Positions 1 to 64,000 of a stretch of DNA of 64,000 nucleotides are shown here, one piece after another. Location of the stretch: positions 155,124,001 through 155,188,000 of the forward strand of contig OX597814.1 of NCBI GenBank assembly GCA_951406725.2. The letters run 5' to 3'. Below the pieces are notes generated by a model that ran no database searches, had not been told where the DNA came from, and worked only from the letters and a program-made list of their open reading frames with translations. The position numbers were made by a program, and so were the translations under genes. Numbering within the stretch: position 1 is the stretch's first letter; each line of letters opens with the position of its first letter. Source of the stretch: Octopus vulgaris (lineage: Eukaryota).

Positions 1-332
1 TAGATGAACCAATTATAAAAATTTCGAGAGACTGAACGCTAAATGCATTACATCTAATCATCAATCAACACTAATGATATACTATATAAAATGCTTCAAT
101 CAAGGACCTTGTAGAAAGAATAAACTACGGGTACGTAAAACACGACGAATCCCTAAAGGCCCAATGTTATTTGTAAAGTTATTGCAAACGTGAAAGTTGT
201 AAACTTCCTGACCCTACCTATTTATTGGCCATGCAGTTATGACATTGTTCTGTCTGTTCGGGAAGCTCGCAAAGCACAGAGCAAATACAATACAGAGTAC
301 CAGAAAATACAAGGCAAAAATTACACCAGAAA

Positions 333-658
333 ACACATGGTTTCGGGTTCAGACCCATTGCGTGTTACTTTGGGCAAATGTCTTCTACTTTTAGCCTCGG
401 GCCAGCCAAAGCCTTGTGAGTGGGTTTGGTAGAGTGGAGTTGGTATGTGTGTGTGTGTCTGTGTTTAAAAACCCCAACATCGCTTGAGAGCCGATGCTGG
501 TGTTTTTACGTCCTCGTTACCTAGTGGTTCGGCAAAATACACCGATAGAATAAATACTAGGGCTTACAAATAATAAGTCCTCGGGTAGATTGGTTCAACT
601 AAAGGTGGTGCTCCAGCATGGCCGCAGCCAAATGGCTGAAACAAGTAAAAGAATAAGA
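333..658 (+). mobile_element. SINE family A (tRNA-derived, CORE-like), 5'-truncated
   Basis: B-box-like gggttcagacc, CORE-like actttgggcaaat, and 3' domain ending gaaacaagtaaaaga; colinear with the complete copy at 42331-42760. Confidence 0.85.
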
Positions 659-740
659 TTCTATAAAAGTTACGAGAGAAAAGAAACGCTTAAGTTTGCC
701 ATATAAATGTTTCAAACACACATATATATATTTATATACA

Positions 741-899
741 ACGGGATTCTACATAGTTTCCTTTTACTAAATCCACTCAGAAGGCTTTAGGCGGCCCGAG
801 GCTATATAGTAGCAAACACTTGTCCAAGGTGCCACGCAATGGGACTGAGCTGGAGGCATGTGGTTGGGAAGCAAGATTCTTATCAACAGCCAGGCCTAT
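741..899 (-). mobile_element. SINE family A head
   Basis: Reverse complement contains cagtcccattgcgtggcaccttggacaagtg, matching the family A head. Confidence 0.8.
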
Positions 900-908
900 A
901 CGCACACA

Positions 909-977
<69 letters not shown>

Positions 978-1078
978 GTCTGTCTGTCTGTCTGTCTGTC
1001 TGTCAGTCTGTCTGCCTGTCTGTCTGTTTGTCTGTCTCTCTGTTTCCGTCTCTCTCTGTTCCTATATGTGTGTGTGTA

Positions 1079-1122
<44 letters not shown>

Positions 1123-1141
1123 ATAATAAAGATGAGAACAG

Positions 1142-1192
<51 letters not shown>
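909..1192. repeat. Compound microsatellite (TATC)n-(TGTC)n-(TA)n
   Basis: Directly visible; explains the [10 protein letters not shown] ORFs. Confidence 0.95.
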
Positions 1193-1199
<7 letters not shown>

Positions 1200-1258
1200 C
1201 GCCATGATAGATCGTTAGCCACTACACACATTTTTTTCTCTCCTTGTTTTCTGTTTCC

Positions 1259-1294
1259 CTTTCTGTAGAAGAGCGTAGGCTCGAAACGTAAAAG
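1259..1294 (+). ncRNA. Minimal type I hammerhead ribozyme-like motif (family H1), variant core
   Basis: cttt-CTGTAGA-a-gagc(gtag)gctc-GAAAC-GTA-aaag: stem I cttt/aaag, stem II gagc/gctc, palindromic ACGT stem III as in Penelope-associated hammerheads. Confidence 0.7.
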
Positions 1295-1399
1295 ACGTTT
1301 TTCTATTCCTGAGCTAATACATCTGTTTGTTTTTTCGTAAATTATCCCTATATATATATATATATATGTGTGTGTGTAATAATAAAGATGAGAACAGAG

Positions 1400-1448
<49 letters not shown>

Positions 1449-2257
1449 GAGAGGGAGAGGGAGAGAAAGAGTCAACAGATGAGATCCAAAGATGTTCAGT
1501 CAAGAAGACACTCCGTAATCTTTAGACATGTAAGTATACATTTAGAAATATGTATATGTATACATGTATGTACATTCGTATGAATTTTATAATGTGTTTT
1601 GCTTAACATGTTAACCCTGCACGCGATGTAATACACATGTCGGATTTGTTATGGCCATGGCGAAATAATCGGCAATTAATCATAAGTGAAAATAATGTTA
1701 TCATAACAAGCTCTGTTTTGTTTATAAAAAAAGGCAAGGTTTTACGGGCATCGTTGAAAGATTTAGATCATAGGTCACCTCGATGAATGTCGATTAAAGG
1801 GTCGGGGAGTAAACGTGAAAAGGAAAAAGAACACACACACGCACACACACATTTTCAAATGCATCATAAAATAATCTGTAATGAATCAAATGTAAAAATT
1901 GTAATGTTAATTTTGTTACGTAAGGAGGCATAATATATATTTATGAAATTGATAGTATATAATCATATATATATATAGTATATATTCAAATTATCACCTT
2001 AACTTGAACAGCCATAATTTATGATTGTCGCATAGAATCGTGTAGTTCTCCCTCTTTGACACACTCTGTATGTGCTTGCGTATGTGTGTGTATGTGTGTG
2101 TGAGAGAGAGAAAGAGAGAGAGAGAGAGAATGCATGTGTGTGAATGTATATATATATATATGTATGTATATATATATATATATATATCCTTAAAATCCTT
2201 ATATCCTTAAAAATGTTTTACCCCGAAGGTCGCGGTCATGCTGGGGCACCACCGCTG

Positions 2258-2304
<47 letters not shown>

Positions 2305-2314
2305 TATATATGAT

Positions 2315-2368
<54 letters not shown>

Positions 2369-2454
2369 AATAAAATAGAACATATGCATATATATAAACA
2401 TATATGTACGTACCTACCTCTACATGTACATATACACGCATATATGTGTACAGG

Positions 2455-2822
2455 ACACCAAAAAGACGTCGAACACATAGAGAGACGAAAAACATAGACA
2501 CAAACCAAGGAACAGGACAAGCAAAAAAGAAAAAAAGAGATACAGGACAATAAGCACAACGAAAAATCCCCTTCTTCAGTCGCTAAGGTTTCATCTACTC
2601 TACGTTTCGAAGGATAAAAGCGAGACGTATACTTCGAAGAAACTTCCTTCCTGCGAAAAGCAAATCAATTAAAATTCTGAGATCTTTTCGCAGAGGGGTA
2701 AAAAATGGTAAAAAAAGCAAGACGGTAACGACAGTACAAACATATAAACAGTACAAAAAATTATATATAAACAGTTGAAAAATAAATATATAACAGTGAG
2801 AGACAGGACAAGGAGAACAAGA
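2455..2822 (-). mobile_element. Penelope-associated non-autonomous repeat (family P) between TA tracts
   Basis: Shares blocks (cttcttcagt...tctactctacgtttcga...cttcg; acagtgagagacagg) with 16400-16890 and 53830-54050. Confidence 0.5.
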
Positions 2823-2853
2823 TATATGTACATATATATGATATATATATATA

Positions 2854-2894
<41 letters not shown>

Positions 2895-2963
2895 TACATT
2901 CACACACACGCACTCTCTCTCTCTTTCTCTCTCTCTATCACACATATATATATGCATATTGTA

Positions 2964-3065
<102 letters not shown>

Positions 3066-3147
3066 GGAGTAAACACATAAATGTGAAACAAGGTGGAAAA
3101 AGAAGTACTCAAATACCAGTGGTAGAGTAATATGCTTTATTTAAGCA

Positions 3148-3194
3148 AAAACTGTCCGACGAACGGCAACGTGAAACTCAGAGTAACAGGTTTT
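3148..3194 (+). ncRNA. Type I hammerhead ribozyme-like motif (family H2)
   Basis: ctgt-CCGACGA-acg(gcaa)cgt-GAAA-ctc(a)gag-TA-acag: all three stems pair, GUA cleavage triplet, U4-to-C core variant. Confidence 0.75.
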
Positions 3195-3248
3195 GTTGTA
3201 TTTTCCGCTGCTTTAAATAAAGTATATATATATGTATGTATGTATATG

Positions 3249-3316
<68 letters not shown>

Positions 3317-3630
3317 AAGAAGACCATAGTATATATATATGTGTGTGTGTCTGTGTGTATGTCCATGTATATATATATGTACATGTGTATATATATTTAT
3401 ATATGTACATGTGTATATATGTATATGTATGTATATATAAATATATGTATATGTGTGCGTGCGTGCGTGCGTGTGTGTCGGTACATGTTCATGCGGGTAA
3501 AGTACATATATATATATAAATGTGTCGGTATATATATGTGTGAGTATGTGTATATGTGTGTGTATACATGTATATACATATACATACACAGATATATATA
3601 CATATACATACATGTATGCATATATATGTT

Positions 3631-3906
<276 letters not shown>

Positions 3907-4299
3907 TAAAATTTTCACGCACTCACATGTACCACCAAACTATGTTCGTTCACATGAAATAATTTATGTTGTTTAACTCAGATGCAATGAATTACAGGCC
4001 CAGTAAAAATACATTCTCTATGACACGTAATTCACAGTACTCTGAGTTTCTCTTTCCCTCTCATTTAGCTAGACAGTCAAACTCCATGTTCTCGTGATAT
4101 ATACTTTGTATCATATATGTTTGTATGTATGTATGTATGTATGTATGTATGTATGTATGTATGTATGTATGTATGTATGTATGTATGTATGTATGTATGT
4201 ATGTATGTACATATGTGTGTGTGTGTATGTGTGTATGTATGTATATACATATATGTGTGTTTGTATGTAGGTATATATATATGTATATATATAAATATA

Positions 4300-4990
4300 A
4301 AAATGGAACAAAAACGCAATAGATGGCATTAAATCGTTCGGACAGATAGACAATAAAAAGGCGGACAAGAGGAACAACTATTAGGACAGGCAAAAAGACG
4401 GGTTATTCTTGGCTTTCTTTCATCAGTCACGTCTCATAAGGCACGACCATTTCGGGCGGTTACACTTGAGATGGTTCGATCTGGTTGTCCCCCAAAAAGT
4501 CTAAGCTAAGAGCATTAAGCCCCTTTGTAAGAAAGCTAGCGAATGTGTACGGGAAGAAAGACAAAAAACAGGCAAAAAAAAGAAAAAAACCTGAGAAATT
4601 GGTACACAATTACGAATACAAACAACAAGAAATAACAACAGGCGTCTTTCGCCTGAGAACGAATCAAATTGAGCTGGCGTGTAACAACTGAAAGCCTAAA
4701 GGCAGGAACAGGAGAGATGGGCAAAAGATTTGTTGGCGCTCGGCAGTCAGGCTAAGAAAGAAAGATCATGACACCGGTCACGTGGAAGGAGGAGCGATGG
4801 GTAGAGGAGCGGCAGGATTGAAGGAATAGAAAAAAAAAAACAGAGACAAAGAGAAAGGTACAGGGGACATAAACTAGTGGGAAATGGGGGAGTTAAAGAA
4901 AGAGAGGGCCAAGAAATGTGAGAGAGGGGGAGCGAGAAAAAGGAAGAAAAATGAGAGGGTGAATAAAAGATAAGAGTAAGAGTCGTACAA
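4300..4990 (-). mobile_element. Penelope-associated repeat (family P-like)
   Basis: tcatcag...atttcg block, ggtcacgtg motif and purine-rich tract, as at 16400-16890 and (inverted) 54930-55410. Confidence 0.4.
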
Positions 4991-5036
4991 AATTTAGATA
5001 CCTACAATAAGGTGAGCACAAGGTTGTACTACGCCG

Positions 5037-5073
<37 letters not shown>

Positions 5074-5085
5074 TATGTATGTATG

Positions 5086-5117
<32 letters not shown>

Positions 5118-5161
5118 TATATATACATTACATATATATGTATATATATATACATATATTT

Positions 5162-5203
<42 letters not shown>

Positions 5204-5999
5204 GCATATATCTGTATACATAAATGTGTAATGGTGTCTGTCTGTGCGTGTGTTTGGGGTTACTCTAACTCCTCCCACAACGATTTAAATGATTTTTGAG
5301 AAATAGGCAGATCATTTGCCCTGAAGTTCAAATTAGGCCAGACTTTTTTAAAAGCTCTATAATGCTCAATTCGCATCGACTTTTGTGAGCACAATCGGGC
5401 GTTTGAATGGAAATTACCATAGCCTTGTTATTTTCCCAATAGCTTTTGCATAGTCAATGGAATATTTTCATGTAAATGGTCACATGTATTCTATTTTATG
5501 ACATAACCTTAACACTTTTCTTCGGATTTTGCTGATATTGGACATGCAGATCAATTTTGTACATAGGGTGGCATTAAGGGAAGAGAAATAAACAAACATC
5601 CCTCTCAACGAGTCGTGGTACACCCAAAAGTTTGACTACTATTTCAGACAGTCCAGTATGTAGGATTATGTCGAAAGCGTTAACCGGGTAAAATCGCTGC
5701 CGAATCAGATATAACATCTTAATGGGTGATAGTTGGCACGAGGAACGTAGATTTCAATACAAGATCAGAGGTGGGCTTAACTTCAACACGGAAAACACGA
5801 GCAACACCGAATCAAACAGCTAGTATATACATAAATACACGCGCATATATATATATATATGTTCTTTTTATCAATCCAAATTTTACTGAAATTAGTACTT
5901 CTACCTTTGATACTGAATTTACTTTAAATATCTCCATATGAATAATATTTTACCTAACTATGGATATATCTATGTCTGAGGGAGTACGCATATCTCTTA

Positions 6000-6205
6000 T
6001 TTCTTTATTTCCCACAAGGAATTAAACATAGAGAAGACAGACAAACGGATTAAGTCGATTATATTGACCCCAGTGCATAACTGGTACTTATTTAATCGAC
6101 CCCGAAAGGATGAAAGGGAAACTCAACCTCGGCGGAATTTGAACTCAGAACGTAACGGCAGACGAAATACCGCTAAGCATTTCGCCCGGCGTGCTAATGA
6201 TTCTT
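6000..6205 (-). mobile_element. SINE family B (Nin/Deu-domain-like)
   Basis: Reverse complement: ttctgagttcaaattccgccgaggttgagtttccctttcatcctttcggggtcgattaaataagtaccag. Confidence 0.85.
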
Positions 6206-6207
6206 CC

Positions 6208-6260
<53 letters not shown>

Positions 6261-6354
6261 TGAATTTTCAGCGAACGAAGTGACCTTAGTATTTTTGTTT
6301 TTCTTTTTAAACCTGGTAGTATTCTATCGCTCTATTTTGTCTATCTCCTAAATT

Positions 6355-6590
6355 ATAGGGTCGTAAATACTCTAACAACAGTTGTCAAGCGGTGGTGGGG
6401 ATAAACACATACACACACACACTCACACACACAAACACACACACAAACACACACATACACACACACACACATGATTGAATGACGGAATGACGGACTTCTT
6501 TCAGTTTCCGTCTTCCAAATCCATTCACAAGTGTTTGGTCGGCCAGGGGCTAAAACAGAAGACACATGTCCAAGGTAGAACGCTGTGAGA
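6355..6590 (-). mobile_element. SINE family A, central part
   Basis: Reverse complement contains gaatggatttggaagacggaaactgaaagaagtccgtc and cgcttgacaac. Confidence 0.75.
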
Positions 6591-6977
6591 GGCAAACGTC
6601 TTCCGGGATGAAAAATCTATGAGGTTTGTGTCATGACTTTTATATTTGCACTTTCCAGAAACTAACATGTTCCTAGACATTTCATATAAACATAAAAGGT
6701 TCGTCAATCCCTACCTCATTTTGTTCGTGAATTTAAGGTGATTTTTGGATAATTTGAAAACTAAACTGGTATAGCACTATTTCTCACTGTCGTTCGCTGT
6801 TTGTATCTTTTGATCACATAAAACGATATCTGCTTTAAAATATATTCATTTGTGCCTTGTGGTACATTTTCAAATTGTATGTTATTTGTGTGTGTATGTG
6901 TGTGTTTACACGCAGCAGTGTAACTACAGACGTACCGTTGGCGATCTCTTTTGCCTCTTTCGACTTTTCCCTTTCTC

Positions 6978-7014
6978 CTTTCGGACGAAGAGGCTATGCT
7001 TGAAACGTCAAACT
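6978..7014 (+). ncRNA. Minimal hammerhead-like motif (family H1), degenerate
   Basis: cttt-CGGACGA-a-gaggc(tat)gctt-GAAAC-GTC-aaac. Confidence 0.55.
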
Positions 7015-7096
7015 CCATCTTTTCAATGAACGTCAAGCTAATACATTCTTTGTGTACGTCCTCGTCGCCATTTTTCATTCATTTATTTGAATTGGC

Positions 7097-7141
<45 letters not shown>

Positions 7142-7149
7142 TTATGTTT

Positions 7150-7370
7150 GTGTGTCTGTGTTTGTCCCCTCCCCCAACATCGCTTGACAAACGATGCTGG
7201 TGTGTTTAGGTCCCCCAACATAGCGGTTCGGCCAAAGAGACAGATAGAATAAGTACTAGGTTTACAAAGAATAAATCCTGGGGTCGATTTGCTCGACTAA
7301 AGGCGGTGCTCTAGCATGGCCACACTCAAATGACTGAAGACAAGTAAAAAAGAGTAAAAGAGAAAGAGAG
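7150..7370 (+). mobile_element. SINE family A, 3' half
   Basis: ccaacatcgcttgacaa...gcggttcggc...gatagaataagtactagg...ggcggtgctctagcatggcc. Confidence 0.85.
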
Positions 7371-7416
7371 TATACATATATATGCGCGCACGCGTGTGTA
7401 AGTGAGTGTGCATGTA

Positions 7417-7463
<47 letters not shown>

Positions 7464-8247
7464 TTATATATATTTATCTATCTTTCTATCGATACATATA
7501 TTTACACATCTATATATATATATATATATATATACAGATATGCAACTATTTATATATTTATATATATACATGTATATATATATACACACACACGCACACA
7601 TACACACACATACACACATATATGTTTATTTATGTATATACATATATATATTATGCACACTCAAGCGTGAGATCATAACTCATATCGTTAAGTACGTATC
7701 TAAACTTTATAATTATTTTATATTTAAGGAAAATTATTATTTATAACAATATTTTTGTTATTTTATTCCCTAATAAAAATTTGCAACGTAAACATTATGA
7801 AGTTAAATTACTTTAACAGGCGATAGTAAACGTCACCAGCTACATATCATCTCTGATATAAAATCTAATGGGGAAGTCTGTATGCAATCTGTTAAAAATA
7901 GCAGCCAAACACCCTTCAAGTCGCAGCTGGCTGTCTTCAGTGTAAATTTTCATTCATAGATTTAGTCAATCAGGACTAGTGTTACGCAATAATAGTAAAA
8001 ACAACAATAAAGCAATATGTAAGGGACAACGAAGTAAAAAGTATGTGATTACACGGGTTGATCGAAATAGCATCACACTGTACTCGTCTGTAAAGTGGTT
8101 TTTAATTTGAGTACAAGAGTTCTGAGGGTGGGACTTTGTCAATACCAACGACTCCAGTACTTGACTGATACTTTATTTTAACGACCCTAGGAGGATGAAA
8201 CGCAAAGTTAACTATAGCGCGATTGAACACAGAATGTAAAGGGCAGG

Positions 8248-8642
8248 GTGAGCTGGCAGAAACGTTAGCACGCCGGGCGAAATGCATAGCCGTATTTCGT
8301 CTGCCGTTACGTTCTGAGTTCAAATTCCACCGAGGTTGACTTTACCTTTCATCCTTTCAAGGTCGATAAATTAAGTACCAGTTACGTACTGGGGTCGATA
8401 TAATTGACTTAATCTCTTTGTCTGTCCTTATTTGTCCTCTCTGTGTTTAGCCCCTTGTGGGTAGTACCAGTTACGCGCTGGAGTCGATATAAAGGGAATA
8501 AAAACGAAATGAACACATACGTGGTCACTTAATTTGCTAGAAATTGTAGTCAAATCTCCCTTAATTCATTTGTATCCTCTTTGTTTGTATCCCTTTGTTT
8601 GTATCCTCTATGTTTAGCCCCTTGTGGGCATTAAAGAAATAA
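8248..8642 (+). mobile_element. SINE family B with duplicated tail and an 83-bp insertion
   Basis: gagctggcagaaacgttagcacgccgggcg head, Nin-like domain, and tail repeated twice. Confidence 0.85.
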
Positions 8643-8939
8643 GAATGTAAAGGACAGTAACAAATGGCGTAGATCAATTTATCCGACGTTCTGATGAGTC
8701 TGCTATCTCGCCACCATCTTTCCGTCCCAAGAAGAAGAAGAAGAAGAAGAAGAAGAAGAAGAAGAAGAAGGAGAAGAGACATTGAATGAATACAGATGGG
8801 ATTTTCACGGTTGGAACACGGAGGCAAAACATCATTTACCACAAGCGAAGTCGTGTATGATGTAAATCGCTTTTGTCTGAATTCTTCAAACAGAAAACAT
8901 TAACAATATCTTTAAGGCACAATGTCTGAAATTCTGGGG

Positions 8940-9107
8940 GATCGGAGACCAGCCGATTACATTGACTCCAGCGCTTGACTGATACTTATTTTATCGACCC
9001 TGAGAGGACGAAAGGCAAATTCGATTGTGGTACAATTTTAGTGCGGAACGTAAACAGCCGGAAGAAATTCTGCTAAGCATTTTGTCCGACGCGTTAACGA
9101 TTCCGCC
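8940..9107 (-). mobile_element. SINE family B, diverged
   Basis: gatacttattttatcgaccctgagaggacgaaaggcaaa is the reverse complement of the Nin-like domain. Confidence 0.7.
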
Positions 9108-9352
9108 TTCTTGGGGATAGTAGAAATGATAATGACAATAATATAAAATTATTATGAGCAATGCTTCTGGCTCTTTCGATTGGTTCGTTCTATGAAGAAA
9201 ATAGAAATTCGGCAACCGTAGATATATCGTTTCGATCTACAAGTCAATGTGACATTTCAAAACATCAACGAAATGTCACTTTGACTTGTAGATGTGAAAT
9301 CACAAGAGTTAGAAGGAACAACCTCCGGCTTTTAGCTTTGTGTGTGTGTGTA

Positions 9353-9408
<56 letters not shown>

Positions 9409-9945
9409 CGTGCGTGTATTCATTTCATCGCCAGATTTTTAGATGCAATTTGCGAGAGAATCGTTATCCTTTTGAGAGATCATCACCAAATTTGTTAACG
9501 CTTTTAAGCTGGTAATAATAATATTGTTATTGCTATGCATATTGTATAGATCCTGGTCAGCTCTAATCAAAGGAAGAGATTAAAGAGAGGCATTGTAGAC
9601 TTTACGAATTCATTTTATCCATTTTATTGATTTGATTTACTCTTGATTTTATGTATGCTGAGGACCGATACATCGCTTCTTTGTTTCCTTAAAATATGTT
9701 TCGTGTTACCTATATTAATATGCAACCGGACATAACTAATGCCCGCTGTTCATTGCATTTTTCATAAATCTGTCTGTCTGCCTCTGTCTGTCTGTCTCTT
9801 TCTCTTTCTTTCCCTTTCTCTCTCTAGGTCGAATAAATCAAACACTCTTGATGAGTTGTTGATGACCACCAATTGAGATTCTCAAGTATTACTTTAAAAC
9901 TAATATAACTCTTACCATACTTTGTTATTAAGATATGCGAAACCG

Positions 9946-10160
9946 AAGGTGGTGAACTGATAGGATCGTTAAGCACGCCGGTTTAAATGATTAGCGGCAT
10001 TTCAACCGTCATTACTTCCTGATTTCAAATTCCGACGATTTTGCCTATCGTATTTTCGGGGTCGATAAAATAAGTACCAGTTGAGCACTGGGGTCTGTGT
10101 AATCGACTTACCCCCTCCCCCGAACTTTCTGGCCTTGTTCCAAATTTTAAAGCCAATTTA
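9946..10160 (+). mobile_element. SINE family B
   Basis: ggtggtgaactg head; ttttcggggtcgataaaataagtaccagttgagcactggggtc. Confidence 0.8.
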
Positions 10161-10480
10161 TGCAGAACCTTATTGGCCCTGTAATTGTTTTAGGTACCTA
10201 TATAGTGACTAACAGACATAGAAAACCACTTCCGCTTTACATCATCAATCGGAATAATAGTGCAGAGTTAACCGAATTGTTAAGTATTAAATAATTGCTT
10301 TGCGAATCATATGTAATTAATGTAGCCGATCATTTTAAACGTTCTGCCAGATCCATATAGTGTAACCATTCATTTAAAGGATTGCCGTCTTGCATAATAC
10401 TGAAGTACACTTTATCTAATACATGATATTAGTGATAGCAAATACGTCAATAGCAAACAAGAAAACACTTCTAGTTTATT

Positions 10481-10666
10481 CTTTTACTCTCTTACTTGTT
10501 TCAGTCATTTGACTGCAGCCATGCTGGAGCACCGCCTTTAGTCGAGCAAATCGACATCAGGACTTATTCTTTGTAAGCCTAGTACTTATTCTATCGGTCT
10601 CTTTTACCGAACCCGGAACCATGTGGTTCGTAAGCAAGCTACTTACCACAGCCACTCCTGCGCCTA
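10481..10666 (-). mobile_element. SINE family A, internally deleted (head joined to tail)
   Basis: Head aggcgcaggagtggctgtggtaagtagc joined directly to ttcggtaaaagagaccgatagaataag. Confidence 0.85.
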
Positions 10667-12070
10667 TTTTATTTATTTATTTTTTTAATTATTGAATTAT
10701 ACATGTACTATAAAGGGAATAAAAACGAAATGAACACATACGTGGTCACTTAATTTGCTAGAAATTGTAGTCAAATCTCCCTTAATTCATTCTCTGCTTT
10801 TTAAAAGAAAGGGCGTCATATAGGACAATGTTGTATGGAATAAATCGGTTAAAAAGACATGGGATAACGTGTAGTTACATACTAACAAATACACACGTAA
10901 CAGATTAAACAATAACTGAAGCAGCATACCAGAATGTTGACTATAAATATACCTGATTGTAACGTGTACCTGTTTTATTGCTTTAGTCAGAGAAAGCAGG
11001 GGTTGCATCCAAGACCGTTATAGCTTATCCGATGTGGAGTGTGGGAATTAATTTCTGACTTAGAACAACAAGTATAGTTCTCGATAGAATTCCATCAGAG
11101 TATAAATTTAATTATAACATATCATCATACGCACAGTGAACAGCGATGACTTTTTTTTACCGATCTGACGATATCAGTACGCATCGGCAAATGATTTGTT
11201 TGCTGATGTTATAAACAAGTGCCTTGAACCCTTACAAATTCATTAGTGCGGCGTGCTGATGACTAACGAGACACAACAATGTCGAAACAGCCGTTTCCGG
11301 GGGTCTCTTGCAGTAACGAACCGAGTATGTTATGAATACACATTCGTTGTAAATGAGAAGTTGTTTTCCTTTGACGAAGTACAACAGCGATTAACATATT
11401 CACGTTTATATCTGACGGAACGTATTAAGAAAGTCATCATAAATTTAATTGTAGTAATAATTTCCGACCAAATGAATTTCAGTTGGGATCACCCTCATAA
11501 CTGTAAGATAAAGAACTCTGAAAAATATGTTGGCAAGTAAGTAAAAAACGAAGGTAAACTCCCATCTCTGACTTTCACTCGTATTTCAATAGAAATATAA
11601 AAAAATTCTATGAAATGATCTAAAAATGTTCTATATTGTAACTTGTTACCTATGCTGAAATAGTCGGAATGCAACAATGCAAGCTGCGAGAAAGATGTTT
11701 CACTAATCTGCTAATTATGTTTCCTGATGCAGCTTGTACATATAACAATGACACTTGGTATTTTTAAAGGGAATTCCTCAAGAACTCGCAAAAAATATTT
11801 TCAAAGTCAGAAAGTGTCCTGTTACAGTATAATTCATTCTTCTGGTTTCAATCATTGGATTGTGGTTATGCTGGGGAGCCGCCCTCTAATTTCGTTCTTC
11901 GGCATTCTGAGACTAAATGTTTTTTGTGCTTCAAGTATTACACAGTAGAGGTCTAAAAAATAAAGATAAATAAAATAAATAAAAAATAAATAAAATAAAA
12001 ATAGATAAAAAGTGATCGATAAAATTCACTATATACCCCACCCCTAAAAATTGCTGGCATTGTACTAAAT

Positions 12071-12310
12071 ATGAGTGGAGACGCGTGGTTTTGTGTTCAG
12101 GTTGTAGCACCCATGATCAGAAGATTGTCGTTTCGATTTTTAAATCGGGTGATGCGTTATATTCTTGGGCAAAAAACTTCATTTTACGTTGCTCCAGTCC
12201 ACTCAGCTAGCGAAACAGAGCATTCTGCGACCGACAAGCTTCCCCTCCGTTGGAGTTAATATATACGCCATAGAATCCGGGAAACCGGACTGACGGGCCT
12301 ACAACTCGGG
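12071..12310 (+). mobile_element. SINE family C (tRNA-derived)
   Basis: ggagacgcgtgg head; cttgggcaaaaaacttcattttacgttgctccagtccactcagct, shared with 48415, 57225 and 61295. Confidence 0.75.
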
Positions 12311-12884
12311 AAAGATCTTTGATTCTTTGTTGACTAAATATGAGAAAAATTTCTGTGGAGTTTAGTAAATGACAATTGTTCAAACGTTCAAATATATTAT
12401 TACTAATTATTTGCAAGTTATAATTATAATAATTATATAATAAGTAATTATCATATTATATAATTATAATAAGTAAGGAGTAAAATGTCTTGCACAAAAC
12501 TAATCACTAATAATTGTTTCCCATAAAGACACAAGATCGGAAATTTGATGTAAGTGATGTGAGTAGTTGATTACAGTATATATCTGACACTTTATTCTAT
12601 TGACCCAAGCGGACGAAAGACAAAGGTGACCGCGGGGTAACTCGAATTTAAAGAGCCAGCCGCCACCTAAATATATTACTTACAAATAAAATATAAATGA
12701 TGTGACCGTTATTTTCGGTAACACTCTGGCTTCCACTATCTGTTATGTTCAAACAGTAACAGGAAAATGTGTCCCTATATATATTTTATAAGCTTAAAGC
12801 GATCCTCGTGCAATGACTAAAGAAAATAGGCTAATAATGGGGCATATAAACCCTCCACCCATCGACAGAAAAAAAGTACGTTTT

Positions 12885-12952
12885 CCTGCACGCGTGGGAC
12901 TCGAACCAACACCTCTCTGCTTACGCGACCTAGTGTGCTACTGAGCACACTA
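12885..12952 (-). mobile_element. tRNA-like SINE head or tRNA pseudogene
   Basis: Reverse complement has the B box ggttcgagtccc but no intact cloverleaf. Confidence 0.4.
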
Positions 12953-13164
12953 ACGAACACATTTGGTTGCTTTTGTCAGATTTAAGAACTATAATTAGTT
13001 TGTAGTCATTTTTGTAAACAAACTTTCATGTGCTTTTATTGCGAATGGTTTTGTTAAGCAGTGCCGACTTTTATAATTCTGTAAATAATAATAATAGTAT
13101 TGTATAACCTTTAAAGCTTATAGCGATCACCGCATCAAAATCGGCACTGCTTAACAAACCCATT

Positions 13165-13220
<56 letters not shown>

Positions 13221-13447
13221 TAGAAAAATCCACGTTTTATCAATTTAAAATGAATAATTAAATTACACCATCTAGAAAATTACATATAATAGAAAAGTTA
13301 AAATTAATATAACAATTAAAAAGTAAAGATTAAGTAAATTACAAGAATAATGTAATGTATATAATAGGACACATTTTCAATTCTAAATTGAATTCTTTTT
13401 CCTTGTAAGTTTGGATTTTATTCCCTCAAATAATAATAATAATAATA

Positions 13448-13479
<32 letters not shown>

Positions 13480-13498
13480 ATACACACACACACACACA

Positions 13499-13702
13499 CA
13501 AGAGGATACTGAAAAGTTCCTAGCTTTTAGGGTATCGTGAAAAGCCTGCTTGAATATCCAAACTTCAGAATTCTCTTACGGGGCTTAGAAAAATTAAAGG
13601 ACCGCTGCAAATGTATGAAATATGTTGAATAAAATCATAATTAACTAATCTTCCTGTATTTTCTTTTACCGAAAACCAGAGACTTTTCAGCATCCCCTCG
13701 TA
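13499..13702 (+). mobile_element. mariner-derived MITE
   Basis: Imperfect TIRs gaggatactgaaaagttcctagctttt / aaaaccagagacttttcagcatcccctcg-TA; internal remnant of a transposase end (...tatgttgaataa, YVE*). Confidence 0.7.
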
Positions 13703-14456
13703 TATATAACAAAATGTAAATTTAGTTACTTAGCTTTATTCAAGTGAGATTTTATTATAACCTTTTTGAAGATAACCATGATATTTTTGGGTTATGCCCA
13801 TTTCCCAGACTAGTTTTTAAATTCTGAACAAAATTAATAACTTTCTAAGGTAGTTAATATTAAATAGCTAACAACACAGTAAATGTATTTCAAAAGTGAT
13901 AGTACATAAACTGATCAAAAATTATATATTGAACACTAATATAGTGAGAATGTTACAGAAAATTATAAGCCCCATAGATTTAACACTAAAACAGATGAAG
14001 ATAACTCAGACAAAAGCAAAGTCCTTGCTCAAATTACCGATCCTCAAGCGTCACCGTCTCTAGGAAACTCAAGCATGTAATAACAGACCTCAAGTAAAAT
14101 AGTTAACATTTAGGGTAAACTTACCAGTCAATAAAGAAATTAACGGTATATAAGGGATATTGAAGCCTTTAATTAAGTATTGAACAATTCCCTTACACAT
14201 ATTAAACGACAAAACAGATAAGAGATATGTAAATTCGAGTGCATGACAAATTCTACTTTACAGAATTACCAATAGGAAAAATAAAATAAACTCACCCGAT
14301 CATCTTAAAATATATATAATATACTTTACTGTATTCAGACTGAAACGTCTTACAGGAAAATGAAAGAACTAACATGATTATAATATACGTAATCCCTGAA
14401 TGTCATCGACATCTGTGGGATTCGATCGGTTTAGAACATAAATATATTCTCTATCA

Positions 14457-14605
14457 TAGGCAGAGGCGTGGGTGTGTGGGAAGAAGCTTGCTTTCCAACC
14501 ACATAGTTCTGGGTTCAGTCCCACTGCGTGGCACCTTGGGCAAATGTCTTCTACTATAAGCCATGTGAGTGGATTTGATAGACGGAAACTGAAAGAAGCC
14601 CGTCG

Positions 14606-14675
<70 letters not shown>

Positions 14676-14910
14676 TATGATGTGTGTATGTGTGTGTGTG
14701 TGTGTGTCTTTGTGTCTGTCCCACACCGCCGTTTGACAACCGGTGTTGGTGTGTTTTCGTCCCTGTAATTTAACGGTTCAGCAAAAGAAATTCTTAGAAT
14801 AAGTACCAGGCTTGAAAAAAGTGCTGGGGGTCGATTCATTCGACTAAAAGTTCTTCTAGGTGGTGCCCCAACATAGCTGCAGTCTAATGATTGAAACAAG
14901 TAAAATATAT
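14457..14910 (+). mobile_element. SINE family A, near full length
   Basis: Head, CORE-like accttgggcaaatg, internal microsatellite and 3' domain. Confidence 0.9.
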
Positions 14911-15984
14911 AAGATAAACTAAAAATAAAAAACATGTTCCACTTATTCTTTGAAAGTGCAGCACATAAAAACCTTTCATTTTGAGATCTTCTTCACTAGT
15001 AACCTCATTTCTCTCTCTTTAAAATTTTTGATTTTATAATTATATCTGTATGATGAAGTGTTAATAATTTATATATTCATATCGTGTGGAATTTCGCCGA
15101 GATTACGTTCACATCAAACTATATATAGTTGAATATGTTATTCTATATTTAGCTGTAGATATTACTTTCAGTTATTTCATTCAATTTTGTACGTAAACGT
15201 TCCTGATACTTGTTTTCTTTTTTTTTTTACCAAATATCTAGTTTATATTTTTATATTTAAGTTAAATTGGAGTTTGCTCAAAAGACCAAATGTTCAAAAT
15301 GTCAATATTCAAATTGTGTAATTTTCACAAATTATACTGCTAATAATAGATCTGTTCTAATAATTGCCGGCTCCCTCTGCTGAAATTCTGCTTACGAGAA
15401 GCCATCGTTTTTACCATTTTAAAAACGTTGAAGATATTTTAGTGTTGTTTAGCCTAGGACAACTCAAATAGACCTATGATGTGATGTATTTCAACCGTTA
15501 CCATCTTGATCTTATTCTGATATTGCATATGTTTTAGGAATGTATTATCCAATTCTACAACGTACCCGCTTTCTTTACTGTAGATTATGGTTGCTATTTC
15601 TAGCAGACCGAGCAACCATACAAAAGCTTCGCTCACTGACTTGATTTGATGTCGTGTGAGAGACAATACGAATTTGTTAATGAAACCTCTGAAAATCTTG
15701 TTGGAAAGTTAAAAAAAAAAAGATAAAAAAACGTAGAGAATACGTAAAAGAGCTTTCTTGGAGATTAAAATAAATATAAATAGAACTATGTCGAATTAAG
15801 GGAAATGAGTGGTGAGATTATTTTAAAGATTAAATCAACGGTTATTTAGTAGTAAAAAAAATGATAGTGATAGAAAGGATTCCAATTGTTGCTTAAACAG
15901 TATGAGAGAATAACAGTGAAATAAAGATAAAAGCTAGAACAACAGCAATGAAATATTGGTTACAAATTTTGGAATTAGGGTTCA

Positions 15985-16125
15985 ACTGGTTCTTATTTTA
16001 TCGACCCCAAAAAGATGAAAGGAAAAGTCGACCGCGGTGAAATTTGAACTCAGAGAATAAAGACGGACGAAATGCTGCTAATCATTTTGTGCGGTGTGTT
16101 AATGGCTCTGCTTGATCACTGCGTA
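15985..16125 (-). mobile_element. SINE family B
   Basis: ttattttatcgaccccaaaaagatgaaaggaaaagtcgaccgcggtgaaatttgaactcag. Confidence 0.75.
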
Positions 16126-16233
16126 ACAATAACGAAATATTGCAATGAATGTTCAGAAATTACAGAGAGACCTGTTAAGGAGCAACTGGTTTGACACAAA
16201 ACGTTAACAAAGCAAAATAGATGTGGATTTCTG

Positions 16234-16272
<39 letters not shown>

Positions 16273-16286
16273 ATAATAATAATAAT

Positions 16287-16354
<68 letters not shown>

Positions 16355-16399
16355 TATATACATACACATGTGTACATACCTACATATATATATGTATAT

Positions 16400-16890
16400 A
16401 TACATGCATATATGGGCACAGGACGTCAAAAAAAAAACGTTAACAAAATGAAGAACGAGAACATGGAAACGAACTTTTTTCGAACGAAAGGAACAAATAA
16501 AGAAACGAGACAGGCAAAATCTCTTCATCAGTTGTCCCCTGTTTTATCTACTCCGCGTTTCGAACGTTGAGACAAGACGCGACTTCGTTAAAGGAAATTA
16601 AATAAAATTTGGGATTTGCGGAGTATTAAAGTGGTAACAAAAACAGGACAGTGAGAACAAAACAGTAAAAAGAAACGGTAGGGGCTGTTAAGCCATAACG
16701 AGGTGAAGTGGTGAACGCTGGAGAAACGAGCTTTGTCAGGAGATAGGCAAAAGTGTGTATTGTCTCTTGTAAGACAAGGGGAAGAAAGAAAGATAGCCGC
16801 TGGTCACATGTGAGCAACGGTAGAGTCAAGGAGGAAGAGTGAGGGAGAGAGAGGGAGAGAAAGAGAACGGTGAAGAGGGAAGAGAAGAAT
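16400..16890 (-). mobile_element. Penelope-associated repeat (family P)
   Basis: Similar to 53830-54050 and to the reverse complement of 54930-55410, which flank the GIY-YIG fragment. Confidence 0.55.
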
Positions 16891-16919
16891 TGCATTATGA
16901 AATACTAACATGTATTATG

Positions 16920-17350
16920 AAATACTAACAAAAAGACGTTATATAAACATTGAGCAAGAAGGTCTGAGGAAACGACAGAGCAATCATATCTGGTATGTGT
17001 CAATGCACATAGGTATGGAGATCACTGTTGATCGACCCGATTTTGCCGTCAAGGTCCGACAGGAAATACTGTGCTTCTAACTGAAATATCTGGCCTCACA
17101 TACAATAAAGATCTCCAAAATAGAAATGGAAGAGTGATCTTAATATAAAGGCTTGGAAATTGAGATACCCAGGATACAGAGATAACCAAGCATCAAATCA
17201 ATGTGAACGACATCTTAAATAACAAGTGCATTAGAAATAATTGAAAAAATTGTAGAAAATTCATAATGAAACCCACTGGATTTGCGTATATACAATATAT
17301 GAAATAGAACTACTAGGCACAACAGACCTATCATGTAGAACTATTTCAAT
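16920..17350 (+). pseudogene. Highly decayed 3' end of an RLE-type (R4/Dong-like) non-LTR retrotransposon
   Basis: Frameshifted remnants resembling GALG (gtgcattagaaata) and LLGT (ctactaggcaca) C-terminal motifs. Confidence 0.35.
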
Positions 17351-17985
17351 AAAAAGTAAGAACCTAAATAAGATACTGCCCTTATCCAATACGTACAGGA
17401 TTGCTCAATTGTGCTGTGAAAACACGCAATAATATATGACTACAACAAAATGCTTGTAATAGTTTCAAATATAGACAGAAGTTTCGAAATGTTATGAGTA
17501 GGCTATAGGAAATTAAATGCTCCAGTATTTGATGAGTATTTATTTTATAGATTCCGGAAAAAAATTTAGACTAAGAAGGGAAAAATAAGGCAAAATTTAA
17601 AACTGAATTTAGAGACTAAAGCAGATATTGCTACTGTCTTTTAAGATAAATGGTATTGTCAGAAAGATGGTTAATGTTTTGTATTTGGATTGCAGTTATC
17701 ATGAAGTCGAAGTATGGCGTCAATAGTAATTTGATTGCTGTCATCTCTCTTGTTAAAGAAACCGAATTCTCAACATTTCAGGACTTACATTACAGTTTAT
17801 GTTCTATCCCAATCAACACCTTAACTAATTTTAATTTTACCATTGAAATGAAGAAGACACATAGTGGCAGGCTGACCAGCTGGAAATAGCAGCCAATTCT
17901 CCTTCACAACAAATCCACGTTTTTAAACGTGAATTTGAAGACGTAATCCGAGATTCACTGTTTGAAAAAAATAATTGCTTGATCA

Positions 17986-18640
17986 TAAGCGTAGGAATGG
18001 CTGTGTGATAAGTAGCTTGTTTACGAACCACATGGTTCCGTGTTCAGTCTCACTGCGTGGCACCTTGGGCAAGTGCCTTCTACTATCGCCTCGGGTCGAC
18101 CAAAGCCTTGTGAGAGGATTTGGTTGACGGAAACTGAAAGAATCCCGTCGTATATATGCATATATATAAGGCGGCGAGCTGGCAGAAACGTTAGCACGCC
18201 GGGCGAAATGAGTAGCCGTATTTCGTCTGTCGTTACGTTCTGAGTTCAAATTCCGCCGAGGTCGACTTTGTCTTTCATCCTCTCGGGGTCGATAAATAAA
18301 GTACCAGTTACGCACTGGGGTCGATGTAATCGACTTAATCCGTTTGTCCGTCCTTGTTTGTCCCCTCTATGTTTAGCCCCTTGTGGGTAATAAAGATATA
18401 TATATATATGTGTGTGTGCGTGCATATGTTTGTGTATCTGTGTTTGTTCCCCCCAACATCGCTTGACAACCGATGCTGGTATGTTTACGTCACCTTAACT
18501 TAGCGGTTCGGCAAAAGCGACCGATAGAATACGTACTAGGCTTACAAAGAATAACTCCTGGGGTCGATTTGCTCGACTAAAGGCGGTACTCCAGCATGGC
18601 CACAGCCAAATGACTGAAACAAGTAAAATAGTAAATAGTA
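17986..18640 (+). mobile_element. SINE family A with a nested family B SINE
   Basis: A head 17986-18150, B copy 18168-18395 inserted in the internal TA tract, A 3' domain 18430-18640. Confidence 0.9.
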
Positions 18641-20049
18641 AATAGTATAGTAAGTCTACTTGACCAATGATGATCTAAGAATATACAACAAATTAATGAC
18701 GACGGCACACTACCGCCACTAACAACATTAAAGAAAGCAAACTAACTAACCAAAATACAAAATCTTATTGAATACTGGAAATTGATGAGCAGCTTTGTGG
18801 ATCAGAAGAATAAGATCCTTATTTGTCACAAAAAACTCGAGTTCGAATTAATATATACACATCGTGAGGGCCGCTTCAGAAAATTAACATGTGCTTGATT
18901 GTTACGCAATTTATCATACGCAGCTCGGGATCAAAATCGGAGTTCGAAATCAGACGGCAAAGTAAACTTTGCATCACTGGAAAAAACTATTATTTTTTAT
19001 ATTTGTTTATTTGTATGACAGTTGACAAAGTGTGACATTCACTACATTAAAATTAAAAAAACCCAAAAAACTGCCATAACTGTCTAAGAGGAAGGAAGGA
19101 AGAATCTACAATTAATAGGATTTCATCAGAGTAGAGTTCTGATCCGAATGCGCACGACTAAGTGGAACTTAGAGCAGCCGGGTGATTTTGCAAGCATACT
19201 CTCGAAAACCATACAGAGTTCATTCTACAGTATTCCGAGGTCTGCTGTTTGCTTGGGTTGGATCGAACTTACCTCTATGTGATTGCGAAGCGAGCTTCTT
19301 GACTACACAGTCATAGTTTATCATAGATAGACTTTCCATTGCTTTACTCAGAATTTGCAGGTGAGACACAGTGATATTAGGATTTCGGACTGACAGCTAA
19401 TGAAACATCGTTAATCTCTATGCTTTTGTTCCATACAGTTGGCAACTGACAACCTAATTAGGAAATGTGGCAATTAAAAAATCTCACTACAATACTGGCG
19501 AGGGATACAACAAAGAGTTGAAAGCCTTTCGATCGGTCATGTTTGACAGCAAATGCAAGCACATGGAACGGTAATAGATATAATCTCATAAAAAGATCGA
19601 CCAATCAATTGCTACATGTAAAAAATAAAAAAAGCTATTATGAAATTTGACTAAACTTAATAGTTCCATGATCTGCAAGTTCCATGATCTATACTCGAAA
19701 TAAACCGAACCTTCTACTTAATTTCAAGGTCAGATTGTTCCATTACCATTGAACAATCTCGATCGCGTGTTTTTCTGAAACCGAAACCATGTAAAATTAT
19801 GGGCTCCACTAGATTGACTACTCGTGATATACTGCACAAAAACACTTACGTGCAAATTTTTAGAGTTACCAGACATTGCTTTACAGTGAGTCTTACACAG
19901 ATTTCTTATGATGAAGCTTGAAAATGTAAGATGAGCTAATGACCTACAATAATTACGAACATATATGTGTGACTGTGTGCATGCGTGTACATGTACGCAG
20001 CCACCGGCCCACAGTCGACGCTATGGCGACTGTACGCAGCCACCGGCTC

Positions 20050-20288
20050 GGCTCGGAAGAAGGGGTCATATGGAATGGTCCCCTCGTTCACCAGACTTTT
20101 CTCCCCTTGATTTCTTTTTCTGGGGTATGTTGAAAGAGAAAGTTTACTCAATAAAGATTACAGATTTAAAACACATGAGAGAACGCATTACCAGTCAGTG
20201 TGCTGAACTTGATGGCAAAGTAGACTTATTTAATCAAGTTCACCTGAATTTTGCAAGGCGCGTCAAGTTATGCATTGAAAATGATGGG
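20050..20288 (+). pseudogene. Tc1/mariner-superfamily transposase C-terminal fragment
   Basis: GRRGHMEWSPRSPDFSPLDFFFWGMLKEKVY...RRVKLCIENDG matches the WPPRSPDLNPLDFFLWG motif. Confidence 0.9.
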
Positions 20289-21393
20289 GATGCTAACATC
20301 ATTACGCTTTACAAAAACAAAGGTGACCGTGGTGATTGTATCAATTACCGTGGAATATCCCTTCTAAGCACTGTTGGAAAGGCCTTTGCTCACATTATCC
20401 TGTCCAGGCTACAACTGCTTGCTTCTCGAATTTATCCTGAATCCCAGTGTGGCTTTAGAAGAAGCAGATCAACTATTGACATGATATTCTCCATACGCCA
20501 ACTTCAGGAGAAGTTCAGAGAGCAGAAAATGCCATTATATATGGCCTTCATTGATCGGACAAAGGCCTTTGACTTGGTATGTAGAAAAGGCCTCTACATC
20601 CTGCTCCAAAAAATCGGATGTCCACCAAAACTGCTGAGGATCATCAAAACTTTTCATGATGATATGCAAGGTACCATACAGCACAATGGTTCAACATGAG
20701 CCGGCTTCCAAATAAAAAACGGGGTAAAGCAAGGTTGTGTCCTTGCTCCTACATTATTTGGCATCTTCTCGCTGCTGCTGTCACATGCCTTTGAGACATC
20801 AGATGATGGAGTGTTTCTGCACAGTAGAAGTGATGGGAAACTATTCAATCTCTCGCGTCTACGTGCCAAGACCAAAATCAGAAGCGTCCTGATCAAGGAG
20901 ATGCTATTTGCTGATGATGCCGCTCTGGTATTACGCACAGAATAAGCCCTACAAAGGCTCATCAACTGTTCTGAGCAAGCATGTGGCAACTTTGACTTAG
21001 TTATCAGCCTCAAGAAGACCAACATCATGGGTCAGGCTACATCGGACATCCCAAACATACATATTGGAGACCACAGACTACAGGAGGTGGAGAAGTTTAC
21101 CTATCTTGGCTCTACCGTCACTTACAATCTATCCCTTGATGCTGAGCTCAATATACGCATTGGCAAGGCAGCTGCTGTGATGGCCCAACTCTCCAAACGG
21201 GCATGGGACAACAATAAGCAGGCCAAGACCACAAAAATGAAGATTCACCAGGCATGTGTACTTAGCACACTACTGTATGGAAGTGAGACTTGGATGCCAT
21301 ACACACGCCATACGACGCCATACGTCGCCTAAATATCTTTCACCTGCGCTGTCTCCGGAATAGGATAGGACTACACAGCCACAGCAGGAGATG
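20289..21393 (+). mobile_element. RTE-clade (BovB-like) LINE, 5'-truncated reverse transcriptase, disrupted
   Basis: DANIITLYKNKGDRGDCINYRGISLLS, PESQCGFR, GVKQGCVLAPTLF, LFADD, FTYLGS, LLYGSETW and terminal RIGLHSHSRRC; premature stops and an internal deletion. Confidence 0.95.
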
Positions 21394-22519
21394 TATTAGG
21401 ACATGAAATGTAAAAGCCTGACTAGATTATTTTATGCGCAACTCCATTGTCTCCCGAGACAAAAAGGATGCCAACAACAATATATATATGGATTTCGTTG
21501 ACAGGAACTGAAGCAAATCAATCGTATATATATATGCATGTATATATGTAAGTGTATGTATGTGTTTTTGTTTCTGTGTTTCGCCCTCATCACTGCTTCA
21601 CAACAACTGTTCATTTATTTACATCCACATAACTTACTGGTTTCATAAGAACAAACTAATAGAATAAGTACTAGGCTTATCAAAATCCTTCCATGGGGAC
21701 TTAACACCCACAATTTTGTCATTTTATCTAATAAAAAGCGAATACAGTTGTGCTCTTGGAAGTTGTAAGGTTACCCGAGCATAAAAGTTGGGCATTATTT
21801 CTAATTCAATGGTACAACAGTGTAACAGTTTGCTTTGACATACACTTACATTGTGATTTCTGCAATGTGGTGCATAAATTGTCAAGTAAATGAGAGGCAT
21901 CTTTACCTCCACTGATTCAGTTGCAAAGTGTTGAGTAAAGCTATTTTATTACAGACCTCCTTTCAGTCTTTTTATTATCACTCGATCACACATAGTCCCC
22001 AGATGGTAACATTGATTTCAAGGCCTTCCCAGATGAGTGACTGGTTATTCAAAGACATTTATAGATTTTAAATTTATTCTGTCCAGTTACGTATCAGTAT
22101 AGTGTTCATTTGCAACCTCCAGAGGTGACACTTTAATTTCTCCTTAGCCCTCACGTCACACAGTTGTTAATGTTGATTTCAGTTGGGTCACGCCCTTCCA
22201 ATTGCTATAGATTCGTAATGCATCTTACGGCTGTGACTGTCACCTGGATGGTGAGGAATCCTACATTGGGAGTGGTAACGACTAGGGTAGGGTAACTGAC
22301 CGCTTATTGTGATCATTCGTCTTTTGGTTTCCTGTAGCTTTGCTCTCTTTTACAAACCCAGTGAACATATATTTCCCATTTCAAAGAAATTCAAACAATA
22401 GATATAAGACCCAAGTTTCAACAATTCAACTTCTCTGGTTGATATGATAGGGGCTTTCACTCTCACATTTTAGAGCTCCATGACCTTCATTTTTCAGTAG
22501 CAAAATCTTTTTAACAGGC

Positions 22520-22742
22520 TCAATAAGACTGGAATTTTGGAATATGCGCATAAAAATCAGTAGTATGGGATACATGTGGCACGATTAAAATTTTTTTAGG
22601 GTGTGTAAAGAGGGAAATAACCCTCATCTGCAATTTTGATGAAATTCGAAACATAGATATTCCATTTCATTACAGAAAATATCACAGAAAAGTCTAATTC
22701 TTCAATCGAATGTAACCGGGCAACGCCAGGTATCTCTGCTAG
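22520..22742 (+). mobile_element. Helitron-like non-autonomous element, 3' end
   Basis: ccgggcaacgccagg hairpin followed by ...gCTAG|T; 5' boundary uncertain. Confidence 0.55.
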
Positions 22743-22823
22743 TTACAAATAAATGTTGTTTATATTTAGAACGTATTTATGAAAATATCGAGAAACGTGT
22801 AAATAAGACATCTATAAGTGATG

Positions 22824-23719
22824 TATTGAGTTGTCAGGGAAATTTCATTTCAATATTGTTTGAATTTGTGGTGTTTTTAGCTCTGTTATCCTCTGCAATT
22901 TCTCTGCATCGTTCGTTTTTTTTTTAATTTAAAGAGATTTTATAACGATGGAATATCAATTAGATGAATATGAGCATTTTCAATATCTGCTTTTCCTCAC
23001 TTCCAGTCAAGGTTCCCAAACTGTCAAAGCCGCTCGAAACATTTGTGTTGTGTTCACAGAAGGCACTATTTTTTAAAGAACTGCATACAAATGGTTTTCA
23101 TGCTTCAAGGAAAGAAAATTTGACCTCACAGACTCTCCATCTTCCGGCTGACCTGTTCACTTCAAGAAAGATGGATTGAACAAAATTATTCATGAGGATG
23201 CGCACAAATCAACTCAAGAATTCACCCAGCAGACGTGATGTTCTCATGATACAGTCATCCGTCACTTTCATTCAGTTTTGAAAGTCCAAAATTTCGATGT
23301 AGGGGTACCAAACGCTCTGAACGAGACAGATAATCTCCAGACACCACGTCATTAATTCCACCAAAAATACTACTCAAGAATTCGGTTGAGAAGTTCTGCC
23401 GCACCCAGCGTTATTCTCTTGATATAGCACCTTTAAGCTATCACCTTTTCGCTCACTCTCCAACAGTCAACGAGGCGTTTCGTTCAACAGCGACGTGGAG
23501 CTGAAAACGCGGTTCCATGAATTAATTCTTCGAGACGAAACTGATGGTTTCTTCTGTCAAGACATTGACACGACAGAGGAATGTTAGTAAGAAGTTGTAA
23601 ACATTGAAAGAGAATCTATTACTGACTGATTTGTCTAAATTGTTGATGAAAAAATATAGTATAAAATAAAGGTGGTGGTGGGGGAGAAAAAACGACCGAA
23701 TTTATCTAACAACCCAATA
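22824..23719 (+). mobile_element. Decayed mariner element
   Basis: Ends TA-ttgagttgt ... acaacccaa-TA; frameshifted EVLPHPA-YSxDIAP-YHLFRSL motif near 23390-23460. Confidence 0.8.
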
Positions 23720-23729
23720 TCTCGAATGC

Positions 23730-24340
23730 CAATCTATCTATATTATTCATGGCTGGACAAAAATTCGAAATACATCGTTTATAGAAAACTTATTTACATA
23801 ATTCAAATGCCCACTTCAATACCCACTTCCAACCATCATATAACAAGAAGGGCCCACATAATGATATACTCCAAAAATGCTGAATAAATGACGAGATGTT
23901 CACAGTTGGTTTGTTTTTTATTATAGAAATTCTCTATAAGCATTAACATGAGGCAAAAAACAAAAACAAAAATCACCGCAACAACTAAAGTAGCTAGACT
24001 ACCAAAGTAACCATAACAAGCAAAAGAACATGACTATTTATCTTATAACAGTAGAGCGCAAATATTATTTGAGAATACTTTCATAGAATGTACTTAGCAA
24101 TCAAACAAGAAACAAAGTTTCTTTCAAAATACAGGATCCCCGAAATCCAAGATTACACCTTGATAAAGTAATTCAGACTACGTCAAAGATATGCGCGCCT
24201 TAAAAAGATAAAGCCATCCGTCTAGTATACAGATGCCACAAACAAAACCCAAACAAATAGGGCATGACACACACTAGAAATAGAAGAATTCAAACTAAAA
24301 AAAACAAAACGGTAGCACAAAAATATTAGTACGTACCACC
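23730..24340 (+). pseudogene. Possible decayed Penelope-like RT C-terminal fragment
   Basis: VYRK...HF...SNH-like remnants near 23775-23840; heavily frameshifted. Confidence 0.3.
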
Positions 24341-24653
24341 ACCAACTCCACCAGCTGTCCTGCCAGTCCACATATTCTACTATTTATGTACTAGGATGTT
24401 TTTCTTTAGATGTATTAAAATGTATTTACAACATGCCGTCTTAAAGAGTGACGCAGAAGATAATTTTATAGAAGGTACTTTATTCCTGATAAAGGGTCAG
24501 TATAATCATGACTAGAATACTGTTGATCAAAGATCTACTCAGTTAAAGATGAATGGGGTTAAACAACCGTGATAGTATAAGCAAAACCAATGATTTCACA
24601 TATTAGCACTCTTAAATTTCATCATTAGAATACTATTTCAATGAATACTATAT

Positions 24654-25060
24654 AAGGCGGCGAGCTGGCAGAAAAGTTAGCACACCGGAGGAAATGCTTA
24701 GCGGTTTTTCGTCTGCCGTTACGTTCTGAGTTCAAATTCCAACGAGGTCAACTTTGCCGTTTATCCTTTCGGGGCTGATAAATTAAGTAGCAGTTACGCA
24801 CTGGGGTCGATGTAATCGACTTAATCCGTGTTTGTCTGTTCTTGTTTGTCCCCTCTGTGTTTAGCACCTTGTGGGTAGTAAAGAAATAGGTTTTTCGTGC
24901 CGCTACATTTTGAGTTCAAATTCCGCCGAAGTCGACTTTGCCTTTCATCCTTTCGGGTCGATAAATTAAGTACCAGTTAAGTACTGGGGTCGATGTAATC
25001 GATTTAATCCCTTTGTCTGTCCTTGTTTGTCCCCTCAATGTGGGCAATAAAGAAATAACT
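24654..25060 (+). mobile_element. SINE family B, head-to-tail partial dimer
   Basis: Full copy 24654-24890 followed by a second copy lacking the head. Confidence 0.9.
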
Positions 25061-26125
25061 ACTTCAATGAACATAACACATCTACATCCTAAAAATCTAT
25101 ACAAACATATCGACATCCTGTATTAAACACACATCTATGTCCATTCTATAGAAAACTTTTTCTGTCCCACAAACTTGCAGACCGTATCAAGCAACATTAT
25201 ATTTTCTCCACCATTCAAACATCGATCACCACATCATTCCTACAAAATTGGAGGAAACGAAGACATTCGAAGAAACATTTTAAACAGGTCGTAGAATTCA
25301 ACACTACGTCACATTCCCATAACATATACTGCCGTGCATGCACTAGGTAGAAAAATTATAAATTCTTTCAATGTATTATATTATATATAATACATTGAAA
25401 GAATTTATTAAAAAGAATTTATAAAAAAATCTGATATGTTGGACACAATTAATGAAACTTTAAGAAAGCATCAAATCAAATGCAAACACACTGACAGCCT
25501 GCAGAAAAAGAAGCAAAAAAGAAGAAAAGAAGAAATAAGGGATAACAATGAAAAGTAGATATTTGCTTCTAACATGAGTCTGAAAATAAATACTTAAAAA
25601 TCATAATGTAAATTAATTAGCAGCATCAACAACAATAGCACGTACCATGATAAAAACTTCAGGTAACATATTTACACCCAAACAGCAAGTGAATTTTACT
25701 GATCGAGTCCTTTTCCAAAACAGTAGCTACCTAAAAGTCCCACAACAACTACAAAAACAATCACAATATGCAAATGAGGTACCATCTACGCGGTTACTCG
25801 ACCCGTCAAATATAGGAGCTGAAATCTCCCTAAAATTTTATTCTACTGACTAAATGAAAAAGATAGATAGACGAAGGTAATACTAGATGCACAAACAAAT
25901 GGGTTAGTTGTGGCTGAAGTTCCTAGTCAATGAGGTAAACAACATCAACGGCAACAATCTGGATAAAGGGTTCTGGGATTGAAAGTAAAACAATGAAATC
26001 ATGTAGTCTTGAAGAGGCCAGCATGTCGGGAGATTTCCTTCTAAATCAATAAAAACAGGAATATGAATAAAGAATTGTTATGAAATCTATAACTTTTTGA
26101 TTTCTGATCATTAATTCACACTTGA

Positions 26126-26530
26126 AAGCGGCGAGCTGACATACTCGTTAGCAAACCGGGCGAAATGCTTAGCAGTATTTCGTCTGTCTCTACGTTCTGA
26201 GTTCAAATTCCGCCGGGGTCGACTTTACCTCTCATCCTTTCGGCGTCGATAAACTAAGTACCAATTGCGCACTGGGTTCGATCTAATCGAATGGTCTCCT
26301 CCCCCAAAACGTCGAGCCTTGTGCCTAGAGTAGAAAAGAATCGTTAGCACGCAGCGCAAAATGCTGAGTGGCATTTCGTCCGTCTTCAAATTCCGCCGAG
26401 GTCGACCTTACCTTTCATCTTCTCGGAGTCGATAAAACAAGTACCATTCAAACACTGAGGGCAATGTAACCGACCTAGCTCCTTCTCCGAAACTGCTGGC
26501 CCGTATGCCAAAGTTTAAATCCATTATTAA
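26126..26530 (+). mobile_element. Two tandem family B SINEs
   Basis: Two Nin-like domains (ctctcatcctttcggcgtcgataaac; ctttcatcttctcggagtcgataaaac). Confidence 0.85.
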
Positions 26531-27305
26531 TTCACACCTGTACCTGCAATTATTTAATATAATCAAGTACTTTAATTACTTAGTGTTTACACAATAACTT
26601 TGAATACTTAAAGCTTTCAGACAGACGTAAACTATCTCGTACTTGTGTGAATTGAAACAGAACTGAGAAAGTATGCAAAGCATTTCTAGCCGTGTTTTCG
26701 CAACCCATTTTTATTTTCAAGTAACAGTGATTGCTGTTTCGATTCCAAAAATGGAGGTTTGTTGTTAATATAGTCGTATTTTGGCCGTTAACGTTTTTAT
26801 ACTACGACCAAATGCATTCTAGGCATGGCTATCCCATCATTCATTCAAAGATTATGCATGTACAAGACTGCATTATGCAAACTATCCTTTCAACCTAAAC
26901 ATACCAGATTGTGATTTGGGGGCGAAATGATTAATATTTAAAGCAGATTGAGAGAGGGCACATAGAAATTTCATCGTTGGCTCCTATGGAGGCTTGTTTT
27001 ATAATTAAGAACGATCCTATTTTTTACAAATAAGAATTCAAAGAACCAGCAAGCTGCATATCATATCTGTACTATCCCACCCGACTTGCATGAATCTTGT
27101 TCATTTATCGCCCCTAGAGCGCTTCATCACGCAATCCATAGACGACAATTTTGTCCAGTCATATCTCCCTCCTTAGAACTGCCACCCTCTGGAATTTCCT
27201 CAACGCCTACATCGTCACACAGAGGTCAGATTCCGGAAGTTCAAACTGAACATCAACTACATTGATCTTGGGAGCGTGGGAGAACATTCTTCTCGTCTGA
27301 CGAGA

Positions 27306-27349
<44 letters not shown>

Positions 27350-27509
27350 CTGTGTGAGTTAGAGGTTTAGAAACCAACTAAGGGATAGTACCTATCTAAT
27401 ATACTGCTGGTAGCGTACCCAGTTATTCATACCCTAGTGTTAGTTATTGCGTGGCAATCTCGCAATTGAGTGTTATACATGGTAGGGGGTAAAAAGAGGT
27501 TTACCCTTG

Positions 27510-27596
<87 letters not shown>

Positions 27597-27640
27597 CTAT
27601 GTATATATGTATGTATGTATGTATATATGTATGTATGTAT

Positions 27641-27796
27641 AAGCGCAAGCATGGCTGTGTGGTAAGATGCTTGCTTTCCAACCGCATGGTCCCGGGTTCA
27701 GTCCCACTGCGTAGCACCTTGGGGGCAAGTGTCTCCTACTATAGCCTCGGGCCAACCAAAGTGGATTTGGTAGGCGGAAACTGAGTGCAGATCGTC

Positions 27797-27798
<2 letters not shown>
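27641..27798 (+). mobile_element. SINE family A head
   Basis: ggctgtgtggtaag...ccgggttcagtcccactgcgtagcaccttgg. Confidence 0.85.
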
Positions 27799-27848
<50 letters not shown>

Positions 27849-29437
27849 TGTGACTTTCAATGAAGTTTTTAGAAGTAAATTTACTTCAGTCTCCCTGGAA
27901 AGAATCGACCGATCATTGAAGTCAATGCATTTTCTTTTTTTCTTTTCATTTTTATATTCAGGCTTTTTGCTTTTTATTATTTCGATTGAAAGACTGAAAG
28001 ACAAAAGCAGAGTTGAAAGTCATAGAAGTCATAAGTCGGCGCCATACAGTCTCTAGCATTTTGTTATCTCAAATACTGGTCGTAAGAACTTCATACGCCC
28101 TTTGACGACGATCAGCTAGAGTCTAAGATATAATTTGATGACGACGACGAACACTGCAGATTTTGGTAGCTCGATGTGTGTGAGGGCGTCGAGGTAAAGA
28201 CGGAAAAAGAGAGAGACAGAAAGAGTAAGACAAAAAATGGTGGGTGGTGGAGAGAGAGAGAGAGAAAAAAATGTAGAGGTTGGGTTAGAGGCGACCACCC
28301 ATAAATTCATTCAAAGACCGTTATCCAAGTGAAGTAAAACGAAGTACAGGTGGTGGTGTGTACGAGCTGGCTTGCCGTGCGACTCCGCCCCACCCGAGCT
28401 GTTCAGAGCACTAATGTAAAAACCGACTTAGTTACTCGAACTCTTCAAGACATGAACATTTAGATAACAATATATGTGTATGCTTGCGTGACTAAGTATG
28501 TATGTATGTATGTATGCATGTATGTATGTGTGTGTTTAAGTATGTGTATGTGTGTGTGTGTATATATGCATGCATGTATGCATGTATGTATGTGTGTGTT
28601 TATGTATATGTATATGTGTGTATGTGTGTATGTATGTGTGCATGTATGTGTGTGTATATATAAGCATTATTTGTATGTACCTATCTATGTATTTACCCAT
28701 GCATATATATGTATGTGTCTATATGTATGTATGATTGTATGTATGAATGAATGTTTGTGTATAAATATTCATATATATGCATACGTATGTATATATTCTT
28801 TTCCATGTTTCAACCATTTGACTCTGGTCAAGCTGGCGCACTACCTTGGAAGTTTTTAGTGGAAAAAATCGACCCCAAGACTTATCTTTTAAAGCTTACT
28901 ACTCATTCTCTCGGTATCTTTTGCCGAACCGCTATGTTACCGATGAAGAATAAATCCTTTATGAGATTAATTCCAAAATTGATTCAAAATAGAGATAACG
29001 AAATTTAATTATTCTAACGGTTTAGTTTGCCCGACTTCAGTTCAATTTTTCTGTAGCAAGTGGATTATATGTGGAAAATCAGTATATTGGCTTTGGAATA
29101 ATCTTCTTTAGCCCTTGCTTATAAGTTGTTTCATTTCATAGGTATACACGGCATATATATCCGTATGTGTGTGAGAGAATATATATTTACGAACGACTAC
29201 ACTCACACATATACAAGCATATAATAATATCTTTTACACTACAGGCACAAGGCCTAGAGTATAATATATTAACAGTTTAGATCTTAATTATAAAAATATA
29301 TGAAACCATTATTCTATGATAATTTAGTTAATTGTAAGTTAGAAATCTAAATGTAACAAAGGGTTTTAAAAGAAATTTAAAGTGCCTACGTGATAACTGT
29401 AGACCTACTTTAGAGTGTGTGTGTGTGTATGTATGTG

Positions 29438-29519
<82 letters not shown>

Positions 29520-29779
29520 TTAGGACTAATGAATATACGTCAATTAGTGTGCTGATGTGTTTAGTAAAGCGCTGGCACAGCTTGGGCTACATGGTCTCAT
29601 CCGCAGTTGGGGTATATTTCCTTTGGATCTGCTTCAGGAATTTTGTAGTGTTAGTTGAGATAATAATCGATTATGTAAACATAAGATGGAATTGGTATAA
29701 CACTTTATTTTGTACAAGAGTTATACCAATTCCATCTTCTGCTAACTTAATGGATGATACATATATACATATACATGTA

Positions 29780-31315
29780 CAGTCGTGTCCAATGATTTTG
29801 GCAAAAGCGTTATTTTGCATCAAAAATATATAAATATGCCTATCTAAGGCAAAAGGTCGATTTGTTTGAGCGCGTACGTGTATATTAGCGAAGAATAGTA
29901 ACACACTTGAACCATATGAAAAATAATAAGCCGGTACAGTTATTCATGTTCCTCTCTGTATTTGCAGTAACGATCCCAATTTTTCGAAACGTCCATTATT
30001 TGTTTAGGCATGCTGGAAACCAAAGATTTTGTCAGTTCTATGTTTACAGGCCTCCATTTTTGCTGTACAAGAGCTTTCAATTGGATTTTTTCTATCAACT
30101 CGATTTTACGGATAGACTACAAATTTTCAATAGGATTTAAATCTGGTGAATTTCCCGCCCACGGCTCCAAAATTTCAGTACCTTTATCTCCAAGATACTT
30201 TTTAATCTTTTTAGCAGTGCGGCAAGCTGCTTCACCTTGTTGAAAAATGCAAGTTTCTTCGTCAAACTGTCTCTCAATGGTTGGAAGGAGATGGTTTTCA
30301 AGGATATTTTGGTACCATATGGAATTCATATAAGTTTTTTTTTGGCATAACTGACTGTGATTCAAAGCCTTAGGATAAAAAGCAACCCCACACATGAATG
30401 GTTTCGGAATGCTTGATTGTGAACACGATACAGGCCTCATCATAGCGTTCACCTTGTCGCCTTCTTCCAGATATCCCAAACAACTGAAATGTTGCTTCAT
30501 CAGAAAAAAAAAATCACTTTGTCTCATTGTTCACTAGACCAATTTTTATATTTTCTGCAAAACAAGCCTGTCAACGTTTCTCATGGACAGAAAAGGATTT
30601 TTTGCAGTACTCCATGAAGCGAGACCATTGTCAAGAAGTCGTCGTCAAACAGTCCGAGCTGAAGCACTGACACCGGCTGATTTGCTATCTGTTTGCTGCG
30701 GGCACTTCGATTCCTCAATGAATTTGTCACTAAAGCCCTACCTTGGCGGTCAGAAGACAAACGCTGACGACCAGGGGCCTACTTCACCGTCATGGATCCT
30801 GTCTCATTGAAAGTTTTTTTTTTTATAATCCCGTTTAGTTATTTTCAGGTGCAATGCCTCTAGGAACAATGTCCTGTGTTGTTAGGCCATTTTGATGGAA
30901 AGAAATTATTGGCTGACGCTGTTCTTCTGCCAGTACCATCCCTGCCAAAAAAAAGAAGAAAAAAAAGAAAACAATTGAAGTGTTTGTGAGAAAAAAGAGC
31001 ATTCATTAATTAAAAAAATCAATCATAAAAGGCTCATGACATCATGACATCATAATTTACTCATTGTTTGCATGCGATTCCAACTTGAAATCATGAAGAA
31101 GAATGTGATTTCCACTTGTAGGAGATATAATCAATTCCGCAAACAAATGATTATTTGCAGTATCTATTGGTTTTTCAACAGTTTTTTTTCTTTCAAATCT
31201 TATTGGATACCAGATAATCTGTTAAAATAATGATAAAATCAATACCATTCACATGATATTTCACATGAAATAGTAAAAAAAAAAACGTGTTTGCTAAAGC
31301 CATTGCCCATGACTG
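29780..31315 (-). mobile_element. Full-length but decayed Tc1-like transposon
   Basis: TA-flanked TIRs cagtcgtgtccaatgattttggcaaaagcgtt / aacgtgtttgctaaagccattgcccatgactg; minus-strand CIFQQGEAAC and WAGNSPDLNPIENL. Confidence 0.92.
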
Positions 31316-31318
31316 TAA

Positions 31319-31389
<71 letters not shown>

Positions 31390-31466
31390 CATATGTACAC
31401 ACACACACATACACACACACTCACACACACACAACACATATATATATATATATATATACATATATA

Positions 31467-31497
<31 letters not shown>

Positions 31498-31673
31498 TCA
31501 TGCATATGTGTATGAAATATATCTACACGATATTCGACTACCAAATTCACTCACAAGTAGTAGATATGAACTCGATATCAACCGTAAACAACGCCACATT
31601 GGGCCGCGTTCTAGGAAGTGAACCCGAATCTATGTCGGTCCCCTGTTTTTACACACGTGTGTGCACCACCTCA

Positions 31674-31712
<39 letters not shown>

Positions 31713-31716
<4 letters not shown>

Positions 31717-32002
31717 TGAAGTATATTTGCCGCCTAAATGTGGCTAACCCTTTGCATCGTTCCCATCTCGAACCTGACGGGATATACACGGACCCAAGTT
31801 TCTAAGTATTGACCCAGGAACTCGGGTCCATGTGTATCACCTCAGGCTGGAGATGGGAACGACGATTTGAAAATACTGATTTGAAAACACAGATAGTGTA
31901 TCAATAGCCAGCTGAAGGAAATGTCTTCCTGGGGCTACAAGCTACAGTAGCTTCGACCCGTAAAGGGTTAGTCACATTTAGGTGGCAAATATACTTCACG
32001 AT
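31713..32002. mobile_element. Fold-back MITE with about 40-bp TIRs and an internal hairpin
   Basis: atcgtgaagtatatttgccgcctaaatgtggctaacccttt pairs with aaagggttagtcacatttaggtggcaaatatacttcacgat. Confidence 0.8.
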
Positions 32003-32724
32003 GTCGTGCAGCTACTGTTTATAACTCGCGCAGCGATTTATTATATTTATATATACATACACACAAACACACACAAACACACACACGCATATATATATAT
32101 ACACACACATATATATACATATATTTGCACATAAGCATAAATAAATATGTACATACGTGCGTGCGTGTGTGTGCGTGTGTGTATGTCTGTATATCAGTGT
32201 GTCTGTGTGTCCATGTGTTTGTGTTTATAATATGTACGTTTTTTCGCTAATGTCAGACATGATTGGTGGTACTGGTGCCCGGGTAAAATACGTCTCTCTT
32301 TATCCAAGTGTATAATCCTAATGTTGGCCATAAATGCCAGTATATATTAGTGGATTTTATTGAGAGATTACATAAAACAATTATATATATTGTATGGGGG
32401 TCGTCATCAGTCATGTCTGCATGCTATTTTTGACTATGTTGTGTATTTACGTTGGGAGTGGCATAGATCAGTTATGCTTGTATATAACAGTTTGTCGAGG
32501 GGTGGCCATAAGCTAACAGAATTAACGATATCTGTCGCAGTCTCTGTCAACCTATCTACATATACGCTATCATATGTCTTTGCCTATCCATCTGTCTTTC
32601 TCGCTAAATTACTCTCTCTCACTCTCTCTCTCTGCACGTCTGTTCACATACATTTGTGTACGTGCATGTGTATATTTTTTGTGTGTATGTGTATATGTGT
32701 ATGTGTATATACACACACAGACAT

Positions 32725-33294
32725 ACAAACGTACACAAGTATCGGCTGTTGCTTACTAAGCAATACTATCCATCGTGACATCATGTGACCTTCTTTGATC
32801 AGTTACAGTCCATTCACCGGTAGCCATCTTGGACTTCCTGCACGCCTGTTATTCGGATATTCCACCAGCCTGATACGATAGCCTCCCTTCGGGGCTTGTG
32901 AAACTTGAAGTAGCAAGGAATTAAAACCAAACCTTTGAATAATGCATGCAACTCCCAATAAATGTTTTGAGGGCCATACACACACATGTGCGCGCTTGTT
33001 TGTGTGTGTGTGTATGACGGAGTGAGTGGACATATGAAAGAAGGGGCAATATATTTTTTGGGAGTTACATGTATTATTGAAAACAGTTTGATTCGGAATC
33101 CTTGCTACTTCAAATTTCACAAACCCCTAAGAGAGGCTGTCGCACCAGGCTTGTGGGATATCCGTATGAACAGGCGTACAGGAAGTCCATGATGGCTACC
33201 GGTAGATGGACTGCAATTGGTCAAAGAAGGTCATATGATATCACGATGGTTAGTACTGCTTAGTAAGCGACAGCCGATATATGTGTACGTTTGT
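32725..33294. mobile_element. Long palindromic fold-back element (arms about 245 bp)
   Basis: 32725-32968 is the diverged reverse complement of 33050-33294. Confidence 0.88.
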
Positions 33295-33874
33295 GTATAA
33301 GGTGGGTAAATGTACACACACGCGCGCGCGCACACAGAAACACATATATAAAGCTTCTACTTTTATCCTATATATATATAGGCATAACTAAGATGAAGTT
33401 GTTTCGATTTAAGTCGTCGATTTACGTCGGTTTAAAAAAATAATATATGGAAAAATAAAGATCAAGTTAAGTAATTTTACTCGACTTTACGTCAGTCCGT
33501 CACACATTGGAATCATAAAATCACCAGAAAACCGTTAAAAGCACATAAAATCATGTTACTTGTACAATAAATAAGAATAAAAGCATATAAAATCATATTA
33601 AAATGCGTACAGTAAATGTTAAATTAAAACCATAAAGTAGTGTAGCTTAGTGAACGAAATCATGAAATCACCAAATGGTATGCATGTAGTGGTAAATTTA
33701 AAATAATTCATTTTTTTTACTAATGTGAAATAATAATAATTACTGATTTTGTTTTTTAAACTTAAAAAAGGGTCTTATTTTACCATGTCTTATTGCAAAC
33801 TGCATTCATAAATAAAACGTCCGCGATGTACGGTAAACACCGCCGAATTGTGCTCGTAAATTTAGATCACATTC

Positions 33875-34003
<129 letters not shown>

Positions 34004-35109
34004 CATATACACAACTTATAAATAAGGGCAAACGAAAAAAATGTTCTAATGCCAAATATGCCGAAATTAGACACATAGTCTATAACCATATAGTTTATCA
34101 CAATACGCACGCTACTCGAAAAAGGTCGACAGAAATTTCTAAAATATTCCATTATTACCATATCGCACCGATTTCAGGTATATATATATATATTATGTAA
34201 TATATATATTATATAATATATAATTTAGATATATTTTTACTATTATTACTGTATGAATTGTGAGTGTATATGTATGCATGTACGATGTATATATATATAT
34301 ATGTATGTATGTATGTATACGATATAAATATAAACATAGAACATTATGCGTGCATGCGTGTCTGACACTGCTCGTGATCAAAACACTAATACCACCCAAC
34401 ATAGCAATTCAACTTGTCCCATAAGTGATTTTGGTATGGCAGTAGGAACCATCGCTAAGTCTCACACTGTTTCATCAAAAGTATTGCAACGTCGATAGTG
34501 GCAGAAGTACAGGACAGTTTTATTGTCATCCAACTTCCTGCAACGGTGTGTCACGGTAGAAAACATATGCTGTATTCTAAATACATTTGTGTAGTTTGTC
34601 AGGCGTTACTGAACTCATAGGAAGAAAACAAATGGCTAGTGAAGAGAAAGAGAACGCCGTTTCATACCTACCAAAAAGAAAACAACAAAAATACCAAATA
34701 ATAAGTAAAAAAACAACAACAAAAAACAAAAACAAAGCGTCAGTCAACAAAGAACTCAATAAATAAATAAATACATTCAATGAAGAATAATTTGTACCAT
34801 GTCAAAGCACTGGAAATCCAGAAATTGGATTACGTGCGTGACGTAAAATATTTGTTTTCAGTGCGAATAAAGCACCTTGTGGTTAAAGTATATCAATTCA
34901 AACATCTCTCCCATCTAAAGATAGCGCATAATTTTCAAGGAAGGAACGTGTGCTATACTGTACATCGCGTGTGTTTATTTCTAGAGTGCAACCATTTTAT
35001 ATGATAAGCTTTCATTTTGTTCTGTGCCCTTCATTCAGTCAACAATCGAAGGAAAGAGAATTTTAGAAATATACTTAAAGCGAGTAGTCACATCAAAGTG
35101 GCAGGTAAA

Positions 35110-35360
35110 TGCTACTACTAGTTTAATCCAAGGTGGATTCTTCGCCAGGTGGTTTTCGGTGCAAGCTCTGCACCCTTTATATACAATATATCTCTAGCAG
35201 GGGAGAGCGAACCCCTATTATTACACAGCAGCTGACAGGATCGCGGGACCGGCCAATTTCGAGCCATTTGGCTCTCATCAGCTGCACGTGCCTGCGCAGT
35301 GGAGTAATAGCAAAGACTCACTTCAGCAAGCTTCTGCGAGCTTGTACGAGCTTCTGCTAG
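35110..35360 (+). mobile_element. GC-rich Helitron-like element
   Basis: caagcttctgcgagcttg hairpin shortly before terminal CTAG|T; internal gcagctga/tcagctgc stem. Confidence 0.35.
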
Positions 35361-35509
35361 TTATAACATCTCAAGAGATAGAATAGTAACGTATATTAAA
35401 CAGTAAATACTCACACACACACACACGCGCGCGCACGGACACACACACACACACACACGCACACATACACACAGTGAAAAGTTAATTTAATTTATTCTTG
35501 TATGCTTTT

Positions 35510-35553
35510 AAACTGTCCGTCGAACGGGAACGTGAAATGCTGAGTAACAGTTT
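35510..35553 (+). ncRNA. Type I hammerhead-like motif (family H2), second copy
   Basis: aaactgt-CCGTCGA-acg(ggaa)cgt-GAAA-tgctgag-TA-acagttt; homologous to 3148-3194. Confidence 0.6.
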
Positions 35554-35633
35554 TGCGAATATTTGGAAGCTTTAAAGAAGTCTATCTATCTATCTATCTA
35601 TCTGTCTCTCTCTCTCTATATATATATATATAT

Positions 35634-35667
<34 letters not shown>

Positions 35668-35670
35668 TAT

Positions 35671-36016
35671 ATAACATAAGGGACTAAAGCCATCTGAATA
35701 TGGCTAGGGACAGGGCAGGGTGGTGGGGGTGTTACTGTTGCATTTAGCCCCAGGCGAACATCGACGTCACCAGAAAGGCTCGACACCGTCACGGTGTCCT
35801 TAACCTGCAAAGGGAGGTAATTCCCCGATGAAGCGGAAACCACACACGGATGATGGTTTCAAGGTGTATTGCCTATCGTCGGCGTGTGGTAGGCTTCCGC
35901 TTCCTCGACGAATTCTCACTCTGCAGGATATTCATATATAGATTTTCAAGCAAAATACATTTGCTGATTTCGAAAATCTGTTCGAAAGCAATAATAATTC
36001 TCTAAAAGAGATATAG
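35671..36016 (-). repeat. Inverted 346-bp copy of the 360-bp monomer
   Basis: Reverse complement of the monomer lacking 14 nt (cgagcagttactgt); two substitutions at 35851-35852. Confidence 0.97.
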
Positions 36017-37458
36017 CTTTCGAACAGATTTTCGAAATCAGCAAATGTATTTTGCTTGAAAATCTATATATGAATATCCTGCAGAGTGAGAATTCGTCGA
36101 GGAAGCGGAAGCCTACCACACGCCGACGATAGGCAATACACCTTGAAACCATGGTCCGTGTGTGGTTTCCGCTTCATCGGGGAATTACCTCCCTTTGCAG
36201 GTTAAGGACACCGTGACGGTGTCGAGCCTTTCTGGTGACGTCGATGTTCGCCTGGGGCTAAATGCAACAGTAACACCCCCACCACCCTGCCCTGTCCCTA
36301 GCCATATTCAGATGGCTTTAGTCCCTTATGTTATCGAGCAGTTACTGTCTATATCTCTTTTAGAGAATTATTATTGCTTTCGAACAGATTTTCGAAATCA
36401 GCAAATGTATTTTGCTTGAAAATCTATATATGAATATCCTGCAGAGTGAGAATTCGTCGAGGAAGCGGAAGCCTACCACACGCCGACGATAGGCAATACA
36501 CCTTGAAACCATGGTCCGTGTGTGGTTTCCGCTTCATCGGGGAATTACCTCCCTTTGCAGGTTAAGGACACCGTGACGGTGTCGAGCCTTTCTGGTGACG
36601 TCGATGTTCGCCTGGGGCTAAATGCAACAGTAACACCCCCACCACCCTGCCCTGTCCCTAGCCATATTCAGATGGCTTTAGTCCCTTATGTTATCGAGCA
36701 GTTACTGTCTATATCTCTTTTAGAGAATTATTATTGCTTTCGAACAGATTTTCGAAATCAGCAAATGTATTTTGCTTGAAAATCTATATATGAATATCCT
36801 GCAGAGTGAGAATTCGTCGAGGAAGCGGAAGCCTACCACACGCCGACGATAGGCAATACACCTTGAAACCATGGTCCGTGTGTGGTTTCCGCTTCATCGG
36901 GGAATTACCTCCCTTTGCAGGTTAAGGACACCGTGACGGTGTCGAGCCTTTCTGGTGACGTCGATGTTCGCCCAGGGCTAAATGCAACAGTAACACCCCC
37001 ACCACCCTGCCCTGTCCCTAGCCATATTCAGATGGCTTTAGTCCCTTATGTTATCGAGCAGTTACTGTCTATATCTCTTTTAGAGAATTATTATTGCTTT
37101 CGAACAGATTTTCGAAATCAGCAAATGTATTTTGCTTGAAAATCTATATATGAATATCCTGCAGAGTGAGAATTCGTCGAGGAAGCGGAAGCCTACCACA
37201 CGCCGACGATAGGCAATACACCTTGAAACCATGGTCCGTGTGTGGTTTCTGCTTCATCGGGGAATTACCTCCCTTTGCAGGTTAAGGACACCGTGACGGT
37301 GTCGAGCCTTTCTGGTGACGTCGATGTTCGCCTGGGGCTAAATGCAACAGTAACACCTCCACCACCCTGCCCTGTCCCTAGCCATATTCAGATGGCTTTA
37401 GTCCCTTATGTTATCGAGCAGTTACTGTCTATATCTCTTTTAGAGAATTATTATTGCT
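36016..37458 (+). repeat. Tandem array of four near-identical 360-bp structured monomers (retrozyme-like)
   Basis: Exact period of 360 (starts 36016, 36376, 36736, 37096); only four substitutions seen; ends in (TA)n. Confidence 0.97.
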
Positions 37459-37473
37459 ATATATATATATATT

Positions 37474-37532
<59 letters not shown>

Positions 37533-37841
37533 GTATGGAACAATACACTTGAATACAGAACTTAACACCAGTTTATAGTAGTAATCAACCGTTACTATTA
37601 TGAATAACCACATATACACAAATATTCACAAACATATACATATACATTTGTGTGTGCGTGTATGTGTGTGTGCGTGTGTGTGCATGTAAATATATGAGTA
37701 TTGATAAAAAGGTTATTAGATATTAGGGTACCTAAAGTTTGACTTGCAAAGTACTCTTCACTATTGTAACTTGGAGAATGAATGCTCGATATACACACAC
37801 ACGCACACACACATACACACACACACACGCATGTATGTTTA

Positions 37842-37896
<55 letters not shown>

Positions 37897-38087
37897 GGAG
37901 AAAGACACAGAGAGAGAGACAAAAAAGACCGAGATAGAGAGGTAGTCGGTGAGATCGATGGACCAAAAGATAGAGAGAAAGATTGGTATATATATATATA
38001 AACAAGAAAACACAGAAAAAACACAGCAACGCGAGGACGTGGAACAATTAAAGTATTATTTGACGCTCAGGAAAGAAGGGAAGGAGG

Positions 38088-38122
38088 GTTTAACGTTTCG
38101 AGCGGAGCTCTTCGTCGGAAAC
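38088..38122 (-). ncRNA. Minimal type I hammerhead-like motif (family H1)
   Basis: Reverse complement gttt-CCGACGA-a-gagc(tcc)gctc-GAAAC-GTT-aaac. Confidence 0.75.
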
Positions 38123-38743
38123 AAAGGAGAAGGAAACATCCCGAGAAGGGAAAACAGAGGAAAAAAAAATTTTTGCTGGTGGTGCTCAAGAGATCACATG
38201 TATATATCCACAGACACAGGCACACACACACACACACACATATATATAGATAGCGAGAAAAATAACTGGTGAAGCATACATATCTATGTGTGTGCGTGCA
38301 AAGATTAAAATCCCTCATATAAACTAACTCACTTATGAAGCAATATATGGCAAATTCTTTGACGAAACTTTTCCCTAAGTATTTTGTAAGGGGCCACAAC
38401 GTAATAAATGCATTTAAGCATATAATATGACATTTAGTATCGGATTGTTTTTTTCCCTGTTATAAGAGTTCTTTGTTCTTATCTCAAGCTGAACCTCACT
38501 TGCTCCTATTTCTGCCCTCTTACGCAACCTTGCCTTGTACCAGTCTTTTTATATTAGACTATGCTGGCCGACACTATCCATTTCCATTGCCCATCCTAGC
38601 CAGAATGTCGAAATATATTAGAATCACCCTCTTCCCTAATACATTTTCTGTCCATGTCTTTCGCTTTTTCTTTTTCTCTCGCTTTCTCGTTGTTTTGCTT
38701 TTTCTGCACACATATTCAAATACGTTCCTTTTCTGCGTATATG

Positions 38744-39278
38744 CATACATACATACATATAAGCATACATACATAAATACATAAATACATACATACATAC
38801 ATACATATATACATATATACAAGCATACATACATACATACATACATACATACATGCATACATACATACATACATGCATACATACATACATACATACATAC
38901 ATACATACATACATACATACACACACACATACACACACACATACATACATACATACATACATACATACATACATACATGCATACATACATACATACATGC
39001 ATACATACATACATACATATTTACATACATAAATACATACATACATATTTACATACATATATACTCAGATACTTATGTATGTATGTATGTATGTATGCAT
39101 GCATGTATGTATGTATGTATGTATGTATGTATGTATGTATGTATGTATGTATGTATGTATGTATGTATGCAGAAAAGGGACGCTTCTGAATATGTCAGGA
39201 GAAACAGAAAAACGACGGGGTAGAAACAGAAAAAGAGAAAAAGAAGTTTGTATGTATGTAAGTATATGCATATATATG

Positions 39279-39313
<35 letters not shown>

Positions 39314-39926
39314 TTATGTATCTTTATATGTGTGATATTCATGCGTGCGTAGGGGTGGGGATGCATGTGGGTAGTTATTTCTAGCTTAGTTTCCATCATT
39401 TTATATACAGCTCCTTGAAAGGACTCTTCAAAATAGTACGATTTCTTGTTATTGCGTCATATACTGTATATGCATACATACATACATACATCATACATAC
39501 ATACATACATACATACATACATACATACATACATACATACATACATACATACATACATACATACATACATACACACACACATACACACACACATACATAC
39601 ATACATACATACATACATACATACATGCATACATACATACATACATGCATACATACATACATACATATTTACATACATAAATACATACATACATATTTAC
39701 ATACATATATACTCAGACACTTATGTATGTATGTATGTATGTATGCATGCATGTATGTATGTATGTATGTATGTATGTATGTATGTATGTATGTACGTAT
39801 GTATGTATGTATGTATGCAGAAAAGGGACGCTTCTGAATATGTCAGGAGAAACAGAAAAACGACGGGGTAGAAACAGAAAAAGAGAAAAAGAAGTTTGTA
39901 TGTATGTAAGTATATGCATATATATG

Positions 39927-39961
<35 letters not shown>

Positions 39962-40177
39962 TTATGTATCTTTATATGTGTGATATTCATGCGTGCGTAG
40001 GGGTGGGGATGCATGTGGGTAGTTATTTCTAGCTTAGTTTCCATCATTTTATATACAGCTCCTTGAAAGGACTCTTCAAAATAGTACGATTTCTTGTTAT
40101 TGCGTCATATACTGTATATGCATACATACATACATACATCATACATACATACATACATACATACATACATACATACA

Positions 40178-40230
<53 letters not shown>
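38744..40230. repeat. 648-bp tandem duplication containing opposed (CATA)n/(TATG)n tracts
   Basis: Unique block 39169-39477 recurs at 39817-40125. Confidence 0.95.
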
Positions 40231-40241
<11 letters not shown>

Positions 40242-40363
40242 TACATATATATATAAATGTGCGTGTGTTTATACATATTTATATATATGCACGTATGCTT
40301 CTATGTATATATACGTATATATATATACATATATGTATACATATCTATCTATCCGTCTACCTA

Positions 40364-40415
<52 letters not shown>

Positions 40416-40704
40416 CACATACATATATGTATGTATGTATGTATGTATGTACGTGCATGTGTGAATGTGTGTGTGTTAAGCAAAATATTGAACACCTAGG
40501 GTAAGCAAATCGGTAGCATTAGTTGTCTATACCTACTGGAATTGTTGAATATATAAAGAGACTGTTTCTCTGGGATTGGTCAAACTGATGTACACTACGA
40601 CGTAGACATTCAAATGAGTATCCAGCAAGGTTCGAAAATGTAGTAAGTCTATGGAGAAATAGTAATATTTGCCCTATTTATATATCTACTGCATAGGTTA
40701 CACA

Positions 40705-40741
<37 letters not shown>

Positions 40742-41721
40742 TTGTGCCTGCGTATACACATATATATGTGTTTATGTATTTATACACGAACATATTCGTC
40801 CAGTGCAATTTAAATCTTAAATTACCAGCATTTATAACCCCTTGTGTATTTCTGTTCGTGTATTGCAATTGTATCCTGTTGCAAAATCCGGATTTTGAGT
40901 GATACATAGAATGTGTGCAGGAAAACAATAGAAAATGTGATATCGTTTATAAGATATTTAGTTACGTCATCTTACTTACGTTTCCTTAACACAGTGATTT
41001 GTTTGTTATATAAATGCAACTAACAAAATCAAAACTTATTTTGAAATCATCAGAAAACTGTAAATTTTATACGTTACTTTAGGGAATTGAAAAGATAACA
41101 ATTCACGATCGTGGCGTGGCTAACTTTTTATACGTTGGTGAATTCTGCCAAACCAATGAAAGGCTCTCTCAAATAACAGACACTGCAGTCGTTATAAAGA
41201 GAAAGAAAGGATACTTTGCAATGTAGTCGGTGATATACAAAAAGACAGAATACTCACAGCTGGATAGCCTTCTATATTAGATTTATTCGATCAGACACGG
41301 ACTTAACGCTCTACTTGGTAAGGGACCAGCCAAAATTCTCGTAAATCAAATTCTAGTGCCTTCAAAAAAAGGACAACTCTATATGAAATCCAAGTCAATG
41401 ATAAATAGGCTATACTTAAGATAGCGTGTTCGCACTAGTATACAGAGACACACACATAATTTCGAAGGTAATATATAAATCTGTCACTACTCCGATTTTC
41501 TCTCATTTCTGTTTTTGCTTCGGCGACAGATTTCAGTTTTCCTTAGCTGAACGTGGACATAAGCACGAGACAATCGGAATAGCAATGGAGCTAATTATCA
41601 GCTTTGAATGAATAGATAATCTCCTATGCATATATCAGCTAGTTTTTATCCCCAATTTATGTCTCACTCACTCGGGCGACCACACACTCTCTCACTCTTT
41701 TTCTCTTCTACTTGCTGCACA

Positions 41722-41794
<73 letters not shown>

Positions 41795-42330
41795 ACACAC
41801 ACTCGCACGCACACACGCACGCACGCACACAGTCACGCATTCACAGATGCGGCACATACACCCCCACCCATGCAAGCATCAACTGTAAACTTGCTGTCAC
41901 CTATAACGAAGCTTACTCCGATGCATAAAGCACCATTCTTCACTCTTCCCTAAATTACTGGACACAAACATCATTCGCATATAACTTTGACTCTTCGTGT
42001 CGTGCCTACGCTGCTTTCCTAAACAGAGATCTTGAAATCAACCTTCATTAGGAACATGACTATTTTGTCTTATTCTACTACGCGGAAGATGCATTCAATG
42101 CTTATATAAAAATATTGATATTAGTCTACATCAGTTGTTCTCAACCATTTTTTATCTGTGGTCTCCTTTGATTCCTAATTCCTAGAGGTTAACCCTCAAA
42201 GCCATTCGGTGTTTTAAAAATTCTCCTAATTTTTTTATGATTAAATATTATTAGGATCTGTATAAAAAATAAAATTGCTAAAATATCTTGTGTATTATAG
42301 AAAAACAATTCATTGCTCATAAACTTTAAA

Positions 42331-42760
42331 TAGGCGTAGGAGTGGCTGAGTGGTAAGTAGCTTGCTTACCAACCATTGGTCTCGGGTTCAGTCCCGCTGC
42401 GTGGCACTTTGGGCAAGTGTCTTCTACTATAGCCTCGGGCCGACCAAAACCTTGTTAGTGGATTTGGTAGACGGAAACTGAAAGCAGCCTATCGTATATA
42501 TGTATATATATATATATATATATGCATGTGGGTGTATATATTTGTGTGTCTGTGTTTGTCTCCCCAACATCGCTTGACAACCGATGCTGGTGTGTTTACG
42601 TCCCCGTCACTTAGCGGTTCGGCAAAAGAGACCGATAGAATAAGTACTAGGCTTACAAAGAATAAGTCCTGGGGTCGTTTTGTTAGACTAAAGGCGGTGC
42701 TCCAGCATGGCCACAGTCAAATGACTGAAACAAGTAAAAGGGTAAAAGAGTAAAGAGTAA
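42331..42760 (+). mobile_element. SINE family A, full length
   Basis: A-box tggctgagtgg, B-box gggttcagtccc, CORE-like actttgggcaagt, 3' domain and aaagagt tail repeats. Confidence 0.92.
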
Positions 42761-44043
42761 GCCTTATATAAAATCTCAAGTGCTATATGTACCCCGGCTG
42801 AGAACTACTGGTGATCATCCTCTAGTCTTGAATAATTTGCAAATAAACTTTCAAACTTACTAAAATTGTAACACTGCACAATAATGCATGCTTTCCATTG
42901 GTGTTTCTATAAACATAACGTTGCTAAAACACCATTTTAAAGAATTGAGTTACTCTTCGGTGTTAGATGGTAAATACTCTGATTAGGTTCTGACTCTCTC
43001 CAAAGATTAAGCAAGTCACACTATGGAGTATTCCGCTGCACCGCTTCAAAACATTCGCGACTATAGCCAAAGAAGTCCCTCTGGCTGATTAAAACTAAAA
43101 CTAAAAACAAAAAGAAACAAAAAAGTACCCCAAAACAAGCGCATTCAAATATCTGACTTAGCGACAACCTACCTCCTCTTTCCGCCTATAATATCGTTAA
43201 TCAAGAGTTTCTTTATGCTCCTTTAAACCAGCTACAGACATGCCCCCTCTACCAAAAATCCATTCCAGACACCGGACTCGCATGTCACGGCACTAACCGC
43301 TATGTCCAATCCTTCCACCACATAACATCAGTTTTCTGGAATTTCCTCCCCGGCTACGGTCTTCCTGCAGTCATCGGCATTAAAATGTTCAAACCGAACA
43401 TCAACTGTATCAATTTCGCAAATCTCGGAGGGCTTGAGAAACATTTGGCTATTGCGTCGTATTCCTCACTAAAATGCAAATATGTATGCATGTATGTATG
43501 TATGTATGTATGTATGTATGTATGTATGTATGTATGTATGTATGTATGAATGTATGTATGAATGTATGTATGTATGTATGTATGTATGCATGTATGTATG
43601 CATGCATGCATGCGTTTATGTATACATGCATGTGTGTATGTATATGTATGTATTGATGTGTCTATGTTTATATGTATATAAATATGCACACATGTATTTA
43701 TGTATTTATATCCGTATACTTCTGTTTATTAAGTGTATAATCATGCATGTATATTTATGTACTATACATATGTGTGTGTGAGTGTGTGAGTGTGTGTGTT
43801 TGTGTGTGTGTGTATATATATAACATTAATATATATATATATATATGTATGCGTATGTATATGTTTATATAAATATATGTATGTGTGTGTGTGTGCGTGC
43901 GTGTGTGTGTGTGTATATACAACGTATTCAGAAACTTTCGTCCGATTCTTATTTTGAAAACTTGTAGATTTTTCAATTAATTTTATTGTAGAGAACAATA
44001 ATGAGTAATAGCTACAAATGAAGCAATGATACAACAATGATAA

Positions 44044-44405
44044 CTACGAATGATTTATGCGGACCATTGATTGGACTAGCTTCCATTGCTCAACCTTTTC
44101 ATTAGATGTTGCAGATCTGGGTGTGTTGTTTACATCATAGCCCTTTATTTCGAACTTGTTGATGAGTGACTTGATGTTTCTGCCCTGAACCGCATGAATG
44201 TAAAATTTTTCACTGAGGCGACGACTTGCATCAGCTGCATTTGAACCACAATGATAATAATATCGGACAACAGCAATTCGTTGATTCCGATTCAGTCTAA
44301 AAGTCATCTTCCTCGAAGCTTCGAAGACACCCTGCAATAATACAATAATAACACAATACAAAGTAAAATAAAATCAAAATCGGGCGAAACTTTCTGGATA
44401 CCCTG
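44044..44405 (-). mobile_element. 5' end of a Tc1/mariner-superfamily element (TIR plus N-terminal HTH)
   Basis: TA-cagggtatccagaaagtttcg terminus; [18 protein letters not shown]...IKSLINKFEIKG resembles the DUF4817-type HTH. Confidence 0.75.
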
Positions 44406-44443
44406 TATATATGTGTGTATGATGTGTGTGTGTGCGTGTTGAG

Positions 44444-44500
<57 letters not shown>

Positions 44501-44538
44501 TGGCTAAACTGGCAAAATGACCATTCCGAAATATAGCA

Positions 44539-44595
<57 letters not shown>

Positions 44596-44805
44596 TATAT
44601 TTGCATGCGTATACATATGCTTGTATATATTTTTTTATTCGTGTACTTGTTTCAATCATTTGACTGAGGCCATGCTGGAAGAGTCTCTTAAGATATGGAA
44701 ATTTTGTATTTATGTATGATGTATGCCTCTATTTATATGTGTGTATATAAATGCATACACTCACACACACACACACATATACATATATGCATATGTATAT
44801 ATATG

Positions 44806-44875
<70 letters not shown>

Positions 44876-45531
44876 CGTGTGCGTGTGCAAGCTGCTGGCT
44901 TCACGCACGCGAAATTTTCTTCAGTCAAACTGGGATAGATGCCATATAGACGGTAGGGAAATCTTAGTCTTCGAATGAAAACCAGATATATTCAAGGTGT
45001 TGTTTTAACCAATTACTCAAAAGTCATTCTGATGCATATATCATTCCAATGCATAAATATATACGCGTTTGTGTACACATATGCAAACAGTATCGACCAG
45101 CATATTCGACTAACACTGCGCGCATGTATGCCTGTAGGCTGTGACTAGAGTGGTGGAGATGACTCCCTCAAAGCACCAAGTGTTAAAATGCCTGAAAGAG
45201 AAACTTGCCCCAAATCCCATTCAGGAGCGACGGGCATCGATGTTTCACCAATCTTGTGGGTTATAATAATCTCGCACCCGAATTGAATTAGAGGCGAACT
45301 GAACCGCTCTAAAACCCAAATCCGGTTCGAGGATGTGGTGCTCGAGTCCGGATTCGAGTACGTGATGCTGATAAGCAACAAATTCCAAATCCAGTTCGGG
45401 TACTTGATATTCCGGTCGATATTTTTTTACAACACTAAGGCTGCTTCTAATTCCTAATGTAACCACATGTGGATCGTTTGGCGATTTTTTTCCTCCGTCT
45501 TCCTTTTCTCTTGGACTTTCCTTTGTCTCCT

Positions 45532-45566
45532 CTTTCTAAAGAAGAGCTTTGCTCGAAACATTAAAC
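45532..45566 (+). ncRNA. Hammerhead-like motif (family H1), decayed
   Basis: cttt-CTAAAGA-a-gagc(ttt)gctc-GAAAC-ATT-aaac. Confidence 0.5.
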
Positions 45567-45662
45567 CACCTTTCTTTCCTTCCTAGAGCGTCTGCTAATA
45601 CTTTGCATGTACCACCTCCTCACGTTGTTGTTTTTTTATTGCTTTTCTACGTTTTTCTGGGG

Positions 45663-45753
<91 letters not shown>

Positions 45754-46763
45754 TAAAATGTATGCGGGTTTAGCTGATCTAAACGATTAGGTAAGATAGG
45801 TAAGTGTTATATCGGATTACTAGGGCTTCAGCCGAGACAGTTGTTATGGAGCGATTGCAGATTTACGATGCAGCAGATATATAACTGTTAAAGAAGACAA
45901 CAAACGTCAAGGCAAGGCAAACATCTCAAGTCGTATACATTATTATTATGGGATATTCCGTCATCAGAGACAAATAGGGAAAAATAGGGAAAATGAGAAT
46001 GGTATATATTAATGAAACCACGACATAGATGAAAGAAGTAAAGGAATAAAAAGATGAAGAGAGGGAAGAAAAAGAAGCATACTGTTGGAAAAAAAAGAAA
46101 AAATCATTATTTTTATGTTCAATTTTCACATGAAAGGCAAGGGAGACAACCCTGAAATTTAAATTGATTAAAATTCATGAAGAGGTGAAACCCTTTTTTT
46201 TTTTTTTATCAGTGAGTGATAACTCTGGATAGATTTCGCTAATATAAAACTTCATTAGCGGAATATAGTCTAAACATAATTGTAATTTCCTACGATATGA
46301 AACAGGATCATATGATTTTAGCAAATGAACATGAAGTAAACATGATGGCTTTGTAAAAAGACCGAGGAGAAATACTCAGTTTAGGGAGAGCTGGGTATTT
46401 TTACTTGGCTTATTCTCTATCCTTGTAAAACGCACAGGATGTAACAAAAGGCTTAACCAATGCTTTCAATGTCTATAATGTTTCCGTTCGTACGCTGGAA
46501 GTCGCAGTCTAAGACATTCAGTTGCTACGAATTAAAAAAAAAAGGTAATTAGAGAAGATTATTCTAAGACTAATGCCTTTAGCTATTAGATTGACACGTT
46601 TGCAGATTTAAAATAATTGGTCTGTTAGTCAACAGCAAAGAAAAAAATATTTAGAAAAAATATTATTACGCAAATATACTCACACAAAAACACATAAAAG
46701 AATAAAAATATTTAGGCACCATGCATACAAACGTATAAATACATACATATACATACACACACA

Positions 46764-46809
<46 letters not shown>

Positions 46810-46908
46810 CACACACACATATAAATATACATATATATCCATATATATATATATACATATATGCATATATATGTATGCGTATATATATATACATATATAT
46901 ATATGTAT

Positions 46909-46968
<60 letters not shown>

Positions 46969-47516
46969 TTGCATCCAGCAACTCGTGTGTGTGTGTGTGT
47001 GTCTGTGTCTGTGTGAGACGAATATGGATTCAGCAAAATACTCGTACACAGTTATTCGTTCAATATTTTGTTGTATCAGGATTTATGAAGAAAGTGTGGT
47101 GGTGATGGTGCTGGTACTGGTGTCTCGATTTGCTGAACAGCCTGTTCGATGAATATTATTATAGTAGTGGACCTAGTTTGTGTAGAGCTTCTGCCACTCT
47201 TTCGTCCTTCAGACTTGTATTGGCTTAGTACAACAATTACCGCGAGCCCGATATTTAATGAACTGTTGGTTTTGTATGAAGTTACCTTCTCTTAGATGAA
47301 CAACTAAAGAGGTCTTATCTCCTGAGGTGTTTATTAGTGACATTCTGGAGGCAACTTCATGACATACTGGGATTTTTATTGGGACCCTATTAGGTGCTTC
47401 TATTCCCGGGTCAGAATAGACCTGGGAACAATAATGGTTAAGAGGTGGTACGACACTCCTCAAATTCTTAAATTTCCGAACCAGGGCCTCACTACCCATG
47501 ATATATACACACACAT

Positions 47517-48230
47517 AAGGCGGCGAGCTAGCAGAAACGTTAGCGCGCCGGGCGAAATGCTTAGCGGTATTTCGTCTATCGTTACGTTCTGAGTTCAAAT
47601 TCCGCCAAGGTTGACTTTACCTTTCATCCTTTCGGGGTCGATAAATAAAGTACCAGTTTCGCACTGAGGTCGATGTAATCGACTTAATCCCTTTGTCTGT
47701 CCTTGTTTGTCCCCTCTATGTTTAGCCTCTTGTGGGTAGTAAAGAAATATGTATACACACACATGATACACATATATACAAGAATATATTTATTTATTCA
47801 CAAGAACTCATATTTATATATAAATACAAGGCAGCGAACTGGCAGAATCGTAAGTACGTTGGGGAAAATGCTTGGCGGCATTTCCTCCGTCTTTACGTTC
47901 TGTGTTCATCATTTCGTACCAGTTGAACACTGATGATCGATGTAACCGACTTACTCCCTGCCCCTAAATTTCTGTCCCTGGGCAAACATTTGAAATTAAT
48001 ATTAGAGTATGCTTAAGGCGGCGAGCTGGCAAAATAATTAGCACGCCGGACAAAATGGCTAGTGGCATTTCATCCGTTTTCACATTCTGAATTTCCTTTC
48101 TGCCATGGCTAACTTCGCTTTTCATCCTTTCGAGATCGATGAAATAAATACCGCTTCATCACCGGTGTTGAGGTGATCAACTTACTCCCTCTCCGAAGTT
48201 GCTGGCCTTGTGCCAAAATTTGAAATCAAT
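47517..48230 (+). mobile_element. Cluster of three family B SINEs
   Basis: aaggcggcgagct-type heads near 47517, 47828 and 48015. Confidence 0.88.
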
Positions 48231-48414
48231 ATTTATATATAAATACTTTGACATATATACACACTGTTCACTTTAAATTCGTGCATCATGGTCAGTATGG
48301 CAAATAAATATTCTTCAGAGCAACGAAATCACTGTCAATCTTTACAGCGTTTGCAGTCGATCAGAGTCTATTTCCAGGTTATTTCGAATAGATTGATTAA
48401 TAATTTAGGATAAA

Positions 48415-48655
48415 GATCCTTTCCGAGTCATACAGACGCATAGGACCGGTTTCCCGGTTTCTGTGTCGTGTATATTCTCCATCAGGGCAATTCGCCTGTC
48501 CGTCGCAGAAATACTCAGTTCTGCCAGCTGAGTTAACTGGAGCAACGTGAAATTAAATAGTTTGCTCCAGAACACAACGCATCGCCTGGTCCAGGAATCG
48601 AAACCACAATCTTACGATCATGATTTCAACACCTTAACCACCAAGTCATGCGCAT
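48415..48655 (-). mobile_element. SINE family C
   Basis: ccagctgagttaactggagcaacgtgaaat...ggaatcgaaacc (B box on the minus strand). Confidence 0.8.
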
Positions 48656-50509
48656 TCAGGATTAATAATTTACGAGATAATAATTTGTGTTAACTAATTA
48701 AAATCACGAATATTGCTTTATACGATTTTTATCGTATCCTTCATTTCTCCAATATTGATCAAATATCTTCTATAAGACAAATACAAATCATGACCTCAGA
48801 TACATATAAGCCTACATATAAAAAGACACGCACGAACACATACACGCACATACACACATGCACACACACATGCATACGGGGCTGAAGATATTTGCTTGTA
48901 TTCTACAAGGATCAAGTAAAACCACAATGGAACTCTGACACCCTGCGTCACATCCAGTGAAAGGCAACTCGACTAACTAGCATCAAATCTTTAACACCGG
49001 AGCTCCAACCTCTGACCCACATGCGTGTTGCTACTTCTCTTTGGCATTTCTATCGTTTTTATAATGGTCTACAGTTGTCAGAGATAGAATATCCTATACC
49101 TGCTCCTTTCGAGCACGCTGGACCGACCCACTCAGCGCCCCCGCCCATTCTCCTCTTCAGCTCTGTACAGCCTCTTCCCTCGGCCTCCCACAAACCACTA
49201 TACCTAGTTCTTTCACAGAACATCATCTCACTAGAAAATTGCTGCTCATGCCTTATCCCCATCCCCTGATGTTGAGCTGCAATAATAGCTTCTGTTGTCT
49301 TTTTCAATTAAAAGAAAATTAACGCATTTAGGATACCAAGTCACTGTTCTCGGAGGATTTTCAAAGATCAGCGAAACGAGCCCTTCCTCCTGATTGAGTC
49401 ATATGTACGCATGCACATATATATATATATATTATATCTGCGTGCGCACACATACACACAGACACACACATACACGCACGTCACACACACACAAATACAC
49501 ACACAGAAATATATATGAAGTCAGATGGAAAAACAATCATAGGTGTAAGGAATACATCAGCATGAGTTACATAATTTTTACATGATATAATCATATCTTT
49601 ACCACGTCGTTACAACTGTTTCAATATATAATGTAAATAGTTGATCTCATTAAGTATTAATATGCATAACAATTAAATGAAAACATTACAAGACAATGTT
49701 ACTCTTGTCCTACCAAACCTGGCCTTGGAATTAGAAGTAAAAATATATTAGATTGAACCATACTGCAAGTTAAGGATAAATTACACCTTAAACTTTGGAG
49801 TAATGTAGAAAAGGTGGTTATTTAGTTGTATACTTTCCGAAATAATTGTAATACTTCCTTTCTGCAAATTGACATAACTAACTACTACACATCTGTATCT
49901 CCTATTCTGTTAAATTATGCTCTAATTTTTTTGCCAGGAAATTAGCTCTTCTGTATCATATGGACATCTATATTATATTAACGGCGAGGGAAAAAAATGC
50001 TCATCACGTTCAATAATAAAGTCAAATCTAGAAATTCTACCACAGTCCAATCTAATTTGTAAAGATATTTTCGAATTTCATGCAAATTACAAATTTCGTA
50101 GGCCTTTTTCTATTACATCGAATAAAATATATTTTCAGCTTCATATTAATTATTTTTAGAGCGGCAGAATATGAATGAAGCCTTCTGGGCTAATGTGAAG
50201 CTAAGCTTGCATTCTCCGATGGAGAAGTTAATTTCATATTTGAAACTGTAGAGATAATCATGATATCTGCAAGATATTCTCAAAATGTCAGTGGGAAATA
50301 AGTAGCAAAGGATGAGGAGGAGAACAAAAAGTGCCTTTTCAGAAATAACTTTATTTGTAACCACTCAGCAAATAGGTTGCCAGAAATAAAATTTGAAGCT
50401 CTAATCCACAGTATATGTACCATATATAGAGAGATGCATTACATACATATTTTGAGAATATCTTGCAGATTTTTTATTGTTCCAGATATCATGATTACTT
50501 CTATCCAAC

Positions 50510-51580
50510 ATTTGTGTCTCTGAAAAGTTACTACAATGAATCAAGTGTTTCCGGACAGACAAAACGCAACACCTTGTAGTCGAAGGAGTAAAATCAAGCC
50601 CAGCCAAGGTTAATAGTGGTGTTCCACAAGGCACTGTGTTGGACTCACTTCTTTTCATCGTCTACATTGATGACATTACTGACATCATCAAGCACAGCAA
50701 CATAAAAGTATTTGCAAATGATTCCAAGCTCGATAAGGTCATCAAGAAAGCGGGTGACCGGACATACCTTCAATCATACCTACTGGCTGTCATCCATTGG
50801 GCGGGAAAAAAAACAATATGCTACTGACCGATGATAAATTTGAGTTAATCCACTTCAGAAAAGCGGATATCCTGAAACTCCCAAACTCCCATACTTCAGG
50901 TGAAACTCTCATGGCATCCAACAACATCAGAGACTTGAAGGTAATAGTGGACAACAGCACAAACTAAGCCGCTCCTATAAACAGCAAAGTTGACATGGCC
51001 TGTAGAATGTGTTGCTGAATTCTCAGAACGCTCCAGTCAAGAGATATCCACACCATTATCCTTCTGTTCTCCACTTTTGCCAGACCCACCTTGAATACTG
51101 TTGCCCACTATTGTCTCCCCACCTGAAACAAAGTAACCATGAAAGTTGAAGCACTTCAGAGGTCATTTAAAAACAAAAAAAAGAGAGATGACATGACAGT
51201 CCTTGACTATTGGGGTCGACTAGAAAATCTCAAGCTTTATTCTCTCCAATGTCGTCGTGAGCGCAACATCATCTGCATAAAGGGGAAAATATTCCATCAG
51301 CATTGCTCAAATGATATTGGCATCACCTTTGAGATACGCTCAAGTCTTGGGCCCCGTGCTATCCGCTCACAACATAAATCACACTCGCATCTCATAACAA
51401 CAATACGGCACAATTATTTCGCCTCAATATTTAATATTACACCAAAATACATTAAAACAGACGCAGACCCCATAAAATTCATGAAATCTTTGGAGAAATT
51501 CTTTAAAAAAAAAACCAGGATAAACCTCTTACACCTGGATATGCCTCCGTACAAAATAACTCACTACTTGAATGTCCGAA
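50510..51580 (+). pseudogene. CR1/L2/Jockey-group LINE reverse transcriptase 3' fragment, frameshifted
   Basis: VNSGVPQGTVLDSLLFIVYIDD, KVFANDSKL, HLEYCCPL, LKLYSLQCRRER. Confidence 0.92.
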
Positions 51581-51693
51581 TCCTGGTTTGAATGACTTCA
51601 CCAGGTAGTGGCATTAAGTTAGGCACGGTCTGGTCCAATACTGGCCGAAACCTATCAAAGGACATATACATGTACATATATATATACACACAC

Positions 51694-51767
<74 letters not shown>

Positions 51768-51817
51768 ACATACACGTGACTCATTATAATTATTATCATT
51801 ATTATTATTATTATAAC

Positions 51818-51859
<42 letters not shown>

Positions 51860-51899
51860 GTGATGAAAACTTACAGCTCATTTTTCTGGGTATGATGGA

Positions 51900-52500
51900 A
51901 AGTGTCAGTTGTCTGCAGCCAGCAGACTAAGGTGACACAGTGTGTAGTGTGCTTCAAGAACCTTGCGAAGAATTCTTGCAGTTCCAAGCAATGCTGATTT
52001 TTGTAGGTGTTTTACTATCATGGATAATTTCCAGATGTCCTTGGCCTGGTAGTGCTGCCAGGGGGCGCTACCTGTTCGAGATAATCTCTACAGGCACGGT
52101 TGTGCTGTTAGATGGACTTGTTCAAGGTGCACGCAGAGTGACGAAACCGTTCTGCACGCACTCGTTCAGTGTCCGAGCTTGCTGACTTGTGATATCGAAC
52201 AGCTGCTTTCACGTGTGAGACGGATCCGTCTGTCAGCTGAGTCTATAGTAATGATTGTCCCAACTACCACCTTCAATCGGGCAGGCAAGGCAGTTTTCCT
52301 TTGCCAGGTGGCTGCGGCGAAAGAGGTTGTTTGGTGGACAAGGCTGAACGGCATGAGGACAGATACATTCCTCTTTGGTAGAGCTCTCATTGACTTCTTC
52401 AAGTTTCACCTGAAAGAGAATTGAAAGTAGAGAAGCAAGTACTGTCCTCGAGTGAGTTTATTGAAAAATGGGTGAAAGTTGCGAAAATGGCAAGAGTGGA
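51900..52500 (+). pseudogene. L1/Tx1-clade LINE C-terminal zinc-finger region
   Basis: GALPVRDNLYRHG...CSRCTQSDETVLHALVQCP...AKEVVWWTR. Confidence 0.8.
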
Positions 52501-52758
52501 TGGTACTTCTCTCAGTATAGACCTGTAAGTGGGAGAGATGGCTCTTGCTCTTGGTGATCAGGGAAACCTCGGACATTGGAGAATAAAATGATATTCTCGC
52601 GCACGTGGTCACACAGACGCGCGTGGACACATTCACAGACAGACAGAGACACGCGCGCGCACGCACGCATGTAAAAAAGCAAATACGCACGCATACATAA
52701 TAACGATGAGACTTCGTTAAAAAGCTAGTCGTTTACGACTATTAATTGTATTTATTAA

Positions 52759-53363
52759 AGTGCAATTAACATAAAGTATAATTACTCGAAGCAGTGATGT
52801 GTATAAATGCAATTTTATTACCAGTTTGAATATGCCAGTGTCACGTTCGGATTCGTTAACAAACCATTCAATGTGTTTTGTCATGGAGAAAAATGGTATA
52901 AATACAAGTAAATCAGCTCGCAGCACCACCTATCCGGACTGTGAGATGCAAGCATTTTGGAGTGGTTATCTCCTCTTCAGTCACACAAACTGGACGGTGG
53001 CACTGCTATCTGATAAGAGAGACAGTCTCTTATGTTATTCCAATCAACATATTTCGGCTGGTAGCGCAAATCGACGGCTTGTAAATATATTACGGGGTCG
53101 TCTATAAGAGAAATTGTCCTTCTTGTCAGCTTGCAGCGCCACTGTCCGGTTTCTGTGATTGAAGCAGAGATAATCACTCCGAAATGCTTGTATTTCAGTC
53201 TGGATATGTGACGCTGCGTGCTGATTTGAGTGTATTTACATCGTTTGTCTTAAACGAAAAATTTTCTCCATTACAAAACACAGTAAATGGCTTGTTTACA
53301 AGTTCGAACGTGCTTTTAGCATATTTGAAATGATAATAACATTGCATAAAATTTAATGTTCCC
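52759..53363. mobile_element. Palindromic MITE flanked by TTAA (Kolobok-like termini)
   Basis: About 52800-53035 is the diverged reverse complement of about 53100-53350; TTAA-AG...CC-TTAA ends. Confidence 0.75.
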
Positions 53364-53750
53364 TTAAACTTGTCGCATTATCTTGCAATACCTCATTACG
53401 TCAAAAAGCAACTGTGCTAAGATGATGGTAATATATTTATCGAAGAGGCTGGCAAGAACGTCTGAGTTATGCAAATCAGTGTAACCGATTTAATAAAAAA
53501 TTTTAAATCGGCGTGTATACATACAATATCACCATGGAGCATTACAGAAGTGAATGTAAAGTATATAGCCTTAATCTTCAACCATCCCCAAACATACACA
53601 CACACACATGCACACAACAACACACACCACACATATTTACACAACCTCACGTAGGTGTATATAAATATATAAACTTGTCTAAATGATTACATTATATGTG
53701 GTTATATATATAAGATAAACTTACTTGGAAATGGATGCGTGGCGTTCAAT

Positions 53751-53828
<78 letters not shown>

Positions 53829-54418
53829 TATATGTTGCAGAACGTCACAAAACGTAAACAACATGAAATACGAAAACGACATGGATTACGAAATACGGAA
53901 GGCAAACCTGGGTATGCGAACAACGAGAGAAACAAATGGAAAACAAGACAAATAACACGAAGAACGACACTTCATCAGTTGTCAGCTGTTTATTTACTTC
54001 ACATTTCGAGCAATTCACTACAATATGTCTTCGAAAAACTGTTGCTCCCGCGGTATGGATATATGCACATACATATATATATATATGAATATATATATAT
54101 AGGTGAGAAAGTTGGTGTGTGAAAGCACGTGGTTGAATATATAGAAAATAGTAAAAAGTGAAAAAACTACAGAAGGCTTGTTTTAAAAGGTTAAAAAATA
54201 TATTTGAGTCATTATGTCAGAAGAATGTTGTAAAATTTTTTCATACATTGACATTTTTGAAGAAATTACCGGTTTCGTGTTAACTTTTCAAATTTCTCAA
54301 AATATCGTGTTATGTCTTCGTTATGAAGTGTAAAGAAGAGTTCCAGGTAAGGGGAGGTAATAAGTGATTTCTTCCGGTGTAAGGGGGGTAATCGCTTTAT
54401 ATTTCTTGTCCCTTTTAT

Positions 54419-54924
54419 TTAATGGGGTGAGTTTCTCTGTATAAGAATGTTAGAGTAGTTAAGTTTGGGCTTATATTTTTCAATGAAGAATGTTTCCTTG
54501 TTTAGTCTAATTTGTGTTGGTGTTCCAATAGTACATTGATAAAATGGAAAGATTAAAAATTGTGGTAGTAGTTGCTTTGCGCATTTCTCAATATGCTTAC
54601 TAAAGGGTATCATTCTGTATTCTGGGAATGCAATCTGTTGTCGATGCAGTGTGCATCTACGTCTGAGTGATAGTCCAGTGGACCCCACGTAGTTTTGGTG
54701 GCAGCCCGAGCATCTTATGACATAAATTATGTTTTCAGAAGCACAAGTAAAATTAGATTTGATCTGGAATTTTTGTCCCGCTTTGAAGAGGAATTCTGAT
54801 CCTTCTAGAAGGTTTGGGCATGTTGCGCAGTTTGGTCTACCACATTTTTTTACTTTTGCATCCGTAATTTCAGAAAACAATTTTGCCTTTGTGAGAATCT
54901 TTTTAAGTGATTTAGGTTGTTTGT
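54419..54924 (-). mobile_element. Penelope-like element GIY-YIG endonuclease fragment (Neptune-like Cys-rich linker)
   Basis: Open frame KQPKSLKKIL...CGRPNCATC...CASENIIYVIRCSGCHQNYVGSTG...LRRR..LH...E..FIEKYKPKLN. Confidence 0.92.
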
Positions 54925-55414
54925 AGCTTTTACCCTATACTGTTCTCTCACTCGTCCTTTCGTTTTTCTCTCTCATCCTTTCTCTCATTCTTTTTTCTTC
55001 CCTTCACCGTTTTCTATCTGTCTTTCTCTCTCCTTCTTCCACCTTTACTCCCTCGCGTTGCTCACATGTGATCATCGTCCATCTTTCTTTTTCTCACATG
55101 ATCATTTTTCTTTTCCTTCAGTCTGTCGCACAGACCAGACGCATTCTTACCTTTTTCTTCTCGTATCTTTTCTCTTAGCAAAGAATATTCTTTCAGCGTT
55201 TGTTACCTTACCTCATCTGGCCTAACGGCACTCCCTGTATGTTTTTGTTTGGTTTACTGTATGTTTCCACTGTCCTGTTTTGTTACCAACTTTGACTCTC
55301 CGCAAATCCCGAATTTTATTTTGGTTCGTGGGAGCAACTGTTTTTCGAAGACACATATTGTCGTGAATTGCTCGTAATGTGCAGTAGCTAAACAGCCGAA
55401 AAATGATGTATATA

Positions 55415-55481
<67 letters not shown>

Positions 55482-55767
55482 GTATAGATGTAAATATATG
55501 TAAATATATGTATATATGCATATATATATATATGCATACATATAAATGCATGCATGAATGAGTGTATGTTATATATGCATATATTTATATATATGTGTGT
55601 GTTTGTGTGTGTATGTGTGTTTGTGTGTGTGTATGTATATATATGTGTGTGTGTAGGTGTGCGGCAGTGCGCACATTACATGTATAAGCCAAACAGAAAG
55701 ATGGAATCTAATCAATGATCTGAGTGAACTTGTAAAATAAGAAGTATGCCGACTTGCAGTGAAATAA

Positions 55768-55827
<60 letters not shown>

Positions 55828-56316
55828 AAAGAAAAATTTAGAAAGCCACGAAAATGCAGTTGGGGAAATATTAAATACTTAATATTTTCCAGGCTGTTTT
55901 GGCGTGTCTTTCTAAAGACATATATATGTGTGTAAGTATGTTCGTACGTACGCATGTATGCATATGTGCGTGTATGTGTGTGTGTATGTACGTGTGTATG
56001 TGTATACGTATATATAAGTATATAAGTGTTAGTGCAAATCGCTAGCTCTAAGTTTTCAACTCATGTTGTCTCTTAGTTTAATCCTCAGGAATATTGAAAT
56101 TCGAGTGTATTAAAAAAATCCAGAAATTTGAACTGTGTAACTAAGCGGATGTGAAGCTGGGTCGTATGCATACATATATATTTATGTGTGTATATATATA
56201 TATATGTACATCTATGTATGTGTGATTTTAAATGTGTAGGTATAGACACATACCCATACATACTCACACACATACAAACACGCGTTCATATAACATGTAT
56301 ATATTATATATGCATA

Positions 56317-56356
<40 letters not shown>

Positions 56357-56385
56357 TGTGTGTGTATATGTATATATATGTATAT

Positions 56386-56426
<41 letters not shown>

Positions 56427-56488
56427 GATTGTGGCGGGTGTACCATATACATTCTTTGTTCATGCGTATAAAGTAAACTGATTACTTG

Positions 56489-56543
56489 TGCAAACCAAGG
56501 GTTTCTTTGAATAGGGCTACTTGTTCAATGTACTCATCAGTGG
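56489..56543 (-). ncRNA. Degenerate hammerhead-like motif beside (TA)n
   Basis: Reverse complement cca-CTGATGA-gtacattgaa...ttcaaa-GAAA-cc(ctt)gg-TT-tgc; stems I and II imperfect. Confidence 0.4.
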
Positions 56544-56545
56544 AA

Positions 56546-56710
<165 letters not shown>

Positions 56711-57224
56711 ATACATTTGTTTTATAAGATATGGATTCAGAGGGCTGTCATTATCACAGAATGCTCCTCTTACGGACTTGGCTAACAGTTCACAAAGTAA
56801 TCTAATACAAAGGAGTATAAAGTAGAGTGTTAATGCGGCTCTCATGCAGAAAATCCGATGTCTGAAATTATTTCATCAGGAGTATATGGGCCATTAACGT
56901 CGAGATATATGAGAGATGAATATATTTGTTCAACCACTTGTTGGTGTAATGATGTTCTGATAATCTGAGGAGCTAGATTTCTTTATGTGAATTCATCTCT
57001 GAATATACAATTGTATGGTATAGTGCCAGCATGCATATTAATGCAAACATTTGAGCGTAGTTTCTCCCACACTGAAATTATTACTTGACGAAAAGGGCTG
57101 CGAAAGGGCCGTAATCTTTAGGATTTCAAGTCGTTAAATAGATATATTCACCTTTCACACCTCCTGACTTTTATGGCGCGCAAGAGCGCGTGTATGTGTG
57201 TGTGTGTGTATACGTGTGTGTATA

Positions 57225-57450
57225 GTGAAGGCACAGGTCTCAGTTGTTAAAGTGTTGGGTTCACAATCATGAGGTTGTGAGTTCGATTCTCGGACCGATC
57301 TGCGTATTGTGTTCCTGAGCAAGAAACTTTATTTCATGTAGTTGTTGCTCCAGTTCATTCAGCTGTAGAAATGAGTTGCAACATTACTGGTGCAAAGCTG
57401 TATCGGTCTTTGTTTTCCCTTTGGAAAACATCATTGGCGTGGCGTGGTTA
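57225..57450 (+). mobile_element. SINE family C
   Basis: gagttcgattctc B box; cctgagcaagaaactttatttcatg...gttgctccagttcattcagctg. Confidence 0.8.
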
Positions 57451-57863
57451 AACTTTGTATATATGTATATATGTAAGAATCCAAAGAGTGAGATAACGTC
57501 ACCCTTATTTTCGATTTTTTTTCTTTCTGTGATATGAGTTCATTTGGCATTTAAGTTATAAATTTATCTCAGTGTTTTTCCAACATTTCCATATCTATGC
57601 TGCGTAGATGTCGGAGGTTTTCGACAAATCATCAAAACGTCGCGTGCTCTTGACAACAAAACAGTTACAGAAATATGTCCTTACTCTAGATGGAAAAGAT
57701 GTGATCTTTGGTACTATACACTAGTATACAGTTTTATGGTACGATATAGGTTTCAATCCCAAAGCAAGGTACTAAACCTTCCAGGGTTACACACACACAC
57801 ACATCCTTACACAGGCACGTGCATACATTCATACATACATACATACATACATACATACATACA

Positions 57864-57897
<34 letters not shown>

Positions 57898-58164
57898 CAT
57901 ACATACATACATACAAAGCACATATTTACAAAACTCGAGAACTTTCTTAAAAGTCATGTCGCTTTGTTAGCGACGGCTTGAACTCTTTTACGAAGAACTG
58001 AAGTAAACTCAAAGAAAAATCATACATACATACAAACAGATAAACACATATACAGACAGACATACACATATATACATACACATATCGTAACATACACACA
58101 TACACACGCATACGTGTCATATCTCGTCTTCTCTGTAAGCCTTAATTACTTTAGCCACTCCCAC

Positions 58165-58370
58165 AAGCTCATACATTGCACTTAGGCGGTTTTCTTTTGG
58201 TGTAACAGCGTTGGATTGCATCGAGCCCCGCTGTTTGTTTGATGCTCAGTGTCGAGTATAACTGGGAGCAATAGTCTGACAGTAACAATGGTTGCGTTGT
58301 ATTTACGAGTTTGTAGTGTGCTTTTACTACTGTCTCATTTTTAAAGCTCGCTGAAGATGCAGTTCGCAAG
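58165..58370 (-). pseudogene. CR1-like LINE fragment
   Basis: DYCSQLYS...LDAIQRCYTKR resembles the YCxxxWSP...LExVQRxxTK motif. Confidence 0.55.
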
Positions 58371-58899
58371 TTCGATTTACAGAAACCTGATCTGCCCCGG
58401 TGCTAAGCAGGTGTTTTCACGTATACTTGTTTTTGAAGTAATTTTTCTGTGTTTTTATAATCTGTTCTATATCTTACAGGGTAATGTCGCTGCTCTAAAT
58501 GATTCTGATTTATTGCTCAGTATTTTATTCAGTACTATGTGACATTTTACCTCAGATTAGCTCGGTCAGAATATGTTGTGTTCGACATGTGCTTGGGAAA
58601 GTGTGTGTCTGTACGAGTGTATTTCATTCAAAACCCGTCCACTTCAGATTTGGGAAAATAATTCTGCTTCATTATTGAACAACATAAAATTCAGAACATG
58701 AAAATCAGAACATTTTAATGTCATAACGACTTGAAATGCTATCTTCAGAAACCAACTGATGTTTGTTTTTAAATATCAAGGATTATTACGGAGGGAAGAA
58801 AAAGATGTTGACAAGAATCATGGATCAATTTTCAATTTCACCAGAATTAATGCAGATCAATTTTCAAGTTCACATCTTTAATTATGGATGAATAAAAAG

Positions 58900-60560
58900 A
58901 AAAAAAAGTCAAAACGGCTGACTTAAATAGTATATAAACAAAATTAATAAAACGGATTAAAGAACTGAAGGAATTTCATTCACAACAACTCCACTTTATA
59001 TTTTGGAAATACATGCTGTTTTAGTTTTTACAGAACGTCATCAAAATTTGGGCTTATGACGTGAGAGCAGCTTGAAGAATGTATTAAGAATCCAACCAAA
59101 TTTTGTACTTAGTTTCCAAGTTCACAAGTATAGAAAACCCTTTTTAACAACGAGATATTATCGCAAACGGTAGCACTACTTTTTTGTCTCTTCTAGAATA
59201 TAATTTTAAAAGGTTTTTAGCTTTTGACTTCCTAATAGACGAGAGATCTAAATTATTTTGAAATTTCAAGAATTTTTCACTGTTGGAGCAAAGTTCATGA
59301 AAAATCTTTGAAAATTATTCAGTCTCTTCAGGCATATCAGCAATATTACAGTTTAAAGGATTCACTGCGTAACTGATAGTATGTGAATCAAGCTCTGGGA
59401 AGCAAATAAAATAAACAGAATTTGAGTTTAATAAGATGCCTTGTCAAACTGGTTAATAATATTTTCCCGATCTAAAATCTGCTAGTTTTGGAAAGCGTGT
59501 CTTGCTTTTCACCTTTTTGGTTCCGGTACAGAAATTCTATTTCAAATGCAGGAATTATTTCGTCTTCTAAAATGGCATCGATGTTTCCCCTTGAAATATT
59601 TTGTTAAATGCAATTAGACATAAATTATATATGAGAAATGCGTCCGCCAAATGTAATAATTTATTTATCAGCAAGGGTATATTTTGAAGCGCTACAAAAG
59701 TAATGTTTAGTTGTGCTCTTTCAAACTCTATGTAGAACTTCGCAATGTGACAACCATTTCAAGCCAATTTCAATATTAAGCTCTCTCATCATCGTACAAA
59801 TGAAGAAATATTCATGAACTCAGGGTGTCCCTATTTTTTTTCTTCGAAATTGCCAATCTTGATTTACATCATTCAAGAAATCTGTAGTCAGATCAAATTG
59901 TGCAACAAAATCTCTGCTATCTTTGATTAGAGAAATCACTACTTATCCTGTATTATCTGCACATGTAAAAATTCGATCTTTCCCAACTCTTGCAAATACA
60001 GGCACTGCAACAAGTTTCCTGGCGTCTTACTGGCCACACAAGATCTGTTGTTTTCATAGCTGCAGGCTTGACCAAATTCCCCGATAGTATTTGGCGTTTA
60101 TTTCAAGCAGTCAAACAAACCACTTCAAAGCTATCCCTTGATGCTTGAACGTTGATCAAATGTAGTTTTCTTAAACTACCCTCTGCGTTTTATGCACAAA
60201 GCTGAGAAAAGTCTTTCATGTGTACGAATTATTACGAATAAAGAATAAAAAACTTTTTTGGGGGTTATTTAACCTTGTGTCCCGCTCCCTGGCCTAGAGG
60301 CTACTTTTCATGCTGGATGTGTCTTAACTCCTTTCATTATTGCTTGAAGTTCTTAGATGTTTGTAAATGTTTCACTACTTCATTTCAAACGTTTTCCATG
60401 ATTTACTAATTTTTTTGTTCATTTCTGAAAATAACAATCCTTTGAGAAACATACACATTGTATATAAGAACTCTGCCTACCACAACGACTTCCTGTTAAT
60501 TCCAATTATTTCTAACCTTAAATATTAGGTGCATTTTCATATCGCAGTATTGCCTTTAAA
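58900..60560 (-). pseudogene. Possible ancient hAT-like transposase relic
   Basis: Non-repetitive block with a minus-strand KWLSHCEVLHRV remnant near 59730-59765, similar to the hAT RWLS motif; no long ORF. Confidence 0.25.
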
Positions 60561-61294
60561 TAAATGTTACTTGGCTGCAAAAGACATGTTCTTTGTCTGG
60601 CTACTGATGGACTTATGAGTTAAAGACTTAAGCAGAGATAAAACGGACTAGAGGTTTGGATCAACTGCTGGTTATATGGTCAGTGATATTATTTTAACCA
60701 GCAACAGATCAAGGCTGCTTTCATTCTTTCATTCTTTGTGGAAAGGAAAAGAACTGTACAAAAGCGAAGTTTTACATAATTTACTACAAATTACTACGAC
60801 ATTTATAGAATATAATACCAACCCCAAAATTGTGAGAAGCAAATCCTTAAAAGATAGAAACGAAGATATTTTTTACTTCACTTCCATCAAATATGTCTTT
60901 TTGAAATTCGATCATATGCATCTTGCTGTAAAATCATTTAAATGTTTCTGTTTTAAACATTTGCTCTGAAGTTCTGGCAGTCAGTGTCACGTTGAATCAA
61001 AGAGAAATACATCAAGGAGTTCTCCTCTTATTTTCAGTCTGACAGTGAACTACTGAACTGGCGTATCCTCTCTCCTCAGCAGATTGTGCAGCTCTTAGGC
61101 ACCACAAAGCAACTCATAACTTCAGACAACTAGTTTGGAAATTGTGTACCAGGACGGCAGTGAGTACATATTATGTCATTACTGCAGCCACATTCTTAAT
61201 CTATTGCATTAGTTAAAAAGAATGTAAAAATAAGTTTTAAAGGAAAATGCATACTTGTACCATCTATCTGTCGGTCTTTCTGTCTGTCTATTTA

Positions 61295-61580
61295 ACTAGC
61301 ACTCCGTCGCTTGCGTTGACGAAGGTTCCAGTTGATCCGATCAAGGGAACAGACTCCTTGTGAAATTAACATGTAAGTGGCTGGGCACTCCACAGACACG
61401 CATATCCTTAACGTAGCTCACGAGGAGATTCAGCGTGACACAGAGTGTGTCAAGGCTGGCCCCTTTGAAACAGAGGCATCACTTATTTTTTGCTAGCTGA
61501 GTGAACTGAAGCAACGTGAAATAAAGTGTTTTGCTCAAGGAGCAACCGGACCTAATACCCTAACCGCCAAGCTACGCCCT
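61295..61580 (-). mobile_element. SINE family C with a cephalopod-type (Ceph-like) domain
   Basis: gaaattaacatgtaagtggctgggcactccacagacacg...cagcgtgacacagagtgtg...gcaacgtgaaataaagtgttttgctcaagg; family name from recall. Confidence 0.8.
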
Positions 61581-61587
61581 CTCACTG

Positions 61588-61658
<71 letters not shown>

Positions 61659-61695
61659 GTCTGTCTGTCTGTCTGTCTGTCTAAATATCTACCTA

Positions 61696-61787
<92 letters not shown>
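61588..61787. repeat. (TATC)n/(TGTC)n microsatellite
   Basis: Directly visible. Confidence 0.95.
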
Positions 61788-61788
<1 letters not shown>

Positions 61789-62342
61789 GTATTCTTAAAG
61801 TAAAAACCACAAATGTTACAAATAGCTGCCTAGGGTTTCCTAGACAAAATAATAATATATTCTGTTATTTATTGAGCTGAAAGCAAAGCCGCTTGTTAGT
61901 TGATTTTTGATTAGATAAGTTTAAACAAGAAACGATTGTAAAGAAGAGAAAAGGGAGATAACCCAGGTTATCAATCATGTAAACCAGATGCTAATGGCTT
62001 AATAAGTCTGCTTTTAAATTCCGACAAGATGTAATTTTTGAAATATGAACATTAACAAAGCATCTCGTTCCTCGAATTTATGTACTCGTTTTAGGGTTTC
62101 AAGTGTTTTAATAAATTTACGTGTTTTCGTACATTAACTAAGGACCACGGAAGGGGTAATATTAAGTGGATACAAGCTGGGGCCTCATCAACTCTGGCTT
62201 GGTCCTCACGGTGATGTGGTGATGGGGTGGGATTGTTGAAAATCCAAGAGACTCCAGAAATCATCATTGAGTGTCCCAGTGAAGAAAAACTTTGTGTGTG
62301 TGTATGTAAGTGCGCGCGCGTGTGCGTGTGTGTAAAATCAAT

Positions 62343-62916
62343 AATCACTTCTAAGTTATCTCTACAGATATTCTATAGACCTTAGAGCCAGAACTGAAAG
62401 TTACGATGTTTCGTATAAGAATAGGTCAATGTATACAATGCGATCGACATACTGAAATAGTTATTGTTTAAATAGCGACAAAATTTAGCGGTGTAACACT
62501 GCTTGATAGACCAATTTACATAGCAAACTCATTCATGGCAACTGGTACGTACATATTAATTGCTGATAGAATACTGGCATTCGTTTAGCAATTGTGATAT
62601 ACAATCAAGTATATTAAAGATTTATAACTCAATACTGTGTGCTAACTTTTTGCATCAGAACTACAACTCAATCACTTTAAAGTTAAATCTACAGATATAT
62701 GCTATAGAATTTAGAGCCAGTACTGAAAGTTACGACATTTCGTCTGTAAATACGTCTACATAAACAATGCGATTGAAGATAGAAAATACGCAATGGGGTG
62801 TATATACATATTTTAGGAGCAATTGCTCCTTTTCAGCACCACAACCAACCCATTAACTATACGCGAACATATTGCTTAAATAGCCACTACGTTTAGTGGT
62901 GTAACACTACTAGATA
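62343..62916 (+). repeat. Diverged direct repeat pair
   Basis: tctacagata...ttagagccag.actgaaagttacga...aacaatgcgat...ggtgtaacact recurs about 327-409 bp later. Confidence 0.75.
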
Positions 62917-63101
62917 ACTGTAGTTTGTTCAGCTCAGCAAAACGTAATATTACCTCATGTTATTTCTTTTGAGAAAATGTATTTAATGACAAGTTTGGTT
63001 AAATATTTTTTTGCATTGGTCAGGGTACATATCGCAAACTGCGTTCTGTGAAGTTGCCTAGTTTATATATGCCCTTGTATGTATGCAAATGTAAATTATA
63101 C

Positions 63102-63158
<57 letters not shown>

Positions 63159-63159
63159 A

Positions 63160-63272
<113 letters not shown>

Positions 63273-63496
63273 TACACACACACAGACACATAGACACACA
63301 AACACAAACACATACATAGTCATAAACGCATTGCTATCACTTTACCCTTGCGTATCTTTCATTCATAATACTCTGTGGCAGTGGGAGATAGTTAACGTGT
63401 TTTTAACTTACACTATATACATACGTTTGTATGTATGCTTACATATATATATAAATGTAAATATAAATATAAATAAACAAATATATAAACATACAT

Positions 63497-63531
<35 letters not shown>

Positions 63532-63594
63532 TAAAAAATTAAAACGACAACAAACGGGAAATATGACATACCTGTGCGTATGTACACACACACG

Positions 63595-63631
<37 letters not shown>

Positions 63632-63699
63632 CATTCGCCATAATAGATCGCTACCCACTACACATTCTTTATTTTCTCTCTTTGTTTCTTTCTATGATC

Positions 63700-63735
63700 C
63701 TTTCTGTGGAAGAACGTAGGCTCGAAACGGTAAAG
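63700..63735 (+). ncRNA. Hammerhead-like motif (family H1), decayed
   Basis: cttt-CTGTGGA-a-gaac(gtag)gctc-GAAAC-GGT-aaag; host element 63636-63825 homologous to 1197-1349. Confidence 0.55.
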
Positions 63736-63846
63736 ACGTTTTCACTTCCCAGCGTTATACTAATACATCTGATTGTTGTCAACACCACCTGCCTTCGTCT
63801 TTTGTGTTTTTGTGAATTCTTCCTATATATATACATACATGCATAC

Positions 63847-63911
<65 letters not shown>

Positions 63912-64000
63912 TATATATATTCTCAAGTTCACACGTGCATACACATATACACACCTGCGCACACACACACGCACCCACAGTCAAGCTGAAAATCTTCACA

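Follow-up and report, generated by a model that had tools for sequence, protein, structure and literature searches.

The tandem array in the window, by which we mean the whole 64,000-nucleotide stretch of Octopus vulgaris DNA that was analyzed, is best read as an insertion of a non-coding 360-nt family of the retrozyme type with a U4C hammerhead fold, likely copied into (TA)n by the reverse transcriptase–endonuclease of a Penelope-like element (PLE), probably of the Neptune type, from an RNA that was probably circular. We place the probability of this reading at about 0.7. The 360-nt repeat family of the window is called family A, its sister families are named B, C, and D, and the unit of family A is numbered from window position 36335.

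As Table 1 shows, the array consists of a long direct arm and a short inverted arm between two TA tracts. Tandem Repeats Finder (TRF) reports a period of 360 and 4.0 copies for the direct array, in agreement with the tandem 360-bp monomers that had been recognized from the letters. The description of these as exactly four copies holds as a count; the number itself is coincidental, being set by an inner junction whose position varies (family-wide, arm lengths span 65–3,922 nt). The inverted 346-bp monomer of the original prediction is also found, with a complementarity of 99%, and (TA)n is seen at both outer ends. Copy 2 matches copy 1 at every position, and 2 nt each separate copy 1 from copy 3, from copy 4, and from the inverted arm. 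The GC content of the monomer is 46.4%, compared with 29–42% in the adjacent 1-kb bins (33001–36000 and 37001–40000), so the copies are, as had been claimed, both nearly identical and richer in GC than their surroundings. The longest frame without a stop in the family A unit is 90 codons. The + strand of the monomer folds well below its shuffles (z = −5.2 as a linear and −6.8 as a circular molecule), mainly through a rod of ∼125 nt. Each arm would represent cDNA primed from a different target strand.

Table 1. Coordinates of the array, its predicted structural elements, and a sister-family insertion in the window
Feature	Position	Strand	Remarks
Insertion of older sister family B	31714..32047	+	inserted in (TA)n; both ends and tail as in family A; inverted arm short
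Left (TA)n target tract	35617..35673		TRF
Inverted arm, 346 nt	35671..36016	-	outer terminus at 35671, fixed end B (unit position 360)
Hammerhead fold, inverted arm (predicted)	35843..35888	-	substitutions at 35851-35852 break stem III palindrome
Direct arm, 4.0 monomers	36012..37458	+	outer terminus at 37457-37458, fixed end A (unit position 43/44)
Head-to-head inversion junction	36012..36016		overlap 1-5 nt
Long imperfect rod, ~125 nt, hammerhead at tip	36077..36200	+	predicted fold
Type I hammerhead fold, copy 1 (predicted)	36117..36162	+	6-bp stem I, 3-bp stem II, GAAA
Core CCGACGA (U4C, U7C), copy 1	36123-36129	+	
Short stem III, copy 1 hammerhead	within 36117..36162	+	contains palindromic hexamer
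GUC triplet, copy 1	36154-36156	+	predicted cleavage after 36156
3' module common to sister families	36251..36378	+	7-bp helix around end B, with compensatory change; 5-bp hairpin
Hammerhead fold, copy 2 (predicted)	36477..36522	+	
Hammerhead fold, copy 3 (predicted)	36837..36882	+	
Hammerhead fold, copy 4 (predicted)	37197..37242	+	
44-nt "tail" between ends B and A	37415..37458	+	closes direct arm; missing from inverted-arm end
Right (TA)n target tract	37458..37536		TRF

The array is one insertion of a young, dispersed family that occurs throughout the genome. Searching 2.8 Gb in 227 contigs with the monomer gave 948 first-look candidates, and the 40 that were scored are spread over many contigs and include full-length matches at 96–100% identity. 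Copies of the family A hammerhead motif number 1,476. The dispersed, young multimers that had been anticipated are thus borne out. Long arrays at few loci, which are a feature of satellites, were not encountered, and the arms lie scattered over many contigs.

The outer ends were mapped in 81 distinct insertions. Twenty-two of these came from the best monomer matches; the others were taken from the remaining monomer matches and from motif lists ordered by position, and most of them are on contig C1. Because of how the loci were picked, the sample leans to complete, young copies. Two classes account for 132 of the 139 outer ends, and seven ends lie elsewhere. End A comprises 68 ends at unit positions 40–45 (55 of them at 44), and end B comprises 64 at positions 355–1 (57 at 360), which places the two fixed sites 44 nt apart. 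Two arms in head-to-head orientation are present at 59 of the 81 loci, a single arm at 21, and a scrambled arrangement at one. Among the two-armed loci, 52 of 59 combine one A end with one B end and seven have one irregular end; no AA or BB pair was seen, and the long arm may be either. The expectation of a variable start phase did not hold, since the outer ends are fixed and the inner inversion junction alone varies, being spread all around the unit with overlaps mostly of 0–5 nt. (TA)n adjoins 116 of the 139 outer ends. At loci with unique flanks, target duplications of 12–13 bp (L022, L063, L064, and L077) and of 8 bp (L205) are observed. The family has no LTRs, and apart from the unit its termini carry no direct repeats. 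Inner junctions are not enriched at the predicted cleavage site, with 11 of 139 falling in unit positions 174–198 and about 10 expected. Separately, the 43-nt tail region holds 30 of 139 inner junctions where about 17 would be expected, a pattern that would fit stalling of synthesis close to the priming sites.

Read together, the two fixed ends, the inverted arms, and the duplications form the "tail" signature of Penelope-like elements, with the 44 nt from end B to end A as the counterpart of the PLE tail, and they support the Penelope-type mobilization that the original prediction had put forward. In the published description, a PLE insertion is a partial tandem truncated at its 5' end and accompanied by an inverted copy, likewise 5'-truncated, and by an optional tail of 30–40 bp (PMC8557442); the same layout is found in rotifers (PMC3846280). 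A purified PLE protein, Poseidon PAc, nicks and extends both DNA strands in vitro, and its reverse transcription begins inside the RNA at two sites, the tail being the distance between them (PMC11167929). The strict pairing of one A with one B end, which limits how a PLE dimer can use its RNA, is not stated in the accessible text of PMC11167929, PMC8557442, or PMC3846280.

Head-to-head arms, junction microhomology, and target duplications would look alike if a SINE-like element had been moved by a LINE (RTE, R4, or L1), with the inversion arising from ordinary twin priming. However, twin priming would leave a single 3' end fixed and the second priming site free to vary, with arms from different parts of the RNA, whereas in family A both ends are fixed, 44 nt apart, and the arms repeat the same sequence many times. 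The family also has no poly(A) or simple-repeat tail. We regard such an origin as very improbable. Inverted repeats and near-identical tandem units are, in addition, error-prone in assembly, and collapsed or fold-back reads could underlie a case such as the mosaic locus L074 described below. As an explanation of the arrays, an assembly artefact is nonetheless scarcely credible, given that 81 independent loci, as well as diverged sister families, show these two ends, that the target duplications are unique, and that the head-to-tail joint is present in contigs of all four public runs examined, a type of data from which strand, ends, and level cannot be read.

With the Penelope-type insertion as the preferred reading, we turn to the ribozyme. 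The original prediction reported no canonical hammerhead, and this stands in so far as CUGAnGA is absent from the window monomer on either strand; it does not extend to the fold, since every monomer carries a type I hammerhead fold with a variant core, a fold with compensatory changes across three sister families. Of the 143 cells of the structure in 11 sequences from families A, B, and C, 142 pair and 15 show compensatory change, located in stems I and II and the stem III palindrome; with an alignment trimmed to the motif and built from related sequences, the counts lean to the motif and the shuffle control yields no probability. The relaxed motif occurs in 6 of 5,000 shuffles of the monomer. 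The stem III hexamer is self-complementary in three different sequences in families A and C and in some B copies, and a self-complementary stem III is a dimer-type hammerhead design (PMC4209133). An Rfam search of the monomer gave no match to a hammerhead or other ribozyme, which is uninformative because a sister copy from family B with the canonical core was missed too. In the predicted fold of the monomer, the core and the cleavage triplet are base-paired, corresponding to an inactive form, and forcing the core open in folding still did not give a complete hammerhead fold. A relaxed hammerhead scan of the minus strand was negative. For the 3' module, a twister, an HDV-like ribozyme, and a minus-strand hammerhead were also weighed by eye and set aside, as required elements are missing.

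The canonical core CUGANGA is found in none of the 1,476 family A motif copies, in which the cores are CCGAYGA, UUGAYGA, or UUGAUAA. A hand count of the first 100 copies along C1 gives CCGACGA in 35, CCGAUGA in 48, UUGAUGA in 7, UUGAUAA in 8, and UUGACGA in 2, corresponding to U4C in 83 and C3U in 17. The G10.1–C11.1 pair that is usual in hammerheads is missing from family A. An older subfamily carries the U3–A8 core, which is a natural covariant of the hammerhead core, and U4C lowers activity in vitro and still permits viroid infectivity (PMC3088659). Young copies retain the stem III palindrome and the GUC. Because no copy is canonical, the family A ribozyme may be dead. At least two tandem hammerheads are present at 15 of 28 loci with CC cores and at 0 of 13 loci with UU cores (hand count; p = 0.001). 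Within a locus, copies with CC cores diverge by 0.2% and those with UU cores by 0.8%, making the latter about four times older (L065, L072, L074, L190, and two noisy stretches were dropped from this comparison). The association of core type with array length is therefore confounded by age, since the UU loci are older and old arrays may collapse.

The sister families share the architecture of family A. The family B insertion in the window, 4 kb upstream of the array, is 63% identical to the monomer and belongs to a family with a unit of ∼354 nt and 2,066 candidates in the genome, which has the same two ends and tail. Other copies of family B read CUGAUGA, stem II, GAAA, short stem III, and GUC at the tip of the rod. 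Family C has units of 355–359 nt and 644 motif matches. At the homologous place of the core, the window monomer has CCGACGA, family B CUGAUGA, and family C UUGACGA. Tandem hammerheads occur in 0 of 30 records for B and in 4 of 29, some of them overlapping, for C. From its conservation in the sister families, the 3' module is tentatively read as the region where the reverse transcriptase binds and starts. Directly upstream of the rod, the window (36064–36076) and families A, B, and C have a TATA-like run, possibly an internal promoter. One family C copy sits inside a local tandem repeat of ∼1.38 kb (L172–L175 and L183; G000:C1:94.32 Mb). Family D (L099:16-300; L142) is a short retrozyme-like unit with a U3–A8 core that weakly resembles the monomer profile. 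A different hammerhead-like repeat, with a 7–8-bp stem I and the core CCGACGA, is present at window positions 35510–35553 and at L085 and L134; the window copy, 120 bp left of the array, has a core decayed to CCGUCGA. This repeat is a third element with U4C. Elsewhere in the window, positions 38823–40255 hold a local tandem duplication with a period of ∼648 bp, 98% identical and largely made of microsatellites. A stop-free frame of 248 codons at 19953–20696 (+) contains the stretch WSPRSPDFSPLDFFFWG, which we take to be typical of Tc1/mariner transposase remnants.

A supposed second family with the shared 3' motif proved to be a Helitron with a ∼70-nt segment and no helper. This abundant non-autonomous Helitron of ∼480 bp (TC...hairpin-CTAG; L031, L035–L039, L042, L043, L047, L050–L054, L056–L058, and L014:2100-2161) has a ∼70-nt segment homologous to the retrozyme 3' module. 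The segment in common with the monomer would fit an origin of the arrays at the DNA level, as a Helitron-type rolling-circle product; a dispersed satellite would be another such origin. However, Helitrons are marked by a 5' TC, a 3' hairpin followed by CTRR, and a lack of target duplications, and the ends of family A have neither the TC...CTAG termini nor the 3' hairpin of that Helitron. Family A insertions show target duplications, inversions, and free inner truncation, and family A arrays are short and scattered. The end analysis largely refutes a DNA-level origin, and we find it barely plausible.

For insertion from RNA, the form of the template was judged from variants at sites covered at least twice per locus. 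Variants shared between loci were fixed within a locus in 300 cases and polymorphic in 48, the latter mostly in single copies. Private variants comprised 97 singletons, 4 partial cases, and 7 fixed in all covered copies, 5 of the last across both arms (2–3 copies each). At L063, a single haplotype runs through both arms (3,289 nt and 1,125 nt). At L072, L077, and L080, variants are present in only some of the copies, and L074 (G000:C14:72704500-72712500) and L190 are mosaic arrays of haplotypes that are pure at other loci. A single circle would not yield these mosaics without template switching; they may reflect such switching, a linear mosaic template, or assembly error. The public runs X5 and X6 each gave a self-closing, single-haplotype contig of 390 nt, of guessed RNA status and of a kind into which tandem DNA assembles as well. 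Because the copies of an array, in either arm, mostly agree in their subfamily variants, a circular template is favored over a linear one, by roughly three to one, and rolling reverse transcription on a circle is the favored mode.

The contending explanation accepts a Penelope-type insertion and takes the hammerhead to be dead: the template would be a linear read-through multimer, arrays would beget arrays, and length would be regained by template jumping or local unequal crossing-over. The lack of a canonical core in all 1,476 copies, the confinement of the longest arrays to CC-core subfamilies, and the mosaics at L074 and L190 would all fit, and insertion in vitro did not need hammerhead cleavage (PMC11167929). 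Yet internal priming and 5' truncation would shorten linear arrays in each generation, and the youngest subfamilies have arms of 6–11 monomers. Moreover, many single-change haplotypes, each uniform over both inverted arms, point to repeated one-monomer bottlenecks, no linked variant set recurs between loci on inspection of the listed polymorphic variants, and young copies still have both the stem III palindrome and the GUC. We consider a dead ribozyme with a linear template unlikely and proceed with the circular template.

The enzyme was sought among the GIY-YIG matches in the genome, of which there are 6,136 candidates. Among the 150 scored, intact frames combining a reverse transcriptase, a Cys-linker, and GIY-YIG were found in two families, N1 and N5. 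In both, Pfam RVT_1 falls below the cut-off and GIY-YIG above it, and we provisionally assign them to the Neptune type from the linker motif alone. The (TA)n bias of PLEs has been linked to a CX2-5CxxC linker, in Neptune/Naiad (PMC8557442). N5 (L219, L221, L230, and L243; G000:C1:27840800-27849800), a very young autonomous family, has a 775-codon frame and an upstream frame, occurs as two identical 4,271-bp units in exact head-to-tail tandem, and is ∼100% identical among 40 scored copies. Its tail is ∼46 nt long, compared with 44 nt in family A and ∼35 nt in N1. The core of its pLTR hammerhead is CCGAAGA; in a hand count of the first 100 of 1,542 motifs, CCGAAGA occurs 72 times, CCGAAUA twice, the canonical CUGAAGA 25 times, and another core once. 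Three family A insertions (L034, L067, and L068) have an N5 end at a distance of 20–137 bp, on the other side of a TA tract. On C1 from 0 to 140 Mb, this adjacency is seen at 3 of 39 loci, compared with 0.06 expected under uniform placement with 40 loci used, and it may reflect a shared preference for long TA tracts. No further N5 end, and no N1 end, was found in 209 kb of family A flanks and 211 kb of other loci.

Nucleotide homology of the monomer to N5, N1, or the other GIY-YIG/PLE loci examined was not found (150 of 6,136 candidates scored), nor was a match to a PLE terminus (pLTR) in L081–L126, L219–L230, and the N5 unit. Because of its CCGA core, its similar tail length, and its position next to 3 of 39 sampled insertions, N5 is the best helper candidate for family A. 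N1 (L111–L126), also active and with many intact copies, has a 781-codon frame in all 16 fetched copies, which were picked for that frame; it ends in (TA)n and has hammerhead core boxes (UUGAUAA...GAAA), with stem I not evident. With its tail of ∼35 nt, no adjacency, and no homology, it was set aside as the weaker candidate. Recently active Penelope families have been listed in an octopus, in an article whose main text makes no mention of ribozymes (PMC13282606).

From these elements, the following course can be proposed. Family A arrays would be transcribed in the + sense, an orientation adopted because of the analogy with two-site initiation in PLEs (PMC11167929). Adjacent hammerheads would pair through their stem III palindromes and slowly cleave the RNA 3' of GUC, and a host ligase would close 360-nt circles. 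The helper protein would nick a TA tract with a stagger of ∼12 bp, and each DNA 3' end would prime reverse transcription at one internal site, A from one strand and B from the other. Reverse transcription would then roll around the template over distances that vary and can reach 11 turns, and the inversion would arise where microhomology joins the two cDNA ends. Owing to the weakened core, templates would stay uncut for the time needed to be copied over many rounds. A broader proposal, which we hold tentatively and at somewhat less than even odds, is that a PLE enzyme carries out double rolling-circle reverse transcription of a small RNA circle from both strands of one staggered cut, with one arm for each fixed start site, and that the parasite RNA and its helper independently fixed U4C because slower self-cleavage gives longer, self-propagating arrays. 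Searches with CUGANGA would miss such families, and animal retrozymes would be undercounted.

The mobilizing enzyme and the circular template of animal retrozymes are still hypotheses, and mobilization by PLEs has been put forward from co-occurrence and pLTR similarity (PMC7229834; bioRxiv 10.64898/2026.07.22.740005). In family A, the Penelope integration footprint can be read directly at dozens of very young insertions, and with an intact candidate helper the hypothesis becomes testable in vitro with a 360-nt RNA. The lack of any canonical-core copy, together with U4C in the autonomous N5, bears on the role of hammerheads in PLEs, and searches restricted to CUGANGA miss successful families. 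A literature search, with most subscription journals outside its scope, returned no description of family A, of fixed-end inverted arms in a retrozyme, or of a genomic family with U4C; family A may be listed in the supplements of PMC7229834, PMC13282606, or the 2026 preprint, or in Repbase/Dfam.

Compared with known systems, family A is closest to the animal non-LTR retrozymes (PMC7229834; bioRxiv 10.64898/2026.07.22.740005). As in those elements, the units are non-coding tandem repeats of 170–400 nt with GC below 50%, each has a type I hammerhead fold with a short palindromic stem III, target duplications exceed 4 bp (12–13 bp at four family A loci and 8 bp at one), and PLEs co-occur in the genome. 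The retrozyme-like nature originally proposed for the array is upheld by its tandem non-coding units, hammerhead fold, and dispersal. The differences are that the family A core is never CUGANGA, that its predicted fold, unlike that of most animal retrozymes, would block the ribozyme, that it showed no pLTR homology to an autonomous partner among the loci compared, and that the accessible text of those two reports contains no description of ends fixed at two sites or of inverted arms. The Neptune-type endonuclease PLEs and Poseidon PAc (PMC11167929, PMC8557442, PMC3846280) share with family A a tail between two fixed 3' ends, an inverted 5'-truncated arm, partial tandems, (TA)n targeting, and a hammerhead upstream of the start sites. 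In contrast to them, family A has no ORF and a whole unit of 360 nt, its tail is 44 nt rather than the published 30–40 nt, and both of its arms may span many whole units. MRC1 and non-autonomous Chlamys (PMC8557442) likewise have short non-coding units and multicopy head-to-tail insertions; their 3' end, however, resembles that of the autonomous partner, whereas no 3' similarity was found for family A, and Chlamys elements are mostly without hammerheads, whereas family A retains the fold. Among natural core variants (PMC3088659, PMC4209133), U3–A8 also occurs in the older family A subfamily, and U4C, which in a viroid is weak but viable, is here the majority state of two young, high-copy families (A and N5) and is seen in a third. 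Because the canonical core is absent, family A is classed as a variant rather than a canonical member, and on its sequence features our verdict is that it represents a new variant of the animal non-LTR retrozymes.

Follow-up and report, generated by a model that had tools for sequence, protein, structure and literature searches.

The core of the locus is a 1.79-kb insertion, situated within the 64,000-nucleotide stretch of DNA that was analysed as a whole (the window). It consists of an inverted copy followed by four head-to-tail 360-bp units, and it lies inside a TA microsatellite. Positions in the repeat are numbered such that monomer position p corresponds to window position 36016+p in unit 1. 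The insertion and its flanks are organized as follows:

35617..35673, no strand: (TA)n tract, left flank and likely target
35671..36016, minus strand: inverted copy, 346 nt, monomer 333-360 followed by 1-318
36017..36376, plus strand: unit 1 of four head-to-tail 360-bp units, GC 46.4%
36377..36736, plus strand: unit 2, identical in sequence to unit 1
36737..37096, plus strand: unit 3, with TG changed to CA at 36973-36974
37097..37458, plus strand: unit 4 plus 1-2 nt, with C changed to T at 37250 and 37358
37458..37536, no strand: (TA)n tract, right flank
36333..36378, plus strand: "tail" of 43-46 nt between two kinds of 3' end, position given on unit 1 (term as defined in PMC8557442 and PMC11167929)

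The four direct units are at least 99% identical to one another, and the unit is non-coding, with a longest stop-free frame of 90 codons. Both outer ends of the insertion are plus-strand 3' ends, and they differ in extent. The inverted copy terminates at a short 3' end (monomer 316-318) without the tail, while unit 4 terminates at a long 3' end (monomer 361-362) with the tail, so that the right end is 43-46 bases longer than the left. At the inner junction the inverted and direct copies have one G in common, and the presumed cDNA joint is placed at 36016. The direct array begins at 360/1, within 1-3 nt of the phase of its own end. A target-site duplication is unreadable within the TA sequence. 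All five copies at the locus carry A192, and because this is a minority variant of the family, its presence in all five suggests that they derive from one template molecule or source locus. The inverted copy also carries G138A, which breaks a predicted pair.

Sequences belonging to this family occur widely in public sequencing runs, with 65-95% of the unit's words present in 20 of 24 listed runs (10 studies, three organism labels). None of the 20 is recorded as an RNA run, although 14 are guessed to be. Four of the 20 were aligned to the permuted unit, all as contigs, which cannot separate a circle from a tandem array; the contigs of two runs guessed to be RNA give no transcription, strand or end information. 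X1, a DNA run that may be the source of the window itself, places 1559 contigs on the permuted unit, of which 657 are at 99% identity or more, 560 at 95-99%, 281 at 90-95% and 61 below 90%. The joint from the end of one unit to the start of the next is found in all four runs examined, and the tandem form is thus not an assembly artefact. The 360 cycle is closed within one contig in X3 (390 letters), X6 (390 letters) and X19 (359 letters). One set of X19 contigs enters TA after monomer 362, perhaps at the same locus, and an inversion joint different from the one described here is present in X1. Over monomer 232-339 the summed X1 contig depth, which is not a copy number, is approximately three times higher than over 16-27.

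The contigs also document variation with respect to the predicted fold. G replaces A192 in approximately 92% of the X1 depth and in the contigs of X3, X6 and X19, and the pair is kept as G-U. A188T and T59A occur together in one X19 contig, and both are common in X1; jointly they convert a predicted U-A pair (P 0.38) to A-U. Pair-breaking variants are represented by G203T (X6) and T342A (X3, depth 2). Loose ends, mostly single low-depth contigs, lead to further subfamilies (18 of 99 were examined by eye). In these, the loops and the C-rich tract vary. Their helix closing on GGGGCU has a 5' strand that departs from that of the present copy in two further ways, with G-U pairs preserving the pairing. 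One X3 subfamily contig (a loose end behind 36317, depth 3.9) is missing approximately 11 nt, located immediately upstream of the 3' strand of helix 251-258/325-332; the gap takes in a stretch that is conserved in both families of the window. By eye the helix is kept, and the contig would argue against the missing stretch being essential. A degenerate 22-nt motif was also sought elsewhere and has one match in metagenome contigs, one in genome contigs and none in viral contigs; both matches cover the motif only and were rejected as chance.

The plus-strand monomer has a predicted folding energy of -119.8 kcal/mol (z -5.2) and the minus-strand monomer one of -115.6 kcal/mol (z -3.9), and 0 of 100 dinucleotide shuffles are as good on either strand. 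Folded as a circle, the monomer has a z of -4.5 (40 shuffles) and a branched minimum free energy (MFE) structure that is 63% paired. The initial annotation had proposed that the monomer folds extensively and in a strand-specific manner. The extensive folding is borne out, but the minus strand also folds well and the difference between strands over the whole monomer is not significant (z -1.6). The predicted elements on the plus strand are these:

36026..36065, plus strand: predicted 5' hairpin (monomer 10-49), P 0.84
36075..36204, plus strand: predicted interrupted rod of 130 nt (monomer 59-188), source of the folding excess
36207..36223, plus strand: predicted 7-bp hairpin (monomer 191-207), P 0.98
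36225..36378, plus strand: 3' domain conserved with the sister family, with predicted helices 251-258/325-332 and 284-289/296-301 and a terminal hairpin at 338-350

The folding excess sits in the rod, which has a z of -8.5 on the plus strand and -5.6 on the minus strand (strand difference z -2.8); its two arms form an inverted repeat of 68% identity. Monomer 189-362, the 3' half, is no better than shuffles in this copy (z -0.9). Every helix named in the earlier manual pairing can be located where it was drawn. Well-defined elements are the long interrupted stem (P 0.99 at its base and middle), the hairpin at 191-207 (P 0.98), AGCCAT/ATGGCT (P 0.93) and AGATTTTC/GAAAATCT (P 0.84). AGCCT/GGGCT (0.33), GGTGA/TCGCC (0.38), ACAGTAAC/GTTACTGT (0.33) and the TTCGAA alternative (0.14) are weak in the ensemble. 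A kissing-loop conformer had been suggested as well, but its two hairpins both come out at P 0.0, and relative to the rod the branched form loses 13.8 kcal/mol, with the energy of the kiss uncounted. G-U pairs, put forward as a plus-strand sign of RNA-level structure, number 8 of 110 on the plus strand versus 8 of 109 on the minus strand. The change in copy 3, described as a single G-to-A substitution that converts G-U to A-U, is a two-base change from TG to CA (36973-36974). The MFE pair U214-G238 does become A-U, but the ensemble prefers G238-C309 (P 0.64), which the change would break, and its effect on pairing is ambiguous. In all, 18 differences were checked against the fold, and the events at well-paired positions comprise three that keep the pair, three that break it and one that is ambiguous.

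A sister element is present at 31813-32044, approximately 4 kb from the array, as detected by nhmmer with the array masked (E 4.6e-9). The insertion to which it belongs is somewhat longer:

31715..32048, plus strand: whole sister insert, between microsatellites (nhmmer core E 4.6e-9)

This insert starts with a 41-nt inverted piece (31715-31755) of its own 3' part, identical at 38 of 41 positions and ending at the short 3' end, the equivalent of monomer 314-316. The direct part contains the rod, the hairpin, the 3' domain and a tail of 42-48 nt, and does not start in phase. The flanks are a (TA)n tract and an imperfect TA/CA tract. The pattern of two ends is thus found in both of the insertions seen whole. 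The sister element has a folding z of -8.8 on the plus strand and -10.9 on the minus strand, and the better folding of its rod on the minus strand is a further point against strand-specificity. Identity between the two families in the 3' domain is 58%, and some unpaired stretches are conserved between them. Neither a profile nor a covariance model detects further family members in the 64-kb window. The best non-self covariance hit, at 35067-35163 on the minus strand (13 bits, E 0.3), was considered as a hammerhead-bearing relative and rejected: it has no nhmmer support, its combined alignment score places it anywhere from 37th to 573rd among 1016 tiles depending on which of three scoring schemes is used, and the E of 0.005 obtained for it is post hoc. 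This segment lies just downstream of the neighbouring hammerhead, and its order of motif and helices resembles that of the unit's 3' domain by eye.

The plus-strand consensus fold of the two families has 26 pairs, of which three are changed on both sides, five on one side (all C-G/U-G) and none broken. Its energy is -19.8 kcal/mol, versus -11.7 kcal/mol on the minus strand. Column shuffles, in which dinucleotides are not kept, reach the plus value in 0 of 300 cases, the minus value in 7 of 300 and the strand difference in 10 of 300. Of 35 pairs predicted on the monomer by itself, 19 are kept in the sister, which is a chance rate (P 0.57). In the aligner's register, helix 251-258/325-332 is kept at 8 of 8 pairs and helix 284-289/296-301 at 5 of 6, and the others are lost. 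The short 3' helices carry changes on both sides between the families, and covariation could be assessed across these two families only, where the both-side changes (P 0.18-0.70) are too thin for significance. In each family the short end is located at an AU, within a small predicted hairpin's loop. The reading of the plus-strand unit as a structured RNA has support, because both outer ends are plus-strand 3' ends and the modelled two-family consensus fold is better on that strand.

The anatomy of the insertion is that of a Penelope-like element (PLE); its inverted copy and TA target, like the sister element, do not figure in the initial annotation. As described in PMC8557442, PLE insertions form partial tandems, with an inverted, 5'-truncated copy and, at one end, a tail of 30-40 bp. 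Two reverse transcription start sites delimit this tail, which PMC11167929 characterizes as PLE-only. The four anatomical features that were compared are all present: tandem or partial-tandem copies; an inverted, 5'-truncated copy by the 5' end (35671-36016, and 31715-31755 in the sister); a tail at one end, whose 43-46 nt (42-48 nt in the sister) slightly exceed the published 30-40; and a microsatellite or AT-rich target, with (TA)n on both sides. According to PMC8557442, Naiads target (TA)n and lack the canonical hammerhead, most Chlamys elements are also without one, and non-autonomous Chlamys elements form multicopy head-to-tail insertions. The 360-bp unit is probably a retroelement of the non-autonomous kind that relies on a PLE for copying in trans. 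It would be a passenger similar to retrozymes but lacking a hammerhead, and its fold would serve the loading of the reverse transcriptase and not self-cutting.

A mechanism can be proposed by reference to the PLE protein of the anole (PMC11167929). This protein nicks AT-rich DNA on both strands and initiates reverse transcription internally, at two sites that form the boundaries of the tail; insertion in vitro does not depend on hammerhead cleavage. The anole hammerhead, for its part, needed the PLE protein. By analogy, the plus strand would be transcribed as a multimer, and the PLE protein might, as pure conjecture, bind the 3' domain. The GIY-YIG nuclease of the PLE would then nick both strands of the TA tract. 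One nick would prime at the long start (monomer ~361) and lead to the copying of four units, and the other would prime at the short start (~316-318, in the hairpin loop) and lead to the copying of 346 nt; the AU of the short start could pair with a TA primer. The two cDNAs would be joined at 36016 via one common base. In this scheme the rod would be mainly structural and particular to the family. The PLE reading does not explain the exact in-phase start of the array.

If a partner element exists, it was not apparent in the data searched. Across 584,131 characters of published Naiad, Chlamys and Hydra data, in which wrapped lines may conceal matches, twelve probes of 9-11 nt gave four hits, each in an unrelated context. 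A comparison by eye with the final ~600 nt of two octopus Naiads shows only the arms of one hairpin in common with the unit. The unit has no match to the PLE pieces in the 64-kb window, and against the ends adjacent to a GIY-YIG fragment, at 53973-54052, the best E is 0.11-0.28 apart from TA-rich matches, which is not significant.

Several known systems are similar in part. Non-autonomous PLEs such as MRC1 and the other Chlamys passengers of Chlamydomonas are, like the octopus unit, non-coding and multicopy in head-to-tail arrangement, and the Chlamys clade also mostly lacks the canonical hammerhead and prefers microsatellites (PMC8557442). However, those passengers occur in a green alga, where an autonomous family generally has the same 3' ends, whereas the octopus unit resides in an animal-type genome, in (TA)n, with no partner found. 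Naiads (octopus families with a (TA)n preference; PMC8557442) and the anole Poseidon element PAc (PMC11167929) likewise have an inverted 5' copy, a tail at one end and a TA or AT-rich target. Naiads are similar too in lacking the canonical hammerhead. In PAc, the two internal sites where reverse transcription starts bound the tail. Both encode a reverse transcriptase and a GIY-YIG domain, whereas the 360-bp unit is non-coding and no sequence link to Naiad 3' ends was found.

Animal non-LTR retrozymes are tandem units of 150-450 bp that are non-coding and strongly self-paired, with a proposed dependence on PLEs (PMC7229834 and preprint 10.64898/2026.07.22.740005), and the 360-bp unit shows this size range, tandem form, lack of coding capacity and high self-pairing. 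However, retrozymes are defined by a type I hammerhead in each unit, and the 360-bp unit has none. Circular RNA has been shown for retrozymes, whereas the 360-bp unit is known here from genomic sequence and contigs, and its GC content of 46.4% is just above the <45% stated for them. The unit thus resembles animal retrozymes but is not filed among them, because the defining hammerhead is absent. No description of the 360-bp family, or of a hammerhead-less cephalopod retrozyme, was found in the literature searched; the family may be catalogued in Repbase or Dfam.

An alternative that we consider unlikely retains mobilization by a PLE but adds an unrecognized self-cleaving ribozyme, which would cut multimers near 360/1 to give monomers or circles. 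As a comparably unlikely version has it, an undescribed self-cleaving class in the conserved 3' domain would cut the multimer at the unit junction, replacing the hammerhead in an animal retrozyme lineage, and the array would start and end in phase because of that cut. The in-phase start is the best remaining argument for a ribozyme, since, with a 5' break at a random place, a start within 1-3 nt of the phase of the end would by our inferred estimate be a coincidence of approximately 1 in 70. Such a start is compatible with a defined RNA end, whether produced by a promoter, a nuclease or self-cleavage. The unit is like animal retrozymes in its size, its tandem form and the strength of its self-pairing (PMC7229834), A192 in all five copies points to one template or source locus, and the unpaired stretches conserved between the families could be accommodated as well. 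However, the direct part of the sister does not start in phase, and Naiads and most Chlamys elements spread without a canonical hammerhead (PMC8557442).

The searches for a ribozyme bear on the same question. The initial annotation's candidate ribozyme gained no positive support, as known ribozyme models and cores fit neither strand. An Rfam covariance search of the array region, a dimer and the sister element returned no ribozyme model to E 10, and the search of the 64-kb window returned nothing at gathering level. There is no intact hammerhead core on either strand, and the one single-mismatch hit to the pattern, on the minus strand, is matched by 16 of 200 shuffles. No strict hepatitis delta virus (HDV) fold occurs, relaxed HDV hits being found in 24 of 30 shuffles, and the patterns for hairpin loop A, twister and pistol are absent. 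These four patterns were written from general consensus features, and twister sister and hatchet were covered by Rfam only; within that scope, the fold or core of none of the known small ribozymes (HDV-like, hairpin, twister, pistol, twister sister, hatchet) was found. As a positive control, these tools do pick up a hammerhead at 35215-35299, which lies outside the repeat at a distance of 372 bp. Monomer 216-222 comes within one mismatch of the first half-core, as does the aligned place in the sister, but this degenerate hammerhead was rejected for want of a stem II plus GAAA after it. Rfam microRNA hits on the unit are below gathering scores and reflect its inverted-repeat symmetry.

It is quite unlikely that the units are instead the pseudo-LTR of an autonomous PLE, seen here as 5'-truncated terminal pieces. 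Such an origin would be in keeping with the usual 5' truncation and partial tandems of PLE copies, and 5' truncation would also give the roughly threefold higher summed X1 depth over monomer 232-339 than over 16-27. However, no ORF separates the four whole units, which follow one another end to start, and the same joint recurs in four of four runs, with single contigs closing the 360 cycle in X3, X6 and X19. No coding body appears at the 18 of 99 loose ends examined by eye, and the longest stop-free frame is the 90 codons noted above.

A purely DNA-level origin, as a satellite or fold-back repeat without RNA function, is very doubtful. The rod would then be a decayed inverted duplication, and amplification would have proceeded by slippage, unequal exchange or DNA circles. 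The arms of the rod do form a 68% inverted repeat that folds well on both strands, the 3' half is no better than shuffles, and the covariation is not significant; template switching between arms can also produce compensatory changes. However, this account leaves unexplained the two fixed ends a tail apart, which recur in a family only 58% identical, and the TA targeting. The consensus fold also favours the plus strand (a difference reached by 10 of 300 shuffles), and the short 3' helices show changes on both sides.

An endogenized viroid-like circular RNA, replicating from RNA to RNA now or once and fixed by a PLE reverse transcriptase, is highly improbable: 360 nt is within the viroid size range and the unit is non-coding with a long rod, but the circular fold is branched and 63% paired, no ribozyme is found on either strand, diverged sister families reside in the same genome, and the one conserved motif has no match in viral contigs. 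A tRNA-derived SINE was rejected, there being no tRNA, no A/B box pair on the plus strand and a single two-mismatch pair on the minus strand, as was a Helitron, whose ends of type TC ... CTRR are not seen.

The surrounding window is AT-rich (GC 25-42% per 2 kb) and dense in microsatellites. A hammerhead pattern scan of the whole window gives seven cores, of which only that at 35257-35281 on the minus strand is singled out by a 6-bp stem II. It belongs to the control hammerhead at 35215-35299 (minus strand), which is of type I, with an intact core, the 6-bp stem II and a GAUC cleavage context, and occurs as a single copy in the window; it scores 28.3 bits against Rfam HH9 (E 3.5e-5, targeted search), below the gathering score of 52. 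At 53972-54008, 16525-16562, 4420-4454 and 2573-2609, all on the minus strand, GAAA lies upstream of the hammerhead first half-core. The same reversed order is found at the 3' end of octopus Naiads marked "HHR_half_core", and it is possible that the arrangement is a conserved PLE end motif.

A 5'-truncated, PLE-type GIY-YIG fragment is located at 54419-54934 on the minus strand (Pfam E 0.001, below cut-off). Its presence counts in favour of the PLE reading. It is C-terminal and Neptune-like, because CX4CxxC lies upstream and a stop follows soon after the GIY-YIG domain. Near it are two 82-nt segments (53973-54052 and 55327-55408) that are 85% identical and in opposite orientation. Other coding remnants include a broken reverse transcriptase fragment at 19953-21332 on the plus strand (Pfam RVT_1, E 9.7e-14), a zf-RVT fragment at 52053-52424 on the plus strand (E 4.8e-6) and, at 30117-30530 on the minus strand, a frame that resembles a Tc1-type transposase by eye, with no Pfam hit. 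At least two interspersed repeat families of ~250 bp occur in many copies at 70-90% identity (18152-18647, 47501-47755, 42330-42759, 24641-25041 and others), and these presumably resemble cephalopod SINEs. Additionally, ~2.5 tandem copies of a microsatellite-rich segment of ~648 bp, identical in their unique parts, occupy 38807-40475, as either a local duplication or an assembly artefact.

How PLEs recognize their own RNA, and how Naiad-type elements manage without a hammerhead, are given as open questions in PMC8557442. A 360-nt passenger that is young and abundant, has two ends mapped and comes in several diverged families would be a minimal template on which the signals for reverse transcriptase binding and start could be approached, by covariation and in vitro. 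If the unit does cut itself, it would represent a new ribozyme class; if it does not, it would be an unannotated yet expected kind of repeat. Retrozyme searches based on the hammerhead would miss part of such a class.
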